A DNA stretch of 64,000 nucleotides. Source: a phage. Shown here piece by piece: positions 1 through 64,000 of this stretch. Position numbers and translations under genes: made by a program. The notes under the pieces were generated by a model, which worked only from the letters and a program-made list of their open reading frames with translations, ran no database searches and was not told the origin of the DNA. Numbering within the stretch: the stretch's first letter is position 1; each line of letters starts with the position of its first letter. The stretch is taken from sequence record PZ386977.1. One strand, written 5' to 3'.

Positions 1-1839
<1,839 letters not shown>

Positions 1840-1866
1840 AAATAAAGCAAATTAAGAGGAATTAAA

Positions 1867-3849
1867 ATGTCACTTCTCTCTCCGGGCGTTGAGCTCAAAG
1901 AAACTACCGTACAGAGTACTGTAGTTAATAACTCCACTGGTACTGCTGCCCTGGCCGGAAAATTCCAATGGGGACCTGCATTCCAGATTAAACAAATCAC
2001 TGATGAAGTTGCATTAGTTGATATGTTTGGTACTCCTAATACGGATACAGCAGATTATTTCATGTCTGCTATGAACTTCCTTCAATATGGTAATGACCTT
2101 CGTGTTGTACGCGCAGTTGACCGTGATACTGCTAAGAACTCATCTCCTGTAGCAGGCAATATTGAATTCACAATCTCTGCTACTGGTAGTAACTATGCAG
2201 TTGGTGATAAAATTATCGTTAAGTATTTGACCGAAACTGTTGAAGCAGATGGTTATGTCACTTCAGTTGATGTCGATGGTAAAATTCTTAACATTTATAT
2301 CCCAACCGGTAAAATTATTGCTCGTGCAAAAGAAATTAATGAATATCCGGCATTGGGTTCTAACTGGACCGCCGAAGTTGCCAGTTCTTCTTCTGGACTT
2401 TCTGGCGTTATTACAATTGGTTCTATCGTAACCGATTCGGGTATTCTGTTAACTGAAGTTGAAACTTCTGAAGAAGCTATTACTTCTCTAACTTTCCAAG
2501 AATCTATTAAAAAATATGGTGTCCCAGGCGTAGTTGCTCTTTATCCTGGTGAACTTGGCGACCAGCTCGAAATTGAAATCGTATCTAAAGCAGACTATGA
2601 CAAAGGTGCTTCAGCCCAGTTAAAAATTTATCCTGATGGTGGTACTCGTGCATCTACGGCTAAAGCAATCTTTGGATATGGCCCACAGTCTGATGACCAA
2701 TATGCAATTATAGTTCGTCGTAACGATGCTGTAGTTCAGAGCGTAGTTCTTTCTACTAAACGTGGTGAACGCGATATTTATGGTAGTAATATCTTTATTG
2801 ATGATTTCTTTGCTAAAGGTGCAAGCAATTATATTTTCGCTACTGCACAAGGTTGGCCAAAAGGTTTCTCTGGCGTAATCAAACTGGGTGGTGGCTTATC
2901 ATCTAATGAAACGGTTGACGCTGGTGATTTAATGGAAGCTTGGGATTTGTTTGCTGACCGCGAATCTGTTAATGCGCAGTTGTTTATTGCAGGTTCTTGT
3001 GCAGGTGAATCTTTAGAAGTTGCTTCTACAGTTCAGAAACATGTTGTAGCAATTGGTGATTCTCGCCAAGATTGTTTGGTTCTTTGCTCACCGCCACGTG
3101 CAACTATAGTCGGTATTCCTGTTAATCGTGCAGTTGATAATCTGGTTGATTGGCGTACTGCGTCAGGAACTTACACTGATAATAACTTTAATGTAAGTTC
3201 TACTTATGCTGCTATTGACGGTAACTATAAATATCAATATGACAAATATAATGACGTGAATCGTTGGGTTCCATTAGCTGCTGATATCGCTGGTCTTTGT
3301 GCTCGTACAGACAATATTTCTCAGCCTTGGATGTCTCCAGCCGGTTATAACCGTGGACAAATTCTTAACGTTATTAAGCTTGCAATTGAAACTCGCCAAG
3401 CGCAGCGTGATCGTTTGTATCAGGAAGCTATTAACCCTGTTACTGGTACCGGTGGTGATGGGTATGTTCTGTACGGTGATAAAACTGCCACTTCTGTTCC
3501 TTCACCATTTGACCGTATTAACGTTCGTCGTTTGTTCAATATGGTTAAAACGAACATTGGTTCAGCATCCAAATATCGCCTGTTTGAATTGAACAACGCA
3601 TTTACCCGTTCTTCTTTCCGTACAGAGACTTCTCAATATCTACAGGGTATTAAAGCTCTCGGTGGTGTATATAACTTTAAAGTTGTTTGTGATACTACCA
3701 ATAACACCCCAGCAGTTATCGACCGTAATGAATTTGTAGCTACTTTCTACTTACAACCAGCCCGCTCGATAAATTATATTACGTTGAACTTTGTAGCAAC
3801 AGCAACTGGTGCCGATTTCGACGAACTAATTGGTGCTGTAGGTGCCTAA
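1867..3849 (+). CDS. 18: tail sheath protein (gp18)
   Basis: 660-aa ORF, size and position match T4 gp18; late promoter and RBS upstream. Confidence 0.93.
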   Translation: MSLLSPGVELKETTVQSTVVNNSTGTAALAGKFQWGPAFQIKQITDEVALVDMFGTPNTDTADYFMSAMNFLQYGNDLRVVRAVDRDTAKNSSPVAGNIEFTISATGSNYAVGDKIIVKYLTETVEADGYVTSVDVDGKILNIYIPTGKIIARAKEINEYPALGSNWTAEVASSSSGLSGVITIGSIVTDSGILLTEVETSEEAITSLTFQESIKKYGVPGVVALYPGELGDQLEIEIVSKADYDKGASAQLKIYPDGGTRASTAKAIFGYGPQSDDQYAIIVRRNDAVVQSVVLSTKRGERDIYGSNIFIDDFFAKGASNYIFATAQGWPKGFSGVIKLGGGLSSNETVDAGDLMEAWDLFADRESVNAQLFIAGSCAGESLEVASTVQKHVVAIGDSRQDCLVLCSPPRATIVGIPVNRAVDNLVDWRTASGTYTDNNFNVSSTYAAIDGNYKYQYDKYNDVNRWVPLAADIAGLCARTDNISQPWMSPAGYNRGQILNVIKLAIETRQAQRDRLYQEAINPVTGTGGDGYVLYGDKTATSVPSPFDRINVRRLFNMVKTNIGSASKYRLFELNNAFTRSSFRTETSQYLQGIKALGGVYNFKVVCDTTNNTPAVIDRNEFVATFYLQPARSINYITLNFVATATGADFDELIGAVGA

Positions 3850-3881
3850 TAAGACGCCTGATGGGCTATTTCGGTAGCCCA

Positions 3882-3889
3882 TATAAATA
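3882..3889 (+). promoter_or_regulatory. late promoter TATAAATA upstream of gene 19, preceded by stem-loop 3863..3880
   Basis: TATAAATA motif; hairpin GGGCTA-TTTCGG-TAGCCC immediately 5' of it. Confidence 0.65.
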
Positions 3890-3961
3890 TACTATATCGT
3901 TTAAAAATTAATTCTATGGGCATCTGGTTAATCCTAAGCCCATATTACTACAGAGGCTAAT

Positions 3962-4453
3962 ATGTTTGTAGATGACGTAACTCGTGCCTTCGAATCAGGT
4001 GATTTCGCTCGCCCTAACCTGTTCGAAGTAGAAATCTCTTATCTTGGGCAAAACTTTAGCTTCCAGTGTCGTGCTACGGCTCTTCCTGCTGCAATCGTTG
4101 AAAAGGTTCCTGTTTCTTATATGAACCGTAAAATTAACGTGGCCGGTGATCGTACATTCGATGATTGGACTATTACAGTAATGAACGACGATGCTCATAG
4201 TATTCGTCAGAAATTTGTTGATTGGCAAGGTATTGCAGCAGGTCAAGGTAATGAAATTACCGGTGGTAAACCTGCTGAATATAAAAAGTCTGCTATCGTT
4301 CGTCAATTTGCTCGTGATGCTAAAACGGTCACTAAAGAAGTTGAAATTGTTGGCTTGTGGCCTACTAACGTTGGTGAAGTATCTCTTGACTGGGATTCGA
4401 ATAACGAGATTGAAACGTTCGAAGTAACTCTTGCTCTTGATTGGTGGGAATAA
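3962..4453 (+). CDS. 19: tail tube protein (gp19)
   Basis: 163-aa ORF directly after sheath gene, T4 gp19 size. Confidence 0.93.
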   Translation: MFVDDVTRAFESGDFARPNLFEVEISYLGQNFSFQCRATALPAAIVEKVPVSYMNRKINVAGDRTFDDWTITVMNDDAHSIRQKFVDWQGIAAGQGNEITGGKPAEYKKSAIVRQFARDAKTVTKEVEIVGLWPTNVGEVSLDWDSNNEIETFEVTLALDWWE

Positions 4454-4501
4454 TCTGGTTGGGGAGAAATCCCCAGCTTCCCGTGATGACGGAGAAGTCC
4501 A

Positions 4502-4509
4502 TATAAATA
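4502..4509 (+). promoter_or_regulatory. late promoter TATAAATA upstream of gene 20
   Basis: TATAAATA 29 nt upstream of ATG; hairpin GGGG-AGAAAT-CCCC at 4461..4474. Confidence 0.65.
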
Positions 4510-4537
4510 TAACTATAATTCCCATTCGGAGAATACA

Positions 4538-6109
4538 ATGAAATTTAATATCTTAAGTTTGTTTGCTCCATGGGCAAAAATGGACGAACGTGATTACAAA
4601 GACCAAGAAAAAGAAAATTTAGAATCGATCACCACACCAAAATTAGACGACGGCGCGAAAGAATACGAAGTATCTGAAAATGAAGCACAGCAAACATATA
4701 ATGCTATGTTTCAGAGAATGTTCGGTAGCCAAGAACCAGGGCTCAAATCAACCCGTGAATTAATCGATACGTATCGAAATTTGATGACGAACTATGAAGT
4801 GGATAATGCAGTCTCTGAAATAGTTTCTGATGCTATCGTATATGAAGATGATACAGAAGTCGTTTCTATAAATTTAGACAACACAAAATTTAGTCCAAAT
4901 ATAAAATCAATGATGTTGGATGAATTTAACGAAGTGTTGAATCATTTATCTTTCCAACGTAAAGGTTCAGACCATTTTAGGCGTTGGTATGTAGATTCTC
5001 GAATTTTCTTCCATAAAATTATTGACCCTAAACGCCCTAAAGAAGGTATTAAAGAGCTTCGTCGTTTAGACCCACGTCAAGTTCAATATGTCCGTGAAGT
5101 TATTACAACCACTGAAGCCGGTGTTAAAATAGTCAAGGGTTATAAAGAATATTTCATTTATGACACATCACACGAATCTTATGCTTGTGATGGTCGCATA
5201 TATGAAGCTGGCACAAAAATAAAAATCCCTAAAGCCGCGATTGTTTATGCCCATTCTGGTTTAGTTGATTGTTGTGGTAAAAATATCATTGGTTATTTGC
5301 ATCGGGCTATTAAGCCGGCGAACCAATTAAAACTTCTTGAAGATGCCGTCGTAATTTATCGTATTACTCGTGCTCCCGATCGTCGTGTATGGTACGTTGA
5401 TACAGGTAATATGCCTTCAAGAAAAGCAGCAGAACATATGCAACATGTTATGAATACGATGAAAAACCGTATTGCATATGATGCTACTACAGGCAAGATT
5501 AAAAACCAACAGCATATTATGTCGATGACCGAAGATTATTGGTTACAACGACGTGATGGTAAAGCAGTAACAGAAGTTGACACATTACCAGGTGCAGATA
5601 ATACCGGAAATATGGAAGATGTACGTTGGTTCCGTAATGCGCTTTATATGGCTTTACGTATTCCTATTACCCGTATTCCAAGTGACCAAGGTGGTATACA
5701 GTTTGATGCTGGTACTTCTATTACACGAGATGAATTGTCATTTGGTAAATTTATTCGTGAGCTGCAACATAAATTTGAAGAGATATTCCTAGACCCGCTT
5801 AAAACTAATTTAATTCTTAAAGGAATTATTACAGAAGATGAGTGGAATGATGAAATAAATAATATTAAGATAAAATTTCATCGGGATAGTTATTTCTCGG
5901 AATTAAAGGATGCTGAGATTCTGGAGCGTCGCATTAATATGCTTCAGATGGCCGAACCATTTATTGGTAAATATATTTCTCACAGAACAGCTATGAAAGA
6001 TATTCTTCAGATGTCTGACGAGGAAATTGAACAAGAGGCTAAGCAAATTGAAGAAGAGTCGAAAGAGGCTCGTTTCCAAGACCCCGACCAAGAACAAGAG
6101 GATTTTTAA
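4538..6109 (+). CDS. 20: portal vertex protein (gp20)
   Basis: 523-aa ORF; position between tube gene and prohead core genes as in T4. Confidence 0.93.
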
Positions 6110-6345
6110 TGGACGATTTAATTCAAGCTATTAAATCAAACGACCTCGTTGCTACTCGAAAGTTTTTTGAAAGTGCAATGGCAGAAAAAACGGTTCGTTT
6201 GATTGAAGCACGCAAAGCAGAAATCGCTTCTCAATTTTTGATTGAAGGCGAAGAACCTGAAGAAGAAAAGAAAGCTAAAGCTTCGGAAGACGACGCTGAT
6301 GAAGGCGATGACGACGAAGACGAAGATGATGAGGACGATGAATAA
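6109..6345 (+). CDS. 67: prohead core protein (gp67)
   Basis: 78-aa ORF with poly-Asp/Glu C-terminal tail; start overlaps gp20 stop. Confidence 0.85.
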
Positions 6346-6770
6346 TGTATCTTATCCCTGAATCTTATGAATTGGTACTCGAAAATGTCGAAGCACTTAT
6401 TCCTGAAGCACAGGGCCGAATCGATGCATTGTCTTCTGCTCTCGATATTGACGATATAAATACTATTATCGAGAACATGCTTGAAACTGAAACGGATTTA
6501 GCTGTTGCAATGGCTTCCATTATTAATGAAGAACAGTTAAATGAGTTTATCGTTAAACATGTTTCTTCTCGTGGTGAAGTCACCCGCACTAAAGACCGTA
6601 AAACTCGTGAACGTAACGCGTTCCAAACAACCGGTCTTTCTAAAGCAAAACGTAGACAAATCGCTCGTAAGGTCGTTAAAGCTAAAAAAGCTAACCCTTC
6701 AGGCCAAGTTAAAGGCTTGCGTAAGCGTAAAAAAGCTCTTAAACGTCGTAAAGCATTAGGATTAAGCTAA
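6345..6770 (+). CDS. 68: prohead core protein (gp68)
   Basis: 141-aa ORF with basic C-terminus; translationally coupled between 67 and 21. Confidence 0.85.
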
Positions 6771-7411
6771 TGAATAAACCCGAGTTACTTATTGAAACTT
6801 GGGGTCAACCCGGTGAGATTATTGATGGCGTTCCAATGTTGGAATCTCATGATGGAAAAGATTCTGGCTTAAAACCAGGGCTTTATATAGAAGGTATTTT
6901 TCTTCAGGCAGAGGTTGTTAACCGAAATAAACGTTTATATCCTAAACGCGTTTTGGAAAAAGCAGTAAGTGACTATATTAAAGAACAAGTCGAAACCAAA
7001 CAAGCCCTTGGAGAATTAAACCATCCACCTCGTGCAAATGTTGACCCTATGCAAGCCGCTATCATTATTGAAGATATGTGGTGGAAAGGAAACGATGTAT
7101 ATGGACGTGCTAGAATTATTGAAGGCGACCATGGTCCCGGTGATAAATTAGCTGCTAATATACGAGCTGGTTGGATTCCAGGTGTTTCCTCTCGTGGTCT
7201 TGGTTCTTTAACCGACACCAATAAAGGGTACCGTATCGTGAACGAAGGATTTAAATTAACCGTCGGTGTAGATGCCGTATGGGGACCTTCTGCTCCAGAT
7301 GCTTGGGTTACTCCTAAACAAATATCAGAATCAGAAAATTCGGTGGAAATCACCAAAAACAGTGCTGATGAAGCATTTAAAGCTCTCGCAGAGAGTTTAA
7401 AAGCATTATAA
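6770..7411 (+). CDS. 21: prohead core protease (gp21)
   Basis: 213-aa ORF, T4 gp21 size and position. Confidence 0.9.
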   Translation: MNKPELLIETWGQPGEIIDGVPMLESHDGKDSGLKPGLYIEGIFLQAEVVNRNKRLYPKRVLEKAVSDYIKEQVETKQALGELNHPPRANVDPMQAAIIIEDMWWKGNDVYGRARIIEGDHGPGDKLAANIRAGWIPGVSSRGLGSLTDTNKGYRIVNEGFKLTVGVDAVWGPSAPDAWVTPKQISESENSVEITKNSADEAFKALAESLKAL

Positions 7412-7414
7412 ATA
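7407..7414 (+). promoter_or_regulatory. late promoter TATAAATA upstream of gene 22
   Basis: TATAAATA overlapping the gp21 stop codon. Confidence 0.6.
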
Positions 7415-7444
7415 ATAATGTAATCTAAACCACAGGACACTAAA

Positions 7445-8257
7445 ATGATCAAAGAACAACTTTTGAAAGAAGCTCAGAATATCGAGACTTCAGTTGCTCT
7501 TAATAGTGTTTTCGAATCAGTAGAACTGTCTCCGGACGTTAAAGCTAATTTCAGCACTGTATTCGAAGCCACCGTTAAGCAGGAAGCAGTCAAACTAGCT
7601 GAATCTCATATCAAAGCTATCGCCGAAAAAGCCGAAGAAGAAGTTGAAAAGGCTAAAGAAGATGCTGAAGAGAAAGCTGATAAAAAATTGGCTGAACAAG
7701 CTTCTAAATTCCTGGACCATCTTGCAAAAGAATGGCTCGCAGAAAACCAAATCGCAGTTGATAAAGGCATTAAAGCTGATTTGTTCGAATCCATGCTTGG
7801 TGGTCTGAAAGAACTGTTTGTTGAACATAACGTTGTTGTTCCAGAAGAATCTGTAGATGTTGTAGCAGAAATGGAAGAAGAGCTGGCCGAACATAAAGAA
7901 GAAACCGCTCGTTTGTTCGAAGAAGTTACCAAACGTGATGCATATATCAATTACGTTCAGCGTGAAACCGCTATTAATGAAAGCGTAAAAGACCTGACTG
8001 AATCTCAGAAAGAAAAAGTTATTGGCCTGGTTGAAGGTATGGATTATTCTGACGCATTTGGTACTAAGTTAACTGCTATTGTAGAAATGGTTAAAGGTTC
8101 TACTAAAGAAGAAGCCGATATTACCGAAAGTATAAATACAGTTGACAATGACGCTGCCGGTCTTAATTTTGTTGCCGAAGCAGTTGACACTACCACAACT
8201 CAGGTAGAACAGAATTCTAATGTAAGTTTATATGCGAAAGTCGCATCTCGTTTCTAA
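7445..8257 (+). CDS. 22: prohead core scaffold protein (gp22)
   Basis: 270-aa highly acidic, helical, E/K/A-rich ORF immediately upstream of the major capsid gene. Confidence 0.9.
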   Translation: MIKEQLLKEAQNIETSVALNSVFESVELSPDVKANFSTVFEATVKQEAVKLAESHIKAIAEKAEEEVEKAKEDAEEKADKKLAEQASKFLDHLAKEWLAENQIAVDKGIKADLFESMLGGLKELFVEHNVVVPEESVDVVAEMEEELAEHKEETARLFEEVTKRDAYINYVQRETAINESVKDLTESQKEKVIGLVEGMDYSDAFGTKLTAIVEMVKGSTKEEADITESINTVDNDAAGLNFVAEAVDTTTTQVEQNSNVSLYAKVASRF

Positions 8258-8274
8258 TTTAAAGGTTAACACAA

Positions 8275-9843
8275 ATGACTACTATCAAAACTAAAGCTCA
8301 GCTCGTAGACAAATGGAAAGAACTGCTGGAAGGTGAAGGCCTGCCGGAAATCGCTAATAGCAAGCAGGCTATTATCGCTAAAATCTTCGAAAACCAGGAA
8401 AAAGATTTCGAAGTATCCCCTGAATATAAAGACGAGAAAATCGCTCAGGCATTTGGTTCTTTCTTGACCGAAGCTGAAATTGGTGGTGACCACGGTTATA
8501 ATGCTCAGAACATCGCAGCAGGTCAAACCTCTGGTGCAGTAACCCAAATTGGGCCGGCAGTTATGGGTATGGTTCGTCGTGCTATTCCTAATCTGATCGC
8601 TTTTGATATTTGTGGTGTTCAGCCTATGAACAGCCCTACCGGTCAGGTATTTGCTCTCCGTGCAGTATATGGTAAAGACCCTATCGCTGCTGGCGCTAAA
8701 GAAGCTTTCCATCCGATGTATGCCCCAGACGCGATGTTCTCTGGACAGGGTGCTGCTAAGAAATTCCCAGCTCTGGCTGCTGACACTACTACTGTTGTAG
8801 GTGATATCTATACTCACTTCTTCCAAGAAACTGGTACTGTATATCTGCAAGCTTCTGCTATCGTAACACTTGATTCTGGTGCAACTGATGCAGCTAAATT
8901 AGATGCAGAAGTTAAGAAACAAATGGAAGCTGGTGCACTGGTAGAAATCGCTGAAGGTATGGCTACTTCTATCGCTGAACTCCAGGAAGGTTTCAACGGT
9001 TCTACCGACAACCCGTGGAACGAAATGGGCTTCCGTATCGATAAACAAGTTATCGAAGCTAAATCTCGCCAGCTGAAAGCTGCTTACTCCATCGAATTGG
9101 CACAAGACCTCCGTGCAGTACACGGTATGGATGCTGATGCTGAACTGAGCGGTATTCTGGCTACAGAAATTATGCTAGAAATCAACCGTGAAGTTGTTGA
9201 TTGGATTAACTACTCAGCACAGGTTGGTAAATCTGGTATGACACTGACTCCTGGTTCTAAAGCTGGTGTATTTGACTTCCAGGACCCGATTGATATCCGT
9301 GGTGCTCGTTGGGCCGGTGAAAGCTTTAAATCTCTGTTGTTCCAGATTGATAAAGAAGCAGTTGAAATTGCTCGTCAAACCGGTCGTGGTGAAGGTAACT
9401 TCATTATCGCTTCCCGTAACGTAGTTAACGTACTGGCTTCAGTTGATACTGGTATTTCTTACGCTGCACAAGGTCTGGCTTCTGGTTTTAATACCGACAC
9501 TACTAAGTCTGTATTTGCCGGTGTACTTGGTGGTAAATACCGCGTATACATCGACCAGTATGCTAAACAGGATTATTTCACCGTTGGTTACAAAGGCGCT
9601 AACGAAATGGATGCAGGTATTTACTATGCTCCTTATGTTGCACTTACCCCACTGCGTGGTTCCGATCCTAAGAACTTCCAGCCGGTAATGGGCTTTAAAA
9701 CTCGTTACGGTATCGGTGTTAACCCGTTTGCTGAAAGTTCCCTGCAGGCTCCAGGTGCTCGCATCCAGTCCGGTATGCCGTCTATCCTGAACAGCCTTGG
9801 TAAGAACGCTTACTTCCGCCGTGTATATGTAAAAGGCATCTAA
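8275..9843 (+). CDS. 23: major capsid protein (gp23)
   Basis: 522-aa ORF, T4 gp23 size and position; strongly biased codon usage typical of a highly expressed late gene. Confidence 0.95.
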   Translation: MTTIKTKAQLVDKWKELLEGEGLPEIANSKQAIIAKIFENQEKDFEVSPEYKDEKIAQAFGSFLTEAEIGGDHGYNAQNIAAGQTSGAVTQIGPAVMGMVRRAIPNLIAFDICGVQPMNSPTGQVFALRAVYGKDPIAAGAKEAFHPMYAPDAMFSGQGAAKKFPALAADTTTVVGDIYTHFFQETGTVYLQASAIVTLDSGATDAAKLDAEVKKQMEAGALVEIAEGMATSIAELQEGFNGSTDNPWNEMGFRIDKQVIEAKSRQLKAAYSIELAQDLRAVHGMDADAELSGILATEIMLEINREVVDWINYSAQVGKSGMTLTPGSKAGVFDFQDPIDIRGARWAGESFKSLLFQIDKEAVEIARQTGRGEGNFIIASRNVVNVLASVDTGISYAAQGLASGFNTDTTKSVFAGVLGGKYRVYIDQYAKQDYFTVGYKGANEMDAGIYYAPYVALTPLRGSDPKNFQPVMGFKTRYGIGVNPFAESSLQAPGARIQSGMPSILNSLGKNAYFRRVYVKGI

Positions 9844-9867
9844 TCTTAATTGATTAAATCTTATTTT

Positions 9868-9893
9868 GGGAGACTTCGGTCTCCCATTTTTGG
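9868..9893 (+). terminator. intrinsic terminator after gene 23 (GGGAGAC-UUCG-GUCUCCC hairpin plus U-run)
   Basis: perfect 7-bp GC-rich stem, UUCG tetraloop, followed by ATTTTTGG. Confidence 0.85.
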
Positions 9894-9895
9894 TT

Positions 9896-10165
9896 TTATT
9901 TCTGTGCAATTTTGATGTAAGTTTTCAAAATATTTTGCCAATTAGGCATACCTTCTTGGACATATGCCGGAGAACCATCTTTGTTTTTGAATGATGCAAG
10001 TTTATCAGTGGCCCAATAACCTTTAGCTCGAGCTTCAGAATCAACTTTCATCCATACTTTGTTGAAGGCATTACCATTAACTTTTGCACCATATTTTTCT
10101 ACTAACTTAACTGCTTCAGCTTCCAGAACTTTTAAAGTATCTCGTAAGAAACGTGCTTTAGTCAT
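9896..10165 (-). CDS. hypothetical protein (89 aa), antisense accessory gene in the 23-24 junction
   Basis: ORF with RBS GGAG and its own early promoter; no recognisable motif. Confidence 0.6.
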   Translation of the reverse strand: MTKARFLRDTLKVLEAEAVKLVEKYGAKVNGNAFNKVWMKVDSEARAKGYWATDKLASFKNKDGSPAYVQEGMPNWQNILKTYIKIAQK

Positions 10166-10194
10166 TTTGTTTACTCCTCTGTAGTTGATAAGTC

Positions 10195-10225
10195 TATAGT
10201 ATCACATACCAAATACGTTGTAAAC
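10195..10225 (-). promoter_or_regulatory. T4-type early promoter (GTTTAC -35 / TACTATA -10) for the 89-aa ORF
   Basis: minus-strand GTTTAC and TACTATAG elements with about 17-nt spacing. Confidence 0.6.
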
Positions 10226-10231
10226 AATCTT

Positions 10232-10239
10232 TATAAATA
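10232..10239 (+). promoter_or_regulatory. late promoter TATAAATA upstream of gene 24
   Basis: TATAAATA 27 nt upstream of ATG with RBS AAGGAAA. Confidence 0.65.
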
Positions 10240-10266
10240 ATCTATATCACATAAGGAAAAAATGCA

Positions 10267-11550
10267 ATGAGTAAAATCCAAAAATTATTGCGTGAATCTA
10301 CAACGTCTACTAGCAACTCAATTGGTCGCCCAAATCTCGTTGCTTTGACTCGCGCTACGACTAAATTAATATATTCTGACATTGTAGCAACACAAAGAAC
10401 TAATCAACCTGTTGCTGCTTTTTATGGTATCAAATATCTTAACCCAGATAACGAATTCACATTTAAAACCGGTGCTACTTATGCTGGCGAAGTTGGATAT
10501 GTAGACCGAGAAAAAATTACCGAACTCACAGAAGAATCAAAAGTCACACTAAATAAAGGTGATTTTTTCAAATATAATAATATCGTCTATAAGGTGTTAG
10601 AAGATACACCATTTGCAGATATTCAAGAAAGTGATCTAGAATTAGCTCTTCAGATTGCAGTCGTTCATTTAAAGGTACGGTTATTTTCAGATGCAGCGGT
10701 AACAAGCAAATTTGAAAGCTCTGATAGCGAAATTTCTGATGCAAGATTCCAGATTAATAAATGGCAAACTTCAGTCAAATCTCGTAAACTTAAAACTGGC
10801 CTCACGGTTGAATTAGCGCAAGATTTGGAAGCGAATGGATTTGATGCCCCTAACTTCTTAGAAGATTTGCTTGCTACTGAAATGGCTGATGAAATTAATA
10901 AAGATATTCTTCAGTCTTTAATTACTGTATCGAAACGTTATAAAGTTACTGGAATTACTGACACCGGATTTATTGACTTGAGCTATGCATCCGCTCCAGA
11001 AGCAGGTCGTTCATTATATCGAATGGTGTGTGAAATGGTATCACACATTCAAAAAGAGACAACTTATACTGCAACGTTTTGTGTAGCCTCAGCTCGTGCA
11101 GCTGCTATTCTTGCTGCTTCTGGTTGGTTAAAACATAAGCCGGAAGATGACAAGTATCTTTCACAAAATGCTTATGGATTCTTGGCAAATGGATTACCTC
11201 TTTACTGCGATACCAACAGTCCGTTAGATTATGTTATTGCGGGTGTTGTAGAAAATATCGGCGAAAAAGAAATTGTAGGGTCCATCTTTTATGCTCCATA
11301 CACTGAAGGAGTAGATTTAGATGACCCAGAACATGTTGGTGCATTTAAAGTTGTAGTTGATCCAGAAAGCTTGCAACCATCTATAGGTTTATTGGTTAGA
11401 TATGCTTTATCTGCGAATCCTTACACAGTAGCAAAAGACGAAAAAGAAGCGAGAGTAATTGATGGTGGGGACATGGATAAAATGGCAGGACGTTCAGACT
11501 TGTCTGTTTTACTCGGTGTTAAATTGCCTAAAATTATTATAGATGAATAA
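10267..11550 (+). CDS. 24: capsid vertex protein (gp24)
   Basis: 427-aa ORF, T4 gp24 size; gp23-paralogue position. Confidence 0.93.
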   Translation: MSKIQKLLRESTTSTSNSIGRPNLVALTRATTKLIYSDIVATQRTNQPVAAFYGIKYLNPDNEFTFKTGATYAGEVGYVDREKITELTEESKVTLNKGDFFKYNNIVYKVLEDTPFADIQESDLELALQIAVVHLKVRLFSDAAVTSKFESSDSEISDARFQINKWQTSVKSRKLKTGLTVELAQDLEANGFDAPNFLEDLLATEMADEINKDILQSLITVSKRYKVTGITDTGFIDLSYASAPEAGRSLYRMVCEMVSHIQKETTYTATFCVASARAAAILAASGWLKHKPEDDKYLSQNAYGFLANGLPLYCDTNSPLDYVIAGVVENIGEKEIVGSIFYAPYTEGVDLDDPEHVGAFKVVVDPESLQPSIGLLVRYALSANPYTVAKDEKEARVIDGGDMDKMAGRSDLSVLLGVKLPKIIIDE

Positions 11551-11552
11551 AC

Positions 11553-11581
11553 AAAAAAAAGGGACCGTAAGGTCCCTTTTT
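11553..11581. terminator. bidirectional intrinsic terminator between gene 24 and rnlB
   Basis: A8 - GGGACC-GUAA-GGUCCC - U5; serves convergent genes. Confidence 0.85.
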
Positions 11582-11583
11582 AG

Positions 11584-12582
11584 TTATGATACTAATTCAA
11601 TCCATGCAGGACGCAGAACATCTTGCACCATTCGGACTAATTCTTTCTTAACAAGATTCGGATTATCGGATGATGTTAATACAATACCTTCACGAGAAGT
11701 TTCTTCCAGAATATCTTGAACAGTCAATCCCATCACTTTGCCGAAATCTTTTGGCGTTACAGTCCCAATCTTAGAAATCACATTATTAACACGGTTTAAT
11801 GTAACATAACAAGCTAGGACATCAAGCAAGTTTTTGTCAATTTCGGTTAATGGAACCTGAGTTTTAATAGGCTTATCAGACTTTTTCTTTTCACTGAATT
11901 TAGAGTTCTTACACTTAATAGCTACACGAGTACCGTTTGGCAGCCATTTAGGGAAACAAGGCTTCAGAACATAACCTTCTGCCGTATTATCGCCAATAAC
12001 ATTAGCATCAAATACACAATTATTTGCTTCAACAAGGTCTTCTGACGCAGTAGCATTATAAGCGGCTAAGACGGAATCAAGGTCATTTGGAATCATGATA
12101 AGAGAATCAAATGTTCCACGACCAAGCATTGGTGCCATTTTAAAACCGAATTCATTACAGATATCTTGCATTTCGTAATCGGTCAAATACGTATTATCAC
12201 CACTTTCTGTATTGATAATGATATCGAACACATAAAAATCTTTTTCACCGTAGTCAACACCTTTCTGGATTCCACCACCAGCGAATTCACCGAATACTTG
12301 ATATGATACGGCTCGAGCTGTGTACATGAATTCCTGAACGGCTTTAATAGCTTTATCATACTTCTTGAGTACGATTTCATAACCATAAAAATCTTCTGCT
12401 GGAAGAATAGGGCCTGTGCGCTTGGCGCATGTGACGTTGTCACGTTCTATAATTAAACTAAAGTTGGTCCCATGGATTTTCTCACGTGCTACCCAAACAC
12501 CAGTAGTCAAACCATTAGTGTAGAGTTTTTCAATAAACTTAGAGTTGTAGTGGTTTTCAAGACTGCTGTATTTCTTAAACAT
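11584..12582 (-). CDS. rnlB: RNA ligase 2 (Rnl2)
   Basis: 332-aa ORF; nucleotidyltransferase motif I KIHGTN (adenylated lysine); T4 position after gene 24. Confidence 0.9.
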
Positions 12583-12701
12583 AAATCACCATTATAAATA
12601 ATAATATCAAAATAATTAGCAGAGACTCTATCTCTGACCGGATGTTTAATTTGAATGGATAGAACCTAGATTCATTATACCATCAAAAAATGTAAAGCAT
12701 A

Positions 12702-12953
12702 TTAGAACTTGATTTCTATCCAGTGCCCATCACGTTGGTCGTGATTAATTTTGTACTGAAAGCCATTATCACGTAACCACTGCCCGACTTGCTCGGTGAT
12801 AGTTAAATCATTCTTTGATGGATAGTACGTGAATTGTGTCTGGCCTTTATCAGCGGCTTTCTCTGCCATCACAGAGAAGTTAGTAATAAAATCACTCAAC
12901 AAATTAGCTTTAGTGGCCAGCGCCCTTTCTCTTAATTCCTGTGCAAAACTCAT
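12702..12953 (-). CDS. hypothetical protein (83 aa), positional counterpart of T4 24.2
   Basis: ORF overlapping the next by ATGA. Confidence 0.55.
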   Translation of the reverse strand: MSFAQELRERALATKANLLSDFITNFSVMAEKAADKGQTQFTYYPSKNDLTITEQVGQWLRDNGFQYKINHDQRDGHWIEIKF

Positions 12954-13150
12954 TTCTTCACCTTTTTGTTAATAAAACGTTTACGGTATACAACTTTTTC
13001 TTTTGCTTTAAACTTTGACCGAGCTGTCTCGGCTTTAGTCCATAGTAATCCAACTTCTTTAGGTTGTAAACCGATTTTTTGAGCAATTTCTACGAATGAA
13101 AATCCTGCCTCATGTAATGTATAAACTTCAACTTCAGCTCTCATAATCAA
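12950..13150 (-). CDS. hypothetical small protein (66 aa) with helix-turn-helix-like segment and basic tail
   Basis: segment GFSFVEIAQKIGLQPKEVG resembles an HTH; positional counterpart of T4 24.3. Confidence 0.5.
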   Translation of the reverse strand: MIMRAEVEVYTLHEAGFSFVEIAQKIGLQPKEVGLLWTKAETARSKFKAKEKVVYRKRFINKKVKK

Positions 13151-13209
13151 TCCCGTATTATTTGGTTTGTGCCATTATATACATCGACCTCAAGTTGTGT
13201 TTTGTATGC

Positions 13210-13238
13210 TTTAAAACGAAGAAAGGGGCCGAAGCCCC
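13210..13238 (-). terminator. intrinsic terminator after hoc (GGGGC-UUCG-GCCCC hairpin plus U-rich tract)
   Basis: hairpin 13225..13238 followed on the minus strand by UUUCUUCGUUUU. Confidence 0.7.
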
Positions 13239-13244
13239 TTACGA

Positions 13245-14663
13245 TTATGGATATGTATAGATGATACCAGTTTCCAAAGCAGTTTTATGGATGATGTATC
13301 CATTACGTGATTCTTGAACATCAACTTCAGGATAGTCTTTCATCATCTTCTGAAGAGTGTAACGATGCAAGTAGTACTTACTATCCGGGTCGTCGGTTTT
13401 CCAATCTTTACCTTCTTCAGTCATTTTTTGGATTTCATCCATAACCCACCAACCGCACCAGATGTAAGCTGAAGTACGATGTGGAAGAGGATGAACATAA
13501 GGTAATTCACCTTCTGGTTCCGGAGCAACTTTATCAGTTACCTGAACTTGACCTTCTGCTGTAATAGTTTTGCTATCGTAATCAGTTGCAGTAATAGTTG
13601 CAGTAACTTCAATAGTTTGACTTCCAATAGACGAGGTATCAACGGTATATACATTAGTTGACCCTTCTACAGGAGAAGAATCTTTCTTCCATGAATAAGT
13701 AATTTGTGCTTCTGGTGGTGCATCAGTGACATTAGCAGTAAATGTGGCTGAAGCGTCTTGCTGAACATTAATAGAAGGAGGGGTCAACGTAACCTGTGGA
13801 TTCATTGTCTTCTTATTTACTGTCAAAGACACTGGTGACGATTCTACTGTTTTATCATCATAATTGGTTGCAGTCACCGTGACAGAACAAGTTATAGACT
13901 TAGTTCCTTCAGATGTTGGTATATATTTAAAGGTTGATTGCGTTTTACCACTAATAGTAGAACCATCAACTTTCCATGTATAAGCAATAACGGCACTAGC
14001 AGGTTGATTGCTTACATTAGCAGTGAATGTTGTTGCTGTTCCAATTTCTACTGCCGCCGGAGAAGCCGGAGTTACAGCCAATGTGGTGGTCTGAGCCTTT
14101 TTATTAACAGTCAATGATACTTCATTAGAAGTAACTTGTTTAGCATCATAATCCGTCGCAGTTACTTGGGCCACACATTTAATTTTTTTAACTCCGCTTG
14201 TGGTAGGAGTGTAATTGAATGTAGCAGAAGTTGCTTCGCTCACAGGAGAACCATCTACATACCACTGATAAGTAGCAGATGCGCCTGAAGGTTGAGAAGC
14301 TAAAGCCGCAGTAAATTTAACAGCTGTTCCGATTACTCCAGCAGCAGGGCTATCAGGAGTTATAGCCAGAGTAGTTGTCTGAGTTTTATTTTTAACCGTG
14401 ATAGTCGTAGTAATTTCTGCTGTTTCAGCTTCAGCTTCTGGAACTGTATTTGTTGCAACTACTTTAATAGTCTTTTGACCGGCAGGTCCCTTTAGTATAT
14501 AACTAAAAGTTGCTTCAGCTCCATCTTGTGGAACATCATCCACAGTCCAAGCATATGTAATAGTTCCACCTTCAGCCTGACCATCTGGTGTGGCAGTAAA
14601 CTGCTGAGTCTGTCCTATAACTCCAGTAGGTGTTTTAGGAGTTATATTAACTGTAAAAGCCAT
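13245..14663 (-). CDS. hoc: Hoc outer capsid decoration protein, with four tandem Ig-like domains plus a capsid-binding C-terminal domain
   Basis: 472-aa ORF; four repeated units of about 95 aa with conserved T-A-T-[DN]-Y-D motifs; C-terminal WCGWW region; located between 24.x ORFs and inh as in T4. Confidence 0.88.
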   Translation of the reverse strand: MAFTVNITPKTPTGVIGQTQQFTATPDGQAEGGTITYAWTVDDVPQDGAEATFSYILKGPAGQKTIKVVATNTVPEAEAETAEITTTITVKNKTQTTTLAITPDSPAAGVIGTAVKFTAALASQPSGASATYQWYVDGSPVSEATSATFNYTPTTSGVKKIKCVAQVTATDYDAKQVTSNEVSLTVNKKAQTTTLAVTPASPAAVEIGTATTFTANVSNQPASAVIAYTWKVDGSTISGKTQSTFKYIPTSEGTKSITCSVTVTATNYDDKTVESSPVSLTVNKKTMNPQVTLTPPSINVQQDASATFTANVTDAPPEAQITYSWKKDSSPVEGSTNVYTVDTSSIGSQTIEVTATITATDYDSKTITAEGQVQVTDKVAPEPEGELPYVHPLPHRTSAYIWCGWWVMDEIQKMTEEGKDWKTDDPDSKYYLHRYTLQKMMKDYPEVDVQESRNGYIIHKTALETGIIYTYP

Positions 14664-14672
14664 AAGTTATCC

Positions 14673-15341
14673 TTATTTTAATGTTATGAAAGAAGAATTA
14701 CGAGTTTCACGAATTAGAACTGATCCATCGCGATTAATATAATAAATTAAGCTAAATAATGTTTGGTGAGCAGAAGCATGTACAAAACTAGTTGGGCGAG
14801 ATTTCCAATCTGGGGTTTCGGCTATCCATTGATAAATCCACCAAGGAACAGTAACATATCCTGGGGCTTTGCCTAATTTAATTAGTGTAGGACTAAAATT
14901 TTCAGGCAGAACAAATTTTACTTCTTTATTTACCTCTGTCTCAGACTCTTTTTCAGATTCAACAACCTGAGTAATTGCTTCTTCGAATTTATCATGGTCG
15001 AATTCTTTTTCTTGTTCGACAACTTCTAATACTTCAACTTGTTCTGTTGGAGAATCAAACAACAGAATAGCTTCTTCTTTAACTTCTTCGTTAGTGAAAT
15101 TAACACCGTCCACATCATCTGCGGCAGTAATTAAATCAGTGATAGATAATCCATCAGTTTCAGGTAATGGTTCATCAGCCAGTGCGTTAAGAGCTTCTTC
15201 GATATCAATAACAATATTATCGAATGATTTTGTTTTCTTAACACTAATGCCAAATTGTTCCGCATATTCAAACAGTTTAGCTTTGGCTTCCTTTTTATCA
15301 GAAAGAGCACGTAACTCTTCAATATAGTCTTTATCGATCAT
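14673..15341 (-). CDS. inh: Inh, inhibitor of prohead protease
   Basis: 222-aa acidic ORF immediately upstream of hoc on the same strand, as in T4. Confidence 0.65.
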   Translation of the reverse strand: MIDKDYIEELRALSDKKEAKAKLFEYAEQFGISVKKTKSFDNIVIDIEEALNALADEPLPETDGLSITDLITAADDVDGVNFTNEEVKEEAILLFDSPTEQVEVLEVVEQEKEFDHDKFEEAITQVVESEKESETEVNKEVKFVLPENFSPTLIKLGKAPGYVTVPWWIYQWIAETPDWKSRPTSFVHASAHQTLFSLIYYINRDGSVLIRETRNSSFITLK

Positions 15342-15354
15342 GATATTTCCTCAT

Positions 15355-15362
15355 TATAAATA
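15355..15362 (+). promoter_or_regulatory. late promoter TATAAATA upstream of uvsW
   Basis: TATAAATA 30 nt upstream of the uvsW ATG. Confidence 0.6.
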
Positions 15363-15391
15363 TAACTATATTTATTACATGGTAATTTGAC

Positions 15392-16906
15392 ATGACTGAC
15401 ATTAAAGTACATTTTTATGATTTTAGTCACGTGCGCATTGAATGCGACGAAAGTACGTTTTACGAACTTCGTGACTTTTTTAGCTTTGAAGCTGACGGGT
15501 ATAAATTTAACCCAAAATATCGCTATGGGCAATGGGATGGTAGAATTCGACTTTTAGATTACAATCGTTTGTTACCATATGGACTTGTAGGACAAATAAA
15601 AAAGTTCTGTAACAATATGAGTTATTCTGTATGGATTGACCCTAAAATCTTTGAGACTGAAGACCTTACCAGGGAAGATTTTGACGCATGGCTTTCTAAA
15701 CAAGAAATTTATTCAGGCAACACAAAAATCGAACCACATTGGTATCAAAAAGATGCAGTATATGAAGGTCTAGTTAATCGTCGTCGAATTTTAAACCTTC
15801 CGACATCAGCAGGTAAATCACTAATCCAAGCACTTTTAGCTCGATATTATCTAGAGAACTATGAAGGTAAAATTCTCATTATCGTCCCTACAACAGCATT
15901 GACAACCCAGATGGCTAATGATTTTGTTGATTATCGCTTGTTTAGTCATTCGATGATTAAGAAAATTGGCGGCGGTGCTGATAAAGCAGACAGAGCTAAA
16001 AACGACGCTCCAATTATTGTTGGCACATGGCAAACAGTAGTTAAGCAGCCTAAAGAATGGTTCTCTCAATTTGGTATGATGATGAACGATGAATGCCACT
16101 TAGCAACAGGCAAAAGTATTTCTTCAATCATCTCAGGATTAAATAATTGCATGTTTAAATTCGGTTTATCCGGCTCATTAAGAGACGGAAAAGCCAATGT
16201 AATGCAGTACGTAGGTATGTTCGGCGAAATCTTCCGTCCTGTTAGCACGTCTAAATTAATGGAAGACGGTCAAGTAACTGAGCTTAAGATTAATAGTATT
16301 TTCCTTCGTTATCCGGACGAATTCACCGTTAAATTAAAAGGTAAAACATACCAAGAAGAAGTTAAAATTATTACCGGACTAAAACGACGTACAAAGTGGA
16401 TTGCTCAACTTTCGGTCAAATTAGCTAAGAAAGACGAGAACGCCTTTGTAATGTTTAAACACGTTACACACGGTAAAGAAATATTTGAAGCTATTAAAGA
16501 GCTTGGATACGAAAAAGTTTATTACGTATCAGGTGAAGTTGATACTGAAACACGTAACGCACTTAAAGTCATGGCAGAAAATGGTAAAGGCATTATTATT
16601 GTCGCATCATATGGAGTATTCTCTACCGGTATTTCAGTCAAGAATCTTCATCATGTTATTTTTGCCCATGGTGTTAAATCAAAAATTATCGTACTTCAAA
16701 CAGTAGGTCGTGTGCTTCGTAAGCATGGTTCTAAAGCTGTTGCTACAGTTTGGGATCTCATCGATGACGCAGGTGTAAAACCTAAATCATTAAATACTAA
16801 AAAGAAGTATACTCATCTTAATTACTTGTTAAAACACGGTATTGATCGTATCCAACGTTACGCTGATGAGAAATTTAACTATGTAATGAAAACAATTAAT
16901 TTATAA
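15392..16906 (+). CDS. uvsW: UvsW DNA/RNA helicase (SF2)
   Basis: 504-aa ORF; Walker A PTSAGKSL, DExH box MMNDECHLA, helicase C-terminal motifs. Confidence 0.92.
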   Translation: MTDIKVHFYDFSHVRIECDESTFYELRDFFSFEADGYKFNPKYRYGQWDGRIRLLDYNRLLPYGLVGQIKKFCNNMSYSVWIDPKIFETEDLTREDFDAWLSKQEIYSGNTKIEPHWYQKDAVYEGLVNRRRILNLPTSAGKSLIQALLARYYLENYEGKILIIVPTTALTTQMANDFVDYRLFSHSMIKKIGGGADKADRAKNDAPIIVGTWQTVVKQPKEWFSQFGMMMNDECHLATGKSISSIISGLNNCMFKFGLSGSLRDGKANVMQYVGMFGEIFRPVSTSKLMEDGQVTELKINSIFLRYPDEFTVKLKGKTYQEEVKIITGLKRRTKWIAQLSVKLAKKDENAFVMFKHVTHGKEIFEAIKELGYEKVYYVSGEVDTETRNALKVMAENGKGIIIVASYGVFSTGISVKNLHHVIFAHGVKSKIIVLQTVGRVLRKHGSKAVATVWDLIDDAGVKPKSLNTKKKYTHLNYLLKHGIDRIQRYADEKFNYVMKTINL

Positions 16907-16931
16907 GGGCTTCGGCCCTTAGGAGATAAAA

Positions 16932-17165
16932 ATGGTACTTGAATTTAAACAATTTTTATACGAAGCATCTATTGACGAATTCATGGGTAAAATTGCTAGT
17001 TGTCATACCCTAGAAGGGCTTGAAGAATTGGAAGCTTATTATAAGAAACGTATAAAAGAAACGGAATTAAAAGATACAGATGATATTTCTGTCAGGGATG
17101 CCTTAGCAGGTAAGCGTGCCGAACTTGAAGGCGACGATGATGAGGATGAGGAAGAAGACTTCTAA
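16932..17165 (+). CDS. uvsW.1: UvsW.1 small acidic protein
   Basis: 77-aa ORF with poly-acidic C-terminus, RBS AGGAG, directly after uvsW. Confidence 0.8.
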   Translation: MVLEFKQFLYEASIDEFMGKIASCHTLEGLEELEAYYKKRIKETELKDTDDISVRDALAGKRAELEGDDDEDEEEDF

Positions 17166-17221
17166 TTAAAAAAGGCCCGACCTTTTTGGAAGGGCCAAAA
17201 CCATAGGCAAAAAAGGTAACA

Positions 17222-17389
17222 CTATAGTAAAAGTTGGGTTTCGTTCAATTGCTCTTCTGAACTTTCTGAAACCGGCAATTGTTGTACATAATTATAACAA
17301 GGACCAGGATGTGCTGGACCTTTGTCTGTTTCAACAACCAATGCAGAATCGATTGGAGTTTTACAGACAACACAAATCTTATCTGACAT
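17222..17389 (-). CDS. small Cys-containing protein (55 aa), positional counterpart of uvsY.-2; below the ORF-track size cutoff
   Basis: translated by hand: MSDKICVVCKTPIDS...; strong RBS AGGAGG 6 nt upstream of ATG; clean ORF. Confidence 0.6.
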   Translation of the reverse strand: MSDKICVVCKTPIDSALVVETDKGPAHPGPCYNYVQQLPVSESSEEQLNETQLLL

Positions 17390-17421
17390 GATTGCCTCCT
17401 AAGTTGAAATTACATATCTAT

Positions 17422-17646
17422 TTATACCACTCGCATGCACATATCTATACCCATATCTTTTGTATAAAAATACTCGTCGATGTACCCGGCAAACTTCCCT
17501 TTAATATAAAGGACGTCTTCGCCACAAGGATGGTCTGCCAGGATACGAATATCCTGACGACGTAGACGATACTTTTCCATTAAGAATTTAATTTCGGTTT
17601 CAAATTCTTCATCATTATTAAAGGCATCTTCAATTGAATAACGCAT
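17422..17646 (-). CDS. hypothetical protein (74 aa), positional counterpart of uvsY.-1
   Basis: ORF translationally coupled to the uvsY stop. Confidence 0.6.
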   Translation of the reverse strand: MRYSIEDAFNNDEEFETEIKFLMEKYRLRRQDIRILADHPCGEDVLYIKGKFAGYIDEYFYTKDMGIDMCMRVV

Positions 17647-18059
17647 TATTGCCCCGCTTCAAATTCTCGCATATCCTGGATATGTTTAAGTGCAAAACTA
17701 CGAGACTTAACTGCGTCAAGTGCACCACTACAGAACTCAAGTAAAATTCCCCAGTATTGTAAAGTAGTCTCTATTTTAAGCACATCTTTATCTGCGGCCA
17801 GGACAGTTTTCATTTCAGATTTCTCATATCGGTCCATACTGAATTCATCACCGTCACCTCGTCCCGAGTAGTAGTCTAATCTTGCTTTTAGAGCAGTTTT
17901 CTTCTGAGTCTCTATACGCAACATTTCTTTACGAATAAATGAGTGCTTACGTAGCCATTTGCTGTATAACTTAACATTATTCGCCGTCTCATATTGCAAC
18001 TTTGTAGTATCAATAGCTAAGTCTGCGTCTAACTCTTCCTGTAAATCTTCCAGCTTCAT
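17646..18059 (-). CDS. uvsY: UvsY recombination mediator
   Basis: 137-aa product from internal Met MKLEDLQEEL with upstream AG-rich RBS; the 164-aa track ORF is an N-terminal over-extension. Confidence 0.88.
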   Translation of the reverse strand: MKLEDLQEELDADLAIDTTKLQYETANNVKLYSKWLRKHSFIRKEMLRIETQKKTALKARLDYYSGRGDGDEFSMDRYEKSEMKTVLAADKDVLKIETTLQYWGILLEFCSGALDAVKSRSFALKHIQDMREFEAGQ

Positions 18060-18139
18060 AATGTTCTCTCTTTTAACTAATAATCTCCCGGCTGTATCGG
18101 AAGGACCTAAAACCATTATACATAGGTTGCCTTGAAGCA

Positions 18140-18538
18140 TTACACTCTATTGCTTGACGCTAACTGAAGTTTAATTTGTTCAATATCGTCAGGGTTGTCT
18201 ACGACTGAAAATCTAATCTCTACTATAACTGTATAGTCATCATATACTGGCGTTACACTTACAGAAAGTTTGTCGATGCGTGGCTCATAGTTACGAACAG
18301 CTGCCTGGATATTACGCTCAATAGTATCGGCTGTAAGTGGTGTCATGTTCTCGAAAAGTTCATCAACCAAATCGCATCCAAATTCAGGGTCGAAGGGTCG
18401 TGAGCCTTTTCTAGTTGTCACTATACCAAGAAGACTATTTTTAATAGAACGAAGTCCTACAGAACGAGCAACGTCCTTGTTCCAATCCATACGCATTTCT
18501 GGGTCGATATCTGAATAAAGTTTATTGATATTAGACAT
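18140..18538 (-). CDS. 25: baseplate wedge protein (gp25)
   Basis: 132-aa ORF, T4 gp25 size and position. Confidence 0.92.
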   Translation of the reverse strand: MSNINKLYSDIDPEMRMDWNKDVARSVGLRSIKNSLLGIVTTRKGSRPFDPEFGCDLVDELFENMTPLTADTIERNIQAAVRNYEPRIDKLSVSVTPVYDDYTVIVEIRFSVVDNPDDIEQIKLQLASSNRV

Positions 18539-19164
18539 TATAGTAACTCAAAGAATTCTTTGAGGCCTCGTATTGTGTGAACGTGTGACGCCCCACATTT
18601 GGGACATTTAATAGGGGTTGCCAGATAAATTGACGGTGATACCAAAAGATTTTTAATATTGATCATGTCATCTTCTGTTATAAGGCCGTAAAGGTCGTTT
18701 ATTTCTGCTTCAGTTAAATCTTCAACAGGGATGGACTCTCCATTGACAAAAACAGCCTCAATACATGAAGCAATCATCAATGCGATATTTTTATCATCAA
18801 ATAATTTAGGTTGACGGAACTTAATTTTAATACCACTGAACGAATACCAGGGATCGGCCTGTTCATCTAATTGAGTGTGCAATAAATTCATATAGACTTG
18901 AAATGAATGCCCACAGGAACAATTCCAGGTGTGTTCTTGATTCACTTCACCCAATGAATGTGCCCAAAGATTTACCAACAATAGCTCGGCTTCTTGTTTA
19001 GTCAAGTTTTTAGCATTAGAGCAATTAGTGATAATATTGTTCACTGCTGATTCAATAGTACCGGTAGCCCGTGCACCTATGAGTCCTAAATATTCTTTTA
19101 AAGTAAAGGCTCTACAATTCACTTCTTTATCGCCTAAACGTACTGTAAACGTATATTTGTACAT
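18538..19164 (-). CDS. 26: baseplate hub protein (gp26)
   Basis: 208-aa ORF divergent from gene 51, as in T4. Confidence 0.88.
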   Translation of the reverse strand: MYKYTFTVRLGDKEVNCRAFTLKEYLGLIGARATGTIESAVNNIITNCSNAKNLTKQEAELLLVNLWAHSLGEVNQEHTWNCSCGHSFQVYMNLLHTQLDEQADPWYSFSGIKIKFRQPKLFDDKNIALMIASCIEAVFVNGESIPVEDLTEAEINDLYGLITEDDMINIKNLLVSPSIYLATPIKCPKCGASHVHTIRGLKEFFELL

Positions 19165-19186
19165 GTTAACTCCTTTATTGTGTATT

Positions 19187-19194
19187 TATAAATA
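19187..19194 (+). promoter_or_regulatory. late promoter region between divergent genes 26 and 51
   Basis: TATTTATAAATA contains TATAAATA readable on both strands. Confidence 0.6.
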
Positions 19195-19211
19195 ATAGAA
19201 AAGGAGTAATT

Positions 19212-19964
19212 ATGGCTAATATAATTCGTTGTAAATTACCGGATGGTGTTCATCGTTTTAAGCCGTTCACTGTGGCGGATTATAGAGACTTTTTACTAGT
19301 TAGAAATGATATCGAACATCGTTCGCCGCAAGAACAAAAAGAAATAATTGCCGATCTGATTGATGATTATTTTGGCGAGTACCCTAAAACATGGCAACCA
19401 TTTATATTCCTGCAAGTTTTTGCAGGCTCTATAGGCAAAACAAAAGTTCCCGTTATTTTCACTTGCCCTAAATGCTCTAAAGAAAAAACTGCACCATTTG
19501 AGATATATCAAAAAGAACTAGTCGAACCTGAACTTGATGTTGCTGGTATAAAAATACGTTTTTCTTTCCCTGAAAAGTTTTATGACAATAAAGCATTAAT
19601 GATAAGTGAAAACATAAAAGAAATATATTATAACGATGAATGGTACCCATGGAATGATTTGACTGAAGAGAACCAAATCCAAGTAATAGAAGCAATAGAT
19701 ATTGACTCTCTTGAGAAGGTTATTGCTTCTATGAATCCTATTAATTTGACCCTTAGATTAGGTTGTTGTGAACGTCATGTTAAAACATATACTGATATCT
19801 TAGAGGTTTTTAAATTGTTAGTTAACCCTGATGAGATTTTTACATTCTATCAGATAAACCATTCACTTGTAAAGAGTCAATACACATTGGATTCTATTAT
19901 GCAAATGATTCCTGTTGAACGTGGTATTGCTTTAACATTAGTAGAAAAGGACCATAAAAAATGA
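19212..19964 (+). CDS. 51: baseplate hub assembly catalyst (gp51)
   Basis: 250-aa ORF; position and size as T4 gp51. Confidence 0.88.
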
Positions 19965-21133
19965 CAGTATTCCAACGTCCAGGATATCCTAACTTAAGCG
20001 TTAAATTATATCAAGATTATTCGGCTTGGCAAGAAAATAGATACGTTGAACTCGCAGCAACAATAACAACTTTAACCATGCGAGATTCGCTATATGGAAG
20101 AAATGAAGGGATTCTTCAATTTTATGACACTAAAAACATCCACACTAAAATGGACGGTAGACAGATAGTTCAAATCTCTGTTTCAAATTCAAACACACCT
20201 CTCCAAGTTAGAACTAGAATTTACGGATGTAGACATTATTCTGTGTCTGTGGACTCAAAAGGTGACAATATTATTGCAATTGAGCTTGGAACAATACATT
20301 CTATAGAGAACCTTAAATTTGGGCGTCCATTCTTCTCGGACGCAGGCGAATCTATACGTGAAATGTTAGGTGTCATATATAAAGACCGTACGTTAATTAC
20401 TCCGCCAATAAACACTATTAATGCTTATGTTCCTGATATTCCTTGGACAAGCACATTTGATGATTATTTGGCATATGTCAGAGAATTAGGACTTGCTACA
20501 GCGAGTGATAAGTTCGTATTCGTATGGCAAGATATTTTAGGCGTAAACATGATTGACTATGATACTCTTATTGGTCAAGAAGGCATTAAGATGATTGTAG
20601 GTGAGCCAAATACTGTAGGTCAGTATATTCAAGAGCTTGAGTATCCATTAGTATGGGATTTTACCTGGATGACTAAAGCCAACCAATTTACAAGAGACCC
20701 TATTAAAAACGCCACAATATTCGCCCATTCATTTTTAGATACATCTATTCCGGTTATTGTTACAGGTGATGGTGATAATGCTATTCTTGTGTCAAGATCT
20801 GGCGGATATTCCGAAATGACCTATCGTAATGGATTTGAAGAAGCAAGTCGTCTTCAGACAATGGCTCAATATGACGGATATGCTAAATGCACTACTACAG
20901 GTAATTTTAACATAACGCCTGCTACTAAAATTATATTTGTTGACCAAAAGAACCAATTCAAATCCGAATTTTACGTAGATGAAGTTATTCATGAGTTATC
21001 AAATAACAACTCACAAACTCATCTTTACATGTTTACCAACTCAATGGTGTTAGAACCTGTTAACCCAGTTAAGGTTAAAAATGAACTTAAATCTGATTCT
21101 ACCTCTAAAGAAAATAATTCTACCACAGTCTAA
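19961..21133 (+). CDS. 27: baseplate hub subunit (gp27)
   Basis: 390-aa ORF, T4 gp27 size. Confidence 0.9.
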
Positions 21134-21614
21134 TAAAAAGGTAATGATTCCTAAATTAGGGCTCAAACATTATAATCTTTTAAAGGACGTTAAAGGTCCT
21201 GATGAAAACATGAAAATCTTAGCTGATTCTATTTGTAAAAATATGAGTCCTGCAGATTTTGATTTTGCATGTCTACACATATTGGAATTTAATAACAAAC
21301 TTAAGTCTGAAGTTGAAAAAGATGGATTCACTTATAAACTAGATGACGTCTATGTATGTCAACGAACAGAATTCCAATTCCAAGGTAATACTTTTTATTT
21401 TAGACCCCCAGGCAAATTTGAACAATTCGCTACAATCAGTGAAATGTTATCAAATTGCTTAATAAAAGTTAATGACGAAGAGAAAGAAATTTCTTTCCTT
21501 GAGATGCCTGCTTTTGTAATCAAATGGGCAGAAGACCTTTCGACAACTATTGCTATTCCAGGCCCTAATGGCCCTATTAAGGGTATAGCAGAAATTATTG
21601 GATTGCTTGAATGA
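21081..21614 (+). CDS. 28: baseplate hub distal subunit (gp28)
   Basis: 177-aa ORF overlapping the gp27 3' end. Confidence 0.85.
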
Positions 21615-23383
21615 AACCTGAAGAAATGAAATCCATGCGTAGAAATAAGGTCATTGCCGATAATAAACCACAAAAAGTAGCTGCTGTTGCAGCTACCGAT
21701 TCATTAGAAGCATTGAATGATATTTCATCAAAACTAGACGATGTCCAAGCCGCGTCTGAACTCACATCACAAAGTGTAGAAGATAAAGGCAATGGAATTA
21801 TTGAATCAATTGGAGACTTAAAGAATTCGACAGATAATACTGCTGAAGGCACTGAGCTTATTGCAGAAGTTATCGAAAAACAAACTGAAGTCACTAAAAG
21901 TATAAACGAAGTTTCCGACGCAATAAGCTCTAAGTTAGACCGATTGGCTACCCTATTAGAGCAAAAATTACAAACATCTACTGCTATTCAAAACACAGGA
22001 AGCAACTCTCTTGCAGTAATTGAGAACGCAATACCTGTTAAAGTAGTTGATAATGAAACTTATGATGAGTTGTTTAAAGCGTTACCAACACCTGAAAAGG
22101 TTGATAATAAACCTGATGAAGATTTCTTCCCTGCTCCTGTTCAAGAAAGTGCTAATCCGACTTCTGATTCTAAAGGTGGTATTGACTTTAAATTGAGTGA
22201 TAAAATTGCAATGCTCACTAAAACGGTTCAAACCGGGTTTAATAAATCAATATCTATTTCAGACAGAATTGCTGGAATGCTTTTCAAATACACTATAACG
22301 GCTGCTATTGAAGCAGCAAAAATGGCCGCACTTATTCTTGGTATTGTTATCGGTATTGATTTATTGATAGTCCATTTCAAATATTGGACAGACAAGTTCA
22401 CTTCTGCCTGGGATTTATTTGATGAAAACTTTACTAAATTCTCCGATGAAGCTAAAGAGTGGGGTAAATTCTTAAGTGATATATTCACTTCTATTGACTC
22501 GATAAAACAACTGTGGGAAGCTGGAGACTGGGGTGGTTTAACTGTCGCTATTGTTGAAGGTGTAGGAACTGCACTACTTAACTTAGGCGAGTTAATTCAA
22601 TTAGGAATGGCTAAACTCTCTGCGTCTATATTGCGTGCTATAGGTTTTGGCGATACCGCGGACGAAATAGAAGGACGTGCTTTAGAAGGATTCCAAGAAA
22701 CTACTGGGAACAAATTAAAGAAAGAAGACCAAGAGAAAGTCGCTAAATATCAAATGAAACGTGACGATGGGGAATTAGGAACCGTTTCTAAAGGTCTTGA
22801 TATGTTACAACGCGGCAAAACATTCGTTACTAACTGGGTTCGTGGTAATGACAATAAAGAAGAGTTTAGTACAAGCGATGAGCGTGCTGCGGAATCAGCA
22901 AAATTAAAAGAGTTACCTGAAGAGGAGCGTAAAGAGGCATATATAAAAGCTAATGAAACTCGTGCGGCACTAGTTAGATTTGAGGATTATATCGATAAAA
23001 TCGATATGACTAATCCAGAAAATGCTAAAAACGTCGAGAAGTCTTATGCTGATTTAAGTAAACTTATTAAAGACCCTGAACTTAATAAAACTCCTGTTGT
23101 TAAAAAGGAAATAGATGCTAGATTTGAAAAGCTAAATAATAAAATGGCTGAAGCCAAAAAGGCTCAGACAACAGTTAAGCCTGAATCTTCGACTAAATCT
23201 CCGGAAGCAAAACAAGTTCAGTCAATAGAGAAAGGACGTGCTTCTGAATCTAAACAACAGCAACCGGTAGCGGCTATTAGTAACACAAATAATGTCGTCA
23301 AAAAGAATACCGTAGTCCAGAATATGACCCCTGTAACAAGTACAACGGCTCCTGGAATTTTCCATGCCACCGGTGTTAATTAA
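21611..23383 (+). CDS. 29: baseplate hub / tail length determinator (gp29)
   Basis: 590-aa ORF, T4 gp29 size; internal hydrophobic segment. Confidence 0.9.
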   Translation: MKPEEMKSMRRNKVIADNKPQKVAAVAATDSLEALNDISSKLDDVQAASELTSQSVEDKGNGIIESIGDLKNSTDNTAEGTELIAEVIEKQTEVTKSINEVSDAISSKLDRLATLLEQKLQTSTAIQNTGSNSLAVIENAIPVKVVDNETYDELFKALPTPEKVDNKPDEDFFPAPVQESANPTSDSKGGIDFKLSDKIAMLTKTVQTGFNKSISISDRIAGMLFKYTITAAIEAAKMAALILGIVIGIDLLIVHFKYWTDKFTSAWDLFDENFTKFSDEAKEWGKFLSDIFTSIDSIKQLWEAGDWGGLTVAIVEGVGTALLNLGELIQLGMAKLSASILRAIGFGDTADEIEGRALEGFQETTGNKLKKEDQEKVAKYQMKRDDGELGTVSKGLDMLQRGKTFVTNWVRGNDNKEEFSTSDERAAESAKLKELPEEERKEAYIKANETRAALVRFEDYIDKIDMTNPENAKNVEKSYADLSKLIKDPELNKTPVVKKEIDARFEKLNNKMAEAKKAQTTVKPESSTKSPEAKQVQSIEKGRASESKQQQPVAAISNTNNVVKKNTVVQNMTPVTSTTAPGIFHATGVN

Positions 23384-23391
23384 GGATTATT

Positions 23392-24501
23392 ATGATTAGT
23401 GTAAAAGAAATAGTAGTAGATGCAAAGGATTTAAATAAAGCAATCCCAGTCTCAGAAAGTGCCGGGCAAAGCACTAAAACCGAAACAACTACTAAAACTT
23501 ATGTTGCTCAATTTCCTACAGGAAGAGCAGCCGGAAATGACTCCACAGGAGACTTCCAGGTAACAGACCTTTATAAGAATGGATTATTATTTACCGCGTA
23601 CAATATGTCTGCACGCGATTCAGGATCCCTCAGGAATTTACGTCCGGCGTATGCGGGGACTTCATCTAATGGTATCATATCAGATTTAACTGATAATGTG
23701 AAAGATGCAGTGACTAAATTCTCAAATGGATTGCTTCCTGCCGGAGCTAATAAGCCTACTATAAACAAAACTCCTGTTGCTAATATACTTTTGCCACGTT
23801 CCAAATCTGATGTTGATACAACTTCGCATCGTTTTAATGATATCGGTGATAGCCTTATTACTAAAGGTGGAGGTACTGCTACAGGTGTTTTAAGTAACAT
23901 TGCTTCTACTGCAGTCTTTGGTGCATTAGATTCTATTACTCAGGGGCTTATGGCTGATAACAACGAACAGATTTATACGACTTCTCGTAGTATGTATGGT
24001 GGTGCCGAGAACCGTACTAAAGTCTTTACATGGGATTTAACTCCACGTTCAACTGAAGACCTTATGGCTATTATAAACATTTACCAGTATTTTAACTATT
24101 TCTCATATGGCGAGACCGGTAAATCACAGTATGCCCAAGAGATTAAAAGTTATTTAGACGAATGGTATCGTTCAACGTTTATTGAGCCTATGACGCCAGA
24201 TGATGCAGTAAAAAATAAGACATTGTTTGAAAAGATTACTGCGTCATTAACAAACGTATTAGTTGTAAGCAACCCTACAATTTGGATGGTTAAAAACTTT
24301 GGTTATACATCTAAATTTGATGGATTAACTGACGTATTTGGTCCATGCCAAATACAAAGCGTACGTTTTGATAAAACTCCAAATGGACAATTTAATGGTC
24401 TTGCTGTTGCTCCTAACTTACCGTCAACATTTACGTTAGAGATAACAATGCGAGAAATTATTACATTAAACCGTTCTTCACTTTATGCGGGGACTTTCTA
24501 A
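23392..24501 (+). CDS. 48: baseplate tail-tube cap (gp48)
   Basis: 369-aa ORF, T4 position. Confidence 0.88.
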   Translation: MISVKEIVVDAKDLNKAIPVSESAGQSTKTETTTKTYVAQFPTGRAAGNDSTGDFQVTDLYKNGLLFTAYNMSARDSGSLRNLRPAYAGTSSNGIISDLTDNVKDAVTKFSNGLLPAGANKPTINKTPVANILLPRSKSDVDTTSHRFNDIGDSLITKGGGTATGVLSNIASTAVFGALDSITQGLMADNNEQIYTTSRSMYGGAENRTKVFTWDLTPRSTEDLMAIINIYQYFNYFSYGETGKSQYAQEIKSYLDEWYRSTFIEPMTPDDAVKNKTLFEKITASLTNVLVVSNPTIWMVKNFGYTSKFDGLTDVFGPCQIQSVRFDKTPNGQFNGLAVAPNLPSTFTLEITMREIITLNRSSLYAGTF

Positions 24502-25463
24502 TGTACTCTTTAGAAGAATTTAATAACCAAGCTATAAATGCAGATTTCCAACGAAACAATATGTTTAGTTGTGTATTTGCTACCACACCATCAACCAAAT
24601 CGTCTTCACTAATTTCGTCAATTGGTAGTTTTACTTATAATAACTTAGGGTTGGATTCCGATTGGCTAGGATTGTCTCAAGGTGATATCAATCAGGGCAT
24701 AACAACCCTGACTACAGCAGGAACACAGAAATTAATTCGAAAATCAGGTACAAATAAATATCTGATTGGAGCAATGAGCCAACGTACGGTACAAAGCTTG
24801 TTAGGTGAGTTCACGGTAGGAACTTATCTGATAGATTTCTTCAATATGGCATATAATAATACAGGTTTAATGATTTATTCTGTAAAAATGCCTGAGAACC
24901 GATTATCGTATGAAACAGATTTCAACTATAACTCACCGAACGTCCGAATTACCGGTCGTGAAATGGACCCGTTAGTAATAAGCTTTAGAATGGATTCCGA
25001 AGCATCTAACTTTAGAGCAATGCAAGACTGGGTAAACTCAGTCCAAGACCCTGTAACAGGTCTTCGTGCTTTACCACAAGACGTCGAAGCAGATATTCAG
25101 GTTAATTTACATGCACGAAATGGTTTACCACATACAGTTACCATGTTCACTGGATGTATTCCTGTTAGTGTCTCTTCTCCTGAGTTAACATATGATGGTG
25201 ATAATCAGATAACAGTTTTTGACGTAACATTTGCTTATCGCGTTATGCAATCAGGTGCTGTAAATAGACAGGCCGCTTTAGAATGGCTGGAATCAGGACT
25301 TATTAGTAGTGTTTCAGGAATGTTTGGAAATAATCAGAATGATTCTGGGCTAGGAAGTGCAGTATCAAGACTTTCTAGATTAGGTGGGACCGCTGGAGGT
25401 GTGTCTAATATAAACACAATGACAGGTATGGTGAATTCTACATCAAGAGTTTTAGGACTATAA
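24501..25463 (+). CDS. 54: baseplate tail-tube initiator (gp54)
   Basis: 320-aa ORF coupled to gp48 stop. Confidence 0.88.
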   Translation: MYSLEEFNNQAINADFQRNNMFSCVFATTPSTKSSSLISSIGSFTYNNLGLDSDWLGLSQGDINQGITTLTTAGTQKLIRKSGTNKYLIGAMSQRTVQSLLGEFTVGTYLIDFFNMAYNNTGLMIYSVKMPENRLSYETDFNYNSPNVRITGREMDPLVISFRMDSEASNFRAMQDWVNSVQDPVTGLRALPQDVEADIQVNLHARNGLPHTVTMFTGCIPVSVSSPELTYDGDNQITVFDVTFAYRVMQSGAVNRQAALEWLESGLISSVSGMFGNNQNDSGLGSAVSRLSRLGGTAGGVSNINTMTGMVNSTSRVLGL

Positions 25464-25464
25464 G

Positions 25465-25489
25465 AAAAAGGGAGACGTTGTCTCCCTTT
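25465..25489. terminator. bidirectional terminator hairpin (GGGAGAC-GUU-GUCUCCC) between gene 54 and the alt cluster
   Basis: A-run, 7-bp GC stem, T-rich 3' flank. Confidence 0.75.
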
Positions 25490-25495
25490 AAGGGT

Positions 25496-25789
25496 TTATT
25501 TACGGAATGAAAGGAATGCTGGTGCTCGGAATGGAGTATCATCTTTAGAGTATTTAACTAATACGACCATTGGTACCTCTGTTTCTAAATGACCCGTCAC
25601 TACACCGATAAAAATTTGATCAGTGTGCTCAGGGTCACGAAAGTTTTTAAGAGGTTCCATAGCAATATGGAATGCACCTGGGAATACTCGATTCAATTCG
25701 TCAATCACGGCTTCGTTAAAAACATCATCCGCTGGGATAGCATCTTCAACTACTAGTTCTTGACCATTAAAGCGAAGCATAGATTTCAT
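25496..25789 (-). CDS. hypothetical protein (97 aa), positional counterpart of alt.-1
   Basis: start set at Met MKSMLRF with RBS GAGGAAA; the longer track ORF reads through its own promoter. Confidence 0.6.
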   Translation of the reverse strand: MKSMLRFNGQELVVEDAIPADDVFNEAVIDELNRVFPGAFHIAMEPLKNFRDPEHTDQIFIGVVTGHLETEVPMVVLVKYSKDDTPFRAPAFLSFRK

Positions 25790-25815
25790 AACGTTTTCCT
25801 CATGTTGTTGATAGG

Positions 25816-25848
25816 ATAATAGTATCACACATCCATGTGTTTGTAAAC
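25816..25848 (-). promoter_or_regulatory. T4-type early promoter (GTTTAC ... TACTATTAT)
   Basis: minus-strand -35 GTTTAC and -10 TACTATTAT, 18-nt spacing. Confidence 0.6.
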
Positions 25849-27935
25849 TATCCTTGGACAAATTTAAACGGAACTGATTCTAAATCCATTAAAGATGCTA
25901 ACAATTTCAAACCTTTAGGTGCACTAGTTTTTTCTACAAATGAAGAGAACGATACCGGCTCATCTGATTCAATTTCACCCGTCATAGCAACTACCTCGCC
26001 TGTTTCCATGAGAACATCGCCATCGTAAATGACAGCTTCGTCCAACTGGTCCGAGGACATGACTTCAGCTTGAATAAATTTAAGGTTGGATTCTAAACCT
26101 GCACCAGTGTCAGATGACGCATCTGTAATTTTATTTATCTGTAAGAGAATGCCTCTAGGCAAAATAATTTCTTGCTCATTAGGGTGATTACTCAACTGGC
26201 CTGGATAAATCACGTTAACTTTATGAGCGCCATCAATAGCCCATCCAACATTAACACGAATTTGTTCTGGCGCATGCATAGCGGTACGCACCAGACTAGG
26301 AGAAATAGTAACACCTTCATCATTATTGTCAATGTTAAGCTCTTTGCGAACTTCTTCAGGAGCAAGTCCAAGGGCAACGTTCTCTTTAAACCCACCGAAA
26401 ATAATAGGAGCTAATGAAGTGGAAACATAGTTTCTGAAGTAGAATACCTTATTTTTAACCATTGCTTCATAAATAGGCATTCTGATAGACTGGGCTCTAT
26501 ACAACGTTAGTCCTTCAGGTAAACGGTCTCCATTTAAAAACGCCGAATCAAGACCATCAATAGCGCGTTTAACTTCATCTTCATCTGCAACATCATAAAA
26601 ATCTGGTTTATAACGGCCTAACAACATATTATTGATATCGGTATACGCGGAAGAGGCATATTCACGAATAGCTCGTTTTTCAGCAACAGAGTATTGTTGA
26701 GGGTCCCGATTCATTGTTATATTAAAGGTGCCTCTAGCCGATTCTCGTGCATAAGTATACATCACATTAGACAAGAACGCTGATTTACGTTGTTTCCAAG
26801 TTTTTTCAGATACTTCAGCTAAAACATCGTCGGCCAGTTGGAAATTATCACGTCTAAAATCTTCAAACCATTCGTCTTTAATAGAGTCCGCAATTTCGTT
26901 TGCAGCTTCAACAAAAGCAGCTAATGCTTTAACAGATGTTGTTTTTTCGGTTTTAATTTTCTTAGCAAACTTTTCTAAAGTTGGCTTAATAACACTACCA
27001 TAAGAAACTTCATCAGCAAATCTAAAGGATTCATCAATACGATTATAAATCTTATTTTCGATATCAGCAACTAAAGTGCCTTTTGCTGTGGACGATGCTT
27101 GGGCTAGTACGATTTCATATGCTTCAGGAAGTAATTCGGCTGTAGCTGGGCCACTAACTTCTTTAGCAGAATTTTCGTATTTCTGGAATAACTCACCTTC
27201 TTGGCGGTCAGCTTCTAAAGATTGACTTGCTGCAATAGCACGACGAGAAATTTTAGTACGAGCAATAACAGGCTTATCTTTACGTTTTTCTTCTACAGCA
27301 GCAATAGAACCAGCGATAGCCGTTTCTTTGGTGACCTTTTCACCGGTCTTTTTACTCACATAAACTTCGCCAACATCAGAATCTACTTTCGTGTACAACT
27401 CTGTGTTAATGTTAGGGATGCCTTTAATATCTTCAATGTTGGCATTTTTACGAACCATCATCACATAGGTGTGTTTACCTGTGAATTGATACATTGCCGA
27501 CAATACTTTAAAACGACCACCGGTTTTAGTAGAAACTAAACGAGCAAGAAGAGTTTGAAGCTGCTGTCCACGTCCTTTCAATTTCTTAGTAGGGAACCGG
27601 AACAGAACCGCATCCATACGAAGAGCTTTAACCTGTTCATATACTGTATTGAAAATAGTGTTGATTGCATCAATAGGAGCAGGACCAAGGCCATTTTTCA
27701 ATTCAGCGAGATTACCCTTTTCAGACAGACTCATAATAACAACATGAGCATATTTGTCGCCAAGTTTAACTTGTTTTACAGCATCGCCTTCAGAAAGGTA
27801 AGAGAATAAGCGAACTACGATGTTTGTATCGATATCACCAATTTTCCAGACTTGTGGAACTTTAGCTTTAGGGTTCAAATTGACGACAGGAAGACTGCCT
27901 TCAGATTCAAACACTTCATTTAATTGTTCAGACAT
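25848..27935 (-). CDS. alt: Alt, NAD-dependent ADP-ribosyltransferase (virion-packaged)
   Basis: 695-aa ORF; R-S-E ART triad elements (YRAQS..R, STS, EQEIILPRG) in the C-terminal half. Confidence 0.88.
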   Translation of the reverse strand: MSEQLNEVFESEGSLPVVNLNPKAKVPQVWKIGDIDTNIVVRLFSYLSEGDAVKQVKLGDKYAHVVIMSLSEKGNLAELKNGLGPAPIDAINTIFNTVYEQVKALRMDAVLFRFPTKKLKGRGQQLQTLLARLVSTKTGGRFKVLSAMYQFTGKHTYVMMVRKNANIEDIKGIPNINTELYTKVDSDVGEVYVSKKTGEKVTKETAIAGSIAAVEEKRKDKPVIARTKISRRAIAASQSLEADRQEGELFQKYENSAKEVSGPATAELLPEAYEIVLAQASSTAKGTLVADIENKIYNRIDESFRFADEVSYGSVIKPTLEKFAKKIKTEKTTSVKALAAFVEAANEIADSIKDEWFEDFRRDNFQLADDVLAEVSEKTWKQRKSAFLSNVMYTYARESARGTFNITMNRDPQQYSVAEKRAIREYASSAYTDINNMLLGRYKPDFYDVADEDEVKRAIDGLDSAFLNGDRLPEGLTLYRAQSIRMPIYEAMVKNKVFYFRNYVSTSLAPIIFGGFKENVALGLAPEEVRKELNIDNNDEGVTISPSLVRTAMHAPEQIRVNVGWAIDGAHKVNVIYPGQLSNHPNEQEIILPRGILLQINKITDASSDTGAGLESNLKFIQAEVMSSDQLDEAVIYDGDVLMETGEVVAMTGEIESDEPVSFSSFVEKTSAPKGLKLLASLMDLESVPFKFVQG

Positions 27936-27970
27936 AGTGTTTTCCTTTTAGTAATAATTTATATTTATGC

Positions 27971-27990
27971 CAAAAAGAGCCCGAAGGCTC
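27971..27990 (-). terminator. intrinsic terminator (GAGCC-UUCG-GGCUC plus U5) downstream of the ligase operon
   Basis: hairpin 27977..27990 followed on the minus strand by TTTTTGG. Confidence 0.8.
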
Positions 27991-28179
27991 TTAATCCACA
28001 ATCGGGAGCAAAGTACGATAAACTTCAAAATTAGGGCCTTTTTCGTACCCATTAACGTTATCTACGAAAACCCGATACGAATTTTCATTAGGAAAATCTA
28101 ATATAATCTGAGAGCAAGAGGTGGAAACATCTCCACCATCCTTCTTAGCGACAACTACTGTTTCTAAATAAGCTTTCAT
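27991..28179 (-). CDS. hypothetical protein (62 aa) translationally coupled to DNA ligase
   Basis: ATG overlaps ligase TAA (TAATG); track ORF starts at an upstream GTG. Confidence 0.55.
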   Translation of the reverse strand: MKAYLETVVVAKKDGGDVSTSCSQIILDFPNENSYRVFVDNVNGYEKGPNFEVYRTLLPIVD

Positions 28180-29672
28180 TATAAACCTGTCTGGGACCAC
28201 GGTCCAAATACGTCTTCAAACGAATCCGCTTCTGTTTTATCAAAACGGAACCCTTTAATAATCGGAAGGAAAATACCTACAGTACCTTCACGGCCTTTAG
28301 AATGAACCCAACCATTACATTCACAATCAGCGATACGTCCAATTAATTTACCTTCACGAGCTTCGGCCATTAATCGTTCACGGTCTAAATCATGACGCTC
28401 GTCTAAAGGAATAAGAACCTTTACACCGTCAACTGTTTTATGAGTTGTATCTTTAAAACCTGAACCACAATCGGTTGTAATACGACGACAACGTGATACG
28501 AGTTCGACACCACCTAATTTGTTAGGATCTTTAGAGTGTTCATAGTATCCTACAACTTCTAAAGCGATATCAATAACTTCTTTAAATTTAATTAGATTCT
28601 TAGAGCGTTTGTTTTCCCAATATGAATCACGGTTTTTAAGGATAATACCTTCAAGACCTTGGTCAACATATTTTTTATAAACCACTTTAGCTTCGTCAAG
28701 ATTACGAACTAACTGATTTTCAATTGGTTCAATTCGCTTAAAGCCTTCAGCCATATTTTCAAGAGCAGTAAAACGAACATCGTATTTCTGACCTTTAATT
28801 TTGCCATCAGAATAGACTTCATCTAAAGGAACATAGTCCCAGGCTTGAAGAACCATACCTTCCGCTTCTTTAGGAGAAATAGTCCCTTGAAGAGATTTAT
28901 TTGCTAAACCATTTGAAGTGCTACGGTCTGCAACTTGTACTTCTTCGGATTCTTCATTATCACCAAATAAGAACGACAGGTCATTTCCTGAGCTCACAGC
29001 CTTTTTAATATCAAATGAATGATAAACCAATTCACCGTCGATTAAAACCCCATTAGGGTGTTTTTCACGGGCTTCTTTAGTCATTTCCATTAGTTCATCT
29101 GCTAATAGGGTAAGACCATGGTATTCGTTACCGGCACGAGAAAAGAATTGAACACCATCATCGCGAACTTCAGCGAAACAACGAGCACCATCTGCTTTTA
29201 ATTGGGCAAATGCGGGCCATTTAATATTTTTAGTAATCAATTTCTCGTCATATGCAGATGCTAACATCTGTGGTTGCAATTGAATAAGCCCAGGCCACAC
29301 CTTATTCGCGATAGACACTGAAGCACCTACTTCAAGGTCGCGCATCATTACACGACGAAGGACTTCTACATCATCAGGTTTACCGTCAGCGATATAACCC
29401 ATGAGCTCTTTAATTGCAGCATTACCAGTGAGTTTACGAGTGGCTAATGTGAACTCAATAAAATCCAACATGTCATCTAATTCAAGAAGACCATACGCTT
29501 GAGACCTTTCACCTGGTCCTGGCCATTTCTTAATATAATACTGAATGCCACGTGCATACGTTAAACGATATACACGTTCAAGTAATTTGTTGTCCTTATT
29601 TTTCTTAAGGATTTCTTGTTTTGTTTTAGTAGAACCGATCGCAGCTATTTGGTTTAAAATATCTAAAATCAT
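28179..29672 (-). CDS. 30: ATP-dependent DNA ligase (gp30)
   Basis: 497-aa ORF; adenylation motif KADGAR; T4 position next to alt. Confidence 0.93.
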   Translation of the reverse strand: MILDILNQIAAIGSTKTKQEILKKNKDNKLLERVYRLTYARGIQYYIKKWPGPGERSQAYGLLELDDMLDFIEFTLATRKLTGNAAIKELMGYIADGKPDDVEVLRRVMMRDLEVGASVSIANKVWPGLIQLQPQMLASAYDEKLITKNIKWPAFAQLKADGARCFAEVRDDGVQFFSRAGNEYHGLTLLADELMEMTKEAREKHPNGVLIDGELVYHSFDIKKAVSSGNDLSFLFGDNEESEEVQVADRSTSNGLANKSLQGTISPKEAEGMVLQAWDYVPLDEVYSDGKIKGQKYDVRFTALENMAEGFKRIEPIENQLVRNLDEAKVVYKKYVDQGLEGIILKNRDSYWENKRSKNLIKFKEVIDIALEVVGYYEHSKDPNKLGGVELVSRCRRITTDCGSGFKDTTHKTVDGVKVLIPLDERHDLDRERLMAEAREGKLIGRIADCECNGWVHSKGREGTVGIFLPIIKGFRFDKTEADSFEDVFGPWSQTGL

Positions 29673-29938
29673 TTGATGTCCTCGATTTTGGTTACGGTTC
29701 TATTATAAGCCACTTCATCTAGAAGCGATTTCAGCGTTTTCTGATAAGTGGTAATCCATTTGCCGAGTCCTTCAACATAATATTCTGAAATGTAGATGAA
29801 CCCTTGTTCAACACACTCTTTAAATATTTCTGCGTCTTTTACTGAACGAAACATTGGCCAGTCTCGAAAGAACATATTAACGTGACCGTAGTCACGCGTT
29901 GTGTTTTTGCCATTTGTAATATCATGAACTACAAACAT
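29669..29938 (-). CDS. hypothetical protein (89 aa), positional counterpart of 30.1
   Basis: ORF coupled to ligase start. Confidence 0.55.
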   Translation of the reverse strand: MFVVHDITNGKNTTRDYGHVNMFFRDWPMFRSVKDAEIFKECVEQGFIYISEYYVEGLGKWITTYQKTLKSLLDEVAYNRTVTKIEDIK

Positions 29939-29940
29939 AA

Positions 29941-30777
29941 TTAACCCTTAGTTGTGCCGTAACCTTGTGGAACTGCCCAATACGGAGGAACAGGATGTTC
30001 GCCTACATTAGTGTATCGCCAATGAGGCTGCATATCGGTTGGTCCTGGAGTTCGCCAAGTATACGGATTCGACGGAGCGCCAATTTGATTAGGCCATGCA
30101 CTTGGACTTGTTGCACCAGATTCTTTAAGCAAATCCGCCAATCGTTTTAAAAGGTCTTCACGATCTGAATCTGAATTATGCTCTGGCGGAACCAATCGAG
30201 ATTCAATATCATCCCACGTGTGTACACGTTGTGCAGTGCGAGGAATATCATCACGTTCACCACGAGCCAACCAATAAATCGGTACATTAAGAATTTCTGC
30301 CGCATGGTCACAGTGATGAGCTAAATCGTCAACGTAACAAATCACGTTATATTTTGTTTTAGCTAGTTCGAATAATTGTTCCTTTGAAGAATCATGACCA
30401 CACATCATTACTTCAGAGAAAGCGCCTGGGAACAAAGCATTCAAATTAAATTGTCTATTCAATCGAGCATCAATTGAATCACCTAGCGCCGTCACGGCTA
30501 CAAAATTATAGTCTTCTTTTAGTTTATTGATAACTCGAAGAGCATCTGAATAAGGCGCTAAGTAACGAATAAAATCAGAGCTATTATATTTTTCTATTAA
30601 TTGTTTACCAAGGTTATCGTCGGTATTGAACAGTTTACCAGGAGAAATAAATTTTTCGTCCTGAATCATTTTTAAAATATGTTCTAATGGAAGATTATAT
30701 TTTTGGGCAAAATAAGGAAGTCCAGATTGCCAGCTTAAACATACACCATCGATATCAGTCAAAATAGTAGGCTTCAT
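29941..30777 (-). CDS. HAD-superfamily phosphatase-like protein (278 aa) with Pro/Trp/Tyr-rich C-terminal tail
   Basis: motif I LTDIDGV, motif IV YVDDL; positional counterpart of T4 30.2. Confidence 0.65.
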   Translation of the reverse strand: MKPTILTDIDGVCLSWQSGLPYFAQKYNLPLEHILKMIQDEKFISPGKLFNTDDNLGKQLIEKYNSSDFIRYLAPYSDALRVINKLKEDYNFVAVTALGDSIDARLNRQFNLNALFPGAFSEVMMCGHDSSKEQLFELAKTKYNVICYVDDLAHHCDHAAEILNVPIYWLARGERDDIPRTAQRVHTWDDIESRLVPPEHNSDSDREDLLKRLADLLKESGATSPSAWPNQIGAPSNPYTWRTPGPTDMQPHWRYTNVGEHPVPPYWAVPQGYGTTKG

Positions 30778-31241
30778 AAAGAGTCTCTTAATAGGTTTAA
30801 CACATCAATAAATTCAGCTTCTGTTAGTATTGTATCATCTTTTGTTAGGTGGCTGGCCATGCTGTGCTTCAAAATTTTTCCTTTAGAGGCTTGTAACGCA
30901 TCACGAAACCCTTTGTTTTGGATCGCGGCTTCAAAATATGCATTTGTGTATAATTCTTTCCATGCTTCGGAGTATCTTGAAAATGGAACTCCTAACCAGA
31001 AGAGAGTCCCACGGTCCTGAGCTCTTGAATAAGACCTTCCAGCTTGCTGTGCAGCCAATCCAGACAACCCAAATATACGTCTTTGTTGTTCAACATTTTT
31101 CACCTTACATCCTTGGAGAAATCCTTCAAGACCTCCGAATTGAATACCATCCATAACAAAAGGCCATTGGGCAAAGTTACTTAATGCACATGACAGCCAC
31201 TTGAAATTACTTCTTATTTCTAATTCAGACATCTTTAACAC
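30774..31241 (-). CDS. hypothetical protein (155 aa), positional counterpart of 30.3
   Basis: ORF overlapping neighbours. Confidence 0.6.
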   Translation of the reverse strand: MLKMSELEIRSNFKWLSCALSNFAQWPFVMDGIQFGGLEGFLQGCKVKNVEQQRRIFGLSGLAAQQAGRSYSRAQDRGTLFWLGVPFSRYSEAWKELYTNAYFEAAIQNKGFRDALQASKGKILKHSMASHLTKDDTILTEAEFIDVLNLLRDSL

Positions 31242-31443
31242 TTATAATTTCAACATCAGCCCAATGACCGTATCCAGGTATACGATCTTCGATAGATAAA
31301 TTTCTGTCATTTTTAGGCATTTTAATTGACGTAACGTATGGTTCTAAACGGTTTTCTGCATAATACGGAAAAACGTCTGTTACACGATAAGTAACTTCAA
31401 TCATTTCCGTACCAAACAATTTCTGGATTAGTTTATTCAACAT
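31225..31443 (-). CDS. hypothetical protein (72 aa)
   Basis: ORF in tightly packed early cluster. Confidence 0.5.
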   Translation of the reverse strand: MLNKLIQKLFGTEMIEVTYRVTDVFPYYAENRLEPYVTSIKMPKNDRNLSIEDRIPGYGHWADVEIISVKDV

Positions 31444-31630
31444 GTTTCAACCCTTTAATAGGAGATAACTCTTTACCCATACGTATGTCAGAAGTCCCAT
31501 CAACCCATTGAACAGCATACGCTTCATTGATAATTCCAGCGGCAGTTTTAAATTCATTGAGAACTTTAAAAATCATCCCAGGGATTCCAACACCTTTTAA
31601 TTGGACTGTTTGTGCTATTAAAAATTTCAT
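31433..31630 (-). CDS. hypothetical protein (65 aa)
   Basis: ORF in tightly packed early cluster. Confidence 0.5.
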   Translation of the reverse strand: MKFLIAQTVQLKGVGIPGMIFKVLNEFKTAAGIINEAYAVQWVDGTSDIRMGKELSPIKGLKHVE

Positions 31631-31684
31631 ATTTTTCCACTTACTAAAGAAATCATTATACTCTAATCCGTCCTTGGATGTACA

Positions 31685-32299
31685 CTACTTAATGAAATTA
31701 ATTTCTACCGGATGAACAACAGGTTGAGCAGTGATATATTGAGTAATTGCTTTCATGACTAGAGCTTCAGAACCAGGATTTTTCTCAACGAATTCACGTG
31801 CTCGGTTATGAGCTTCGAGTTCACTCAATAAACCGGAACGTTGGCATCCACGGTCTTGAGTACCCTGTTCAGATAAAAGGACTACTACATATTTTTCATC
31901 GTCGTAGGGCTTAGCCAGTTGAGCAAATGTTCCTTTACTTCCAAAAGGAGAGTTATGACGCCACATCACGCCGTGAGGAGTTTCAACCTTCGTATATTCG
32001 TGCGGGCCATTTTTCTTAGTTTCTTGATGTGGAACTTCATAGACCTTAGGGTTAGGACATTCAATAAAATGCTCATCTAAATCGGTCGAGAATATTAAAG
32101 TAAAACAATTACTGAATTTACCAACACCGGCCTGATAAATTTTACCTTCAGAAGTTCTAATTTCACAAACCGAGCCGGCATCAGTAACTTCTAAAACTTC
32201 AAAAGGCTCGATAAGGTCATATGAGAACATGTTTTTAAGGCGTGGAGTAATATCCCCATTTTTAAAATTCATTTTATAAAAAGTATTAACTTTAAACAT
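31685..32299 (-). CDS. hypothetical protein (204 aa)
   Basis: start set at Met MFKVNTFYK with RBS GAGGAAA; the longer track ORF reads through the upstream hairpin. Confidence 0.6.
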   Translation of the reverse strand: MFKVNTFYKMNFKNGDITPRLKNMFSYDLIEPFEVLEVTDAGSVCEIRTSEGKIYQAGVGKFSNCFTLIFSTDLDEHFIECPNPKVYEVPHQETKKNGPHEYTKVETPHGVMWRHNSPFGSKGTFAQLAKPYDDEKYVVVLLSEQGTQDRGCQRSGLLSELEAHNRAREFVEKNPGSEALVMKAITQYITAQPVVHPVEINFIK

Positions 32300-32334
32300 A
32301 ATTTCCTCAGTGGGAGCCGAAGCTCCCAATTAAT

Positions 32335-32700
32335 TTAGATATCAAATTCGTTAAGAACTACATCAAAGATTGCTTCGAGATGTTCAGGTTTAGCTCGGTT
32401 GCTCAGGATATGACGAATCCAAGTTTTAACCAGAAGTTTACGATTATCACCATTCCAGCAAGGATGAGTACCTAAATCACGCTGACGGAAATCATCATCT
32501 AATGCAATTTTAAAATTTGAACCTTCCATCGTGATTGAAACCGTGATACCATTTTCAAATCGCATATAAACGTAATTAGGAGTCATGCACTGTTCGATTT
32601 CACAAACTGTACCGTTTTCGTGTTTCCATAAGCAAATAACTTCAGAAGAACCAGCAATACCGTTAGAAACATATTTACGTTCGAAGTTGGTGTAGTTCAT
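32335..32700 (-). CDS. hypothetical protein (121 aa), CMTP-motif paralogue A
   Basis: ORF with own early promoter; shares GCMTP/CMTP motif with next gene. Confidence 0.55.
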   Translation of the reverse strand: MNYTNFERKYVSNGIAGSSEVICLWKHENGTVCEIEQCMTPNYVYMRFENGITVSITMEGSNFKIALDDDFRQRDLGTHPCWNGDNRKLLVKTWIRHILSNRAKPEHLEAIFDVVLNEFDI

Positions 32701-32739
32701 TTTATTCTCCAGATGTTTAAGTTGTTTGTTGGTACAGGT

Positions 32740-32770
32740 CTATAATAACATAACCTGTACCAAAGTAAAC
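32740..32770 (-). promoter_or_regulatory. T4-type early promoter
   Basis: minus-strand GTTTAC -35 and TTATTATAG -10. Confidence 0.55.
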
Positions 32771-32774
32771 TGTT

Positions 32775-33143
32775 TTATGCAACTTTAATCCAATTGTCTA
32801 AATTTAAAACACCTTTGGCTTTCATTTTTTCGATCAGGTTATCTGCTGTAATGCGTCCATTTTGATACCATGTAACATCTTCAGAGTAACCAGTTTCTTC
32901 GTCAACATATGTTTCTGAACGAATTTTACCGGTAATAATAGTTTTTAATTCATATGTGTCACCTGTGAAAAAGTTTGCTAACACAATTTTCCAAGAGAAA
33001 TCATCAGAAGGACCTTCAGGGGTCATACAACCTACGAACTCAAATTGCTCTTTGTATAACATCCACTGGAATTCTTTAATTTCGATAGCTTTATAACCGT
33101 CATGGTCTTTACATTTGATGTATGAGTTCAGATTGATTTTCAT
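32775..33143 (-). CDS. hypothetical protein (122 aa), CMTP-motif paralogue B
   Basis: ORF with own early promoter. Confidence 0.55.
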   Translation of the reverse strand: MKINLNSYIKCKDHDGYKAIEIKEFQWMLYKEQFEFVGCMTPEGPSDDFSWKIVLANFFTGDTYELKTIITGKIRSETYVDEETGYSEDVTWYQNGRITADNLIEKMKAKGVLNLDNWIKVA

Positions 33144-33184
33144 TTTGTTCTCCAGGTTGTTTTATTGATTAGGTGGTACAAGTC

Positions 33185-33214
33185 TATAGTAACACATCCT
33201 ACAGGAGAGTAAAC
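33185..33214 (-). promoter_or_regulatory. T4-type early promoter
   Basis: minus-strand GTTTAC -35 and TACTATAG -10. Confidence 0.55.
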
Positions 33215-33244
33215 ATCTTTTTAAACTTTTTCTGCCCTAAACGC

Positions 33245-33268
33245 ACAAAAGGGAGACCGAAGTCTCCC
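33245..33268 (-). terminator. intrinsic terminator (GGGAGAC-UUCG-GUCUCCC plus U4)
   Basis: identical stem to the terminators at 9868 and 48035. Confidence 0.8.
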
Positions 33269-33273
33269 TAAAA

Positions 33274-33453
33274 TTATGCAACAACCTTTCCAAAACGAGA
33301 AGCATCATCTCGAAGAACTGCACGTGCTCTGCGCATGATCTTCTCAACTGTTTGATTAATACGAGAGTTCGACCCACGCTTGTATCCAGCGCGTTTAGAG
33401 GTACCATCAACTTTCTTTTCAACTGCTTTCTTTGCTTTAGCTTGTTTTGCCAT
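33274..33453 (-). CDS. small basic protein (59 aa), unannotated in the ORF track
   Basis: hand-translated MAKQAKAKKAVEKKVDGTSKRAGYKRGSNSRINQTVEKIMRRARAVLRDDASRFGKVVA; terminator 6 nt after stop; weak AG-rich RBS. Confidence 0.45.
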   Translation of the reverse strand: MAKQAKAKKAVEKKVDGTSKRAGYKRGSNSRINQTVEKIMRRARAVLRDDASRFGKVVA

Positions 33454-33748
33454 TATAAATTCTCTTTAAATGAAAATGCAGGACTTATTGACATTGCCTG
33501 CGCAAGCCCTCAAGGGGAACATAGGTTTTGGATATTTAACGACAGGATAACCATAAACCCGTCATCATACCAACCACGACTTAGACAGATAACCTTTTTC
33601 TGACGCGTGATAGTACAAAATACATTCAAGAGGTACACCGTAAAACTGCCGGGGTCTTAAAACTATAATGATTCGCAAATCATTAATCAGACAGTTCGAC
33701 GGCTCCTCGATTTTCTAGCCGCACTTAAGGTAGCGAATCACCTAAAAC

Positions 33749-33997
33749 TTATTTAAGGGTAATAACAAAATGACGTACTGCTTTACGAGCTGCAGAAGCC
33801 AAAGGCTTAGCATATTTCAGTTCATCTTTTGCTTCCAGTTCAGAGGCCAAAGCTGCCTGAGCAGGATTCAGATGTTTGAAATATCGCAGGATTTCCAGTG
33901 CTTCAGCTTCAACATCAATTGAAGCGCCGTAGTTTTCGTGACCGTTATTCCATGCGTTGCGTTGCAGTTCAAGAGCGTGTTGTAATTGTTTAATCAT
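33749..33997 (-). CDS. rIII: rIII lysis-inhibition accessory protein
   Basis: 82-aa ORF, exact T4 rIII size, located next to gene 31. Confidence 0.8.
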   Translation of the reverse strand: MIKQLQHALELQRNAWNNGHENYGASIDVEAEALEILRYFKHLNPAQAALASELEAKDELKYAKPLASAARKAVRHFVITLK

Positions 33998-34121
33998 TTT
34001 AAATTCTCAATTCGAGATAATATTTAGTAGCCACGTTCGTCTGAATTTCACCTTCTTTCGACAAGTCTCTCGGTTGTAGGCTACCGCTTAGAAGAGTGTT
34101 CTCTTCATATAGTTATTTATA

Positions 34122-34454
34122 TCACTTATAAAGACACGGAATAGCTTTATAGTGGCATGTTACGAATTTCTGTTTAATTTCTTTAGGTTGTTTAAGTCCC
34201 AAAGCCACAAATGGATGTGGAACATTTCGAATTTGTCCAACTGGTAGTGGAGTCAAATCACCGACTTCAACAAAACCTTCAGGAACATCAGGACCTACAG
34301 AATGAACTACACATAGTTCAGGAACTTCACCTTGAACACGTTTACCAATCACAAGTCCTGATTCGGTAACTTCTTCATCACCTGCTTGAGCGGGTTCAGA
34401 AACCAGAATGACATATTCACCAACAGCACGAATTGGGAGTTGTACTTCAGACAT
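34122..34454 (-). CDS. 31: head assembly co-chaperonin (gp31, GroES analogue)
   Basis: 110-aa ORF at T4 gene 31 position. Confidence 0.8.
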
Positions 34455-34511
34455 CTTATTTCCTTGTTGTTTGACGATAGATTAATAATACCATACTATT
34501 CGTAAAGCATA

Positions 34512-34820
34512 TTACATAAGAAGCAAACGTTCTACCGGAGTACCATCAACCGAAATTACTTTATCAAGGCGGAAAGAACGCCACTGACCTAACTTGGTAT
34601 CGAATGCTCGAACTGATTCACGAGGTTCATAACGAACTTCTGTTGCCGGATTGTTATTTTCATATTTGACTTCAAGTTCATCACGAGAAGCAAACATCGT
34701 GCGAACATCACCATTAGCCTTTTCAAATATAACACAATGAACGCCTACAGACAGAATAGTTTTAATACGTTCACGAAGAACCATAGTTTCTTGTTCAGTT
34801 AAAATCATATTATTCACCAC
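34512..34820 (-). CDS. hypothetical protein (102 aa), positional counterpart of 31.1
   Basis: ORF overlapping the cd stop region. Confidence 0.55.
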   Translation of the reverse strand: MVNNMILTEQETMVLRERIKTILSVGVHCVIFEKANGDVRTMFASRDELEVKYENNNPATEVRYEPRESVRAFDTKLGQWRSFRLDKVISVDGTPVERLLLM

Positions 34821-35391
34821 AAAAGTTTCGGATTTGTTCCCAATTCAGAGAACGAAGATTATTACGAGAGTACTGAATTACTTCAATACCGGCTTGTTTA
34901 AGAATGTCTGCCCAATTTTCAGGAGATCTGTCATATAACTCAGCGTATACAACCTTTTTAATACCTGACTGCGTAATAGCTTTAGTGCAATCAGGACATG
35001 GAGAAAGCGTAGTATATAACGTAGCACCTTCAATAGAATTACCTTTACGAGCTGCAAATAAAATTGCATTCAATTCTGCATGTATTTCGTTATTAGCAGA
35101 CCATGCACTATGAGCAGCCCGATGTTCTTTAGCTAAAACAAAATTATCTACCCGTCCAAATGCTGTAGTGCCTTCTTTATGTCCAGCAACGATGGCTGGG
35201 ATTGGTTTATTCTTCAACCAACCATTTTCAGATGCATGTTCGCAACAGTTAACGCCACCTGCAGGTGAACCGTTATATCCAGTAGAGATAATGCGTCCAT
35301 CTTTTTCAATGACGGCACCAACTTTCCATGAACAACATTTTGATTCTTGAGAAATCAGATATGCAATCTGAAGGTATGTGCTAGCTTTCAT
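34810..35391 (-). CDS. cd: dCMP deaminase
   Basis: 193-aa ORF; zinc-binding motifs HAELNAI and SPCPDC. Confidence 0.93.
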   Translation of the reverse strand: MKASTYLQIAYLISQESKCCSWKVGAVIEKDGRIISTGYNGSPAGGVNCCEHASENGWLKNKPIPAIVAGHKEGTTAFGRVDNFVLAKEHRAAHSAWSANNEIHAELNAILFAARKGNSIEGATLYTTLSPCPDCTKAITQSGIKKVVYAELYDRSPENWADILKQAGIEVIQYSRNNLRSLNWEQIRNFCGE

Positions 35392-36383
35392 TATTGAACC
35401 TTATTAATATAAGTTAACAGCTCTTTAGTTTGTTCCCAACTGATGCACGCATCGGTAACGGAAATGCCATAGGACATATTATCAGAAATTTTTTGATTTC
35501 CTTCATGTAGGAACGATTCTATCATAATTCCTTTGACCAAATCATTAGCTGCTAAATTTTTACCAATACCAATTTGATTGCTATAATGCCCTTCAGCGTT
35601 TGCATGGCTACAGTCAACCATTACATAATGATTCAGACCTACTGCCCTTGCTTTGTTAGAAGCTTCTTGAATATCAGAAGAATGATAGTTCGGGCCGTTG
35701 GTCCCGCCACGCAATACGATATGCGTATTCTGATTACCTTCAGCTTCAACAATGCCTACAGTACCATCGACGTCCATACCCATATACCGATGAGGCCAGG
35801 CGGCACTATACATCGCGTCTGTAGCTACTTTAATAGAACCATTGGTTGCGTTCTTGAAGCCTACGCACATCGGTAGACCTGAAGCAATTTCACGATGTGT
35901 CTGACTTTCAGTCGTACGGGCGCCAATAGCAACCCATGAGAAAATACCAGAAAGATACTTAATCGTGAATGGGTCTAATACTTCAGTTGCTAATGGAAGT
36001 CCCATACGTAGAAGTTTACGACACAATGTTCGTGCAACTATAAGACCGTGGTTCATATCAAAACTTCCGTCAAGATATGGATCATTTACAAGACCTTTCC
36101 AACCTACGGTAGTTCGAGGCTTTTCAAAATAAACGCGCATCACTAACAGAACATTAGGAAGACGAGTTTGAAGTTCAGCCAGACGTTTGCCGTATTCAAC
36201 AGCAGCAATAGGGTCATGAATTGAACAAGGACCTACAACAATAAGTTTGCGTGGGTCTTCACCATTCATAATCGAATTAACTTGTTCGCGATGAGAAGCC
36301 ACTTGTGATGCGTAAGCTTCCGACAAAGGAATAATCTCAGCCAGTTCTTTTGGAGAAATAAGTTTTCCGACGACAGGTAACAT
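35391..36383 (-). CDS. 3-deoxy-D-arabino-heptulosonate-7-phosphate (DAHP) synthase, class I (AroG/AroF/AroH type)
   Basis: 330-aa ORF with motifs GPCSIHD, KPRTTVGWKG, GARTTESQ, LRGG, DCSHAN, ESFLHEGNQ, TDACISW; stop overlaps cd start (TAATG). Confidence 0.9.
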   Translation of the reverse strand: MLPVVGKLISPKELAEIIPLSEAYASQVASHREQVNSIMNGEDPRKLIVVGPCSIHDPIAAVEYGKRLAELQTRLPNVLLVMRVYFEKPRTTVGWKGLVNDPYLDGSFDMNHGLIVARTLCRKLLRMGLPLATEVLDPFTIKYLSGIFSWVAIGARTTESQTHREIASGLPMCVGFKNATNGSIKVATDAMYSAAWPHRYMGMDVDGTVGIVEAEGNQNTHIVLRGGTNGPNYHSSDIQEASNKARAVGLNHYVMVDCSHANAEGHYSNQIGIGKNLAANDLVKGIMIESFLHEGNQKISDNMSYGISVTDACISWEQTKELLTYINKVQ

Positions 36384-36503
36384 AACAATCCTTAGGAGAT
36401 ATAAACAGATTCTGATTCAACAATACCTTTAACCGGATTAGACAGGCTAAGTTGGTAGTGCTCAGATTTATGACCATTCTCGATAGTAATGAGATAACTC
36501 TCA

Positions 36504-36740
36504 TTATAGTGTTCCGTATACTCGAGTTGCTTCAACAAGACCATCACTGCCTAATTTAAGATTAGTAATTTGGTCACCATCTTTAGGATTAACGATTACG
36601 AGAAAAGAACGTGGAGATTCTTGAATAACTCGTAATGTTGCATCTTGGAAACGTTCAGACACTTTATTGATGAGTGCTTGAGCAAATTCTTTTACTTTAA
36701 TCTGAAATTCGTGTACTGTAATTGGGTTTTCACTTAGCAT
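36504..36740 (-). CDS. hypothetical protein (78 aa)
   Basis: ORF with RBS GAGGAAA and early promoter upstream. Confidence 0.55.
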   Translation of the reverse strand: MLSENPITVHEFQIKVKEFAQALINKVSERFQDATLRVIQESPRSFLVIVNPKDGDQITNLKLGSDGLVEATRVYGTL

Positions 36741-36800
36741 TTCTATTTCCTCATTTGTTGGTAGAGTTATAGTATCACAACTCCACCGTGTTGTAAACCA

Positions 36801-37076
36801 TTAAATTGCTTTGCATTCAATTTTTTGTGTACCGAAATTGATATCACATTGGATAACTAAATCGCCGTCAAGATCAAATACCACTATGACGTGTGCAGAC
36901 CCAGGGAGAAGAGTAATAGCAATAGAATCTACTTGGTCTGGGAGCAAAGCATTGAGTACATGAGTTAGTTGAGCATGAACTCTGAGTTCGGCTGCATTAT
37001 CAAGCACTTCAAACATATTATTAGCAATAATCTGACTGAAGACTACCTTTACAATTTCAGAATAAGTTGGGAACAT
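36801..37076 (-). CDS. hypothetical protein (91 aa)
   Basis: ORF in early cluster. Confidence 0.55.
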   Translation of the reverse strand: MFPTYSEIVKVVFSQIIANNMFEVLDNAAELRVHAQLTHVLNALLPDQVDSIAITLLPGSAHVIVVFDLDGDLVIQCDINFGTQKIECKAI

Positions 37077-37083
37077 AATTACC

Positions 37084-37308
37084 TCAGTGTACAGTATTTA
37101 CTTTAACTCGAACAACAAATCGCTCGGTCGGTTCACCTACAGGAACAAACTCTACATGATATTCGCCTTTGTAACGAGTATTCAGATCATTACGAATTCC
37201 TGCGAGTTTGTTAATTAATGTAGGACTCATATTAAGTCCCACTAGTTTACGAAGCATTTTGTATGCTTCATCTTCGATTTCATGATGTTTATCGTACATA
37301 GTTTTCAT
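37084..37308 (-). CDS. hypothetical protein (74 aa)
   Basis: ORF in early cluster. Confidence 0.5.
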   Translation of the reverse strand: MKTMYDKHHEIEDEAYKMLRKLVGLNMSPTLINKLAGIRNDLNTRYKGEYHVEFVPVGEPTERFVVRVKVNTVH

Positions 37309-37479
37309 TTAACCATTCAATTGCCTGGTCGACGTTATCAAATATACCACCGTCCAAACGTTCTTCATGCTCATAGTCCAGCACATCAATACCGAACTGT
37401 CCATTTACTAAAGGCCAGGCAACAAACAAATATTCTTTATGCCGTTCAATGGCCTCAATCACTTCATATAATCGTTTCA

Positions 37480-37480
<1 letters not shown>
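37289..37480 (-). CDS. hypothetical acidic protein (63 aa)
   Basis: ORF coupled to pseT start. Confidence 0.5.
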
Positions 37481-38566
<1,086 letters not shown>

Positions 38567-38567
<1 letters not shown>

Positions 38568-38866
38568 TATTTTATTCCTAAGAAAATTTCAAGAATACGA
38601 ATGTTATGCTCGCGCCGGTCTTTATTAATTTCAGCAACGTTTTTATTAATTGACGTACTTCTAACGTTTGAAGAAATAAATTTAATCATATGACTTTTGA
38701 GTTGTTGCAAATCCAACCCTTTTTCTTTAGCAGCTTTACGAAGAGCTTTACCTGCTTCATCTAGCGCCTTTGCTGCATCTTTGTCATAATTGCCAAGTGA
38801 CATTCCGCGACAGATATCAATATACTCATCAGACCGTTTGATGTAATTCTCTAGTAATGTTTTCAT
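38567..38866 (-). CDS. hypothetical protein (99 aa)
   Basis: ORF in early cluster. Confidence 0.5.
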
Positions 38867-38923
38867 TTAGATTTCCTCAATTATCCATAGGAGCATTATA
38901 ATCTGCTCCTGAGAGTTTGTAAA

Positions 38924-39148
38924 CTATTTTACTAAAGATTCAATATACTCGTGAAGAGCTTTAGTCGCTACTGCCCACTTATTCTGATATTCATTTTTCA
39001 GATTAGCACGAGACTGAACTAACAATCGGTCATTAGTCGGAGGCAAAGATTCTAATCGTTGAATCTGGCGCCCATAAATCATAGCCGCCATTTCAGATTC
39101 ATAGATAAGCCCTTTAATGTATTCATGCTGTTCTTTAGTCATTGGCAT
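38924..39148 (-). CDS. hypothetical protein (74 aa)
   Basis: ORF overlapping the o-spanin stop. Confidence 0.5.
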   Translation of the reverse strand: MPMTKEQHEYIKGLIYESEMAAMIYGRQIQRLESLPPTNDRLLVQSRANLKNEYQNKWAVATKALHEYIESLVK

Positions 39149-39429
39149 TTTTCCTCTTTTAAACCACTACGATAATAACATATCATAGTCTTCTGGTCAT
39201 GTACATATCTTTTTACGTCGTTTAACCAGATACGAAATTCTTGAGAGTCTTCAAACGGCATTCCAACCCACGGATTACCATCAATAACCTTTACTTGCCA
39301 TTTCTGGTTATATTCAACAATAGATTCAGGCCATGGCGGATGTAAAGTTTCTTTAGGGCTTAAGGGCACATCCTGGGCACATCCAGCCAAAATACCAATA
39401 GATAATACAACTGCGGTTAATTTAATCAT
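39139..39429 (-). CDS. o-spanin (outer-membrane lipoprotein spanin subunit)
   Basis: 96 aa; signal peptide with lipobox LAGC; gene overlaps the i-spanin gene by 4 nt; T4 pseT.2-like. Confidence 0.75.
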   Translation of the reverse strand: MIKLTAVVLSIGILAGCAQDVPLSPKETLHPPWPESIVEYNQKWQVKVIDGNPWVGMPFEDSQEFRIWLNDVKRYVHDQKTMICYYRSGLKEEKCQ

Positions 39430-39782
39430 TCTGAGAGCTTCCTGAGGTCTTCTGCAAAGGAATCGAAGGACCTGTTGATTTGTTTTTCGACCAATCCTGG
39501 TTTACTTGCCACCACGTTCTTCTTCTTCGAATCCTTACGGAGCTTTTCATTTTCAGCCTTAAGTTGGTCAACTAAAACACGATTCTTATAAGTCATTTCT
39601 TCGATTGACTGATATTGAACCTTGAAGTCGTCTAATACTTTAGCATTGTTTTTAGCAGTCTCTTTAACAGAAGCCAATTCAGTATTCAGCGAATCAACTT
39701 TGTTGTTTAAGACAACTATTGTTACCGTAGAAACTAGAGCAAAAGCTGCTACTATAGCGTAAATCGGATTTACTTTAAGCAT
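39426..39782 (-). CDS. i-spanin (inner-membrane spanin subunit)
   Basis: 118 aa; N-terminal transmembrane helix IYAIVAAFALVSTVTIVVL followed by a charged coiled-coil region; T4 pseT.3-like. Confidence 0.75.
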   Translation of the reverse strand: MLKVNPIYAIVAAFALVSTVTIVVLNNKVDSLNTELASVKETAKNNAKVLDDFKVQYQSIEEMTYKNRVLVDQLKAENEKLRKDSKKKNVVASKPGLVEKQINRSFDSFAEDLRKLSE

Positions 39783-40270
39783 GTTTTAATAATCTCAATG
39801 ATTTCATCTCGGGACAATCCATTGATAAGAACGGTTTTCAAACCATCACACTGGATTTTGTATGATTCAAACATTACACACAACTCTTCCGCTGTATGAT
39901 ATGGACTTGAGATTCCGAGACGGTTGAATTTGTCGGTAAGAGGGTCGCAAATGATGTAGAATTTTATACCTGCGATATGTACGTTGGGTTGACTAATATT
40001 AATGAACACATTAGCGTCGTATTTAGTCAAATTGTTTTGAAGAAATTCTACCATAGCATTAACTGCTTCTGGCATTGCTTCGCGTTTCTCTTCAGCGTAT
40101 CGGGTGGAATATTCCTTTTGCTTTAACTTCTTTTTAGCATTTTTCGCTAGAGTAGTACGAAGGTCCGTAAGATAACCAACTGCACGGCCTTTCTTAAAGA
40201 CCCGGATTCCATCTGTAGAATCACCAAATGCTGCCACAACCATATCGTTAGTAATCAATTGCATATTCAT
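39770..40270 (-). CDS. alc: Alc-like protein (host transcription shut-off factor)
   Basis: 166-aa ORF at the T4 alc position between spanins and rnlA; no independent motif. Confidence 0.6.
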   Translation of the reverse strand: MNMQLITNDMVVAAFGDSTDGIRVFKKGRAVGYLTDLRTTLAKNAKKKLKQKEYSTRYAEEKREAMPEAVNAMVEFLQNNLTKYDANVFINISQPNVHIAGIKFYIICDPLTDKFNRLGISSPYHTAEELCVMFESYKIQCDGLKTVLINGLSRDEIIEIIKTCLK

Positions 40271-40332
40271 AATTTTCTCCTCGTGTTGTTGATAAAAACC
40301 ATAGTAACACCATCCTTGGTGTTTGTAAACCG

Positions 40333-41466
<1,134 letters not shown>

Positions 41467-41512
41467 TCAGTTAGTTTTTTTAAATTGTACCACAATCCTT
41501 GTGGTATGTAAA

Positions 41513-41923
41513 CTACTTTTTCTTATGTTGGATATTCCAAGGCGGGTTGAACTTTTTGATAAAAAGCGGTTCTTCAAGGTCCATTGTTGCGATGGTCATT
41601 GAACCAAGTTCGTTGGTGACTGAAAGGTCAAAACATTGGCGGGCCCAGAATTCAACCTTTTTGCCTTGCATTAAGGCATCCAAAATCATAAGTGATTTTC
41701 TTGAATCTGAAGTCTGGTCTTTTCGATTTATGGCTGTTCGATAATAGTTAATACGTTTCTTTAAATTCTTGGTTTTACCAATATACACAAGTTCGTCATC
41801 TATAGCAATAGCATATATGACATTTTTCTTATTAGGGACATCAACTGTTTTAATTGTTGCATCTTCTAATAGCTCCAATTCTGTATATTTAATAAAGGAA
41901 TATTCGGCGGCGATATCTTTCAT
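41513..41923 (-). CDS. denA: endonuclease II (GIY-YIG family)
   Basis: 136-aa ORF; VIYAIAIDDELVYIGKT GIY-YIG-like N-terminus. Confidence 0.88.
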   Translation of the reverse strand: MKDIAAEYSFIKYTELELLEDATIKTVDVPNKKNVIYAIAIDDELVYIGKTKNLKKRINYYRTAINRKDQTSDSRKSLMILDALMQGKKVEFWARQCFDLSVTNELGSMTIATMDLEEPLFIKKFNPPWNIQHKKK

Positions 41924-41949
41924 AATAAAGTGGGACCGAAGTCCCGTCC

Positions 41950-43128
41950 TTAGAAATATTTTTTGTATGAATTGATTACATTTTGGTCTACATCATTATC
42001 AATTTGTGCTACAAGATAAGAACTGATTTCAACTTCCTGAGGAGCGGCTTGAACTAAATCAGAGTTCAGGTATTCACGAATCCAAGGATACGGATGCTTG
42101 GTCGGAGCATCAGTGATTGGGCATGGCAACCCGCACTGTTTCATACGAGACACAGTCAAGTAATCAACAAAAGCACACATACTTTGCGTATTGATACCTG
42201 GACATGTACCATCTTTAAAGAGGTGTGCAGCCCATTCCTTCTCTTGACTATTTACTTCCATAAAAATGTCAACTGCTTCTTGTTCACATTCTTTAGCAAT
42301 TTGAACCCACTCATCGCCATCAGTACCAGATTGAAGTTGACGGATAATGTACTGAGTACCCTTGAGGTGGAGTTGTTCGTCACGAGCAATGAACTTCATA
42401 ATCTTTGCATTACCTTCCATAATTTCCATATTTTTATGGAAGTTGAAAGTACAAGCAAAAGATACATAAAAACGAATAGCTTCCAGGGCATTGATAACGT
42501 GAAGACAGAGATAAAGCGACTTCATCAGGTCTCGTTTACATTCTTCCAAATGAGTGAGACTGTTTGAATATGCTTCTAAATCATATTCATTTTCGGAAAA
42601 ACATTTAAAAATTTCTTTAGCATTTTCCCATTCACGTGTTTTAACCAGAACATCATCGTAATATTTACCTATTGATTCAGCTCGTTTCATGATTGCTTCG
42701 TCTAATACAATCTCATCAAATACCTTAGATGGGTCTGTATAAAGATTTCGCATAATATGAGTATATGAACGAGAGTGAATAGTTTCACTGAATGTCCATG
42801 TTGCAACCCATGTATCTAATGAAGGGTCAGAAATAAGTGCCATAAGTACCGCAGATGGGGCCCTGCCTTGGATAGAATCTAATAATGATTGATACTTAAG
42901 ATTGTTTGTAAAGATGTCCTGTTGGAACTGAGGAAGCTTATTGAACTGCGCAGAGTCCAACATCAAGTTTACCTCTTCTGGGCGCCAGAAAAACGACAAT
43001 TGCTTTTCAATAAGTTCTTCAAAAACTTTATGTCGCTGAATATCATAACGTGCGAGGCCAAGACCAGAACCAAAGAACATCGGTTCATTCAAAACATCGA
43101 CTTGTTGCGTGTTAAAAACTGTACTCAT
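41950..43128 (-). CDS. nrdB: ribonucleotide reductase small subunit, uninterrupted (no intron)
   Basis: 392-aa continuous ORF, ferritin-like di-iron family. Confidence 0.92.
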   Translation of the reverse strand: MSTVFNTQQVDVLNEPMFFGSGLGLARYDIQRHKVFEELIEKQLSFFWRPEEVNLMLDSAQFNKLPQFQQDIFTNNLKYQSLLDSIQGRAPSAVLMALISDPSLDTWVATWTFSETIHSRSYTHIMRNLYTDPSKVFDEIVLDEAIMKRAESIGKYYDDVLVKTREWENAKEIFKCFSENEYDLEAYSNSLTHLEECKRDLMKSLYLCLHVINALEAIRFYVSFACTFNFHKNMEIMEGNAKIMKFIARDEQLHLKGTQYIIRQLQSGTDGDEWVQIAKECEQEAVDIFMEVNSQEKEWAAHLFKDGTCPGINTQSMCAFVDYLTVSRMKQCGLPCPITDAPTKHPYPWIREYLNSDLVQAAPQEVEISSYLVAQIDNDVDQNVINSYKKYF

Positions 43129-43182
43129 TATATTTTCTCACTTAGTTATAACTCATCCATGAGTAAATTATAATCAAAAGTC

Positions 43183-45438
43183 TTAAAGCTTACAAGCAGA
43201 ACAATCTTCAGCTTTAGGTGTTTCTAATTCATAGTCATCTGTACCTGACCCATCACGAGTGTTATGATAGTAGAGGTTTTTTCCGCCAAAGTACCAGAAG
43301 TAAAGCAGATCGTCAAGCATTACTGACATTGGCACTTTACCTTTCTCAAATACTGCAGGGTCATAGTAAGTATTAGCAGAAGCAGATTGGCACACCCATT
43401 TCAACATGATAGCAACTTGGGTCAAATAAGGTTTATTACCTTTCTTAGCAAGTTTCCACGCGTAGTCGTAAAGACCCATGTTATGTTCTATATTAGGAAC
43501 AACCTGACGGAAGTTGCCTTCTTTAGATTCTTTAATACTCACTGGACCACGCGGCGGTTCAATCCCGTTTGTAGAGTTTGATACTTGACTGCTTGACTCA
43601 CAAGGCATGAGAGCGCTAAGTGTACTGTTACGAATTCCGTGTTCTTTGAGTTCAGCTCGAAGTTCTTCCCAGTCACAGACGTAGTTCGGGGCTGCGATTT
43701 GGTCAATCTTTTTATTGTACCAGTCGATAGGTAATTCGCCTCTAGACCATTTAGTGTCTGAATAATACTCGCAACATCCTTTTTCTTTGGCGAGTTTGAT
43801 TGAAGCTTTGATAAGGCCATATTGCAATCTCTCAAACAATTCATGAGTCAAATCGTTAGCGTCTTCATATGAAGCGAAGTTAGAAGCTAACCATGCAGCA
43901 TAGTTCGTAACACCAACACCAAGATTACGACGCTTTTTGGCTTTTAAAGCTTCTGGAACCGGATAATCTTGATAGTCTAACAGGTTATCAAGTGCACGTA
44001 CTTGTACTTCAGCAAGTTCATTAATTTTATCTTGGTCTTGCCAATCAAATTTATCTAACACGAATGCAGATAATGTGCATAAACCAATTTCAGCATCAGG
44101 ACCATTCACATCATTAGTTGGAATAGCGATTTCACAACATAAGTTACTCTGACGAATTGGAGCTTTTTCACGAATAAATGGAGTGTAGTTGTTCGTGTTA
44201 TCAACGAATTGCGGATAAATTCGAGCAGTGCCAGAACGTTCAGTCATGAACAATTCAAAGAGTTCTAGTGCTTTGATTCTTTTCTTTCTGATTGTTGGGT
44301 CTTTTTCAGCTTTCTCATAAAGCTCACGGAATTTATCTTGATCTTCAAAGAACGAGTAGTATAGTTCGCCTGACATTTCGTGAGGGCTAAATAAAGTAAT
44401 ATAATCATTTTTACCAAGGCGTTCCATCATAAGGTCATTAATCTGAATTCCGTAGTCCATATGTCGAATACGGTTTTCATCCACGCCTTTGTTATTTTTC
44501 AGAACTAATAGGTTCTCTACTTCTAAGTGCCACATTGGATAATACGCTGTAGCAGCACCGCCACGAATACCGCCTTGAGAACAAGATTTTACTGCAGTTT
44601 GGAAATGTTTCCAGAATGGAATAACACCTGTATGTCGAACTTCACCCATACCGATCTTAGAACCTTCTGCACGAAGCATACCAACGTTGATACCAATACC
44701 AGCTCGTTTAGAAATATATTCAATAATTGATGCTGAAGTTTTGTTAATAGATTTTAACGAATCACCGGCTTCAATAACTACACAACTAGAGAACTGGCGA
44801 GTTGGAGTACGAGCACCTGCCATAATTGGGGTTGGCAATGAAACTTGATGAGTAGAAACGGCGTCATAAAAACGAATAATATGTTTCAAACGGTCATGAG
44901 TTTCATCTTGATGTAAGGCCATACCAATAGCCATGATAGCAAACTGTGGAGTTTCATAAATCTTCCCAGTTGTTTTATCTTTAACCAGGTATTTTTCTTT
45001 AAGCTGCATAGCACCAGCATAAGTCAGATCAAAATCTCGCTCATGTTTAATCCGAGAATCAAGATAAATGATTTCTTCTGCAGAATATCTAGACAACAAC
45101 TCAGGATCGTATTTGCCTTCATTAACACAATACGAGATATGGTCGATAAAAGCAGGAGGTTCAAACTGACCATACACATCTTTACGAAGTGCGAACATTA
45201 ATCCTTTAGCGGCAACATATTGATAATCAGGTTCTTCGACAGAAATCGAGTTAGCTGCAACTTTAATACAAATCTTCTGAATATCTTTGGTGCTCATCCC
45301 GTCAACAAGATGGGTCTTAATTTCTTCGTACAATTCATATGGGTCAATTTGTGTTCCTTCACACTGCCAAGTTAAGACTTGAATAATTTTCTGTGCATCA
45401 AAATTTTGGGATACACCACTGCTCTTAGTTACTTGCAT
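43183..45438 (-). CDS. nrdA: ribonucleotide reductase large subunit
   Basis: 751-aa ORF; active-site motif SNLCCEIA. Confidence 0.95.
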   Translation of the reverse strand: MQVTKSSGVSQNFDAQKIIQVLTWQCEGTQIDPYELYEEIKTHLVDGMSTKDIQKICIKVAANSISVEEPDYQYVAAKGLMFALRKDVYGQFEPPAFIDHISYCVNEGKYDPELLSRYSAEEIIYLDSRIKHERDFDLTYAGAMQLKEKYLVKDKTTGKIYETPQFAIMAIGMALHQDETHDRLKHIIRFYDAVSTHQVSLPTPIMAGARTPTRQFSSCVVIEAGDSLKSINKTSASIIEYISKRAGIGINVGMLRAEGSKIGMGEVRHTGVIPFWKHFQTAVKSCSQGGIRGGAATAYYPMWHLEVENLLVLKNNKGVDENRIRHMDYGIQINDLMMERLGKNDYITLFSPHEMSGELYYSFFEDQDKFRELYEKAEKDPTIRKKRIKALELFELFMTERSGTARIYPQFVDNTNNYTPFIREKAPIRQSNLCCEIAIPTNDVNGPDAEIGLCTLSAFVLDKFDWQDQDKINELAEVQVRALDNLLDYQDYPVPEALKAKKRRNLGVGVTNYAAWLASNFASYEDANDLTHELFERLQYGLIKASIKLAKEKGCCEYYSDTKWSRGELPIDWYNKKIDQIAAPNYVCDWEELRAELKEHGIRNSTLSALMPCESSSQVSNSTNGIEPPRGPVSIKESKEGNFRQVVPNIEHNMGLYDYAWKLAKKGNKPYLTQVAIMLKWVCQSASANTYYDPAVFEKGKVPMSVMLDDLLYFWYFGGKNLYYHNTRDGSGTDDYELETPKAEDCSACKL

Positions 45439-45525
45439 ATATTCCTCAGTATAGGTTGATAGACATTACTCCAAACGGGATAGTATTTATCCCGTTAATT
45501 TATTATACACTTTTAAACTGAAGCG

Positions 45526-45780
45526 TTAATTATCCTCAGCAATAATTTCTTCGTATTCTTTAGGTGTCAAGACTGTGATATCGAAATAAACCAATGGTTC
45601 TTTTTCCATACCGTAACCACCACAAAATTCACGATATTCATAAATTCGTTCATGTGAATAACAAATGAATCGTTCACCTTTAATTGTGATTTCACTATTT
45701 GGTGAAGGGATATCCAGTTCACTTGGATTTTTCATTTCAAAAATTGTGGTGCCATATGAATTAATAAAACGTAAAATCAT
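45526..45780 (-). CDS. hypothetical protein (84 aa), positional counterpart of nrdA.1
   Basis: ORF between td and nrdA. Confidence 0.55.
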   Translation of the reverse strand: MILRFINSYGTTIFEMKNPSELDIPSPNSEITIKGERFICYSHERIYEYREFCGGYGMEKEPLVYFDITVLTPKEYEEIIAEDN

Positions 45781-45781
45781 T

Positions 45782-46642
45782 TTATACCGCCATTTTAGCT
45801 TTGATAACTGGATGAGATTCGTAATTTTTAAGAACGAAATCGGAATGTATCATCGTTCCAGTAACCCAGTCCATTTGGATTTTTGTAGGCCAATTCTCAA
45901 AATTACTAGGCCAATTAATTTCAAGAGAACATAACTCTTTAGGTTCACGACGAAGAACTTCTTTGCATTGTTCTACATGATTGCTGTAGATATGCGTGTT
46001 GCCGCCTGAGAACACTAAATCACCTGGGATAAGGTTACACATCTTCGCTACAATATGCGTCAAGGCAGCGTACGAGGCAATGTTGAACGGCAGGCCCAAG
46101 AAAACATCTACACTGCGTTGATACCATTGTAAATCAAGATGTCCATTACGCACATTAAATTGATAGAACATATGACAAGGAGGAAGAGCCATTTGATTTA
46201 TTTCGGCCGGATTCCATGCAGAAACTATTTGACGACGATCATTAGGAAGAGCTTTAATACGGTCGATAGTTTTGACCAATTGGTCTACACCACCAAAATC
46301 ACGCCATTGTTTACCGTATATAGGACCAAGTTCACCACTATGATAACCAAGGTCTTTTGCCTGATTTTCGTAATTATCGTCCCAAATAGTTTTACCTTCA
46401 ATTAGACTACCATGAGTACGAAGACGTAATTCATTAACATTAGTAGAACCGGACATGAACCACAGTAACTCGGCAATACAAGCTTTCCATGCTAATTTCT
46501 TAGTTGTTACCGCAGGGAATCCTTTAGTCAGATCCCAACGTAATTTAGTTCCGAACAGGGCAATTGTTCCTGTGCCTGTACGGTCGTCTGTTTCGTAGCC
46601 ATTTTCTAGGATATCATTAATCAGGTATTGGTATTGTTTCAT
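45782..46642 (-). CDS. td: thymidylate synthase, uninterrupted (no intron)
   Basis: 286-aa continuous ORF; catalytic motif ALPPCH. Confidence 0.95.
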   Translation of the reverse strand: MKQYQYLINDILENGYETDDRTGTGTIALFGTKLRWDLTKGFPAVTTKKLAWKACIAELLWFMSGSTNVNELRLRTHGSLIEGKTIWDDNYENQAKDLGYHSGELGPIYGKQWRDFGGVDQLVKTIDRIKALPNDRRQIVSAWNPAEINQMALPPCHMFYQFNVRNGHLDLQWYQRSVDVFLGLPFNIASYAALTHIVAKMCNLIPGDLVFSGGNTHIYSNHVEQCKEVLRREPKELCSLEINWPSNFENWPTKIQMDWVTGTMIHSDFVLKNYESHPVIKAKMAV

Positions 46643-47226
46643 TTATACACACTCTCAGTAATTTCGGTGAGTTCATCGATTCTGTAGTAATGAGATTCTA
46701 CCATAGAACGTTGAAGCATAATATCTTGGACGAAATCTTTATCAAGTTGAACATCAGAATTAACACGACATTTCTTAATGATTTTAGTCATCACGATTTC
46801 ATCGGCATAAGGCAGCGCCTGTTTTAATAAAGCAGGACCGCCAATAACCGAGACATCAACATGTTCAGTAGAAAGTTTAAACGGTACGTCGGTTGAAGGG
46901 CTGAACAAGTTAATTTCACTACCCATTACCAAGGTAATAAATTCTGCTTGGGTGATATAGAAATGTGCAAGTTCGTCGGTTTTAGTCCTAGGCAGTTTTC
47001 TGGCCATATCGGTGACAACCACATGAGTACGATCCGGGAGTAGACGAGGTAATGATGCAAAAGTCTTAGCACCCATAACCAATACAGTGTTTTTAGTGCG
47101 AGCAACAAAGTTACTCATATCTTGTTTGATATGCTTCCACGGCAGTCCATCACCTAATCCAAAAGCATATTCCAGTTTATCATCAACTGTTTTAGATGGT
47201 GCGCATGCGAATACTAATTTAAGCAT
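46639..47226 (-). CDS. frd: dihydrofolate reductase
   Basis: 195-aa ORF; GLPW motif; coupled to td. Confidence 0.9.
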   Translation of the reverse strand: MLKLVFACAPSKTVDDKLEYAFGLGDGLPWKHIKQDMSNFVARTKNTVLVMGAKTFASLPRLLPDRTHVVVTDMARKLPRTKTDELAHFYITQAEFITLVMGSEINLFSPSTDVPFKLSTEHVDVSVIGGPALLKQALPYADEIVMTKIIKKCRVNSDVQLDKDFVQDIMLQRSMVESHYYRIDELTEITESVYK

Positions 47227-47228
47227 TT

Positions 47229-47477
47229 TTATTTCCTCAGATTTTTCTTAACAACCTTCCAATCAGCTTTGAACATTTCAACGTCAGAGTGGTGAATCCA
47301 GAATCCTGCGCTTTCACCGTCTTCGTAAAGTGGACATCCATCGCATTCTTCGTTCCAGCCCATTTCACGTAAAGCTTCTTCAGCTTGTTCAAGGAGTTCA
47401 GCATCTTTACCGACGATGTTGAAGTACCATTTACCTCTAACTTCAGAATCTTTGATGCTCTGGCGTTGCAATCTCAT
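47229..47477 (-). CDS. hypothetical protein (82 aa), frd.1 position
   Basis: ORF upstream of frd. Confidence 0.55.
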   Translation of the reverse strand: MRLQRQSIKDSEVRGKWYFNIVGKDAELLEQAEEALREMGWNEECDGCPLYEDGESAGFWIHHSDVEMFKADWKVVKKNLRK

Positions 47478-47540
47478 TTTATTCTCCTCTTCACTTTTAT
47501 TTGATAGGGCTACTATAACATAACCCTATCTGATTGTAAA

Positions 47541-47945
47541 CTACTTTTTAAAAGTTTTTTGCAAAAGTTCGATGATTTCGTCGACGTTGGTTTCATCTAC
47601 GATACAATGGATTTTTGTTACACCTAAAGTTATACCTTCGTTAGTAGGTTGAGGCTTTACTAAATCTACCTCAGTAAAGTACTCAATAAAGTATTTGAAC
47701 TCATCAGGATAAATCTCAAAATAAGTTTCAATTTCACCACCGGCAGAACATACAGTACCATCTTCCATAGTTACACTTACTACGTTTGGCGTATCGCTAT
47801 CGTAATCAGGTTCCATTCCGTTTACAACAAAACTAGGCCCATGGAGTTCAATCAGTTTTAACATCTTAGCGTTATTATGTGGTGCTTCTTGAACAAAGTC
47901 ATCTTTAAATAAAGGATTAATGATATAAGATTTTCCGATTTCCAT
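47541..47945 (-). CDS. hypothetical acidic protein (134 aa), frd.2/frd.3 position
   Basis: ORF with early promoter upstream. Confidence 0.55.
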   Translation of the reverse strand: MEIGKSYIINPLFKDDFVQEAPHNNAKMLKLIELHGPSFVVNGMEPDYDSDTPNVVSVTMEDGTVCSAGGEIETYFEIYPDEFKYFIEYFTEVDLVKPQPTNEGITLGVTKIHCIVDETNVDEIIELLQKTFKK

Positions 47946-48030
47946 TTTGATTTCCTCATGTTGTTGATAAGTCTATATTAACACATCCAGGGAAGAAGTA
48001 AACAACTTTTTCGGCAATTTACAGATACTC

Positions 48031-48052
48031 AAAAGGGAGACCGAAGTCTCCC
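48031..48052 (-). terminator. intrinsic terminator after gene 32 (GGGAGAC-UUCG-GUCUCCC plus U4)
   Basis: hairpin 48035..48052 followed on the minus strand by UUUUGAG. Confidence 0.8.
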
Positions 48053-48058
48053 AATTTA

Positions 48059-48958
48059 TTATAGACCAGCTAACAGGTCATCGAGGTCGCCGTCGTCAGA
48101 AGACGAGGAACTCATGAAGTCATCTTCAGTTTTTGCAGAACCAAAGGCTTCCATGTCTTTATCAAAATCGTCAAGGTCAGAAGCAACTTTATCTGCAACA
48201 GAAGCTGCGGCAGCTGCTGCACCACCAAGAGCGGCAGTACCAAGAACTTGATTAAATTTAGTATTCAATTCTTCAAACGATTTGAACTTATCTTTAGAAG
48301 TCATTTCAGAAAGGTCAACCATTTGTTCGAACAATTCTTTCTGGAAAGATTCATCATCAATGTTTGGAATCGCAGATTGATTCAGGAATTTAGATTCATC
48401 GTAGTTACTGAAACCAGAAACCTGTTTAACTTTCAGCACAAAGTTAGCACCTTCCCATGGGCAAGTTACATCAACAGGAGTTTCACCCATTTCAGTATCG
48501 ACTGCAATCATTGCATTGATTTTGTCCCAAATCTTTTTACCGAAACGATATTTGAATACTTTACCTTCATTATCTGGAGCTTGTGGGTCTTTAACAACCA
48601 GGATATTAGCCCAATAAGAAGTTTTACGTTTCAGTTGAGAATATTCTGTTTTGTTTGTATTGTATAGGTCATTTTTACTAATGTACTGACATACAGGACA
48701 AGAGTCATAATCGCCGTGTGTAGATGAACAGGTTTCAATATACCATTTGCCATTTTTCTTGAACCCGTGGTTAACAAGAATTGTAAACGGAAGTGCGTCA
48801 TCTGTTTTTGCCGGCAGGAAACGAATTACCGCTTGACCATTACCGGATGCATCGAGTTTCAGCTTCCATTCACCTTTATCTTCTGAAGAGAAACCTTTGT
48901 TACCATTCAGTTTAGCCATCTGAGCTGCGAGGTCTGCGGTACTTTTACGTTTAAACAT
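48059..48958 (-). CDS. 32: single-stranded DNA-binding protein (gp32)
   Basis: 299-aa ORF; Zn-binding Cys/His cluster and acidic Ser/Asp-rich C-terminus. Confidence 0.95.
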
Positions 48959-49029
48959 TTTTATTTGCCTTTATTTAGATTATTAATTAAATTTTACAGT
49001 TGGTTGCTACGACACTTATACCTCGTAGC
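48959..49029 (-). promoter_or_regulatory. gene 32 mRNA leader: hairpin/pseudoknot-forming element plus AU-rich unstructured tract (autogenous translational operator)
   Basis: minus-strand GCUACGA-N10-UCGUAGC hairpin (49006..49029) followed by about 45 nt of A/U-rich sequence ending at the gene 32 AUG. Confidence 0.6.
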
Positions 49030-49076
49030 TGGTATGTTTTATTTATACGGTAATTCTAACACAGATAGAATAAAGC

Positions 49077-49730
49077 TTAATACTTACATGATTTGATTGT
49101 TTCTATGAACAATTTCTTAGCAGCATTTCCATCGATTTGAAGTATTTTTCGATATGCCTTTAATTTGGTAGAATAATTTTGCCAGACTAAATTGTCAGTG
49201 AGTTCGTCATGCTTATCTATAATATTCAAAAATGAGTCCAACAATAAGAAAGTCTCAAATGAAATTATATTGCTTTGTAGCAATTTGAATATGTAGCTCG
49301 ACTGAACGTTGTTATTATAATCAAATATCTCTTGAAGCGCACTAACTTCAACTTTCTTACTGAAATAGTAGATGTTACGTACGTCTTCAGCAAACGTCTC
49401 TTTAGCTTGTTTGAGACGTCCAATATATTCCCTATAGAAAACTAATGCATCAGCGTCTGATATCTCACCAATCCATGCGTCTTGGTTAGCAACTAAGTTA
49501 CTAATGAATATCAAGGTGAGTTCCTTCAATTTATATTTCTCTGCTAGTTTTTCAAAGAAATATTTATCTCGGCGTTTTTGATACGCATTATCCGAAACAC
49601 GCATGCACCAGTTATATTTGATTACGTCATACCGACCATTAAAATGTTGTTTGCACATCAAGTATAGTTTGTATACCGATTTTCCGTTAATATAACGTTC
49701 TCCGTCAGGAGGCATGCGTATTTTAATCAT
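49077..49730 (-). CDS. 59: helicase loader (gp59)
   Basis: 217-aa ORF, exact T4 gp59 size, immediately upstream of gene 32. Confidence 0.88.
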   Translation of the reverse strand: MIKIRMPPDGERYINGKSVYKLYLMCKQHFNGRYDVIKYNWCMRVSDNAYQKRRDKYFFEKLAEKYKLKELTLIFISNLVANQDAWIGEISDADALVFYREYIGRLKQAKETFAEDVRNIYYFSKKVEVSALQEIFDYNNNVQSSYIFKLLQSNIISFETFLLLDSFLNIIDKHDELTDNLVWQNYSTKLKAYRKILQIDGNAAKKLFIETIKSCKY

Positions 49731-50065
49731 AATAAGAAATCTAACGTATTAGTTTTTTCACCACGAGCAACTGATGGGCGAAGCATGTTTTCGTCAATTG
49801 CTTCGCTTGTAATTTTTTCAACAATTCCTGTAGGAATAAATTTAGCAAATTGCGTTTCTGGAATAGAATTTTCTTCTAAGAAAGCAGTTGTTGCTTCTAA
49901 ATAAGACATACCAAATTGTTCAACCATAGATTCGATAATGAATCCGTTTTCTTGTCGGTCAAGCAATTTAGCGATATCATCTTTATCATGTTTTACTGCT
50001 AATTCTTGTTCAGATAAACCGGCCTCATCAACCGGTTTAATATCACTTAGTGAAAACTGTGTCAT
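49727..50065 (-). CDS. 33: late transcription co-activator (gp33)
   Basis: 112-aa ORF, exact T4 gp33 size. Confidence 0.85.
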   Translation of the reverse strand: MTQFSLSDIKPVDEAGLSEQELAVKHDKDDIAKLLDRQENGFIIESMVEQFGMSYLEATTAFLEENSIPETQFAKFIPTGIVEKITSEAIDENMLRPSVARGEKTNTLDFLL

Positions 50066-50312
50066 AAAGCTCGACTACCTCTTCGTTTTCAGCTTCAAAT
50101 TGGTCACGAGCGTCTTTATGATAAAGAGCTAACAAACGATTAAACATTTTTCCATCGACGCCAAGTTCTTCTTTAGCACGAGTACGAATGTCTTTAATCA
50201 GTTCATTATAACCAGAAATTTTAAGTTTGTTATCGGAAGCTTCCTTGACTAGTTTAGCCAGTTCTTCACCATGCACATCTTGATTAAATTCAACTGCTTC
50301 TTTCTTAGCCAT
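50043..50312 (-). CDS. dsbA: DsbA double-stranded DNA-binding protein
   Basis: 89-aa product from Met MAKKEAVEF with RBS GAGG; the track ORF is 6 codons longer. Confidence 0.75.
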   Translation of the reverse strand: MAKKEAVEFNQDVHGEELAKLVKEASDNKLKISGYNELIKDIRTRAKEELGVDGKMFNRLLALYHKDARDQFEAENEEVVELYDTVFTK

Positions 50313-50319
50313 GTTTACC

Positions 50320-51237
50320 TCAGAATTCATTAATTACACTTGTTAATTTAGAAAGACCAGATTTTACAAAATATGAATAAATCTTGCCTTTAGGTTGTTG
50401 TTTATATGAGTTATAATACTCTATAATGGTTGAAGCAATATTATCAGGGATATAATCAAAATCAATGAGAACCAAATTTTCTTGATACCGTTTATATTCT
50501 TCTGCACTTAATAATACTTCAGCTTGAGAACGGTCATTGGCAATTGCTTCAATAATCGATGTTTTCATACTCGGAGTTCGTTCACCTTCAACTCGAGTAA
50601 ACCAGAAGTCACCACGAACTCGAACCGATGCGACACCATCCTTACGGTCACCTTTAAGAATTTTAGTCATGCAATCAATTTCAGCAGAACCATTTTTAAT
50701 TTTGACCCATTTTTTCTGTGGTGGTGACCATTGTTTAACGTTAGGATATTTGTGTAATTGTGTAAAGTCACCATCTGATGCAACAATACATACTTTATGT
50801 CCAGCTAATGACAAATATTTAGTTAATACACCGATATGGTCATCCGCTTCATACTTGTCAATATCCATTACAACGTATGGCATGTATTTCTTAATCTCAT
50901 CAACAACTTGATGGAGTGCAGTAAAATATCCTTCCCAATCCCACTTTGAAGCTTCACGGTCTGTTTTACGGTTTTTCTTGTAATAATACGCAAAGTCCCG
51001 ACGCCAATAACCTGAAGTGGCATTATCCATACACAATACAAATTTTGTATAGCCTTGCTTACGGAACATCACTACATTTTTACGAATTGAATTCAAGATT
51101 ACATGGCGAACCATCGGAACAGTAATTTTATCGCCGTCTTCAAAGTTGTTTAATGCGGCTGCCAGTGCAATGTTACTAAAGTCGGCAAGTGCAATACCTT
51201 CTTTGTAATCTTCATCCAACATCATTTCTAAATCCAT
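50320..51237 (-). CDS. rnh: RNase H (5'-3' exonuclease, FEN family)
   Basis: 305-aa ORF, T4 Rnh size and position. Confidence 0.9.
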   Translation of the reverse strand: MDLEMMLDEDYKEGIALADFSNIALAAALNNFEDGDKITVPMVRHVILNSIRKNVVMFRKQGYTKFVLCMDNATSGYWRRDFAYYYKKNRKTDREASKWDWEGYFTALHQVVDEIKKYMPYVVMDIDKYEADDHIGVLTKYLSLAGHKVCIVASDGDFTQLHKYPNVKQWSPPQKKWVKIKNGSAEIDCMTKILKGDRKDGVASVRVRGDFWFTRVEGERTPSMKTSIIEAIANDRSQAEVLLSAEEYKRYQENLVLIDFDYIPDNIASTIIEYYNSYKQQPKGKIYSYFVKSGLSKLTSVINEF

Positions 51238-51302
51238 ATGAACCTCTTGTTCAGTTAGTCAACTTGTCTATAGTAACACACTCATTTGAAAGCGTAAACT
51301 GG

Positions 51303-51310
51303 TATAAATA
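51303..51310 (+). promoter_or_regulatory. late promoter TATAAATA upstream of gene 34
   Basis: TATAAATA 30 nt upstream of ATG with RBS AAAGGAAA. Confidence 0.65.
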
Positions 51311-51340
51311 AGTATTATTGAAACAATAAAGGAAAAACGA

Positions 51341-54300
51341 ATGGCCGACATCAAACGTAAGTTCAGAGCCGAAGACGGTCTGGACGCCGGTGGCGACAAG
51401 ATTGTTAACGTAGCATTAGCCGACCGTACAGTAGGTACTGATGGCGTAAACGTTGACTTCCTGGTACAAGAAAACACCGTTCAAGTATATGATTCTACGC
51501 GTGGATATAACAAAGGATTTGTTGTTCTTTATGACAACCGTTTATATCAAGCAATAAATGATATCGTGTCTCCTTCCGGGGCATTTAACCTTTTACAATG
51601 GCGTGCAGTTCGTACTGATGCACAATGGATAACTGTCGCTTCTGGGAATTATCAACTTTCTTCAGGTGAATCGATTTCGGTTAACACTGGTGCCGGCAAT
51701 GATATGGTTTTCACGTTGCCAAATGCGCCGGTTGATGGTGACACTATTGTTTTGGCTGATATTGGTGGAAGAACCGGGGCAGTTAAAGTACAGATTAACG
51801 CGTCTGTGCAGAGTATTTTAAACTTTAGAGGCGAACAAGTTCGTACAGTTTTAATGACGCGTCCGCGTTCACAACTAGTGTTTGTGTTTAGTAATCGTTT
51901 GTGGCAGATGTATATCATTGATTATGGTAAAGAATCAATCACTGTTACACCTGCTACACCATATCAAGCGCAAGCAAACGATTTTATTGTTCTTCGTTTT
52001 ACTAGTGCAGCACCAATCGACATTACACTTCCACGTAATGCTAACAATGGTGATATAATCAGCCTAGTTGATTTAGATAAATTAAACCCACTGTATCATA
52101 CGATTATTAAAACATTTGATGATACAACGTCTATTGGCGAAGTCGGGACTCATATCGTCGAAGGCAGAACTTCTTCTGACGCGTTTTTTGTTTTTGATGC
52201 TGCAAATAGTTTATGGCGTATATGGGAAGGCGACCAGAAATCACGTCTTCGTATTATCCGTACAGATTCAAATATTCGCCCAAATGAAGAAGTTCTTATT
52301 TTTGGCACAAATAACGCTACAGCAGAAACTATTAATCTTACGCTGCCCACCGGAATTTTGAGTGGTGACACTGTTAAAATTTCAATGAACTACATGCGTA
52401 AAGGCCAAACAGTAAAAATTAAAGCTGCCGAAGGTGATACAATTGCTTCTTCTGTCGCATTACTTCAGTTCCCTAAACGTTCTGAATATCCACCTGATGC
52501 TCAATGGGTCTCTGTTACTGAACTAGAATTCAATGGCACTACTTCATATGTTCCTGTATTAGAATTAGCATATGTTGAAGACACCGATTCTGACACTCAT
52601 TATTGGGTTGTTCAACAGAATGTCCCTACAGTAGAACGTGTTGATGCTGGAACTGATGCTACACGAGCTCGTTTAGGTGTTATTGCTCTTGCTACTCAAG
52701 CGCAAGCAAATGCTGATTTAGAGAATACTCCAGCTAAAGAAGTGGCTATTACTCCTGAAACGTTGGCAAATCGTACAGCAACTGAAGCTCGACGTGGTAT
52801 CGCTAAAATTGCTACAACAGCACAGGTTAATCAGAATTCCACTGCAACATTTGTGGATGATACTATTGTTACGCCTAAAAAATTAAATGAGCGTACAGCA
52901 ACCGAAACTCGTCGTGGTCTTGCTGAAATTGCTACTCAGGCTGAAACAGATGCTGGTCTTGATGACACAACAATTATTACACCTAAGAAATTGCAGGCAC
53001 GTCAGGGTTCTGAAACACTATCGGGTATAGTTAAATATGTATCAACTACTTCTGCTACTCCTGCTGAAACTCGTGGAGCTGCAGGCACTAACGTTTATAA
53101 TAAAACCGTAAATAATTTAACTATTTCTCCTAAAGCCCTTGACCAATATAAAGCAACTTATGCTCAACAAGGTGCAGTAATTTTAGCTGTTGATAGTGAA
53201 GTAATTGCTGGTCAATCTCAGTCTGGATACTCTCATGCTGTAGTAACTCCTGAAACACTACATAAGAAAACTTCTACTGATGGACGTATTGGTTTAATTG
53301 AAATTGCTACGCAAGCAGAAACTAATGCTGGGACTGATTATACACGTGCAGTAACGCCTAAGACGTTAAATGATAGGAGAGCGACGGAAGGATTATCCGG
53401 CATAGCCGAAATTGCTACGCAAGTTGAATTTGATACTGGAACTGATGATACTCGTATCTCGACTCCACTGAAAATTAAAACTCATTTTGATTCTTCTGAC
53501 CGTACCAGTGTTAATTCTGATTCCGGTCTTATTGAAGAAGGAACCTTGTGGAACCATTATACTCTTGATATTTCTAAAGCAAATGAAACACAACGTGGTA
53601 CACTTCGCGTAGCGACTCAGGCAGAATCTAATGCAGGAACTTTAGATGATGTTCTTATTACTCCTAAAAAGCTTTTAGGGACTAAGTCCACTGAAACGTC
53701 TGAAGGTGTAATTAAGGTTGCTACTCGGGCTGAAACTGTAACAGGAACTTCTGCTAATACTGCTGTATCGCCTAAGAATTTAAAATGGATTGTCCAGAAT
53801 GAACCGACATGGGCTGCTACTACGGCAATTCGTGGATTCGTTAAAACTTCATCCGGTTCTATTACATTCGTTGGTGACGATACTCACGGTAGTACCCAGG
53901 ATCTGAATCTTTACGAGAAAAATAGTTATGCTATTTCTCCATATGAATTAAACCGTGTACTTGCTAACTATTTGCCATTAAAAGCAAAAGCTGCTGACGC
54001 AAGTTTATTAGATGGCATAGATTCATCTCAGTTCATTCGTAGGGATATTGCACAGACGGTTAATGGTTCACTAACCTTAACGAAACAAACTAATCTGAGT
54101 GCCCCTCTTGTATCATCTAGTACTGCTACGTTTGGTGGGTCAGTTTCGGCAAATAGTACATTAACTATTTCTAACTCCGGCACAGCTACTCGTCTGATTT
54201 TTGAGAAAGGACCTCAGACTGGAACTAACCCAGCACAGACGATGACTATCAGAGTATGGGGAAATCAGTTCGGTGGCGGATCAGATACAACACGTTCTAC

Positions 54301-55216
54301 TGTATTTGAAGTTGGTGATGAAACGTCTAATCATTTTTATTCTCAACGTAATAAAGATGGGAATATAGCGTTTAGCATTAATGGTACTGTAATGCCAATA
54401 AACATTAATGCTTCCGGTTTGATGAATGTTAATGGCGTTGCAACATTTGGTAGTTCAGTTACTGCTAATGGCGAATTTATCAGTAAATCACCAAATGCTT
54501 TTAGAGCAATAAATGGAAATTACGGATTCTTTATTCGTAATGCTGGTAATGACACCTATTTTATGCTCACTGCAGCCGGTGATCAGAGTGGTGGATATAA
54601 TGGATTACGTCCTTTGGCTATTAATAATCAGTCTGGTCAAGTAACGATTGGTGAAAGCTTAATCATTGCCAAAGGTGCTACTATAAATTCAGGTGGTTTA
54701 ACTGTTAACTCGAGAATTCGTTCTCAGGGTATTAAAACAACTGATTTATATACTCGTGCTCCTACCGCCGATACGACCGGATTCTGGTCAATTGATATTA
54801 ACGATTCGGCCACTTATAACCAATTCCCTGGTTATTTTAAAATGGTTGAAAAAACTAATGAAGTGTCTGGACTTCCATACTTAGAACGTGGTGAAGAAGT
54901 TAAATCTCCTGGTACTTTGACTCAATTTGGCAATACTCTTGATTCACTTTACCAAGATTGGATTACTTATCCAACAACTCCAGATGCACGTACCACTCGC
55001 TGGACACGTACATGGCAGAAAACTAAAAATTCTTGGTCAAGTTTTGTTCAAGTATTTGATGGTGGAAACCCTCCTCAACCTTCTGATATTGGCGCTTTAC
55101 CTTCTGATAATGCAACAATCGGAAACTTGACAATACGGGATTTCTTAAGGATTGGTAATGTCCGCGTTATTCCAGACCCTGTGAATAAATCTGTTAAATT
55201 CGAGTGGATTGAATAA
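51341..55216 (+). CDS. 34: long tail fibre proximal subunit (gp34)
   Basis: 1291-aa ORF; internal repeated motif family (R-x-x-L-G-V-I-A-L-A-T-Q-A-Q type). Confidence 0.93.
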   Translation: MADIKRKFRAEDGLDAGGDKIVNVALADRTVGTDGVNVDFLVQENTVQVYDSTRGYNKGFVVLYDNRLYQAINDIVSPSGAFNLLQWRAVRTDAQWITVASGNYQLSSGESISVNTGAGNDMVFTLPNAPVDGDTIVLADIGGRTGAVKVQINASVQSILNFRGEQVRTVLMTRPRSQLVFVFSNRLWQMYIIDYGKESITVTPATPYQAQANDFIVLRFTSAAPIDITLPRNANNGDIISLVDLDKLNPLYHTIIKTFDDTTSIGEVGTHIVEGRTSSDAFFVFDAANSLWRIWEGDQKSRLRIIRTDSNIRPNEEVLIFGTNNATAETINLTLPTGILSGDTVKISMNYMRKGQTVKIKAAEGDTIASSVALLQFPKRSEYPPDAQWVSVTELEFNGTTSYVPVLELAYVEDTDSDTHYWVVQQNVPTVERVDAGTDATRARLGVIALATQAQANADLENTPAKEVAITPETLANRTATEARRGIAKIATTAQVNQNSTATFVDDTIVTPKKLNERTATETRRGLAEIATQAETDAGLDDTTIITPKKLQARQGSETLSGIVKYVSTTSATPAETRGAAGTNVYNKTVNNLTISPKALDQYKATYAQQGAVILAVDSEVIAGQSQSGYSHAVVTPETLHKKTSTDGRIGLIEIATQAETNAGTDYTRAVTPKTLNDRRATEGLSGIAEIATQVEFDTGTDDTRISTPLKIKTHFDSSDRTSVNSDSGLIEEGTLWNHYTLDISKANETQRGTLRVATQAESNAGTLDDVLITPKKLLGTKSTETSEGVIKVATRAETVTGTSANTAVSPKNLKWIVQNEPTWAATTAIRGFVKTSSGSITFVGDDTHGSTQDLNLYEKNSYAISPYELNRVLANYLPLKAKAADASLLDGIDSSQFIRRDIAQTVNGSLTLTKQTNLSAPLVSSSTATFGGSVSANSTLTISNSGTATRLIFEKGPQTGTNPAQTMTIRVWGNQFGGGSDTTRSTVFEVGDETSNHFYSQRNKDGNIAFSINGTVMPININASGLMNVNGVATFGSSVTANGEFISKSPNAFRAINGNYGFFIRNAGNDTYFMLTAAGDQSGGYNGLRPLAINNQSGQVTIGESLIIAKGATINSGGLTVNSRIRSQGIKTTDLYTRAPTADTTGFWSIDINDSATYNQFPGYFKMVEKTNEVSGLPYLERGEEVKSPGTLTQFGNTLDSLYQDWITYPTTPDARTTRWTRTWQKTKNSWSSFVQVFDGGNPPQPSDIGALPSDNATIGNLTIRDFLRIGNVRVIPDPVNKSVKFEWIE

Positions 55217-55224
55217 GAGGTATT

Positions 55225-56352
55225 ATGGAAAAATTTATGGCTAAGTTTGGACAAGGATACGTCCAAACGCCATTTTTATCGGAAAGCAATTCAGTACGAT
55301 TTAAATTAAGCATAGCGGGCTCTTGTCCGCTATCAACATCTCCTGCTTATATTAAGTTCCAGGATAATCCACTTGGGTCCCAGGTTTTTTCCGTTGGATT
55401 AAACGTTCGTGTAATAAATCCTACAACAGGTGCAGTAGTTGAATCTAAGTCATATAATTTCTCTACTGAAAACGACGCCACGTCAAGTGCATTTGTTACT
55501 TTCATGGACACATATGCTTCAAATTTTATATTTGCTCTTGTTACTAATGCTAAAACAAACTTTCCTCCTGAAGTTCTTGCATGGTTTACTAAAGCTGGGA
55601 GTTCTGCTATTCCATTAGCTCAACAAGTTTTAAATATAGTGGACATTTCTTATTCTGCATTTTATATTTCTGGTAAGAATGCTATAGCACTAGAACATAT
55701 TAAGTATAGTAATAAGAAAACTTCAACCGACTATAGTACACCACTTGATGTTGTGTACGACACGATTGATGATATTGGTGCTACTGGCTTCCCTAGTCGT
55801 ACGTACGAATCGACAGACACATTTTTATCTGCTGTTGGAGGTACTAATAATGAAATTAAAAGGATGCCTACAACGTCCATTATTACACCTCTCGCCGGGT
55901 ATAAATTGAAGCCTGGAGATTTCCTTTATATGAAATTCCAACTAATGGCTGATGCCGATTTGTTAGCACAAGGGACGACACGACTTTCTATTCGTTTCTT
56001 TAAATCTCCTTCTACTTCACCTATTTCATTTAAGGATATAAACTTTGATGGGGCTGCAGGTGAATGGAAGATATATGAAGACTACATAGAAATTCCTGCT
56101 GGTGCTGATGGGTTCACGATTTATTGTTATCGTACAGCTCCAGACGGGCAAGGTGGATTAAGAAACGTTATATTCACTGAAGTATCATGTAATGGAAGCG
56201 TTTCAAAACCTGCGGAGTTTGGTATAAATGGTATTCGTGTAAATTATGTTTCAGAATCTTTAAGTGCCCCAGACATAATGACATTACCTACTCAATCTTC
56301 AACTGATACTGGTAAGGTATTTGGACAAGAATTTAAAGAAGCATCAGAATAA
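55225..56352 (+). CDS. 35: long tail fibre hinge connector (gp35)
   Basis: 375-aa ORF between 34 and 36. Confidence 0.88.
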   Translation: MEKFMAKFGQGYVQTPFLSESNSVRFKLSIAGSCPLSTSPAYIKFQDNPLGSQVFSVGLNVRVINPTTGAVVESKSYNFSTENDATSSAFVTFMDTYASNFIFALVTNAKTNFPPEVLAWFTKAGSSAIPLAQQVLNIVDISYSAFYISGKNAIALEHIKYSNKKTSTDYSTPLDVVYDTIDDIGATGFPSRTYESTDTFLSAVGGTNNEIKRMPTTSIITPLAGYKLKPGDFLYMKFQLMADADLLAQGTTRLSIRFFKSPSTSPISFKDINFDGAAGEWKIYEDYIEIPAGADGFTIYCYRTAPDGQGGLRNVIFTEVSCNGSVSKPAEFGINGIRVNYVSESLSAPDIMTLPTQSSTDTGKVFGQEFKEASE

Positions 56353-56357
56353 ATTTA

Positions 56358-56382
56358 GGGAGACTTCGGTCTCCCATTTTTG
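56358..56382 (+). terminator. intrinsic terminator after gene 35 (GGGAGAC-UUCG-GUCUCCC plus U5)
   Basis: hairpin then ATTTTTG. Confidence 0.8.
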
Positions 56383-56390
56383 TATAAATA
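56383..56390 (+). promoter_or_regulatory. late promoter TATAAATA upstream of gene 36
   Basis: TATAAATA immediately after the terminator, RBS AAGGAGA. Confidence 0.65.
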
Positions 56391-56414
56391 TGGTATACAT
56401 ATAAGGAGACAACT

Positions 56415-57074
56415 ATGGCCGATTTAAAAGCTGGTAGTACAACTGGCGGCGCTGTTATATGGCATCAAGGTAATTTCCCTTTAATGCCAGCAGGTGATGA
56501 CGTCCTGTATAAAACGTTTAAACTCTATTCAGAATATAATAAACCACAAGCGGCTGATAACGATTTCGTTTCTAAAGCTAACGGTGGTACTTATTTAAAT
56601 AAGGTAATTTTTAATAAAGGAATGACTGTCCCTGGCGCAGGATCAGGTGACAATGGTATTTTTGCTGGTCCTGGTGATAATGCCACGTATGATACTACAA
56701 ATATGGATATTGTTTCGTGGTACGGTATTGGTTTTAAATCATCACAAGGTTCAGCAGCCCGAACTGTTGTAATTAATACACGTAATGGTGATATTAGCAC
56801 AAAAGGTGTTGTATCAGCATCAGGTCAAGTAAGAAGTGATGCGGCTGCTCCAGTTGCAGTGAATGACCTTACTCGTAAAGATTATGTTGATGGACGAATA
56901 AATATTGTTACGGATAACGCAAATTCCCGTGTATTGCGTAAAGGCGATACCATGACTGGTACTTTAACAGCACCAAACTTTTTCTCACAGAATCCGGCGT
57001 CTGAGGCTAATCATGTTCCTCGTTTCGACCAGATTGTAATTAAAGATTCTGTTCAAGATTTCGGCTATTATTAA
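56415..57074 (+). CDS. 36: long tail fibre distal subunit, small (gp36)
   Basis: 219-aa ORF. Confidence 0.88.
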
Positions 57075-57082
57075 GAGGACTT

Positions 57083-60000
57083 ATGGCTACATTAAAACAG
57101 ATACAATTTAAAAGAAGCAAAGTGGCAGGAGTTAATCCTACTGCAGCACAATTAGCCGAAGGCGAATTAGCGATAAACTTAAAAGACCGAACTCTTTTTA
57201 CTAAAGATGACCTCGGTAATATTATTAGCCTAGGCTTTGCTAAGGGCGGGGATATTAATGGTAATGTAACTCAAACCGGCGATTATTTACAAAACGGCAC
57301 ATATAATCTTAATGGAAACCAGTTTGTTTATGCAGGAAAGTATATTGAATTCTTGCCAAAAACTGCTGGAAATGGTGCTTGGGCTAACCAACATTTGAAT
57401 AAAGCCCCTATCTTTACAGATTTAAGTTCAACTACTTCTGTTTCAGAATACCATCCGCTGATTAAACAACGCTATAAAGATGGAACTTTTTCTGCTGGTA
57501 CATTAGTAAACGAAGGTAGTTTTAAATTCCATTATATTGATGAAACCGGGACTTCAAAATACTGGACTTTTAATCGAAACGGTAATTTTCAAGTTGATTC
57601 CGGAAGTTTATTAGTATCTAATGGATATTTAGTTACTCAAAGTAATATTGAAACTAAAGCTGGTTCTTTAATTGGTCCTAAAGTTATTACCAAAAATATC
57701 AATGTGAGCACTAAATCTTGGGACACTAATATTGATACTGCATATGATTTAGTTTCATTACCGACTTGGCACTATATTCCAACCGAAACAGATTTGGATA
57801 CTAATGGTATAAACTACCTTCGTAAATTCCGCGGACATGTTTCTTCTGCTATTTTCCATGAAGTTGCTGATGCTCGTTCAGGTAAACCACAGAATATTTC
57901 GTATTGGACGGGACGTAATGCTGAAGTTTATCAATGGTCTTATACCACAGATGGGCGTATGTCTGTTGCTAATTCGATAGGTATAGGTCTTGCTGATGTT
58001 GGTGACCAAGGACGTTATCCATTGGTTTCGTTTGGTAAAGGTATTGCAATTGGTGACAATGATACTGGTATTAAATGGGTTCGTGACGGCGTTATCGATT
58101 TAGTTGCGAATGGTATTTCTGCCGGCACTATTCGTAATAACGGTATTAACAGTACTAAAAAATTGATGGTTGGTTATAGTCGAGATTCCGGTTCTACTTG
58201 GGATTTCCCAAATAATAACCAAGCAATGTTTACTGCGCGTACCGATGTTGATGGCAATAATAACGGTGATGGTCAGACTCATATCGGTTATAGCAGTAAT
58301 TCTAAAATGTATCACTATTTCCGTGGTACAGGTCGTATGTCTGTTAGCATGGGCGATGGACTTCTTGTTGAGCCTGGCATTTTAGATATTAAAACCGGTT
58401 CAAATTCGTTAAATTTGCGTGCTGATGGTACCATCGCTTCGGTTCAAACGTTAAAACTTAATAATGGATTATATTTTAATGGTGATGGAACTAATGCTTC
58501 TCTAGTTTTTAAAGCAGCTTCAGGTATTGATGGTACTAAGCAAATAATGTGGGAAGGTGGTACTCGTGCTGGGCAGAATAAAAGCTACGTAACTGTTAAA
58601 GCATGGGGTAATTCATTTAACGCATCCGGCGATCGTAATCGTGAAACTGTATTTGAAGTTAGTGACGGGCAAGGATATTATTTTTATTCACAGCGTGTGG
58701 CTCCAAGTGGCTCTGAAACTACTGGGCCTGTTGTAACCCAGTTCAATGGACAAGTTAATGCTAGAGGAAGCTTAATAACCGACGGAAGTCTTAGAGTTAA
58801 CGGATTAAGCACTCTAGTTGGCAACGTTACAATGAATAATGGATTGTTTGTTCAAGGTGGTGCCTCAATTACCGGACAGGTTAAAATTGGTGGAACAGCT
58901 GATGCATTAAGAATTTGGAATGCTGAATACGGGGCTATTTTCCGCCGCTCGGAAGCATCATTATATATTATTCCGACTCCTAAAGATGCTGGTGAAAGCG
59001 GTGGAATAAGTAATCTTAGACCATTGATAATAGAACTGAACACTGGCACAGTTAAAATGTCGCATGATGTTCATTTAGGAGATTCTGGATCTGGTACAGG
59101 ATTATTACAAGTAAGTAATAGTCTTAAAACTATTAAAATGATATGCCCAGTAACTATTAACGAACGTAATGCAGCGCTTACTCTAGATTCTCCTTCATCT
59201 TCTTCTGCTAATTATTTACAGGGTTCTAAAGCTGGAACTAGATCGTGGTATGTTGGTCTCGGTGGCTCTGGAAACGATTTATCACTTTATAGTCAATCTT
59301 ATGGACATGGTATTGTTATAAGCGATAATTTCGTGTCAATTAGTAAACCTCTTAAAGTTGGAAATGCTCAATTAGGTACTGATGGTAACATCACTGGCGG
59401 CACTGGTAATTTTGCTAACTTGAATACCACAATAAATAACCTTAAGACAGATATTGTCTCGAGTTACCCAATTGGTGCTCCGATTCCTTGGCCTACTGAT
59501 ACACCTCCTGAAGGTTATGCCATAATGGAAGGCCAAACATTTGATACTGGCTTGTATCCTAAGTTAGCTGCGGTGTATCCTTCTGGCGCTCTGCCTGATA
59601 TGCGTGGTCAAACTATCAAGGGTAAACCATCTGGGCGCGCTGTATTAAGTACAGAAGCAGACGGTGTTAAGTCACATAGCCATAGTGCAAGTGCATCAAG
59701 CACAGATTTGGGTACTAAGACCACTTCTAGTTTTGATTACGGTAGCAAAACGACTTCAAGCTTTGATTATGGTACTAAGACCAGTAATACCACTGGCAAC
59801 CATAACCATACGGTAAGTGGTAATACTAGTTCCGCTGGTGCGCACCAACACGCGCGTTCAGGTCCTCAGGTACAAGGCGGCATACCCACTAGCGTATTCT
59901 ATGATGGATACAATAGTGCGGGTCCAAACGGCAACGCTAAATTCACTGCAACCGTGAGTGGTGCTACTGCATCGTCGAATATGGCCAAAACTTCTTCAGA

Positions 60001-60220
60001 CGGTGCCCACACCCATAGTTGGTCAGGAACCACTAGCGCTACTGGTAACCATGCTCATACTGTGGGTATTGGTGCTCATACCCATTCGGTAGGTATTGGT
60101 GCTCATTCTCATACTGTTGCAATTGGTTCCCATGGACATACAATAACTGTAAATGCCACAGGAAATACAGAAAACACAGTTAAAAACGTTGCTTTTAACT
60201 ATATCGTTCGTTTAGCATAA
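57083..60220 (+). CDS. 37: long tail fibre distal subunit / receptor-binding fibre (gp37)
   Basis: 1045-aa ORF; C-terminal needle with repeated H-x-H boxes ([25 protein letters not shown]). Confidence 0.93.
59711..59770 (+). repeat. tandem 30-nt direct repeat inside gene 37 encoding G-[TS]-K-T-T-S-S-F-D-Y twice
   Basis: ggtactaagaccacttctagttttgattac / ggtagcaaaacgacttcaagctttgattat, differing mainly at synonymous positions. Confidence 0.8.
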
Positions 60221-60226
60221 GGAGAA

Positions 60227-60245
60227 GGGACTTCGGTCCCTTTTT
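60227..60245 (+). terminator. intrinsic terminator after gene 37 (GGGAC-UUCG-GUCCC plus U5)
   Basis: hairpin followed by TTTTT. Confidence 0.8.
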
Positions 60246-60250
60246 ATAAT

Positions 60251-60802
60251 ATGAAACTCTATCACTATTATTTTGACACTAAAGAATTTTACAAAGAAGA
60301 AAATTATAAACCATTAAAAGGCGTAGGATTTCCGGCTCATTCGACACCAAAAAAACCTTTAGACCCTAAAGAAGGCTATGCTGTTATATTTGACGAACGC
60401 GAGCAAGAATGGGTATATGTTGAAGACCATCGAGGAAAAACAGTATGGACATATGATAAGCAAAAAATTGTTATTGACACTCCAGGTGCTCTTAAAAATG
60501 TTACTACAGAAGAACCTGGTGAATTTGACCTTTGGACCGACGACGGGTGGAAGGAAGATGAAGCATATAAACGCGTAGTTCAACGTGATAAGAAAATTCA
60601 TGAACTCTATAAATTATTCAGTGTTTTAAGTTCTCTTATTGACGCAGAGGTTGCTAATAGAGAAGAAAAACGAAAATTTAAAGAGCTCAAAAAATTCTTT
60701 GCCCTTTTAGAAAAACATGAACATCTTGGCGGCGAATTCCCTAAATTCCCTGACCTTGAAAACAAATCTATTATCAAAGCGATTATAAATATCTTTAAGT
60801 AA
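60251..60802 (+). CDS. 38: tail fibre assembly chaperone gp38 (T4 type)
   Basis: 183-aa ORF, no glycine-rich hypervariable adhesin segments; follows gene 37. Confidence 0.85.
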   Translation: MKLYHYYFDTKEFYKEENYKPLKGVGFPAHSTPKKPLDPKEGYAVIFDEREQEWVYVEDHRGKTVWTYDKQKIVIDTPGALKNVTTEEPGEFDLWTDDGWKEDEAYKRVVQRDKKIHELYKLFSVLSSLIDAEVANREEKRKFKELKKFFALLEKHEHLGGEFPKFPDLENKSIIKAIINIFK

Positions 60803-60811
60803 GGAGGTATT

Positions 60812-61471
60812 ATGGCAACACCAAAAGTATCATTTTCGCCTAGTGATATTCTATTTGGGTTGCTAGATCGTATTTTCAAAGATAACGCTACTGGAAAGGT
60901 TTTAATGTCCCGAGTAGCGGTAATTATTCTTTTGTTCCTAATGGCACTAATATGGTACAAAGGAAGTATTTTGCTGGATTATTATGTAAGAGCTAAGTAT
61001 GATACTTATACTGAAATAATCCAAAAAGAACGAGCTTTACGTTTTGAATCTGCGGCTCTAGAACAACTGCAAATAGTTCATATCTCATCTGGTGCAGATT
61101 TTAGTGCTGTGTATTCTTTCAGACCTAAAAACTTAAATTATTTCGTCGACCTTATAGCTTATGAAGGCAAACTGCCTAGCACAATTTCTGAAAAGTCCCT
61201 TGGGGGATTCCCAGTAGATAAAACGGCCAATGAATATATAATTCATTTAAGTGGCCGTCATTTCTCGTCTAAATCAGAATTTGCATTTTTGCCTACAAAA
61301 TCTAAGACTGCCGAACTTTCTTATATGTATAGTTGTCCATACTTTAATTTGGATAACATCTACGCTGGAACTGTGACGATGTATTGGTATAAGGGGAGTA
61401 ATATACTTGAGGAAGATCGCTTAGCAGCTATATGCAACCAAGCGGTCCGAATACTAGGAAGGGCTAAATAA
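60812..61471 (+). CDS. t: holin T
   Basis: 219-aa ORF with single N-terminal transmembrane segment (VAVIILLFLMALIWY) and large C-terminal domain; follows gene 38 as in T4. Confidence 0.88.
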   Translation: MATPKVSFSPSDILFGLLDRIFKDNATGKVLMSRVAVIILLFLMALIWYKGSILLDYYVRAKYDTYTEIIQKERALRFESAALEQLQIVHISSGADFSAVYSFRPKNLNYFVDLIAYEGKLPSTISEKSLGGFPVDKTANEYIIHLSGRHFSSKSEFAFLPTKSKTAELSYMYSCPYFNLDNIYAGTVTMYWYKGSNILEEDRLAAICNQAVRILGRAK

Positions 61472-61744
61472 TTAGTTGTTAGAATACATCGCTAAATGAC
61501 GATAAATATTTTCAAAACCTTCATTGAATTCACTAATCAGTGTTTTCTTTTCTTCGGCAGTTAAATTTGTAATTAGTTTTCTAAAAGAATTCTGATTTAG
61601 CTGCCGACCATCTTTTTTAATTCCAATCTCATTCAAGAAACCGATAAAACTTGCTCGGTCTTCAACAATATCTTCCCTAGAGAATTTAATCAAAATAGAA
61701 GCAATAGTAATAATTTCGCGTACGATTTCAATGTCTTTATTCAT
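61472..61744 (-). CDS. asiA: AsiA anti-sigma-70 factor
   Basis: 90-aa ORF, exact T4 AsiA size, convergent with t. Confidence 0.85.
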   Translation of the reverse strand: MNKDIEIVREIITIASILIKFSREDIVEDRASFIGFLNEIGIKKDGRQLNQNSFRKLITNLTAEEKKTLISEFNEGFENIYRHLAMYSNN

Positions 61745-61790
61745 AACGTTTTATTCATTCCACTTAGTTGATATGGATATAGTACCATTA

Positions 61791-61952
61791 TCAGTGTTGA
61801 TTGTAAACGGCTTTTTCTACGCTTTTAACGTAATCAATGTAGTCTTCCTGTTCATACGAGTGTAAGGCCAAGAATGGAACTAATAGTTCATTATAGACTA
61901 AAGCCTCACGCTCACGTTCGGCCTCTACTACGTTCTGAAGATTATGACTCAT
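61791..61952 (-). CDS. hypothetical small protein (about 53 aa)
   Basis: start set at Met MSHNLQ with RBS AAGGAA; the longer track ORF overlaps arn by 65 nt. Confidence 0.35.
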   Translation of the reverse strand: MSHNLQNVVEAEREREALVYNELLVPFLALHSYEQEDYIDYVKSVEKAVYNQH

Positions 61953-62241
61953 ATTGTTCCTTATAACTATCAATGTAGTCCTGTATGTCGAAGAATGACA
62001 TTTCATATTCTAGGACATTAAGAGCCCGTTCTTCAGTATAGTCAGAACCAAAGACGATAGTGATTTCACCAGGCTTCATATGATTGAAATCGACACTAAA
62101 AGGAATACGAGAACATACTTCGTCTGCCATATCTACGATAACACTACGACACACTTCTCGGTTAACCTGATAAAGCTCTGCAAGTTCTTCACATCGAATA
62201 ACAAGTTCAGTGGCAGGATTTTCTTTGATTTTAGTAAACAT
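61942..62241 (-). CDS. arn: Arn-like protein (anti-restriction, McrBC inhibitor in T4)
   Basis: 99-aa acidic ORF at the T4 arn position between asiA and motA; assignment positional. Confidence 0.6.
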   Translation of the reverse strand: MFTKIKENPATELVIRCEELAELYQVNREVCRSVIVDMADEVCSRIPFSVDFNHMKPGEITIVFGSDYTEERALNVLEYEMSFFDIQDYIDSYKEQYES

Positions 62242-62315
62242 AGTCTTTACCCTTATGTTTTTGTTTACGCTTAGATTGAAGTTCTGATTTCTTCTTGTCC
62301 TTATGAACAGAAGCC

Positions 62316-62543
62316 TTATTGAAATCGTGTTTTGCTACAAGATTGTTCATAATGATTTATAACCTCGTTTAAACATTTGTCTGTGAAAGAAAACTTTTTA
62401 GCCACAGAACATTCAATAATATGCTCTTTCAAATCTTTAGGGTCGGTATAACCCATCTCAGTAATAAAGTGGCGAATTAAAGCTTTATTCTTATCATTAA
62501 CAGAATTAAAATAATCTGCTTTAGAATCAATTATTCTCATCAT
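62316..62543 (-). CDS. hypothetical protein (75 aa)
   Basis: ORF in arn-motA early cluster. Confidence 0.5.
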   Translation of the reverse strand: MMRIIDSKADYFNSVNDKNKALIRHFITEMGYTDPKDLKEHIIECSVAKKFSFTDKCLNEVINHYEQSCSKTRFQ

Positions 62544-62808
62544 CTAATTTCCTTAATTGATATTGCAACGAGCTAATAATTTCTTCGTTCATTTTAATAT
62601 ACATGTCGCGCAAGAAAGGTTTTAACCCATCACGAATAATTGCTAACGTATCACCTTTACATAAATTAACCAAATAAGGATGATCTAAAGCATCCCAACC
62701 AGGCTGATTAGCATACATACCATAATTTTCTTCCATCATAGCATTCAGGCGTTTGATATGATTAATGTGGGCTTCAATAGCATCAATCTGGAGTTGTTTA
62801 AGATTCAT
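62527..62808 (-). CDS. hypothetical protein (93 aa)
   Basis: ORF in arn-motA early cluster. Confidence 0.5.
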   Translation of the reverse strand: MNLKQLQIDAIEAHINHIKRLNAMMEENYGMYANQPGWDALDHPYLVNLCKGDTLAIIRDGLKPFLRDMYIKMNEEIISSLQYQLRKLDDENN

Positions 62809-63269
62809 TAGTAAAGGTCCTCAGAGTAAAGTTCTTTTTCATTACCACCACGTTCAATACGTACTTGTCCAGCGTAAGTTGCAATAATCATTGCTTCTTC
62901 ACGTGTCCAATAATTACTATATTGGTCAATAAACCCTTGGTCATCATCACAAACTTGTTGAGTAACTAATTGAGGTTTAACTACATCTAAAACTTCTGCC
63001 ATATCTTTAGAATAATGACGAGCACCTGGAATAATAAGAGTTCGTCCATCTTTTAATTTAAAACGGTTGGCTGCGCAGACAATTCGTCGTTGATACTTTT
63101 GGTTTTCATCCCAATACAGAGTCTGCCAACAGATTTCAGGAACTTCGTCTAAAACATTTTGTTCTGTATATTCACCACCGTAAGAAGCTAATTTAGCAGC
63201 CAGACTTTCCGGAGTCTCACGCGACAAAGCTTTATCTAACAGAGCTAAACGTTCTTTAAAAGTTTTCAT
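62808..63269 (-). CDS. hypothetical protein (153 aa)
   Basis: ORF coupled on both sides (ATGA overlaps). Confidence 0.55.
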
Positions 63270-63595
63270 TTAAACCATTCCTTAACACGTTGCCAAATAG
63301 ATTTTTGTGATTGTTTATTTACACCAATCGAACGAATAACCGGTTGTGACTGCTGATATTCTTTATAATCTTCTTTATAGATTTCGTAAGCTGCATCAAC
63401 AAATGAACTGATCGCTGCCATAAAGTTTTTACGAAGGCCAAATGGCGCGTCATTATTTTCACGAATAACCGTATATTGGCCTGCTTTAATCTTTACAATT
63501 GTCCCTAAATAAGCCCCGTGATACCAAATATCCCATCCTTCCTGAGTAGGTTCTGCACATTTACGAAGTTCGTTAATAATATTCAGCTTATTCAT
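63266..63595 (-). CDS. hypothetical protein (109 aa)
   Basis: ORF coupled to the 153-aa gene. Confidence 0.55.
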
Positions 63596-63605
63596 TATGT
63601 ATTCC

Positions 63606-64000
63606 TCACAGTACGTTAGTTACAAGTGTAATGATTTCTTTGGACACATTAGGGAAGTCAATATAAGTATATTTACCACCGATCTTAATCTTAACATCAT
63701 TTTCAAGAGAAGTAAACAGCTTTGATTCAGTTTCTGACATGTTGTATGCAAAGATTCTAAGAGCGCCATCTCGTCGAATTTCAATTTGGCGAATGCCTAG
63801 AACTCGTTTAGCGAATCGAACTTCTAAGTTACTACGGTTTTCACCAATTTCTTTAACTTCAACTTTATCTTTAATATTTTCAAAAACAAAGTTTGCTAAT
63901 TCATGCATTTCAGGAGTAACTCCACGTGCTTTTCTGGTGTTACGTTTCTGAAGAAGTTCTGGAGCATTTTCTTGGGCAAAGAGGTCTGCAGCTTTTTGGA
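63606..64000 (-). CDS. motA: MotA middle-transcription activator, 3' part (5' end lies beyond the window)
   Basis: reading frame is open to the window edge; translation ...LFAQENAPELLQKRNTRKARG... continues into the 100-aa track ORF; T4 position after arn cluster. Confidence 0.7.
   Translation of the reverse strand, partial: QKAADLFAQENAPELLQKRNTRKARGVTPEMHELANFVFENIKDKVEVKEIGENRSNLEVRFAKRVLGIRQIEIRRDGALRIFAYNMSETESKLFTSLENDVKIKIGGKYTYIDFPNVSKEIITLVTNVL

Follow-up and report, generated by a model that had tools for sequence, protein, structure and literature searches.

The locus described here has its closest described counterparts in the PeSL (promoter-early stem-loop) cassettes of T4-type phages, in which an ORFan gene is accompanied by the PeSL itself: a terminator stem-loop directly upstream of an early promoter, both on the same strand (PMC2839356, PMC4122927). 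Generation of circular recombination intermediates, or mini-circles, is a mark of such cassettes, and their early promoters conform to the PST/T4 consensus TTTACW-N17-TAYWAT (PMC4122927). A second counterpart is the segD locus of phage T4, where a gene for a free-standing GIY-YIG homing endonuclease lies between genes 23 and 24; a review of the mobile elements of T4, published in 2010, reports that a promoter specific to segD could not be identified (PMC2988022). Small early proteins with which T-even phages reprogram their host provide a third point of comparison: Alc, AsiA, and Gp94/Emp, the last from phage AV110, whose early proteins were screened in 2026 through 45 genes picked by their homology to those of T4 (bioRxiv 10.64898/2026.09.14.751387).

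The phage considered here is a T4-like coliphage of the genus Mosigvirus, to which AV110 also belongs, and ‘the window’ refers throughout to the whole 64,000-nt stretch of PZ386977.1 that was analysed. Between its genes for the major capsid protein and the capsid vertex protein lies a small minus-strand open reading frame, an annotated hypothetical gene in a cassette of an already described kind. The best explanation, and one that we hold to be probable, is that this ORF is a true gene, accessory and non-essential, housed in a compact early cassette, and that its product likely binds a macromolecule of the host or of its defences. Four other explanations—that the transcript acts as antisense RNA, that the protein is a cofactor of SegD, that it is a head protein, or that the ORF arose by chance—are less likely. 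The original prediction, made from the sequence alone, is confirmed in what it observed and supported in what it made of the observation.

With PeSL cassettes the locus shares a small gene without known function that is framed by a conserved stem-loop and a strong early promoter of sigma-70-like type, a cargo that varies among close relatives, breakpoints that fall at the regulatory modules, and a position at a plastic spot in a conserved core. Its promoter fits the published PST/T4 consensus exactly, and its stem-loop is identical to those of the canonical PeSLs at 48054–47963 and 33268–33180 of the window. The arrangement differs, however. The ORF promoter abuts the gene 24 late promoter, with no stem-loop upstream, and the one stem-loop present, the terminator of gene 23, lies downstream of the ORF and is inverted. 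Because the ORF has the promoter on one side and the stem-loop on the other, instead of a single composite upstream, we do not call the locus a canonical PeSL.

With the segD locus of T4 it shares the site, the antisense orientation, the flanking late promoter and terminator, and a homologous promoter-like element upstream (TTTACA-N17-TATTAT in T4). The cargo is unrelated, instead: 89 aa rather than 223 aa, with no nuclease motif and no sign that the ORF promotes its own spread. Like Alc, AsiA and Gp94/Emp, the product is a protein of ~10 kDa, predicted to be early and probably dispensable, with a fold that matches none of known function; unlike them as a group, in that it resembles none of the three in sequence or structure.

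The ORF and its setting

The features of the locus, in window coordinates, are as follows.

8275..9843, plus strand: gene 23 (major capsid protein), late, flanking; from the ORF list and protein comparison
9867..9886, both strands: stem-loop TGGGAGAC-TTCG-GTCTCCCA; from a terminator scan and folding
9896..10165, minus strand: the ORF, 89 codons, with the stop codon counted in the span; member of PHROG 6003
10174..10177, minus strand: Shine-Dalgarno sequence GGAG, 8 nt 5' of the ATG of the ORF; also the left breakpoint of the allele exchange
10196..10225, minus strand: T4-type sigma-70 early promoter; -35 GTTTAC at 10225–10220, TG at 10204–10203, -10 TACTAT at 10201–10196
10232..10239, plus strand: gene 24 late promoter TATAAATA; invariant in the promoter alignment and so labeled in OL960577
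10267..11550, plus strand: gene 24 (capsid vertex protein), late, flanking; from the ORF list and protein comparison

The ORF starts with ATG and encodes 89 aa (MTKARFLRDTLKVLEAEAVKLVEKYG...). Its place on the minus strand between genes 23 and 24 had been given originally with coordinates that the program's ORF list reproduces to the base, and the GGAG ribosome-binding site credited to it is indeed there, at 10177–10174, 8 nt before the ATG. The minus-strand sequence 5' of the ORF reads ttatttataaagattGTTTACAacgtatttggtatgTGaTACTATagacttatcaactacagaGGAGtaaacaaaATG. The 501 bases around the ORF are 100% identical in Escherichia coli O157 typing phages 3, 6 and 13, and 99.4–99.8% identical in many further Mosigvirus genomes. 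GenBank already carries the ORF as a hypothetical protein, which is also what every named member of its family is called in a collection of 15 billion proteins, and a search of the literature found no paper that names phrog_6003.

The early promoter

Scanning with the sigma-70 consensus places TTTACA-17-TACTAT, with a TG motif, at 10224..10196 of the minus strand; the spacer of 17 nt is counted from TTTACA, and with the preceding G the promoter reads GTTTAC...TACTATAG. Written out as GTTTAC-aacgtatttggtat-gtga-TACTAT, it is an exact match to TTTACW-N17-TAYWAT. The early-promoter consensus of Miller 2003, as quoted in OL960577, is GTTTAC(N14)gtggTAttaT. Transcription is predicted to start near 10189–10191. 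TTTACW-N17-TAYWAT occurs nine times in the window, against 0.30 expected from shuffled sequences, and the minus strand, which is the early one, has eight of them. The -10 element of the ORF promoter and the initial transcribed sequence, TACTATAGACTTATCAAC, are nearly identical at the minus-strand promoters 47963–47986 and 33180–33197.

When six loci are aligned—the window, a metagenomic relative, three Dhakaviruses and T4—the -35, TG and -10 elements are kept, and the 17-nt spacer has diverged. Hexamers that persist while the spacer between them is scrambled are the pattern expected from a functional promoter. The ribosome-binding site, too, is kept in the alignment of the upstream regions of the ORF's relatives. 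Record OL960577 (vB_EcoM_SA35RD) independently labels the promoter as ‘similar to phage T4 early promoter’; the same record marks the ORF, assigns TATAAATA to gene 24 as its T4 late promoter, and places terminators on either strand. Read by eye, the upstream sequence on the ORF's own strand contains neither a MotA box (TGCTT) nor the late promoter TATAAATA.

Consensus match, nine occurrences against 0.3 expected, conservation of the hexamers and the OL960577 annotation together bear out the T4-type early promoter that had been attributed to the ORF. By these comparisons the promoter is conserved and belongs to the phage's own early type, and the ORF would be transcribed early, antisense to the late structural genes. 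Unmodified host RNA polymerase would be expected to begin its transcription in the first minutes of infection.

Another exact match to the early-promoter consensus, at 13042–13070 on the minus strand, lies within a small ORF (12950–13150, minus strand) and upstream of a second (12702–12953, minus strand); it could act as a promoter internal to the first.

The stem-loop and the late promoter

The stem-loop, with its core GGGAGAC-TTCG-GTCTCCC at 9868–9885, presents a different face to each strand. On the plus strand it is followed by a T-run and folds, at -16.1 kcal/mol, as a strong intrinsic terminator for gene 23. On the minus strand it is a stable hairpin 3' of the ORF (-13.5 kcal/mol, CGAA loop), and what follows is not a U-tract but AAAAUAAG. 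Termination at this hairpin is probably leaky on the strand of the ORF. Since the U-tract is missing, some of the ORF transcripts would continue, antisense, into the 3' end of gene 23. At the other end of the cassette, the late promoter of gene 24 stands back to back with the early promoter of the ORF, 6 nt from its -35 element.

This read-through is one of the features that could be taken to mean that the RNA itself is functional, damping or timing capsid expression by running antisense into gene 23 in the manner of the classical ‘anti-late RNA’, with the ORF incidental. The cassette runs antisense to both gene 23 and gene 24, the hairpin followed by AAAAUAAG makes read-through plausible, and the same promoter arrangement occurs in T4 with a different cargo. 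What such a role leaves without a reason is the protein: its sequence is under purifying selection, its ribosome-binding site is kept, and homologues 30–40% identical to it in unrelated phages run in the same direction as their neighbours, with no late gene opposite. Many T4-like phages, moreover, have no cassette at this junction at all. We consider a functional antisense RNA very improbable as the explanation, and return to the ORF as a protein-coding accessory gene.

The 18-mer of the stem-loop is found again at 33251, 48035 and 56358 of the window, and a search of Rfam gave no match above threshold. Two of these occurrences belong to canonical PeSL composites on the minus strand, 48054–47963 and 33268–33180, each consisting of GGGAGAC-TTCG-GTCTCCC with its T-run, ~30–40 nt, an early promoter GTTTAC...TA(A/C)TATAGACTT, and then the start of a gene. 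The third, at 56358–56390 on the plus strand, is an identical stem-loop with a late promoter TATAAATA 7 nt behind it and a late gene on either side; the ‘empty’ 23–24 junction of other T4-like phages is made up of this very composite.

Conservation

The ORF is found at full length in 240 phage records by tblastn. Roughly 121 of these carry it at 80% identity or more (the Mosigvirus type), and the other ~119, mostly Dhakavirus, at roughly 31–37% identity, as in orf173 of JS98; the two types are about 35% identical to one another. Homologues occupy the same place between genes 23 and 24, in the same orientation, in JS98, 04086, ABTNLsp5 and two metagenomic Dhakavirus-like contigs. Ratios of dN/dS, calculated by the Nei–Gojobori method, are 0.06–0.14 among copies of the Dhakavirus type, and 0.12 for the ORF against a metagenomic allele that is 61% identical. 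The protein belongs to PHROG 6003 (function unknown), which it matches with E=2.9e-45 over residues 1–89, aligned to positions 1–90 of the 90 in the profile.

More distant relatives are few. An exhaustive HMM search of 1.8 billion representatives yields ~7 true clusters, and with two word-index searches that used family alignments the total comes to ~20 small clusters, all of them stand-alone proteins of 83–93 aa. Homologues are not confined to T4-like phages; they are also present in Acinetobacter phage ABPH49 (Vequintavirinae) and in phage-like contigs of ~35–140 kb. In such contigs, rV5-like and other, they sit inside long arrays of small ORFs on the same strand, most of which have no Pfam match; another lies directly after the tail-tip genes of its contig. 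Identities between the ORF and these homologues in unrelated phages are 30–40%.

Three candidate homologues were set aside: P0017 (BIG2-like repeats) and P0020, multi-repeat proteins whose matches are sums of weak repeated hits, and P0021, which is probably a chimeric assembly. A 90-aa metagenomic homologue, P0006, bears the JGI name ‘NADPH-dependent curcumin reductase CurA’; this is an annotation error, since neither the size of the protein nor its family fits the name.

Given its small size, and annotations that never go beyond ‘hypothetical protein’, the ORF might be suspected of being a chance frame in an AT-rich spacer, and not a gene at all. Comparative data effectively refute this. The frame is kept at 35% identity, with dN/dS of 0.06–0.14, and recurs in unrelated phages; ribosome-binding site and promoter are conserved; and the predicted fold is confident. 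Lack of conservation was the first weakness for which the original prediction allowed, and the frame proves to be intact, at full length, in more than 200 phage genomes, with dN/dS well below 1. Judged by these comparisons, the ORF is a real small phage gene, under purifying selection and horizontally mobile.

Probable dispensability

Real though it is, the gene can probably be dispensed with. Most T4-like genera lack it. In phage mogra (MN850579) a 1-nt deletion in a run of five A's, at codons 23–24, splits the ORF (1388–1656, numbering of the extract) into pieces of 38 and 51 aa; this split was verified in mogra and in a metagenomic contig, and the mogra lesion, lying as it does in an A5 run, could in part reflect sequencing error. 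The truncated 51-aa product is found on eight contigs, metagenomes included, and phage 310Ecol104PP has a truncated copy of the ORF, too. The frameshifted copy in mogra suggests that the ORF is probably non-essential.

The broken frame of mogra bears on another possibility, namely that the product is a minor head or assembly protein that acts in capsid morphogenesis. Its location between gene 23 and gene 24 invites this idea, as does a match, at chance level (E=0.13), to a PHROG family of ‘internal virion protein’. Yet the gene lies on the opposite strand, behind a sigma-70 early promoter and without the late promoter TATAAATA on its own strand; most T4-like phages with near-identical heads do without it, T4 and RB27 included; mogra is viable with the frame broken; and homologues elsewhere are found outside head modules. 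A role in the head is highly improbable on this evidence, and an early accessory role fits better.

The protein and what it might do

The product has a mass of 10.1 kDa and a pI of about 9.8 (8.0–9.7 in its homologues), and no obvious signal peptide or membrane segment when the sequence is read by eye. AlphaFold2, from an alignment of 11 sequences, models it with confidence (pLDDT 87, pTM 0.73) as a helix (3–25), a second helix (31–48), a beta hairpin (56–70) and a third helix (76–88). M1, K3, F6, G31, N32, N35 and Q70 are invariant over all of the divergent members of the family, and L11, L14, L21, N30, A45, S57, G64 and I79 are nearly so. The conserved polar positions comprise a loop motif, N-G-N-x-x-N, that starts helix 2, and S57 and Q70 in the hairpin; together these plausibly form a binding surface.

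The absence of a visible nuclease motif, noted at the outset, is upheld by domain searches and by profile comparison. No Pfam, NCBIfam or PADLOC domain was found in the protein; GIY-YIG and HNH domains, in particular, are absent according to Pfam and NCBIfam; and hhalign gives kinship with T4 SegD a probability of 1.4%, which we reject. NCBIfam and PADLOC return nothing for the window protein. For the JS98 allele and the distant homologue P0018 these two collections together give matches at chance level only (E=0.012–0.089); in PADLOC the JS98 allele has no match, and P0018 a chance-level one at E=0.012. The Pfam family DUF4859 comes up at E=0.003, with 17.9 bits against a cut-off of 22.6, and we regard this sub-threshold hit as chance because only two of 11 family members repeat it, alongside equally weak matches to unrelated families. 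Sequence matches in the PDB, to the BRCT domain of RFC1 and to de novo helical bundles, were likewise discarded, with E-values of 0.075 or worse for the single protein and for the family profile.

Structure comparison is no more revealing. The fold, although confidently predicted, matches none of known function: Foldseek finds nothing in the PDB at E<=0.001, a structure search of BFVD retrieves only the protein's own family, and there is no significant similarity to solved or predicted viral structures of known function. Some low-probability Foldseek matches to winged-helix proteins were set aside, the helices being far too long for a helix-turn-helix.

The protein, then, shows no catalytic signature, and none of its relatives has a known function. 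Most likely, to judge by the class of gene, this soluble, basic protein of ~10 kDa would act stoichiometrically, by binding a macromolecule of the host or of a host defence. The roles originally suggested for it, in host takeover, anti-defence or regulation, are conjectural. Were it to turn out a host-takeover or anti-defence factor, that repertoire would gain a new fold, and host range might be influenced. Members of Mosigvirus and Dhakavirus are often put forward for use against E. coli in therapy and biocontrol, and nearly all carry the ORF. Homology-guided screens miss it because T4 lacks it, and for the same reason—it has no T4 homologue—it falls outside the 45 genes of AV110 that were screened.

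The 23–24 junction among relatives

The junction between genes 23 and 24 had been called a hotspot of plasticity, and comparison across T4-like genomes bears this out, in five states:

State i: empty; RB27, Karamvirus EnC15, Kagamiyamavirus EcS1, Klebsiella phage Roth20, RB43
State ii: promoter–segD–stem-loop; T4
State iii: promoter–ORF (Mosigvirus type)–stem-loop; this window
State iv: promoter–ORF (Dhakavirus type)–stem-loop; JS98
State v: promoter–ORF (Dhakavirus type)–segD–stem-loop; 38 records

T4 has segD at the junction, as was stated originally, and has it on the opposite strand as well. The four empty junctions that were read, those of RB27, EnC15, EcS1 and Roth20, are ~80–100 bp long and contain a stem-loop and then the late promoter, only. 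The early cassette is therefore placed between those two elements. Reversed between the gene 23 stem-loop and the gene 24 late promoter, it would be read in the order T4-type sigma-70 early promoter, GGAG ribosome-binding site, 89-codon ORF.

State v crosses the boundaries of genera. It is found in Dhakaviruses (IME08, 04086), in Mosigviruses (LF82-8, AV116, JK45), and in F2, which is filed under Tequatrovirus. Gp24 of LF82-8 and of F2 is 98–99.8% identical to that of the window, yet both phages carry the Dhakavirus-type ORF, with segD. Compared with these two, the window is homologous without a break as far as 10174, the GGAG, and homology returns at 9899, at the stop codon, just before the stem-loop. 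The breaks at 10174 and 9899 imply that the unit exchanged is exactly the coding cargo, for which the conserved promoter and stem-loop, the latter on the right-hand side, serve as homology arms. On this alignment, two alleles that are only 35% identical have been exchanged precisely between ribosome-binding site and stop codon. The cargo is far more diverged than its flanks, as gp23 makes plain: that of the window is 95% identical to gp23 of T4 and 84% to that of JS98, against 35% between the ORFs of the window and JS98.

Two peculiarities of neighbouring genes came to light. JS98 (335–2899, numbering of the extract) and Dhakavirus-like genomes carry gene 24 as a tandem pair, 24a and 24b, in contrast to the single copy of Mosigvirus and T4. 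In Yersinia phage phiR1-RT (HE956709) a hypothetical minus-strand CDS of 504 aa is annotated directly upstream of gene 24 (1–1118, numbering of the extract), where gene 23 would be expected; the strand may have been mis-annotated, or the insert may be a different one.

Linkage to segD

In 38 phage records a segD-like gene for a GIY-YIG homing endonuclease comes 3 nt after the Dhakavirus-type ORF, the pair sharing one promoter (LF82-8, 1171–2100; F2, 1168–2097; 04086, 3001–3942; all in the numbering of the extracts). ORF and segD are thus not simple alternatives at the junction. Each also occurs without the other: ~200 genomes, the window among them, have the ORF without segD, and T4 has segD without the ORF.

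In the relatives that carry segD, identity with the window drops to 94% and then to 76% over the last ~170 nt before the insertion (9731–9899 of the window), a stretch made up of the gene 23 3' end and the spacer that leads to the stem-loop; further upstream, gene 23 of LF82-8 is 97–100% identical. This diverged stretch may be a co-conversion tract associated with homing, or it may be an altered target site for SegD. We infer that homing by segD carried the Dhakavirus-type allele into Mosigvirus genomes.

So close a tandem, 3 nt apart behind one promoter in 38 genomes, could also mean that the protein works with SegD—as cofactor, regulator or protector of the target site—and is part of the mobile element, and the ~170-nt stretch in segD-carrying Mosigviruses, resembling a co-conversion tract, is in keeping with this. 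The ~200 genomes that keep the ORF without segD speak against a partnership, however, as does T4, with segD and no ORF. Among the called genes near the distant homologues there is no Pfam endonuclease domain, and the probability of 1.4% from profile comparison offers no kinship with SegD. The tandem is explained more simply by a homing endonuclease gene that inserted beside a resident gene and dragged it along. A working partnership with SegD is thus improbable, and an accessory gene that travels with its neighbour is the reading we retain.

That reading can be carried further, tentatively. The product might be a new early effector with an orphan fold, for anti-defence or host takeover, with the two alleles, 35% identical and in the same fold register, reflecting an arms race, and segD sweeping one of them from Dhakavirus into Mosigvirus by co-conversion. 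Taken as a whole this is possible, but we think it doubtful. What the locus does offer is a compact natural case in which an accessory gene is swapped with promoter and terminator as homology arms, perhaps with the help of a homing endonuclease, and this inside a block of capsid genes that is otherwise nearly invariant.

Two observations concern segD itself. In phage 04086 the 223-aa segD ORF has been left unannotated. And in T4 (NC_000866, minus strand) segD is preceded by TTTACA-N17-TATTAT, at 5254–5282 and 1431–1459 in two extracts; this is an exact match to the T4/PST consensus, the only one in 6 kb (0.02 expected), and it lies in register with the promoter of the ORF.

Follow-up and report, generated by a model that had tools for sequence, protein, structure and literature searches.

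Four-domain Hoc of a Mosigvirus coliphage: a mosaic allele with an RB69-like third Ig domain of probable recombinant origin

The hoc gene in the stretch of phage DNA analysed here (PZ386977.1; 64,000 nt, termed the window throughout) very probably encodes the standard Hoc fibre of a Mosigvirus phage in the form of a mosaic allele, its third Ig-like domain having been acquired through out-of-register recombination with an RB69-type hoc. Members of the Hoc family are present as one copy at the centre of each hexamer of the major capsid protein gp23 and are dispensable for growth. Judged by sequence, the window's Hoc is a new allele of a well-known protein, with an architecture that is itself known and common; the exact protein was absent from a collection of 15 billion sequences on look-up, P0009, which comes nearest among the cluster representatives, is 95% identical overall, and the nearest GenBank gene, that of vB_EcoM-pEB20 (pEB20), is 90.4% identical overall at the nucleotide (nt) level.

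Gene, Ig-like domains and capsid anchor

Translation of the minus strand gives an intact frame from the ATG at 14663-14661 to the stop at 13247-13245; a plus-strand reading of 13245-14663 meets many stops, and the gene was therefore placed on the minus strand. The 472-aa product matches PHROG 1149, 'Hoc-like head decoration' (E 1.3e-145), and the T4 Hoc chain 5vf3_Z (E 9.9e-207), in agreement with the identity assigned by an initial sequence-only reading of the DNA. Its computed pI of 4.80 is acidic like those of other Hocs (T4 4.74, RB69 4.72, both equal to the published values; supplement of PMC10385173). The locus and its docking partner comprise the following features:

8275..9843 (+): gp23 major capsid protein, the docking partner of Hoc, 95% identical to T4 gp23
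12702..13150 (-): homologues of T4 24.3 and 24.2, downstream neighbours (PHROGs 1566 and 2416; 97–100% nt to RB69)
13213..13240 (-): intrinsic-terminator-like, GC-rich hairpin AAGGGGCTTCGGCCCCTT with a T-rich tail, 5 nt after the hoc stop (terminator scan and sequence)
13245..14663 (-): hoc coding sequence, 472 aa plus stop (ORF list, translation, PHROG 1149, T4 Hoc chain 5vf3_Z)
13248..13529 (-): C-terminal capsid-binding domain, aa 379-472, aligning with T4 Hoc 283-376
13530..13808 (-): Ig-like domain 4, aa 286-378, orthologue of T4 domain 3; 132.0 bits in the unit profile
13809..14096 (-): Ig-like domain 3, aa 190-285, missing from T4 (a gap in the T4 alignment); its core resembles an RB69-type domain-2 module
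13809..14081 (-): RB69-like tract, approximate; left junction within 14081-14064 (TPASPAA), right junction within 13833-13809 (VSLTVNKK)
14097..14384 (-): Ig-like domain 2, T4-type, aa 94-189, ending in VSLTVNKK; 135.1 bits
14385..14663 (-): Ig-like domain 1, T4-type, aa 1-93; 127.6 bits
14670..14674 (-): Shine-Dalgarno-like AAGGA, 6 nt before the hoc ATG and overlapping the inh stop codon (read from the sequence)
14673..15341 (-): inh, prohead protease inhibitor, upstream neighbour (PHROG 1051, E 6.7e-91; 97–100% nt to RB69)

The wider neighbourhood, from ORFs and PHROG matches, consists of uvsW, inh, hoc, 24.3, 24.2, rnlB, gene 24 and gene 23, and the order from uvsW to gene 24 is that of RB69, T4, FP43 and ATK47, with the difference that T4 carries segE between inh and uvsW, a gene lacking from the window. 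Terminators are annotated at the matching place in DalCa and ATK47. Upstream on the minus strand, an exact match to the T4 late promoter TATAAATA was absent near hoc and inh, and sigma-70-like matches were no better than those of shuffled sequences; a near match to the late promoter was seen by eye upstream of inh. The 3′ end of inh is conserved across genera, its last ~200 nt being 89–99% identical even to T4, HP3 and DalCa. The genes flanking hoc are 97–100% identical to RB69 but only 48–79% to T4 at the nt level, and window positions 20000-44000 are ~97% identical to JM17, ATK47, O157 typing phage 3, pEB20 and 'Mosigvirus mar005p1'; by these comparisons the source phage is a Mosigvirus (RB69-like) coliphage rather than a T4-like one, a point missed in the sequence-only reading.

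Residues 1-189 of the product align with T4 Hoc 1-189 and residues 278-472 with T4 182-376, so that the protein amounts to T4 Hoc plus one unit of 96 aa, placed at residues 190-285 by the alignment to 5vf3_Z. Searched with a profile of its own four units, the window's Hoc yields four domains (1-93, 94-188, 190-284 and 286-378; 128–135 bits each) and T4 Hoc three. Pairwise local scores between Ig units stand at z = 7 to 30 against 200 shuffles, those between Ig units and the C-terminal domain lie below 0 by the same measure, and the repetition of the Ig units is far beyond chance. The Pfam models PKD, Ig_3, Ig_2 and I-set all exceed their curated cut-offs, and an AlphaFold2 model (29-sequence alignment) contains four all-beta domains with the form of a beta-sandwich, with pLDDT mostly 84–96 over residues 1-378. 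The best Foldseek matches in the PDB are crystal fragments of four consecutive Ig domains, from Dscam1 and ICAM-5 D1-D4; multi-Ig eukaryotic fragments prevail, and phage Hoc structures were not among the top 50 matches.

The sequence-only reading had counted four Ig-like domains against the three of T4, and among the checks it proposed, structure prediction (AlphaFold2) and alignment with T4 Hoc returned that count, while domain annotation (Pfam) and alignment of the repeats with one another agreed with Ig-like repeats; with four domains and 472 aa, the product falls outside the three-Ig T4-type architecture of exactly three domains in 376 aa. The repeats are 26–58% identical (aa), too diverged for a recent in-situ duplication, as had also been claimed. 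The motifs proposed for the units held in part: T-x-T-[FL]-T-A-x-V has no literal match but its core F-T-A occurs in all four; Y-x-W-[KY]-x-D is confined to units 2-4, its Y-x-W being present in all four; and V-T-A-T-[DN]-Y-D is found, as [VI]-T-A-T-[DN]-Y-D, in units 2-4 and is absent from unit 1. A further motif, VSLTVNKK, occurs twice in the protein, at aa 182-189 and 278-285.

The C-terminal domain, with WCGWW at aa 402-406, is near-identical to 5vf3_Z throughout its alignment. The T4 Hoc residues for which contact with gp23 or a role in holding the binding loop has been reported (Y293, H295, H299, R300, W306, W309, W310, D313 and E355-G359; PMC10385173) are all kept at an offset of +96 (Y389, H391, H395, R396, W402, W405, W406, D409 and E451-G455), which upholds the earlier designation of the WCGWW-containing domain as the capsid anchor. 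Its fold is assigned from sequence identity to T4 because the AlphaFold2 model is of low confidence there (pLDDT < 50 for residues 382-406 and 446-472). The Hoc-contact stretch G326-R344 of T4 gp23 (contact region from PMC10385173) is identical in the window's gp23, and the docking determinants are thus conserved on both partners. The mechanism is therefore taken to be that of Hoc, in which the conserved C-terminal alpha/beta domain would dock on the centre of the gp23 hexamer and the Ig-like string, here of four domains, one more than in T4, would point outward from the capsid. The resulting fibre, of a protein with an expected mass of about 50.5 kDa, would exceed the ~18 nm of T4 by roughly one Ig domain, about 4 nm.

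Domain number among Hoc relatives

Comparison with database relatives presents domain number as a normal polymorphism of hoc, with three-, four- and five-Ig alleles circulating in Tequatrovirus and Mosigvirus. The prevalence sample consisted of the 120 best-scoring database cluster representatives, in which the unit profile described above counted three Ig-like domains in 81, four in 30 and five in nine; length tracked this count without exception (374–376 aa for three, 468–472 aa for four, 567–570 aa for five), and several of the four-Ig clusters hold tens to more than 100 member sequences. Among GenBank phages, tblastn gave a Hoc-like match in 1371 records, with at least 80% identity in ~212; ten rows sampled from this upper band all span ~1416 nt, three-Ig genes (~1128 nt) begin just below it, and full-length four-Ig Hocs are put at about 200 GenBank phage records. 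The sampled rows also include the two-Ig Hoc of PNJ-9 and the very long Hoc of Muldoon.

The RB69 Hoc sequence is two decades old. It has 471 aa and four Ig-like domains (NP_861884), as does that of DalCa; published homologues carry from 1 to 10 Ig-like domains (10 in Muldoon, 1–2 in others; PMC10385173), and a two-Ig variant has been described (PMC11853027). The sequence-only reading had implied that four domains are unusual, an impression contradicted by RB69, by the 30 four-Ig proteins among the 120 representatives, by the ~212 GenBank matches and by the range in the literature. The discovery value of the count is accordingly small, four- to ten-Ig Hocs being already in databases and the literature. 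Different alleles occur on Mosigvirus backbones:

ATK47 and JM17: Hoc of 376 aa, T4-type, three Ig-like domains; Mosigvirus backbone, among the best matches to window positions 20000-44000 (~97% identical)
FP43 and Mizar: Hoc of 472 aa, T4-type, four Ig-like domains; listed within Mosigvirus
RB69: Hoc of 471 aa, RB69-type, four Ig-like domains; listed within Mosigvirus

Hoc domain number varies, then, even between backbones that are ~97% identical. That four Ig-like domains are the norm of the genus, as RB69 had suggested, is ruled out by the three-Ig, 376-aa Hocs of ATK47 and JM17. DalCa, a Tequatrovirus, bears an RB69-type hoc; viewed as cassettes, T4-type Ig strings sit on Mosigvirus backbones and an RB69-type one on that of DalCa. 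The five-Ig Hocs (567–570 aa, e.g. UGKSEcP1 and the cluster representative P0033), the two-Ig Hoc of PNJ-9 and the ten-Ig Hoc of Muldoon follow the same plan as the window's Hoc, in which a conserved C-terminal anchor carries an Ig string of variable domain number, and differ from its four in the number of units. The three-domain Hoc of T4 is one of several common alleles, which is relevant to comparisons made with T4 only.

Mosaic composition and origin of the third domain

T4 Hoc (NP_049793, 376 aa; PDB 5VF3, 8T1X; model PMC10385173) occupies the same slot between inh and 24.3, on a Tequatrovirus backbone where the window's is Mosigvirus; its domains 1 and 2 and its last Ig are orthologous to the window's (82–85% aa), and the window's additional Ig (aa 190-285) lies between T4 domains 2 and 3. 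RB69 Hoc shares with the window the genus backbone, the flanks, the four-Ig count and the C-terminal domain, but domains 1, 2 and 4 of the window are only 60%, at most 58% and ~43% identical (aa) to their RB69 counterparts. Outside pEB20, nothing lies closer to the window's domain 3 than RB69 domain 2; the module stands in slot 3 in the window and in slot 2 in RB69, whose own domain 3 is without a counterpart in the window.

The individual domains differ in their affinities. At the nt level, domain 1 is 95% identical to domain 1 of FP43 and Mizar, 85% to that of T4 and 66% to that of RB69, and domain 2 is 94% identical to domain 2 of FP43 and 80% to that of T4; domain 4 is 96% identical to domain 4 of pEB20, 91% to that of HP3 and 83% to T4 domain 3. 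Domain 3 is 97% identical to domain 3 of pEB20 and, with an offset of one repeat, 86% (80% aa) to RB69 domain 2, but only 60–62% to the window's own domain 2 or to any T4-type domain. A tblastn search with domain 3 alone returned pEB20 at 98.9%, ~31 RB69-type records at 78–84% and the next match at 61%; among the 120 relatives, only P0009 (99%) and P0033, in its third domain (78%), came close.

Slot by slot, the nearest reference domains in both the window and pEB20 are T4 domain 1, T4 domain 2, RB69 domain 2 and T4 domain 3. On these identities the allele is composed of a T4-type domain 1, a T4-type domain 2, an RB69-type domain 2, a T4-type last Ig and the C-terminal domain, a composition that the sequence-only reading missed. 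An RB69-type allele would have its domains 1-4 orthologous and in register with RB69; in register, the Ig region of the window is only 42–69% identical (nt) to RB69, and domain 3 is the only domain that resembles RB69, its likeness being to RB69 domain 2. The allele is likewise distinct from the FP43/HP3 form, its domain 3 being 57% (aa) and 61–62% (nt) identical to domain 3 of FP43 and HP3, and it agrees with a pEB20-like, chimeric T4/RB69 four-Ig allele. Among GenBank phage records, pEB20 was the only one found with this arrangement, which is also that of the P0009 cluster (nine member sequences; domain 3 99%). Literature searches on hoc mosaicism and on Mosigvirus Hoc found no relevant paper.

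The T4-type four-Ig Hocs, those of FP43, Mizar, HP3 and about 200 GenBank records, have the same 472 aa and frame as the window, whose domains 1 and 2 are 92–97% identical (aa) to FP43 and whose domain 4 is 92–95% identical to FP43 and HP3. They differ in the third domain, which in this class is a close paralogue of domain 2 (74–85% aa) and in the window is RB69-domain-2-like, with 57–58% identity to theirs. The pEB20 Hoc (UYE94979, 472 aa, Mosigvirus), with which the backbone is shared, is ~98% identical (aa) in domain 3 and 99% in domain 4, but 75–81% (79–82% nt) in domains 1-2, the 5′ half of the window's gene being FP43/Mizar-like. At the nt level this half (domains 1-2) is 94–95% identical to FP43 and Mizar and 79–82% to pEB20, and from domain 3 onward identity to pEB20 is 96–100%; in a sliding window, the switch from FP43/Mizar-like (93–100%) to pEB20-like (98–100%) sequence falls near 14130.

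The limits of the RB69-like tract were obtained by nt alignment with RB69 hoc at an offset of one repeat (288 nt). In this register long identical runs, reaching ~70 nt, extend from gene nt ~586 to 855, with divergence beyond; FP43 and HP3 show the reverse, diverging inside the tract and matching outside it. The most likely source of domain 3 is an RB69-type hoc allele that recombined homologously in a register shifted by one repeat, with crossovers at the conserved repeat borders TPASPAA and VSLTVNKK; in a further exchange, an FP43-like 5′ half would have been combined with a pEB20-like 3′ half. The same comparisons argue for recombination rather than in-situ duplication, with the route itself a probable one. 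On either side of the variable Ig part lies a segment with 89–100% identity in every comparator, one of the two being the last ~200 nt of inh, and such conserved segments would be natural sites for homologous exchange of the whole Ig cassette.

A simpler event of this kind is seen in P0033 (567 aa, 24 member sequences), in which T4-type domains 1-2, the second 99% identical to FP43, are followed by domains 2, 3 and 4 and the C-terminal domain of RB69 at 96–99%. Its sequence is that of a single plain out-of-register crossover giving five Ig-like domains, and shows that such crossovers occur; P0033 keeps the RB69 series after its T4-type domains, whereas the window reverts to T4-type sequence after one RB69-like unit. 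A point against this reading is that the donor was not RB69 itself: the match is 86% (nt), and a central stretch at gene nt ~700-735 is more divergent, which implies either an event that is not recent or an unsampled donor. Present-day sequences do not reveal in which direction or order the exchanges took place.

An unlikely alternative to this recombination with an RB69-type allele is that four Ig-like domains are ancestral, the T4-type three-Ig form having arisen by repeat deletion through unequal crossing-over at VSLTVNKK. This motif closes domains 2 and 3 alike, T4 Hoc equals the window's sequence minus exactly residues 190-285, and the occurrence of three- and four-Ig alleles on near-identical backbones makes changes in both directions likely; the third domains of RB69-, FP43- and window-type alleles, however, are not orthologous, that of RB69 being at most 36% identical to T4 domains and 40% to RB69 domain 2, that of FP43 being closest to T4 domain 2 and that of the window to RB69 domain 2. 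Several independent gains or exchanges are therefore favoured over one ancestral four-Ig form. Four-domain ancestry concerns polarity only and is compatible with a mosaic origin of the window allele.

Less probable still is a tandem duplication of domain 2 within the window's own lineage followed by divergence in place, an in-situ origin that the sequence-only reading had implied. Ordinary T4-type four-Ig Hocs would fit such a history, domain 3 being 74–85% identical (aa) to domain 2 in 28 of the 29 database proteins of 472 aa, a pattern that marks tandem duplication; it recurs in most T4-type alleles with four or five Ig-like domains, all additional Hoc domains among the 120 relatives belong to the domain-2 family, and the window's domain 3 begins with 15 residues (AQTTTLAVTPASPAA) that are T4-domain-2-like. 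In the window, however, domains 2 and 3 are 58% identical (aa), and domain 3 is far nearer at the nt level to RB69 domain 2 (86%) than to its own domain 2 or to every T4-type domain 2 or 3 (~60%), with which the implied duplication does not agree; divergence in place would not converge on another allele to the extent of sharing identical runs of ~70 nt with RB69. Duplication is thereby largely refuted, and could be rescued only if the RB69-type domain 2 derived from a window-type allele.

An assembly artefact, in which reads of two co-occurring hoc alleles were collapsed or misjoined across the repeat, can practically be dismissed, for although tandem repeats and mixtures of phages are well known to cause mis-assembly, the arrangement occurs independently in pEB20 (domain 3 98.9% aa, 97% nt) and in the P0009 cluster, the reading frame is intact, and the repeats, among which long direct DNA repeats able to drive recombination in cis within hoc were absent, share only short stretches of 62–86% identity (period 282–288 nt), too little to mislead an assembler.

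Adhesion and exchange of the Ig string

In the mucus-adherence (BAM) function of Hoc, mucin glycans such as fucosylated MUC2 are bound by Ig-like domains. The literature on it concerns other alleles (PMC11853027, PMC9271167, PMC11150434), and the mucin- or fucose-binding determinants reported differ by allele, lying in domain 1 in the case of PNJ-6, where domain 2 ends (S183-L184-T185) in that of PNJ-9, and at D246 in domain 3 of T4 (PMC11853027; PMC9271167). T4 D246 corresponds to D342 in domain 4 of the window's Hoc and is conserved; the key SLT residues of PNJ-9 would fall in VSLTVNKK, present twice in the window's protein. By computed pI, the window's domain 3 (6.3) is less acidic than FP43 domain 3 (4.55) or RB69 domain 2 (4.40). 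All three observations serve as leads only. An effect of the extra domain on attachment, as the sequence-only reading proposed, is plausible. Near-isogenic backbones with naturally occurring alleles of three, four and five Ig-like domains would offer ready material for relating mucus adherence, aggregation and immunogenicity to fibre length and domain content, and such comparisons are relevant to phage therapy and to T4-display vaccines.

The window allele and P0033 illustrate how domain number may change through recombination one repeat out of register. With about even confidence, the Ig part of hoc may be regarded more generally as an exchangeable, length-polymorphic cassette that moves both ways between Mosigvirus and Tequatrovirus, with out-of-register crossovers at the conserved repeat borders resetting both the composition and the number of its domains (three, four or five). 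Should fibre length or the assortment of domains influence adhesion or dispersion, such exchange would amount to a recombination-driven tuning of the capsid surface, of which the window allele would be one product.

Hoc cassettes in Tequatrovirus and Mosigvirus

Hoc cassettes have crossed genus lines in both directions, from Tequatrovirus to Mosigvirus and from Mosigvirus to Tequatrovirus, as seen in three of the comparator phages, of which ATK47 and JM17 have backbones ~97% identical to that of the window and carry a three-Ig, T4-type hoc.

Hoc genes of a type found in the other genus, with coordinates
DalCa (L003, NC_054908; Tequatrovirus), 1713-3128: RB69-type, four-Ig
ATK47 (L009; Mosigvirus), 1429-2559: T4-type, three-Ig
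JM17 (L010; Mosigvirus), 2226-3356: T4-type, three-Ig

Public records contain annotation errors: FP43 hoc (L004, MN648445, 2501-3919) is entered as 'baseplate wedge subunit', and a 472-aa Hoc cluster (P0032) as 'endonuclease [Shigella sonnei]'. A further error is in the HP3 record (L006, NC_041919), whose taxonomy line reads Rosemountvirus, although both the gene order of its hoc region and hoc itself are T4-type.

Domain order in four-Ig and five-Ig alleles

Within the T4-type four-Ig alleles of FP43, Mizar (L005) and HP3, T4 domain 2 is nearer to domain 3 than to domain 2 (in FP43, 91% nucleotide identity for domain 3 vs 77% for domain 2). It is thus ambiguous, or allele-dependent, whether domain 2 or domain 3 counts as the 'extra' one compared with T4. 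A five-Ig Hoc of 567 aa, representing a database cluster of 24 member sequences (P0033), is a clean out-of-register hybrid: its domains 1-2 are of T4/FP43 type, and everything after them corresponds, at 96-99% identity, to domains 2-3-4 plus the C-terminus of RB69 Hoc.

Surroundings of the cassette

Upstream of hoc, inh and uvsW are divergent neighbours separated by a gap of only ~50 nt (window 15342-15391). T4 carries the homing-endonuclease gene segE at this site; the window, like RB69, lacks it, and JM17 has an additional 744-nt ORF there. Across the 64-kb window there are 18 copies of the T4 late-promoter motif TATAAATA vs 7.4 expected, a count reached in 0/100 shuffles. Most of them are plus-strand copies within the first 12.6 kb, where the head genes lie, a pattern consistent with T4-type late transcription.

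Identity in all comparators, T4 included, is 89-100% for both the inh 3' end (window 14711-14846) and the region coding for Hoc's C-terminal domain (window 13271-13541). Between genera, far more divergence is seen in the middle of inh (48-63% identity) and in the hoc Ig region. The inh 3' end and the Hoc C-terminal coding region look like recombination linkers on either side of the variable cassette.

Follow-up and report, generated by a model that had tools for sequence, protein, structure and literature searches.

ToxIN is a model abortive-infection system of type III, in which ToxI, a pseudoknotted RNA antitoxin, holds the endoribonuclease ToxN inactive; T4-like phages are a model for escape from it, in an account that now rests on the protein TifA. 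An RNA counterpart of the antitoxin has been described in the Pectobacterium phage phiTE, which carries a "pseudo-ToxI" (ncRNA in NC_020201; Blower et al. 2012, PMC3475682) whose wild-type 1.5 units give no protection, escape needing 4.5-5.5 units (PMC3475682). Mutagenesis of ToxI has shown that the phiTE-type changes of groups 1, 2, 3, and 5 leave antitoxin activity unimpaired, and that C27G or U28A singly abolishes it (PMC3475682). A 2010 review found no riboswitch or trans-acting regulatory RNA to have been functionally characterised in T4 (PMC3014915).

Here we analyse a 64,000-nt stretch of the genome of a Mosigvirus, an RB69-like T-even phage (sequence record PZ386977.1; the whole stretch is called the window), and in it the spacer between rIII and gene 30.9, an island where a single ToxI-like unit lies among other putative RNA elements (Table 1). 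Pseudo-ToxI decoys are known from phiTE and are unannotated in T-even phages, and 30.9 is itself a known gene.

Table 1. Elements of the rIII-30.9 region, in window coordinates
Feature	Coordinates	Strand	Basis or details
rIII (context)	33749..33997	-	ORF and annotation
Module 1, single ToxI-like unit ("pseudo-ToxI"), AGGTGATTCGCTACCTTAAGTGCGGCTAGAAAATC	33709..33743	-	BLAST to plasmids and pseudoknot covariation
Module 1, stems	S1 33742-40 / 33731-29; S2 33735-33 / 33722-20	-	Crossing pseudoknot helices
Module 6, long irregular hairpin, outer stem GAGG/CCUC	33623..33711	-	RNAalifold
Module 6, terminal hairpin TAATGATT-tgcg-AATCATTA	33685..33666	-	
Module 5, optional two-stem hairpin cassette (outer CACG/CGUG, inner CAGA-aaaaggtta-UCUG)	33574..33613	-	
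Module 2, H-type pseudoknot	33520..33570	-	Covariation; present in all 42 distinct gaps
Module 2, stems	S1 AUGAC 33565-61 / GUCGU 33543-39; S2 UAUGGUU 33555-49 / AACCUAU 33527-21	-	
Modules 3 and B, two small putative hairpins immediately upstream of the 30.9 ribosome-binding site	33478..33517	-	
Modules 3 and B, hairpins	CCCC-uuga-GGG (33517..33507); GCAGG-caatgtcaataagt-CCUGC (33501..33478)	-	
Shine-Dalgarno region of 30.9, weak (AAAGAGA)	33461..33467	-	Read from sequence
Gene 30.9 (T4 synonym ORF 31.-2)	33274..33453	-	59-aa basic protein; ORF and translation, annotated in relatives
Intrinsic terminator of 30.9	33247..33268	-	Stem 33268-33262 / 33257-33251, UUCG loop, U tract 33250-33247

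Gene 30.9, its terminator, and the spacer upstream

An earlier note on this DNA had drawn attention to a minus-strand ATG ORF at 33274..33453, preceded by a long gap. The ORF is present and its translation is exactly the 59-aa peptide quoted there; the 61-aa out-of-frame TTG ORF that shares the locus is present too. The note had taken the ORF to be unannotated and foreign to the canonical T4 map. In fact it corresponds to T4 gene 30.9 (NP_049823; ORF 31.-2 in M37882), and the layout in T4 is identical, with a gap of 244 nt at NC_000866 130541..130784. The gene is annotated in ATK47, RB69, and T4, and expression of T4 30.9 has already been studied, to judge from a citation in PMC9409239 (Driukas & Nivinskas 2003). 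A tblastn search, one of the checks the note had proposed, finds gp30.9 in 985 phage records; the protein matches PHROG 1427 (E=2.4e-31), is 97.5% identical to T4 gp30.9 over residues 17-56 (tblastn), and has no match in Pfam, including any ToxN signal. The frame is conserved, relatives showing 82-92% nucleotide vs. 94-100% amino-acid identity, and third codon positions (35/36) vary in the substitution pattern of a coding sequence. A conserved motif, SKRAGYKRGSN-R-IN, is followed by one predicted helix, which in the AlphaFold2 model (mean pLDDT 70) appears as a single helix at residues 34-52. The gene order 31-rIII-30.9-30.8 is kept in the relative loci that were fetched, save a few with one neighbour unmatched. 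The 59-aa ORF is thus not novel: it is gene 30.9, real and coding by its substitution pattern, and conserved across enterobacterial T4-like phages. The note was right to see in it a small protein, rich in Lys and Arg, that has a terminator of its own.

The hairpin GGGAGAC-TTCG-GTCTCCC said to follow the ORF is found at 33268..33251 and runs into TTTT, at an offset of 5 nt from the stop codon and not the 6 nt given. Its 7-bp stem, UUCG loop, and UUUU are those of a rho-independent terminator, and GenBank records ATK47 and G53, both from close relatives, annotate it as one; a simple terminator scan left the hairpin unflagged. The stem varies among relatives in a compensatory manner (GGGAGAC/GTCTCCC, GGACTCC/GGAGTCC, GGGAACC/GGTTCCC, and GGGGCTCC/GGAGCCCC), and the terminator of 30.9 is real.

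As the note had claimed, the gap between rIII and the 30.9 ORF extends over 33454..33748 (295 nt), and it contains no credible ORF. Phages JK45, G53, and ATK47 are among those that also have this island. Its rank as the longest ORF-free island is lost at an ORF cutoff of at least 60 aa, where the longest uncovered stretch is 17166..17421 (256 nt) and the island comes second; since that stretch holds a well-formed 55-aa gene, the rank may hold biologically. Scans for tRNA and tmRNA found nothing in the whole window. Rfam gave only chance matches for the region, for the island alone, and for four relatives with other modules, no credible match for the island at E up to 10, and none at the gathering score for the whole window; because Rfam misses a genuine ToxI array too, its silence on the ToxI-like unit is uninformative. 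Folded as a single sequence, the island is unremarkable (z = -1.2 sense, -1.0 antisense). Copies of its modules elsewhere in the 64-kb window were not found, and the modules of relatives match the window solely at the island and at 34032..34087. Viral contigs were also scanned with a loose 14-base motif, but the matches were mostly due to chance and were left unused. Neither the ToxI-like unit nor the conserved pseudoknot had been recognised in the earlier note.

A ToxI-like unit downstream of rIII

The ToxI-like unit begins 5 nt past the rIII stop codon, on the gene strand. A 43-nt query retrieved 74 plasmid records by BLAST, 49 of them from Escherichia, and the plasmid matches stand in tandem directly upstream of ToxN/AbiQ toxin genes (pECA1039, E. 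coli pTA141-2), indicating that E. coli carries ToxIN plasmids. Identity to the pECA1039 repeat array is 89.7% over 39 nt (BLAST), and arrays of E. coli plasmids were matched as well; the ToxI consensus given by Tandem Repeats Finder is AGGTGATTTGCTACCTTTAAGTGCAGCTAGAAATTC, at 5.6 copies.

The window unit can form both ToxI helices, as GGU/ACC and CGC/GCG, where ToxI itself has GGU/ACC and UGC/GCA. The ToxI pseudoknot, scored over 13 distinct variants from phages and bacteria, has 96.2% of its cells paired, and its covariation score of 0.44 compares with 0.20±0.036 for shuffles (0/500) and at most 0.09 for slid controls. Alternative pair types are found at 9-25 (CG/UA/AU), 10-24 (GC/AU), and 2-15 (GC/AU), and in S2 of this pseudoknot type every cell is paired (100%), one position showing three pair types. 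The unit reads GCGG-CUA-GAAAAU, which keeps C27, U28, and A29, and it shares the harmless phiTE-type changes, namely U9C with A25G, the loss of U17, and an additional A near the 3' end. Its 3' boundary, GAAAAU, is that of the phiTE pseudo-ToxI, the E. coli ToxN motif being GAAAU (AA^AU). Right at the 5' boundary a ToxN motif is absent, the nearest AAAU lying 10 nt upstream inside the end of rIII, and the island as a whole shows no enrichment of AAAU. On this evidence of sequence and pairing, the unit is a homologue of the ToxI unit, ~90% identical to the 36-nt repeats and with both stems kept compensatorily, and we infer that it would inhibit ToxN.

One copy is present in the 64-kb window, and the next gene, 30.9, is without a Pfam ToxN signal, which makes the unit a solitary mimic and not a ToxIN locus. 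No terminator separates rIII from the unit, which places the unit on the rIII transcript. In T4, early, middle, and late promoters all drive rIII (PMC9409239), and the promoter scan of the window reports a promoter-like TTCAGA-17-TATTAT near rIII, at 34045..34017.

Units at least 95% identical to that of the window occur in ~85 T-even-type records (Mosigvirus/Dhakavirus-type) and are annotated in none of them. ToxI-like units are present in ~200 phage records from several families, with annotation only in phiTE ("pseudo-ToxI"), and related units in ~160 Klebsiella T4-like genomes; we found no T-even record with more than one. The T4-type version is far more diverged and fails to score with the ToxI model. 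RB69, of the same genus as the window phage, is without the unit altogether, and several other relatives are also cleanly without it. E. coli toxIN affects RB69 less than any other T-even phage, which has been attributed to TifA; since this is so without the unit, the group neither requires the unit nor has it as its principal anti-ToxIN device. The same absence led us to reject a ToxI-like unit as the cause of the low toxIN sensitivity of RB69.

A conserved pseudoknot and hairpins that come and go

The H-type pseudoknot (module 2) is the sole module found in every relative, with exactly one copy in 42/42 distinct rIII-30.9 gaps. Its pairing, counted over 33 distinct sequences, holds in 83.6% of cells, and the covariation score is 0.350 vs. 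0.132±0.018 for shuffles (0/500) and 0.04-0.14 for slid controls. Two loops, AUCC and UAAAUAUCCAAA, are conserved, as are G-U pairs that work on the gene strand only. Its covariance model has a single match in the window (47.5 bits; next best, 11 bits). Rfam holds no match to it, and a search of 185,579 genomes for tandem arrays of its pattern gave chance matches only, none fitting the model. The covariation marks this element as a real conserved RNA structure. As to its role, our guess is that it acts in cis on the rIII-30.9 mRNA, as a protein-binding operator (for gp30.9, possibly) or as an element of processing or stability. In the window, ~70 nt separate the pseudoknot from the 30.9 start downstream of it; among phages the distance is 70 to >250 nt, and in some relatives the pseudoknot adjoins rIII directly; this variable position relative to 30.9 weakens the idea of an operator.

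Spacer modules are gained and lost independently among relatives. For the long hairpin (module 6), RNAalifold predicts 25 pairs on 13 distinct relatives, five of them with compensatory changes, and three G-U pairs, workable on the gene strand only, are invariant. The two-stem cassette (module 5) is missing from T4, and in some relatives a 150-nt element stands in its place; alifold on only five distinct sequences yields one compensatory pair, a weak support. The stems of the two small hairpins next to 30.9 (modules 3 and B) vary among relatives (CCTC/GAGG, GCT/AGC, GCCT/AGGC, and CAGG/CCTG vs. CTGG/CCAG), and RNAalifold favours a competing pairing without covariation.

The expectation that the island carries features at the RNA level is borne out, by conserved folded elements with compensatory changes in relatives, and the repeats listed in the earlier note have other explanations. 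The inverted repeat TGATTCGC/GCGAATCA is present, but the structure of ~70 nt that it was thought to close has no support from covariation: the arms pair at 8/8 positions in the window type and at 6/8 in the T4 type without a compensating change, and 5 of 18 relatives have the 3' arm without any 5' arm. The arms fall instead in better-supported local folds, one in the pseudoknot of ToxI type and the other in the hairpin that caps the long stem. The direct repeat GACAGGATAACC/GACAGATAACC is likewise in place; rather than a pair of regulator sites, it reflects a GGTTATC(C)TGTC segment common to two hairpin modules.

Possible roles of the spacer and relation to known systems

With moderate confidence, we read the locus as gene 30.9 with its terminator, preceded by a spacer that is co-transcribed with rIII and made up of RNA modules, a pseudo-ToxI decoy among them. 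Phage shutoff of host transcription would let the host ToxI decay and so free ToxN; the phage transcript would then provide an RNA resembling ToxI to occupy ToxN, and cleavage of phage mRNA may thereby be delayed or weakened. The unit may also be a seed, amplifiable under selection as in phiTE. Points against a decoy are the single unit of the window, given that the wild-type 1.5 units of phiTE fail to protect, the absence of the unit from RB69, the GAAAAU at its 3' boundary and the lack of a motif right at its 5' boundary, and the divergence of the T4-type version. Alternatively, the unit could be a neutral relic of recombination with a toxIN plasmid, at most a seed for recombination or amplification, and the hairpins could merely stabilise or punctuate the mRNA. 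Such an origin would agree with the single copy, with the clean loss of the unit from RB69 and several relatives, with the inactivity of the 1.5 phiTE units until amplified, with the TifA that T-even phages already have against ToxN, and with the free coming and going of spacer modules. We nevertheless think it unlikely, because neutral scrap should decay, whereas compensatory substitutions have preserved both stems in several lineages independently, the essential C27 and U28 are kept while tolerated positions vary, and similar single units recur across unrelated phage families.

If the island were instead a cis-regulatory leader or an intercistronic control of 30.9 and/or rIII, bound by gp30.9 or another phage protein, S1, or RNases and so setting translation or mRNA decay, the likeness to ToxI would have no bearing on defence. 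T4 has RNA operators for gp32, RegA, and gp43, which counts in favour of such control, as do the presence of the pseudoknot in every relative and in this spacer only, the hairpins just upstream of the 30.9 ribosome-binding site, and a gp30.9 that is basic, largely disordered, and endowed with one helix, as is typical of RNA binders. The binding of RIII to ribosomal protein S1 (PMC9409239) also counts in its favour. We still give it little credence: the distance of the pseudoknot from the 30.9 start differs widely from phage to phage, and the ~90% identity of the neighbouring unit to a bacterial antitoxin is left unexplained. Very improbable, in our view, is an island acting as DNA (promoter, operator, or origin-type repeat) or hiding a small protein gene, for which one could cite an "ori type 2 repeat" label in the ATK47 record, a 37-aa TTG ORF annotated in G53 (33565..33678), and GTGTAC-17-TACTAT, a weak early-promoter look-alike read by eye. 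The promoter scan, however, finds no site within the island, the look-alike has lost its spacing or its -35 element in the close relatives L152 and L150, and the conserved G-U pairs are workable on the gene strand only; as for the 37-aa ORF, its frame is lost in relatives through 2-nt and 5-nt indels, and substitutions there track base pairing, not codons.

The decoy reading could also be widened to the whole spacer, as an RNA "anti-defence island" in which phages collect and swap decoy RNAs. The pseudoknot, the long hairpin, the 150-nt element, and a UGUACG-loop hairpin would then mimic or sponge the RNAs or RNA-binding proteins of other defences, with the basic gp30.9 as protein partner of the decoys. 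In this extension, which we regard as quite unlikely, the ToxI mimic would be the sole module with a recognisable target. Searched by blastn without the ToxI-like unit, the island has no match in plasmids (PLSDB) at E<3, and the other modules were rejected as mimics of bacterial RNAs; the same sequence found nothing in complete E. coli genomes, nor did the 150-nt element of relatives in plasmids. With no bacterial counterpart in plasmids or E. coli genomes, nothing ties the remaining modules to defence. For a comparison with TenpI, the first 50 kb of a Yersinia plasmid contained no suitable array.

Returning to the narrower decoy reading, the unannotated ToxI mimic of the ~85 Mosigvirus/Dhakavirus-type genomes is likely competent. 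If that is true, mimicry of type III antitoxin RNA would be a widespread standing strategy of phages, beyond the laboratory curiosity of phiTE, and the unit would be a confounder when toxIN sensitivity is compared among T-even phages. The spacer pseudoknot, for its part, is conserved with covariation over many genera and lies in a part of the T4 map that is among the best studied.

Several known systems share parts of this locus. The T4 gene 30.9 is orthologous to that of the window, with the same neighbours (31, rIII, 30.8, and 30.7) and the same terminator position, and differs trivially, by one additional residue and another C-terminal tripeptide. In the mRNA operator of T4 gene 32 and in ribosomal-protein leaders, an H-type pseudoknot stands beside the gene of a nucleic-acid-binding protein; the conserved spacer pseudoknot is alike in type and setting and unlike in sequence and in its variable distance from the start codon. 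The mobile promoter/stem-loop cassettes of T4-type phages, or PeSLs (PMC2839356, PMC4122927), are likewise short stem-loop modules in intergenic DNA, exchanged among related genomes, and the 30.9 terminator followed by GTTTAC-17-TACTAT looks like a PeSL cassette; the island modules, in contrast, are not promoter-terminator pairs and are unrepeated elsewhere in the window. TifA (T4 gp61.4; PMC9391042, PMC10853763), the ToxN counter-measure of T-even phages, is a small basic RNA-binding protein, and gp30.9 is likewise small and basic; gp30.9 was rejected as a TifA relative (hhalign probability 0.1%). TifA works as a protein, by trapping ToxN on rRNA; the ToxI-like unit would be an RNA mimic.

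Both pseudoknot stems of the window unit, as well as its A-rich 3' tail with the AAAU cleavage core, are shared with the ToxI of ToxIN from pECA1039 and E. coli plasmids. Unlike that ToxI, the window unit is phage-borne, has no tandem repeat, is followed by 30.9 and not by a terminator and toxN, and ends in GAAAAU instead of GAAAU. The pseudo-ToxI of phiTE is also intergenic and on the transcribed strand; its first 25 nt are identical to those of the window unit, including the compensated U9C/A25G pair and the 2T variant, the same additional A precedes the 3' end in both, and overall identity is 91.4%. The two belong to different phage groups (Straboviridae in the window, Vequintavirinae for phiTE) and loci (the rIII-30.9 spacer vs. 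a site next to tRNA-Tyr), and they number 1.0 and 1.5 units, respectively. C27-U28-A29, kept in the window, is mutated in phiTE, whose unit is consequently a weak antitoxin (PMC3475682).

The spacer between rIII and 30.9

The 295-nt island between rIII and 30.9 is non-coding yet not empty: it is a transcribed spacer with a well-preserved solitary ToxI mimic and an uncharacterised, universally conserved pseudoknot, and the interest of the locus rests on this island, not on the ORF or terminator. The region is 98-99% identical to that of the Mosigvirus phages JK45, G53, and ATK47, and its minus-strand order is DAHP synthase, cd, 31.1, 31, rIII, the gap, the 59-aa ORF, a hairpin, 30.8, and 30.7. 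Scans of the window and island found no tRNA, Rfam match, or promoter-like site in the island, nor any repeat of it elsewhere in the 64-kb window.

We compared the gap in 42 distinct relatives, where it measures at least 120 nt and at most 416 nt, and find a mosaic of short blocks whose presence varies, or which are swapped, even among close relatives; the window's island has six. The inverted repeat that, in the earlier note, could close one structure is not supported as such, its arms belonging to the ToxI-like unit and the long-stem terminal hairpin; in the T4 type two of its pairs are lost with no compensation, and its 3' arm is kept where the 5' arm is missing. The accompanying direct repeat is the GGTTATC(C)TGTC segment common to blocks 2 and 5.

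Features of the locus and ToxI-like units in unrelated phages (L, fetched loci of other phages)
Feature	Position	Strand	Remark
rIII	33749..33997	minus	
Block 1, ToxI-like unit AGGTGATTCGCTACCTTAAGTGCGGCTAGAAAATC	33743..33709	minus	starts 5 nt after rIII stop
Long hairpin	33711..33623	minus	25 predicted pairs
Block 5	33613..33574	minus	optional cassette
Block 2	33570..33520	minus	covarying element
30.9 (59-aa ORF)	33274..33453	minus	
30.9 terminator	33268..33247		GGGAGAC-UUCG-GUCUCCC-UUUU
GTTTAC-17-TACTAT	33214..33186	minus	region 33186-33268
AroG-type DAHP synthase	35391-36383	minus	330 aa; adjoins cd
55-aa ORF, MSDKICVVCKTPID...	17222..17389	minus	AGGAGG ribosome-binding site, then GC-rich hairpin
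Part of 31-rIII spacer	34032-34087	minus	82% identity to 56-nt insert of Klebsiella-type relatives L155, L167
phiTE unit(s)	L192 500-558		sole annotated case among these four phages
Salmonella phage 7-11 unit	L193 508-543		directly before terminator
Vibrio phage JSF10 unit	L194 501-543		between tRNA-Lys and tRNA-Arg
Klebsiella phage pzk-kv7 unit(s)	L195 501-571		

Elsewhere in the window, the DAHP synthase, an auxiliary metabolic gene so annotated in ATK47, is absent upstream of cd from the T4 and RB69 stretches compared. The largest stretch lacking an ORF of at least 60 aa (17166-17421) carries a 55-aa ORF, apparently a genuine small gene too short for the ORF track. The 56-nt insert resembling part of the 31-rIII spacer sits, in L155 and L167, within the hairpin immediately upstream of 30.9, so that the same RNA-like block precedes different genes in different phages.

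Gene 30.9 and its terminator

The 59-aa ORF and its terminator are unremarkable and were known before. The peptide given in the earlier note matches the translation exactly and the terminator is confirmed, but the ORF is not new, being annotated as 30.9 (T4 synonym 31.-2) in ATK47 and RB69. T4 30.9 (130364..130540; NP_049823) lies behind a 244-nt gap, ORF 31.-2 was already listed in the 1990 T4 record M37882, and PMC9409239 cites a 2003 paper on how rIII and 30.9 are expressed in vivo. Judged from the amino-acid versus nucleotide identity and the codon-position pattern, its coding status is clear: the core keeps 94-100% amino-acid identity in relatives at 82-92% nucleotide identity, and third codon positions vary in 35 of 36 cases, first positions in 24, and second in 20.

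The family (PHROG 1427, function unknown) occurs in 985 phage records by tblastn, with Escherichia, Klebsiella, Enterobacter, Serratia, Yersinia, and other hosts; a profile search returned 124 clusters, all phage-like, and no Pfam or PDB relatives were found. The protein has an invariant core, SKRAGYKR-SN-R, and AlphaFold2 predicts a basic disordered N-terminal half and one helix at residues 34-52 (mean pLDDT 70). Comparison with TifA, the known ToxN inhibitor, revealed no relationship.

A hairpin occupies the terminator position in every relative, its stems varying by compensatory changes, and is labelled a terminator in two GenBank records; a simple terminator scan missed it. The GTTTAC-17-TACTAT site that follows fits the T4 early-promoter pattern by eye, in an arrangement similar to PeSLs, the promoter/stem-loop cassettes of T4-type phages; a consensus scan listed neither element.

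A candidate pseudoknot and further RNA modules

Block 2, of ~50 nt, is present in exactly one copy in every gap. We propose that it forms an H-type pseudoknot, with S1 AUGAC/GUCGU and S2 pairing the loop UAUGGUU with downstream AACCUAU. Over 33 distinct sequences 83.6% of cells are paired and covariation is 0.350; shuffles give 0.132±0.018 (0/500) and slid controls 0.04-0.14. Deriving the structure from the same sequences inflates such scores somewhat. S1 pairs 12-34 (UA/AU/GC) and 13-33 (CG/GC/UA) and S2 pair 23-53 (GC/AU) have zero unpaired cells, and the covariation is visible by eye in variants such as GUUGGUU/AACCAAC, AGUAGUU/AACUACU, GUGAG/CUCAC, and CAAGGUU/AAUCUUG. S2 in the window and T4 types has no more than 4 bp in register (6 bp if a one-base bulge is allowed). 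The U-G pair conserved in 26/33 sequences is compatible with the gene strand only. In the window the covariance model gives a single match (47.5 bits; the next scores 11 bits), and no bacterial counterpart was found in plasmids, complete E. coli genomes, or a tandem-array pattern search of 185,579 genomes.

The long hairpin shows compensatory changes in 5 pairs and invariant G-U in 3, and two small hairpins upstream of the weak 30.9 ribosome-binding site are candidate folds, not settled. T4 lacks the block 5 cassette. Many relatives carry in this spacer a ~150-nt element (acggcaagtgcatgc ... ctaacggtgtgcaacagataagag), seen in L155 (about 1353-1500) and in L159, L160, L162, L164-L169, L174, L179, L181, L183, and L185-L189; in Dhakavirus-like relatives it takes the place of block 5. 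Its helices clearly covary (GATGG/CCATC versus AATGA/TCATT; ATAC/GTAT versus ATTC/GAAT), Rfam and plasmid searches gave no match, and we regard it as a candidate for a structured RNA not yet characterised. Another module, absent from the window, is a small hairpin with a conserved UGUACG loop in the L155, L161, L166, and L189 gaps, whose stems covary (CCATG/CATGG, CTCTG/CAGAG, CTTTG/CAAAG).

The ToxI-like unit

Block 1 is homologous to ToxI, the RNA antitoxin that restrains ToxN, and is structurally conserved. As a 43-nt query it matched 74 plasmids, at several tandem places apiece, and the plasmid array is ToxI. The window unit differs from ToxI by U9C and A25G (a compensated pair), a UUU run one U shorter, and one additional A close to the 3' end. 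Its 3' boundary reads GAAAAU instead of GAAAU, and over the first 25 nt it matches the annotated phiTE pseudo-ToxI at every base. We scored the two crossing helices on 13 distinct variants drawn from bacteria, T-even-type phages, phiTE, Salmonella 7-11, and Vibrio JSF10: 96.2% of cells are paired (pair types CG/UA/AU, GC/AU, GC/AU), with covariation of 0.44 against 0.20±0.036 for shuffles (0/500) and at most 0.09 for slid partners.

We find ToxI-like units in ~200 phage records. The window type (at least 95% identity) occurs in ~85, of Mosigvirus and Dhakavirus types, and is annotated in none; 163 Klebsiella phage records, mostly T4-like genomes of ~165 kb, carry units keeping the exact GAAAU, and T5-like phages have them within tRNA clusters. 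Unrelated families carry them singly or doubled, often between tRNA genes or directly before a terminator. The literature found on pseudo-ToxI or on ToxI with T4-like phages, incomplete in coverage and hence absence of evidence only, does not describe the unit in T-even phages.

RB69 (L316 8344-8606) reads taaGTAAATCGAGG where window 33709-33748 reads taaGTTTTAGGTG...GAAAATCGAGG, a clean absence of ~33 nt, which shows that the unit comes and goes as one discrete block inside a single genus. The T4/T2/T6 version (GGAGATTCACTGCCTTAGTGTGAGCTAAAT) maintains stem 2 by compensation, is otherwise degraded, and gives no score against the ToxI model. RB69 is the T-even phage least sensitive to toxIN; the unit it lacks is rejected as the cause, and TifA accounts for this.

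By reasoning from the sequence, we infer that block 1 may have an anti-ToxN role. The phiTE-type changes of groups 1, 2, 3, and 5 are harmless to antitoxin activity, which C27G or U28A singly abolishes (PMC3475682). Wild-type phiTE pseudo-ToxI, with 1.5 units, gives no protection, and escape takes 4.5-5.5 units; the window has a single unit. Since this unit shares the tolerated changes and retains C27-U28-A29, it would, on the published data, resemble the active constructs more closely than phiTE's weak unit does.

Follow-up and report, generated by a model that had tools for sequence, protein, structure and literature searches.

A DAHP synthase gene in the pseT-cd early region of Mosigvirus and related T4-like phages, with a substituted inhibitor pocket that may relieve feedback control

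Gene Arrangement between cd and pseT

The window analyzed here is a stretch of phage DNA of 64,000 nucleotides (sequence record PZ386977.1), which belongs to Mosigvirus and is collinear with Mosigvirus Shf125875. Its cd-pseT interval contains, on the minus strand, the gene of a DAHP synthase preceded by a spacer and a homologue of cd.2 (table 1). As the original prediction had indicated for T4, only cd.1-cd.5 lie between cd and pseT in that phage, with no DAHP synthase gene, and the interval of RB69 likewise holds only small ORFs. In RB69 the DAHP synthase gene is absent and cd.2 directly adjoins cd; the missing segment, of ~1.1 kb (about 35392..36504), comprises the spacer together with the gene. 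A small out-of-frame ORF (36392..36547) matching phrog_15876 extends into the spacer with its 3' part. The spacer might tentatively be seen as a partial duplicate of cd.2, given a weak profile match to phrog_1504 (E=1e-5) with no pairwise BLASTP similarity. An imperfect repeat of 19-23 nt is found at both junctions of the insert; it may mark the indel with respect to RB69, but in part it is the generic TAATGA junction, and we place no weight on it.

Table 1. Features of the DAHP synthase locus (positions in the window)
Feature	Position	Strand	Remarks
dCMP deaminase (cd), 193 aa	34810..35391	-	Start codon shares 1 nt with the stop of the DAHP synthase gene
DAHP synthase gene, type I-alpha, 330 aa	35391..36383	-	ATG start; assigned by profile, structure model and alignment
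Spacer, 120 nt, cd.2 to DAHP synthase gene	36384..36503	-	Unannotated in the RefSeq twin
Shine-Dalgarno-like AAGGA	36389..36393	-	5 nt upstream of the start codon of the DAHP synthase gene; read from sequence
cd.2 homologue (DUF7320)	36504..36740	-	Upstream neighbour of the DAHP synthase gene
Early-promoter-like (G)TTTACA-17-TACTAT with TG	36769..36797	-	Between cd.3 and cd.2; consensus match and positional analogy only

The last A of the DAHP synthase stop codon TAA (35393-35391) is the first base of the cd ATG (35391-35389), from which translational coupling to cd had been proposed. The 1-nt overlap is indeed present but says nothing about a link with cd, because overlaps of this kind occur at no fewer than 12 gene junctions in the annotation of the window and cd has its own Shine-Dalgarno sequence, AAGG, at 35399-35402, 7 nt upstream. 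Furthermore, one or two small ORFs lie between the DAHP synthase gene and cd in Winklervirus and Bragavirus. On these observations we reject a special functional coupling of the two genes, and the overlap is ordinary T4-type gene packing.

The promoter-like sequence between cd.3 and cd.2 occupies a position matching that of the annotated T4 early promoter Pe133295. Since a sigma-70-type scan returned 12 sites against 15.2 expected by chance, it is solely through this positional match that the site can be called an early promoter. By analogy with T4, it likely gives rise to the transcript of cd.2, of the DAHP synthase gene and of cd, which would probably be transcribed early together. No terminator-like site was detected on the coding strand ahead of cd, nor was a MotA box, indicative of middle promoters, found in a scan of the 120-nt spacer.

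Distribution and Age of the Phage Gene

The presence of a DAHP synthase gene in these phages is already known, and the window constitutes one more instance. The gene is found, with its reading frame intact, in ~140 deposited Mosigvirus genomes, usually under the labels DAHP synthase, AroG or aroF and with 99.7% nucleotide identity (Shf125875, PhAPEC2, phiC120, the O157 typing phages and others), while ~70 other phage records annotate it as DAHP synthase. The protein family phrog_5045, which is placed in the category of auxiliary metabolic genes, matches the protein over its full length (residues 1-330, E=8.6e-182), which lies in a phage genomic context; this family and the annotated enzymes of Mosigvirus, Kanagawavirus, Marfavirus, Winklervirus and Bragavirus represent the same gene, located at the equivalent site upstream of cd, with no material difference from the one studied here. 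Given these records, the PHROG family and two papers that mention the gene, one of them on phiC120, the novelty implied by the original prediction does not hold. The gene is thus present and annotated in other phages but not biochemically characterized in the literature that we found, in which a search for functional studies of any phage DAHP synthase (enzymatic, genetic or of expression) retrieved annotation-level mentions only.

The phage DAHP synthases form one clade in neighbor-joining trees (bootstrap 200/200), and the best identity of the phage protein to any bacterial sequence, among 5.8 billion proteins, is ~54%. The same pseT-cd slot is occupied in all five genera listed above and in a metagenomic T4-like contig, and the cross-genus identity of the DAHP synthase tracks that of the flanking core genes cd and gp31. 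The composition of the gene matches that of phage genes, with a GC3 of 0.297 versus 0.287 on average for phage ORFs and 0.51-0.57 for the aroF, aroG and aroH genes of E. coli; its codon usage (RSCU) correlates with that of phage genes at 0.88. Within Mosigvirus, dS is only ~0.01 with few changes, and between-genus pairs were used instead for the analysis of selection; they gave a dN/dS of 0.15-0.21, indicating purifying selection (at a dS near saturation). Codon usage, monophyly, distance from bacterial sequences and synteny in five genera all agree with the earlier proposal of long residence instead of a recent pickup, and the DAHP synthase is an old phage gene.

A Type I-alpha DAHP Synthase with a Complete Active Site

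The product of the gene is a type I-alpha DAHP synthase. The 330-aa ORF matches Pfam PF00793 (E=1.1e-74, 251 bits with a cutoff of 25.5), the NCBIfam aroFGH equivalog TIGR00034 (427 bits, cutoff 173) and the NCBIfam subfamily NF009395 (454, cutoff 343), and its top solved structure by sequence is that of E. coli AroF (6AGM, E=1e-104). All the motifs on which the gene had been recognized as an intact class I enzyme are present in the translation, namely GPCSIHD (residues 51-57), KPRTTVGWKG (88-97), GARTTESQ (154-161), LRGG (224-227), DCSHAN (257-262), ESFLHEGNQ (289-297) and TDACISW (310-316). The protein does not pass the models for the AroG (NF006723, 363 with a cutoff of 568) and AroH (NF009396, 386 with a cutoff of 463) isozymes, and for this reason the GenBank labels 'AroG' and 'aroF, Tyr-sensitive' over-specify the gene. 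An AlphaFold2 model (pLDDT 91.3) folds as a (beta/alpha)8 barrel into which the beta6a/6b hairpin (strands 198-203 and 209-214) is inserted, and in Foldseek comparisons it superimposes on the DAH7PS crystal structures of Neisseria meningitidis, Francisella tularensis and E. coli with a TM of 0.95 and an rmsd of 1.7 A.

Compared with AroF, AroG and AroH of E. coli, to which it is 51%, 47% and 44% identical, respectively, the phage protein shares family and fold, including the beta6a/6b hairpin, as well as identical metal ligands and PEP/E4P residues, and at the position of AroG Ser211 it has the Gly of AroF. It differs in being ~20 residues shorter, with a deletion of the N-terminal arm (~11 residues) and shortened loops near the C-terminus, and in that its gene, carried by a lytic phage, has the codon usage of phage genes.

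To compare the catalytic and regulatory regions we used an alignment of 25 sequences of the phage clade with their 98 nearest bacterial hits, plus AroF, AroG and AroH from E. coli, a sample narrower than the full diversity of type I-alpha enzymes. The metal ligands Cys53, His260, Glu289 and Asp311 (Cys61, His268, Glu302 and Asp326 in AroG) are the same in every sequence of both groups (25/25 phage, 98/98 bacterial). The ten residues binding PEP and E4P are Arg83, Lys88, Pro89, Arg90, Thr91, Gly154, Ala155, Arg156, Lys177 and Arg225, which correspond to R92, K97-P98-R99-T100, G163-A164-R165, K186 and R234 of AroG and are identical across the phage clade. Altogether, these 14 catalytic positions are invariant in both groups with the sole exception of T100, which is Ser in three bacteria; each of the catalytic residues named in the original prediction is thus retained. 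We infer from this conservation that the phage protein catalyzes the condensation of PEP and E4P to DAHP.

Substitutions in the Inhibitor Pocket and Deletion of the N-terminal Arm

The original description of the enzyme as 'host-type' applies to its catalytic core but not to its regulatory pocket, in which the inhibitor-site residues are replaced. The alignment contains 105 columns that are at least 90% conserved in phages and bacteria alike, and in only six of these does the residue differ between the two groups: P150I, Q151K, D155G, S180P, F209Y and T223A in AroG numbering (I141, K142, G146, P171, Y200 and A214 in the phage protein). All six substitutions lie in or beside the pocket for the amino-acid inhibitor, and five of the six positions appear in a list of inhibitor-site or feedback-resistance sites drawn from the literature (hypergeometric P=8e-6). 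At AroG positions 150, 151, 155, 180 and 209, the phage clade has fixed Ile, Lys, Gly, Pro and Tyr, respectively (24-25 of 25 sequences), whereas the bacterial sequences have Pro150 in 90/98, Gln151 in 98/98, Asp155 in 95/98, Ser180 in 97/98 and Phe209 in 97/98 cases; the canonical pocket formed by these five residues is therefore absent from the phage protein.

The side chains of Gln151 and Ser180 bind the main chain of the inhibitor in AroG and AroF alike, and P150L and S180F are known feedback-resistant variants of AroG (PMC9529685). AroF becomes insensitive to Tyr either by substitution of Gln152 or by deletion of Ile11 (PMC5791370). In the phage sequences only 48-52 residues precede the catalytic Cys, compared with a median of 63 and a minimum of 58 in bacteria, and the alignment columns of AroG D6, D7 and L8 are gaps in 25/25 of them; hence the N-terminal extension that makes inhibitor contacts across the dimer (Asp6 and Asp7 in AroG, the region of Ile11 in AroF) is missing. 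The phage clade is thus naturally substituted at positions altered in the engineered enzymes aroG-fbr (P150L, S180F, D146N) and aroF-fbr (Gln152Ile, delta-Ile11), and has an N-terminal deletion as well. It differs from them in having Ile, Lys and Pro instead of Leu, Ile and Phe, in that its changes are combined and have been fixed by evolution, and in that its resistance is predicted.

Proposed Function and Alternative Explanations

DAHP synthase is the valve that sets the flow of carbon toward aromatic amino acids, folate, quinones and siderophores. Our preferred interpretation, to which we give a little better than even credence, is that the phage gene encodes a DAHP synthase that is expressed early and escapes inhibition by Phe, Tyr and Trp, an old acquisition inherited with the phage backbone that sustains entry into the shikimate pathway. 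Its acquisition would date far back, to an ancestor shared by several T4-like genera, and it would have been passed on with the pseT-cd early region. Unlike host AroF, AroG and AroH, its product has lost the canonical determinants for binding Phe, Tyr or Trp: the anchors of the inhibitor main chain, Gln151 and Ser180, by change to Lys and Pro, Pro150, Asp155 and Phe209 by change to Ile, Gly and Tyr, and the N-terminal arm of the partner subunit, which closes the pocket, by deletion. With these determinants lost, carbon would keep entering the pathway regardless of the aromatic amino-acid status of the cell, and the phage enzyme probably runs unchecked during infection. Nor would this inflow depend on transcription in the host, which is turned off by the phage. 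The resulting flow may sustain chorismate-derived products in the infected cell, i.e. aromatic amino acids and possibly precursors of folate or quinones. Insensitivity to feedback, early expression and the downstream product that matters are all elements that we infer. Among the roles suggested earlier for the gene, the sequence evidence now singles out one as favoured, the bypass of host feedback inhibition.

In T4, the early genes cd, td, frd and nrdAB are host-derived and supply precursors for nucleotide metabolism. The DAHP synthase resembles these genes, and the auxiliary metabolic genes of cyanophages, in being a host-derived enzyme that a lytic phage encodes in its early region and that supplies precursors after host shut-off; it differs in feeding precursors of amino acids and cofactors, not of nucleotides, and in contributing no more than the gate-keeping reaction of a long pathway of the host. 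Because the phage encodes just the first of seven steps, any increase in flux would depend on surviving host enzymes, and since RB69, T4 and other phages thrive without the gene, any benefit must be conditional.

Simple loss of a regulatory site does not predict that the new pocket residues should be nearly invariant among phages, and the pocket may therefore still bind something. It is conceivable, though we judge it rather unlikely, that the pocket has been rebuilt instead of lost, so that the enzyme would remain allosteric as a virus-specific variant re-specified for another effector, by which the phage would adjust entry into the shikimate pathway to its requirements instead of merely deregulating it; candidates would be a metabolite reflecting the state of infection or an anionic intermediate of the pathway, for instance chorismate or prephenate. 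The six clade-defining substitutions remain fixed while overall identity among phages drops to 55%, the mean conservation of the remodelled positions (0.91) exceeds that of the whole protein (0.74), the change of Gln to Lys places a positive charge at the site of the inhibitor main chain, and the pocket-forming beta6a/6b hairpin is kept in the AlphaFold2 model. However, the residues around the pocket's side-chain end (AroG 212, 214 and 221) vary among phages (conservation 0.44-0.72), the arm that closes the pocket is absent, and structural or interface constraints could explain the conservation equally well.

It is far less probable that the fold has been reused, either to join PEP to another sugar phosphate, in the manner of KDO8P synthase with arabinose-5-phosphate, or in a non-catalytic role. 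PF00793 spans DAHP and KDO8P synthases, the phiC120 paper names lipopolysaccharide beside aromatic biosynthesis for this domain, and Mosigvirus phages have unusual sugar chemistry on their DNA. Against this, the protein passes the aroFGH equivalog, no model of the KDO8P synthase family KdsA is among its NCBIfam hits at E<=0.001, and the E4P-binding KPRT motif (KPRTT in the phage protein) and the metal-binding Cys are invariant. A fully conserved active site speaks against a non-catalytic protein. A link with the arabinosyl-hmC modification of Mosigvirus DNA was set aside, considering that the E4P-specific motifs are kept and that RB69, of the same genus, lacks the gene.

Finally, recent capture of a host aro gene as a 'moron' with ordinary AroF-like properties and no adaptive function, which could be suggested by AroF being the best-scoring solved structure, by the Gly shared with AroF and by the 'aroF, Tyr-sensitive' label in several GenBank records, is effectively refuted by the low identity to AroF and to any bacterial protein, a GC3 far from the 0.51 of aroF and a phage-like codon usage, the monophyly, five-genus synteny and co-divergence with cd of the phage clade, its dN/dS, and the replacement of the Tyr-binding Gln152 and Ser181 of AroF.

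Implications for Phage Biology

A DAHP synthase that has been kept for so long with a rewritten pocket suggests that there are hosts or environments in which the supply of aromatic compounds or chorismate can be limiting for the production of phage. To our knowledge, such a limitation is unstudied in T-even phages, the known metabolic genes of which are almost all related to nucleotides. The phage enzyme could serve metabolic engineering as a ready-made feedback-resistant DAHP synthase. If instead the specificity of the pocket has changed, the enzyme would couple shikimate-pathway entry to a metabolite relevant to infection, and the protein would offer a natural template for designer allostery in strains producing aromatic compounds. 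Mosigvirus phages are popular candidates for therapy and biocontrol, and a metabolic gene present in nearly all of them deserves functional attention.

Identity and Distribution of the Phage DAHP Synthase

The 330-aa minus-strand ORF was originally predicted to encode a class I DAHP synthase, hereafter abbreviated as DAHPS, and this observation is upheld in every particular. Each of the listed motifs is present in the translation, and the protein matches DAHP_synth_1 of Pfam (PF00793, E=1.1e-74), passes the NCBIfam equivalog TIGR00034 for aroFGH (427 bits vs. a cutoff of 173) and has Escherichia coli AroF (6AGM) as its nearest solved structure by sequence (E=1e-104, residues 8-327). AlphaFold2, given an alignment of 38 sequences, yields a high-confidence model (pLDDT 91.3, pTM 0.91), and the predicted fold closely resembles type I-alpha DAH7PS crystals from Neisseria, Francisella, and E. 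coli (TM 0.95, rmsd 1.7 Å). Since the protein fails both the AroG-specific and the AroH-specific NCBIfam models, the GenBank labels "AroG" and "aroF, Tyr-sensitive" overclaim relative to the sequence.

Coordinates of features at the DAHPS locus and of related sites in the window
Feature	Coordinates	Strand	Remarks
Middle-promoter pattern	34485-34509		just upstream of gene 31
cd (dCMP deaminase)	34810..35391		193 aa
Direct repeat, second copy	35376-35394	-	end of segment absent from RB69
DAHPS stop codon	35393-35391		TAA
DAHPS ORF	35391..36383	-	330 aa
Gap between cd.2 and DAHPS	within 36384-36547	-	120 nt
Direct repeat, first copy	36489-36507	-	end of segment absent from RB69
Early-promoter-like GTTTACA-17-TACTAT	36797-36769		between cd.3 and cd.2
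Middle-promoter pattern	37763-37787		inside pseT

Megablast searches with the ORF retrieved 146 phage records, 140 of which are full-length at ≥95% identity (best 99.7-99.8%). The near-identical copies, including those of Shigella phage Shf125875 (with which the window is collinear from coordinate 97938 onward), PhAPEC2, phiC120, ATK47, and O157 typing phages, belong to Mosigvirus (Straboviridae, Tevenvirinae). By tblastn the count is 213 phage records, with amino acid identities of ~76% in Enterobacter and Edwardsiella phages, 66-68% in Klebsiella and Serratia phages and EcS1, and 58% in Proteus phages. In most megablast records the gene is already labeled, for example as phospho-2-dehydro-3-deoxyheptonate aldolase, DAHP synthase I alpha, AroG or "aroF, Tyr-sensitive", and PHROGs catalogues it as phrog_5045 (E=9e-182) in the category "moron, auxiliary metabolic gene and host takeover". 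Two papers refer to it at the annotation level: the domain is listed in the phiC120 genome paper (PMC8022965), and a 2025 Klebsiella phage paper terms the Kanagawavirus copy an auxiliary metabolic gene and goes no further than a hypothesis (PMC11845039). The existence of the gene is thus already known, and the novelty implied by the original prediction does not hold: annotations of this gene exist in well over a hundred genomes, and it is already listed among phage auxiliary metabolic genes. Full-text literature searches turned up no biochemical or genetic work on a phage DAHPS copy, and the recent Mosigvirus characterization papers that we checked do not mention it.

A search of 5.8 billion proteins revealed a sharp step in identity to the window protein, above which lie proteins of 319-343 aa with 55-98% identity and below which lie bacterial proteins of at least 341 aa from assorted phyla, with identity of ~54% or less. 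Neighbor joining of 123 sequences groups the 25 of phage type into a single clade (200/200 bootstrap), whose named members are proteins of Edwardsiella, Erwinia, Klebsiella, Escherichia, Shigella, and Providencia phages. Two of its other members lie on T4-like contigs: the divergent P0020, on a metagenomic contig with the order pseT, small ORF, DAHPS and cd, and P0022, in a different gene context. (A 98%-identical protein cluster of 164 member sequences, P0001, is named "3-deoxy-7-phosphoheptulonate synthase [Escherichia coli]" by NCBI; its 170,875-bp contig is a phage genome that was deposited under the name of the host.) The aroF_1 and aroF_2 genes on Acinetobacter phage MD-2021a contigs (tblastn matches H96/H97; 13 and 24 kb) have 45-48% identity to the window protein, outside the range of the T4-like clade; the contigs may be bacterial and wrongly binned with phages, or the genes may have been acquired independently. 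Distant DAHP synthases are also found in Aeromonas phage HJ05 (37%) and in human-gut "Bacteriophage sp." contigs (~35%).

Catalytic and Regulatory Sites

The phage clade shows no variation at any of the four metal ligands or the ten PEP/E4P-binding residues. We then compared columns that are at least 90% conserved within both the phage and the bacterial groups, using no list of sites. Only six of the 105 doubly conserved columns carry different residues in the two groups, namely (AroG numbering) P150→I, Q151→K, D155→G, S180→P, F209→Y, and T223→A. Five of these lie on the published list of inhibitor-pocket and feedback-resistance positions (hypergeometric P=8e-6), and the sixth, T223→A, lies two residues past the feedback-resistance position V221 in the same hairpin. 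AroG variants P150L and S180F are feedback-resistant, the side chains of Gln151/Gln152 and Ser180/Ser181 grip the main chain of Phe in AroG (1KFL) and of Tyr in AroF (6AGM), and the salt bridge of Asp155 steadies the inhibitor pocket (PMC9529685). Moreover, ~11 N-terminal residues are absent from every phage sequence, leaving 48-52 residues ahead of the catalytic Cys vs. a bacterial minimum of 58; the deletion takes out the equivalents of AroG Asp6/Asp7 and adjoins the region of AroF Ile11. Deletion of Ile11 or substitution of Gln152 renders AroF insensitive to Tyr (PMC5791370). Unlike E. coli AroF and AroG, which keep the inhibitor-anchoring residues, the whole phage clade combines, as judged from its sequences, an intact active site with a remodeled feedback pocket and the loss of the N-terminal arm. 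The phage protein is very likely an active DAHP synthase, and probably one that aromatic amino acids do not inhibit.

The most atypical clade member is P0022 (contigs L015/L016), which keeps Pro at AroG positions 150 and 182 and may represent an intermediate state of pocket remodeling. Its neighborhood differs: a 394-aa protein with a faint Zeta_toxin match lies upstream and cd is not adjacent, although a T4 Y05Q-family gene is present on the contig.

A less likely reading is that the allosteric pocket has been re-specified rather than disabled. In its favor, 24-25 of the 25 phage sequences share each of the six substitutions, and conservation at the pocket positions exceeds that of the protein as a whole (0.91 vs. 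0.74), which mere loss of function does not predict; against it, the side-chain end of the pocket differs among phages and its N-terminal lid is gone. A different substrate or a noncatalytic role is unlikely, given the invariant KPRT motif, the TIGR00034 match and the absence of KdsA among the NCBIfam matches.

Genomic Position and Inheritance

The interval between pseT and cd holds the DAHPS gene in five genera: directly upstream of cd in Mosigvirus, Kanagawavirus, and Marfavirus, separated from it by one small ORF in Winklervirus and by two in Bragavirus. RB69, the type species of the window's genus, lacks the gene and has cd.2 directly abutting cd; a few other Mosigvirus records lack it too, and in T4, cd.1 occupies the slot. 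Proteus phage PM2 (Bragavirus) has a homing endonuclease gene between pseT and DAHPS (record L008:1606-2322), which marks the interval as an insertion hot spot. The ~1.1-kb segment absent from RB69 is bounded by an imperfect direct repeat (ATAATGAGAGTTATCTCAT vs. ATAATGAAAGCTAGCACAT, 13/19 bases), the second copy of which matches the RB69 junction; it may be an insertion/deletion footprint or merely a generic TAATGA junction. Within the gap between cd.2 and DAHPS, which RefSeq NC_025437 leaves unannotated, lies the 3' portion of a small ORF in a different frame from cd.2. This ORF matches phrog_15876, a family of 41 aa (E=5e-31); a second, weak match (E=1e-5) is to phrog_1504, the cd.2 family, in its C-terminal half. 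Pairwise BLASTP against the window's own cd.2 gave no match; the ORF may be what remains of a gene resembling cd.2 or cd.1. The annotated cd of RB69 (record L009:7743-8252) encodes 169 aa ending in ILKPSWY, vs. 193 aa in the window and T4 proteins; close to the 3' end of this gene the RB69 record appears to be frameshifted or truncated. Several GenBank records misname cd as "ribD riboflavin biosynthesis protein" or "tRNA-specific adenosine deaminase", while cd.2 is called "olfactory receptor-like protein" in HX01 and pseT "AAA family ATPase" in Entb_45.

The original prediction also proposed translational coupling with cd through TAATG. The overlap is real, the last base of the DAHPS stop codon being the first of the cd ATG, but it does not amount to a special pairing: one-base overlaps occur at 12 or more junctions in the window's annotated twin, cd has its own AAGG seven nucleotides upstream, and in other genera the two genes simply abut, stand 4 nt apart or have ORFs between them. 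The adjacency looks like an inherited position, not a functional pairing.

The suggestion that the gene is phage-like in base composition, and long-resident rather than recently picked up, agrees with our results. Its GC3 is 0.297, compared with a mean of 0.287 (sd 0.054) for 50 phage ORFs of the window and 0.51-0.57 for E. coli aroF/G/H, and its codon usage (RSCU) correlates at 0.88 with phage genes and 0.27 with E. coli aro genes. Identity to the window copy declines across genera in the same order as for the flanking core genes cd and gp31 (DAHPS and cd, respectively: Kanagawavirus, 76% and 83-84%; Marfavirus, 66% and 79%; Winklervirus, 67% and 71%; Bragavirus, 58% and 65%), and dN/dS between genera is 0.15-0.21. 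Together, composition, phylogeny, synteny, co-divergence and dN/dS indicate a single old acquisition followed by vertical descent under purifying selection, with occasional loss. A recent host-derived moron is effectively excluded by these results.

Expression and Proposed Function

The gene lies within an all-minus-strand early region, and the early-promoter-like sequence occupies the same place as the T4 early promoter Pe133295; no terminator-like site was seen on the coding strand ahead of cd. Over the whole window there are 13 occurrences of the T4 middle-promoter pattern TGCTTNA-N11-13-TANNNT (12 on the minus strand) vs. 3.8 expected, and none of 100 shuffles reached 13.

The activity, feedback insensitivity, timing and benefit of the phage enzyme are inferred. 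Its catalytic core is untouched while the anchors for the aromatic amino acid are replaced at several positions, each of which is enough on its own to make the E. coli enzymes feedback-resistant. The simplest reading, which we consider more likely than not, is a DAHPS that stays on in the presence of Phe, Tyr, and Trp, made early and keeping the shikimate flow. PEP and E4P would then keep entering the shikimate pathway, held open even where host feedback and host transcription would close it. The product that matters may be aromatic amino acids to build phage protein, pABA/folate, given the heavy one-carbon demand of td and hydroxymethylase, or quinones.

The presence of this gene in T4-like phages is already known and would not surprise a phage genomicist, yet the gene merits functional interest. 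What our analysis adds is a specific and testable prediction at the level of function, drawn from the combination of an intact catalytic site with a rewritten pocket and a missing N-terminal arm.

Follow-up and report, generated by a model that had tools for sequence, protein, structure and literature searches.

The closest described counterparts of the genes considered here are cd.4, cd.3 and cd.2 of phage T4, which lie between pseT and cd and are carried in UniProt as 'conserved hypothetical' (P39500, P39499 and P39498, respectively). All three T4 proteins have been detected by mass spectrometry, where Cd.2 combines early RNA with early protein while Cd.3 and Cd.4 combine early RNA with middle protein, the class that also holds PseT and Cd (PMC9697503 supplement). 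T4 cd.1-cd.5 are dispensable on K-12. Their knock-down by CRISPRi-ART was scored 'Not Fit', that is, no fitness defect (PMC11879866 supplement), and the T4 and Bas37 counterparts are classed 'Non-essential', with transposons tolerated at nearly every TA site (bioRxiv 10.1101/2025.11.20.689424). The T4 annotation describes PseT and RnlA as a tRNA-repair pair that counters anticodon nucleases. A literature search by the DUF and UniProt identifiers of the families found nothing, and the region goes unmentioned in the accessory-gene screen of Silas et al.

The locus analyzed here lies in a window (the whole stretch of phage DNA under study, 64,000 nucleotides of record PZ386977.1) that is assigned by sequence comparison to a T-even coliphage of Mosigvirus type, with the region identified as its pseT-cd segment. 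The 1.4 kb around the cassette is 98.9% identical to Escherichia phage Mizar, and 156 phage records match it, nearly all of them from Mosigvirus-type T-even phages of Escherichia or Shigella. Every gene of the cassette region is carried on the minus strand (Table 1). An earlier sequence-only reading had described four packed minus-strand ORFs between the DAHP synthase gene and pseT, with coordinates that agree exactly with the ORF list; all four are real, but a fifth annotated ORF had been overlooked. In the sense of transcription, pseT is followed by the Cd.4, 71-aa, Cd.3 and Cd.2 genes and then by a cd.2 fragment (ORF5). The pseT stop and the start of the 63-aa ORF overlap in TAATG, the Cd.4 gene and the 71-aa form share 11 nt, and a GAGG Shine-Dalgarno overlaps the stop of the 71-aa gene 7 nt before the 91-aa ORF. 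Between the 91-aa ORF and the 78-aa ORF there are 60 nt, and the 3' end of the 78-aa gene is overlapped by ORF5. An Rfam scan of the region returned no family (sole match, E 0.76), and a repeat search of the region found none.

Table 1. Coordinates of the small-ORF cassette, its promoters and flanking genes in the window.
Feature	Position	Strand	Basis and remarks
DAHP synthase gene (context)	35391..36383	-	ORF list, Mizar annotation; slot is that of cd.1 in T4
ORF5, 50 aa from ATG at 36544	36392..36544	-	phrog_15876; annotated in Mizar
78-aa Cd.2 homologue	36504..36740	-	DUF7320, phrog_1504; directly follows the internal early promoter
Shine-Dalgarno GAGGAAA of Cd.2 gene	36746..36752	-	5 nt before ATG; kept in T4
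T4-type early promoter	36769..36798	-	GTTTAC 36798..36793, 18 nt, TACTAT 36774..36769, TG before -10
91-aa Cd.3 homologue	36801..37076	-	DUF7355, phrog_1695
74-aa ORF, probably 71 aa	37084..37308	-	RB69 ORF227c family, phrog_3609; likely ATG 37299
63-aa Cd.4 homologue	37289..37480	-	phrog_2360
pseT, polynucleotide kinase/phosphatase (context)	37480..38379	-	Upstream gene of the unit with the first three small ORFs
63-aa ORF upstream of pseT	38376..38567	-	In predicted pseT-unit transcript
Strong early-type promoter ahead of 99-aa ORF	38895..38924	-	GTTTAC, 18 nt, TATAAT; 11/12 consensus matches

Inspection of the four products against protein families replaces the view that they lack recognisable motifs and cannot be assigned. 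Each ORF matches one PHROG family, with E values from 1e-33 to 1e-41, and the PHROG numbers of T4 cd.2, cd.3 and cd.4 are those found here (PMC11879866 supplement, CRISPRi-ART). The T4 proteins used for comparison came from coordinates 129000-139000 of its genome. The 63-aa ORF is 52% identical to T4 Cd.4 over 63/63 residues (E 3e-27), matches phrog_2360 at E 2.5e-33 and lies downstream of pseT, so that both full-length similarity and site place it in the T4 Cd.4 family. The 91-aa ORF is 79% identical to T4 Cd.3 and scores 119.4 bits against DUF7355 over model positions 1-93 of 93, while the 78-aa ORF is 67% identical to T4 Cd.2 and scores 120.9 bits against DUF7320 over positions 1-77 of 78; with a gathering threshold of 27 bits for each model, both ORFs are members. 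Two of the products are acidic: the Cd.4 homologue has a pI of 4.45 and a net charge of -8, and the 91-aa protein is both acidic and hydrophobic (pI 4.45, GRAVY +0.59). The genes themselves are already known: near-identical Mosigvirus genomes, well over a hundred in number, carry them as hypothetical proteins, and for three of them the T4 orthologue has a name.

The fourth ORF falls in phrog_3609, a family named 'similar to RB69 ORF227c' in the JS98 annotation. All 35 aligned homologues, together with the Mizar annotation, start at the second ATG (37299), which is the fourth codon of the 74-aa ORF, and the real product is probably 71 aa from this ATG. Assignment of the ORF to the T4 Cd.5 family (phrog_2430), which occupies the neighbouring slot, was considered and rejected: no BLASTP alignment with T4 Cd.5 was obtained at E <= 100, and the ORF falls in phrog_3609 instead.

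The early promoter that had been placed ahead of the cassette is genuine but stands inside it. Sites of the form GTTTAC-N16-19-TANNNT number 17 in the window against 4.15 expected, a count reached by none of 100 shuffles, and 16 of the 17 lie on the minus strand. The site between Cd.3 and Cd.2 has the GTTTAC -35, the 18-nt spacing, the TAnnnT -10 and the TG of a T4-type early promoter, all on the transcribed strand. The gap that holds it is 85% identical to the T4 cd.3/cd.2 gap, with both hexamers and GAGGAAA covered, and early promoter Pe133295 is annotated in that gap in the T4 record. We therefore assign it, by this sequence correspondence, as a genuine T4-type early promoter orthologous to T4 Pe133295, with a predicted transcription start near 36762. 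The range originally given for it, 36755..36790, was about 8 nt off, while the GAGGAAA ribosome-binding site was correctly named. With the 91-aa ORF on its upstream side and the 78-aa ORF on its downstream side, the promoter precedes the latter only.

These positions divide the block into two predicted transcription units. The internal promoter is predicted to restart transcription for the Cd.2 gene, ORF5, the DAHP synthase gene and cd, and the first three small ORFs are assigned as distal genes of the pseT unit, coupled to pseT. The likely promoter of that unit is the GTTTAC-18 nt-TATAAT site at 38924..38895, from which a transcript would probably carry the 99-aa ORF, the 63-aa ORF upstream of pseT, pseT, Cd.4, the 71-aa ORF and Cd.3. 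A site resembling a MotA box also lies within pseT. The two-unit picture fits the T4 proteome classes, where, within the block, an early protein is recorded for Cd.2 alone (PMC9697503 supplement) and Cd.3 and Cd.4 are middle. Early expression of the cassette had been anticipated, and it agrees with the early RNA of the T4 orthologues, whose proteins are early (Cd.2) or middle (Cd.3 and Cd.4). Lack of expression, an outcome that was to count against the cassette, is not what its T4 orthologues show: the T4 Cd.2, Cd.3 and Cd.4 proteins are detected.

All four ORFs are under purifying selection. Comparison with JS98 gives dN/dS values of 0.18 for Cd.4, 0.11 for the 71-aa protein and 0.12 for Cd.2, alongside 0.13 for pseT and 0.14 for cd. 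For Cd.3, dS against JS98 is saturated, and pN is 0.31 versus a pS of 0.76.

The distribution of the block was examined within and between genera. At least 80% of the 1.4 kb is present in 151 of the 156 matching records, nearly all at >=90% identity, so that the variable gene content among close relatives expected of an accessory region was not found. The earlier proposal of an accessory island does not survive this invariance within the genus, nor the presence of the Cd.3-Cd.2 pair in every locus examined. Presence/absence mapping across T4-like genomes, which had been suggested as a check, likewise returned a conserved block with turnover between genera only, sparing Cd.3 and Cd.2. The slots that turn over are those of cd.5, cd.1, the 71-aa gene, the DAHP synthase gene, homing endonucleases and JS98 orf212, and a Cd.4 gene is undetected between pseT and cd in KSKp and CBH8. 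Searches by tblastn found Cd.3 in 912 phage records, Cd.2 in 794 (alignable across genera), Cd.4 in 686 and the 71-aa family in 338, none of the last being Tequatrovirus. PseT at >=60% identity is found in 759 records, and comparison of this number with those for Cd.3 and Cd.2 indicates that these two are close to universal in enterobacterial T-evens. That is to say, sequence comparison identifies the cassette as a conserved, already catalogued T-even block and not as a novel or strain-specific island.

In much larger collections, relatives came up solely on short fragments or on contigs the size of a phage genome (about 170 kb). A search with a concatenated Cd.4+Cd.3+Cd.2 profile returned almost only Cd.3 relatives, and among 1.84 billion proteins about 12 proved to be real members of the Cd.4 family. 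Four candidate homologues were set aside, two as repeat proteins (P0066 and P0076) and two as assembly chimeras with a PheT B5 domain (P0053 and P0056).

Cd.3 and Cd.2 travel together. The pair is found in 12/12 loci examined from different genera (T4, Mizar, JS98, KSKp, CBH8, phiR1-RT, Melville, KMB20, 4S, Potts1, ABTNLPp2 and EcS1), and the two genes are adjacent in 11 of these, with one ORF inserted between them in JS98. Their stop and start codons overlap or lie no more than 2 nt apart in nine of the twelve. In phage EcS1, one ORF joins a Cd.4-like domain (hhalign E 1e-4, probability 57%) in frame to the Cd.3 domain, and is a possible Cd.4-Cd.3 fusion.

Structural models were generated with AF2 for two of the products. 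Cd.3 is modeled with confidence (pLDDT 90.2, pTM 0.81) as alpha2-beta4 and the 71-aa protein (pLDDT 89) as alpha2-beta2, and both are predicted to be compact alpha/beta modules that lack catalytic sites. The best match of the Cd.3 model in BFVD is Cd.3 of phage VR7 (TM 0.97). Foldseek against viral models placed DUF7355 orthologues first, followed by sheath-initiator/baseplate-W proteins at E 3e-3 to 2e-2, which suggests a weak resemblance to gp25/IraD at the level of fold only; a Pfam scan of Cd.3 at E <= 1 returned DUF7355 only, with no match to GPW_gp25. Searches of the PDB by sequence or profile with the cassette proteins gave no matches, nor did NCBIfam or PADLOC scans, the latter modeling defence systems and not anti-defence genes. 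All four products are small cytoplasmic proteins, and no database match or obvious sequence motif in them signals catalysis.

A helix-plus-hairpin pattern visible by eye had raised the idea that Cd.2, Cd.3, the 71-aa protein and ORF5 are tandem paralogues. This was rejected at the sequence level: when the Cd.2, Cd.3 and 71-aa alignments were compared with one another as profiles, no probability reached 1%. Many PDB chains are matched by both the 71-aa and the Cd.3 AF2 models, and a common architecture for these two proteins would be compatible with the models.

ORF5 differs from its neighbors in character. It matches only the C-terminal half of DUF7320 (positions 43-76, 28.7 bits), has a local match, SYLITIE, to Cd.2 of Klebsiella phage Potts1, and occurs in 140 records, all Mosigvirus. 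Its origin as a recent duplicate of the resident cd.2 was rejected, given that BLASTP finds no match between ORF5 and the resident Cd.2. We infer that ORF5 is a remnant of a divergent or foreign cd.2 allele beside the DAHP synthase gene; a search of phage records did not find a donor lineage.

To consider host-dependent roles, we used the resampling tables of a transposon preprint (Extended Data Tables 6 and 7), which compare a T4 transposon library on K-12 and on CFE299, a clinical, uropathogenic E. coli isolate, as log2FC with adjusted p (bioRxiv 10.1101/2025.11.20.689424). T4 cd.4 is depleted on CFE299 (log2FC -2.93), as are pseT (-5.27), nrdC.1 (-4.80) and cef (-3.99), each with an adjusted p of 0.00000; cd.1 (-0.33), cd.3 (-0.30), cd.2 (-0.01) and cd.5 (+0.06) each have an adjusted p of 1.0 (bioRxiv 10.1101/2025.11.20.689424). 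The depletion of cd.4 is not polar, because neutral values are seen both for cd.5, the gene separating pseT from cd.4, and for the genes that follow cd.4. The gene stands among the four strongest host-specific requirements of T4 on this isolate. In the T4 library no such host-specific requirement on CFE299 was seen for cd.2, cd.3 or cd.5.

Data from Bas37 follow the same direction. The gene with the length and position of cd.4, bas37_0053, gives a log2FC of -2.26 on CFE299 (p 0.010, adjusted p 0.31), a value that fails multiple-testing correction, and Bas37 pseT gives -1.90 (adjusted p 0.00000); on CFT073, bas37_0053 stands at +0.12 (bioRxiv 10.1101/2025.11.20.689424). The preprint authors chose the most strongly depleted genes for deletion and built a bas37_0053 deletion construct, and the main text carries no mention of cd.4 and no defence pairing for that deletion (bioRxiv 10.1101/2025.11.20.689424). 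When challenged with RexAB, RnlAB, CBASS, DarTG1, DarTG2 or minimal medium, the T4 library returned no cassette gene among the named hits (bioRxiv 10.1101/2025.11.20.689424). The CFE299 Septu system is inhibited by nrdC.1 (bioRxiv 10.1101/2025.11.20.689424), and Septu is reported to cleave tRNA-Tyr (PMC13096335).

Dispensability on a permissive host together with a requirement on a host that carries a particular defence is the pattern of an anti-defence gene. T4 cd.4 on CFE299 would fit it, and Bas37 tends the same way. An anti-defence or host-specific role is thus supported, by analogy with related phages, for one ORF of the four, the Cd.4 homologue. The phenotype comes from T4 and Bas37, both Tequatrovirus, and the protein encoded here is 52% identical to T4 Cd.4. 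The expectation that the cassette would hold host-takeover and anti-defence factors is accordingly borne out in part, for the Cd.4 homologue, while no such requirement was found for cd.2 or cd.3. A link between Cd.4 and the response to tRNA damage is suggested because pseT, cef and nrdC.1 are co-required with it on one host and because the gene is coupled to pseT.

Taken together, the explanation that we favor, and hold to be somewhat probable on balance, is of a conserved pseT-cd block encoding four protein-binding non-enzymes, with Cd.4 active in the tRNA-damage response and Cd.3-Cd.2 forming a joint pair. All four products would act stoichiometrically by binding another protein and not as enzymes. 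The Cd.4-type protein would work in or alongside the phage response to tRNA damage inflicted by host defence, either blocking a host nuclease directly or assisting PseT-dependent repair. Cd.3 and Cd.2 would form a conserved, often translationally coupled pair, probably acting jointly on a target common to enterobacterial hosts. For Cd.3, Cd.2 and the 71-aa protein, our best guess is a role as small modulators that bind other proteins. A narrower proposal, which we put forward tentatively and regard as doubtful in this form, is that the Cd.4 family, including the 63-aa ORF, is a counter-defence factor against tRNA-targeting immunity, as a nuclease inhibitor or a partner of PseT/RnlA, and that Cd.3 belongs to the same machinery. 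Cd.3 is placed there because it is joined to the Cd.4-like domain in EcS1.

The sequence-only reading would instead make all four products dedicated inhibitors of host immune systems, each blocking a different one. The ORFs are indeed early, small and dispensable on K-12, two products are strongly acidic, pseT and rnlA, which counter anticodon nucleases in the T4 annotation, adjoin them, and cd.4 is required in a host-specific manner; the T4 genes nrdC.1 and tk.4, formerly of unknown function, did prove to be inhibitors (bioRxiv 10.1101/2025.11.20.689424). Such genes typically turn over fast, however, whereas Cd.3 and Cd.2 are near-universal and syntenic (794-912 records) and the cassette is invariant within the genus. 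Moreover, cd.2 and cd.3 are not among the named hits for RexAB, RnlAB, CBASS, DarTG1 or DarTG2, and cd.2, cd.3 and cd.5 are not depleted on CFE299 in the T4 library, such that we consider inhibition by all four unlikely. We also think it improbable that the four are accessory subunits or regulators tuning neighboring phage enzymes, be it PseT/RnlA RNA repair or the dCMP deaminase/dNTP-synthesis complex. A site between pseT and cd is kept in every genus examined, the Cd.4 gene is translationally coupled to pseT, CFE299 requires both cd.4 and pseT, and the Cd.3 and Cd.4 proteins share the temporal class of PseT and Cd. Yet pseT and cd are kept in KSKp and CBH8 with no detectable Cd.4 gene in the interval, cd.3 and cd.2 have no phenotype where pseT is required, and for small ORFs the arrangement of genes in T4 says little about function. 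The shortness of the ORFs, their lack of an assigned function and the fragment-like appearance of ORF5 might point to non-functional remnants or annotation artefacts among them, an idea that we regard as very improbable and as effectively refuted for the four main ORFs by dN/dS values of 0.11-0.18 at the level of pseT and cd, conservation in hundreds of genomes, T4 proteins seen by mass spectrometry and confident AF2 models.

Exact orthology now replaces a cassette that had seemed unassignable, and the picture of its transcription units is corrected. The lead that emerges is the requirement for cd.4, which stands beside three genes connected with Septu inhibition or with the repair or processing of tRNA. 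If this lead is confirmed, a new small protein would enter the PseT/RnlA tRNA-repair story, and a function would be gained for a family present in about 700 T-even genomes.

Comparison with known systems places each product differently. NrdC.1, the Septu inhibitor, and Tk.4/AdfM, known from HIDEN-SEQ, are small T4 genes that the phage can do without on K-12 but needs on a particular host, and T4 cd.4 is alike in these respects; nrdC.1 is needed on CFE299, the same host as cd.4. Clean knock-outs matched NrdC.1 and AdfM each to a defence system, whereas cd.4 has no reported pairing, and Cd.4 has no sequence similarity to either protein. The shape modeled for Cd.3 recalls IraD, the RssB anti-adaptor of E. 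coli, and the gp25/gpW/TssE sheath-initiator fold, although sequence identity to Cd.3 is only 8-12%; IraD, a stand-alone module of Cd.3-like shape, has binding to a regulator as its sole mode of action. With 65-100% identity, the 71/74-aa ORF belongs to the RB69 ORF227c/JS98 orf214 family, which has neither a Pfam entry nor a T4 member; JS98, Melville, KMB20 and Potts1, like the present phage, carry a gene of this family immediately upstream of cd.3. The T4 block itself remains the nearest relative: cd.4, cd.3 and cd.2 are ordered alike with respect to pseT and cd, the early promoter and the Shine-Dalgarno between cd.3 and cd.2 are shared, and so are the PHROG families. In T4, cd.5 lies between pseT and cd.4 and cd.1 follows cd.2, both of which are absent here; in the present locus, unlike T4, an ORF227c-family gene separates cd.4 from cd.3, and cd.2 is followed by a cd.2 fragment and the DAHP synthase gene.

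Inspection of the position immediately 3' of cd.2 reveals a DAHP synthase gene in phages of four different genera: the window phage, CBH8, Potts1 and EcS1. This contrasts with T4, where cd.1 fills the slot. The Potts1 enzyme shares 67% identity with the window protein. Either the gene is an old acquisition with repeated loss, or the slot is an insertion hotspot. Adjacent to it in the window, a fifth small ORF has a match to DUF7320, the Cd.2 family, that is restricted to the C-terminal half of the model, and its distribution is confined to Mosigvirus. This 50-aa ORF appears to be a scar left when recombination introduced the DAHP synthase gene.

Features in and around the small-gene block and promoter-like sites (coordinates in L005, L008, L010 and L012 are local to each phage segment)
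Feature	Location	Strand	Remark
DAHP synthase gene	window 35391..36383	-	directly after cd.2
DAHP synthase gene, Serratia phage CBH8	L005 2731-3747		directly after cd.2
DAHP synthase gene, Klebsiella phage Potts1	L010 3271-4263		directly after cd.2
DAHP synthase gene, Escherichia phage EcS1	L012 2481-3491		directly after cd.2
Fifth small ORF, 50 aa	window 36392..36544	-	overlaps Cd.2 gene end
ORF236, phage EcS1, 153 aa	L012 1788-2249		diverged Cd.4-like domain and Cd.3 domain in one ORF
Homing endonuclease gene, Enterobacter phage KMB20	L008 1772-2491		between pseT and 71-aa gene
63-aa ORF, phrog_8683	window 38376..38567	-	upstream of pseT
99-aa ORF, phrog_2364	window 38567..38866	-	upstream of pseT
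MotA-box-like middle-promoter pattern	window 37763..37787	-	inside pseT; TGCTTCA, 10-nt spacer, TAnnnT -10 hexamer
GTTTAC-N16-19-TANNNT sites, examples	window 10196, 25819, 33186, 40301, 61779		

The early-promoter-like pattern GTTTAC-N16-19-TANNNT occurs at 17 sites in the window, roughly four times the expected frequency, and the minus strand carries all but one of them. An extended version, GTTTACAA...TGnTACTAT, recurs at many of these sites, and together the 17 can serve directly as a map of the window's candidate early promoters. The MotA-box-like pattern is found 13 times where 5 would be expected, and most copies are on the minus strand; the occurrence within pseT lies about 280 nt from the downstream Cd.4 start and might give rise to a middle-mode transcript for the small genes.

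In the HIDEN-SEQ transposon screen, T4 genes significantly depleted on the clinical E. coli isolate CFE299 include, besides cd.4, dsbA (log2FC -2.01), rnh (-1.57), vs.1 (-1.20) and rpbA (-1.17) (bioRxiv 10.1101/2025.11.20.689424). These values are taken from Extended Data Table 6, sheet Data S9, and the parts of the main text covered here do not name the four genes as hits. The T4D annotation used for that screen gives cd.2 a length of 240 nt, and alignments to other T4 records span all 78 aa. In RefSeq NC_000866 (T4 segment L002, 4200-4290), the Shine-Dalgarno-adjacent ATG opens a 17-codon frame closed by a stop codon; the annotated cd.2, of 76 aa, begins at a GTG in a different frame. The 5' end of cd.2 in this record probably reflects a 1-nt indel or a strain difference.

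Within EcS1 ORF236, Gln replaces the Cd.3 start Met (QFPRYTEV), and a separate Cd.4 gene is located just upstream of this fusion.

The interval beside pseT appears to be a target of mobile endonucleases: KMB20 carries a homing endonuclease gene in the slot where other phages carry cd.4, and a putative homing endonuclease adjoins pseT in the Tequatrovirus Bas37. On the upstream side, the annotation of the closely related Escherichia phage Mizar gives no T4 match for either the phrog_8683 or the phrog_2364 ORF. These two ORFs occupy the position that in T4 is held by pseT.1.
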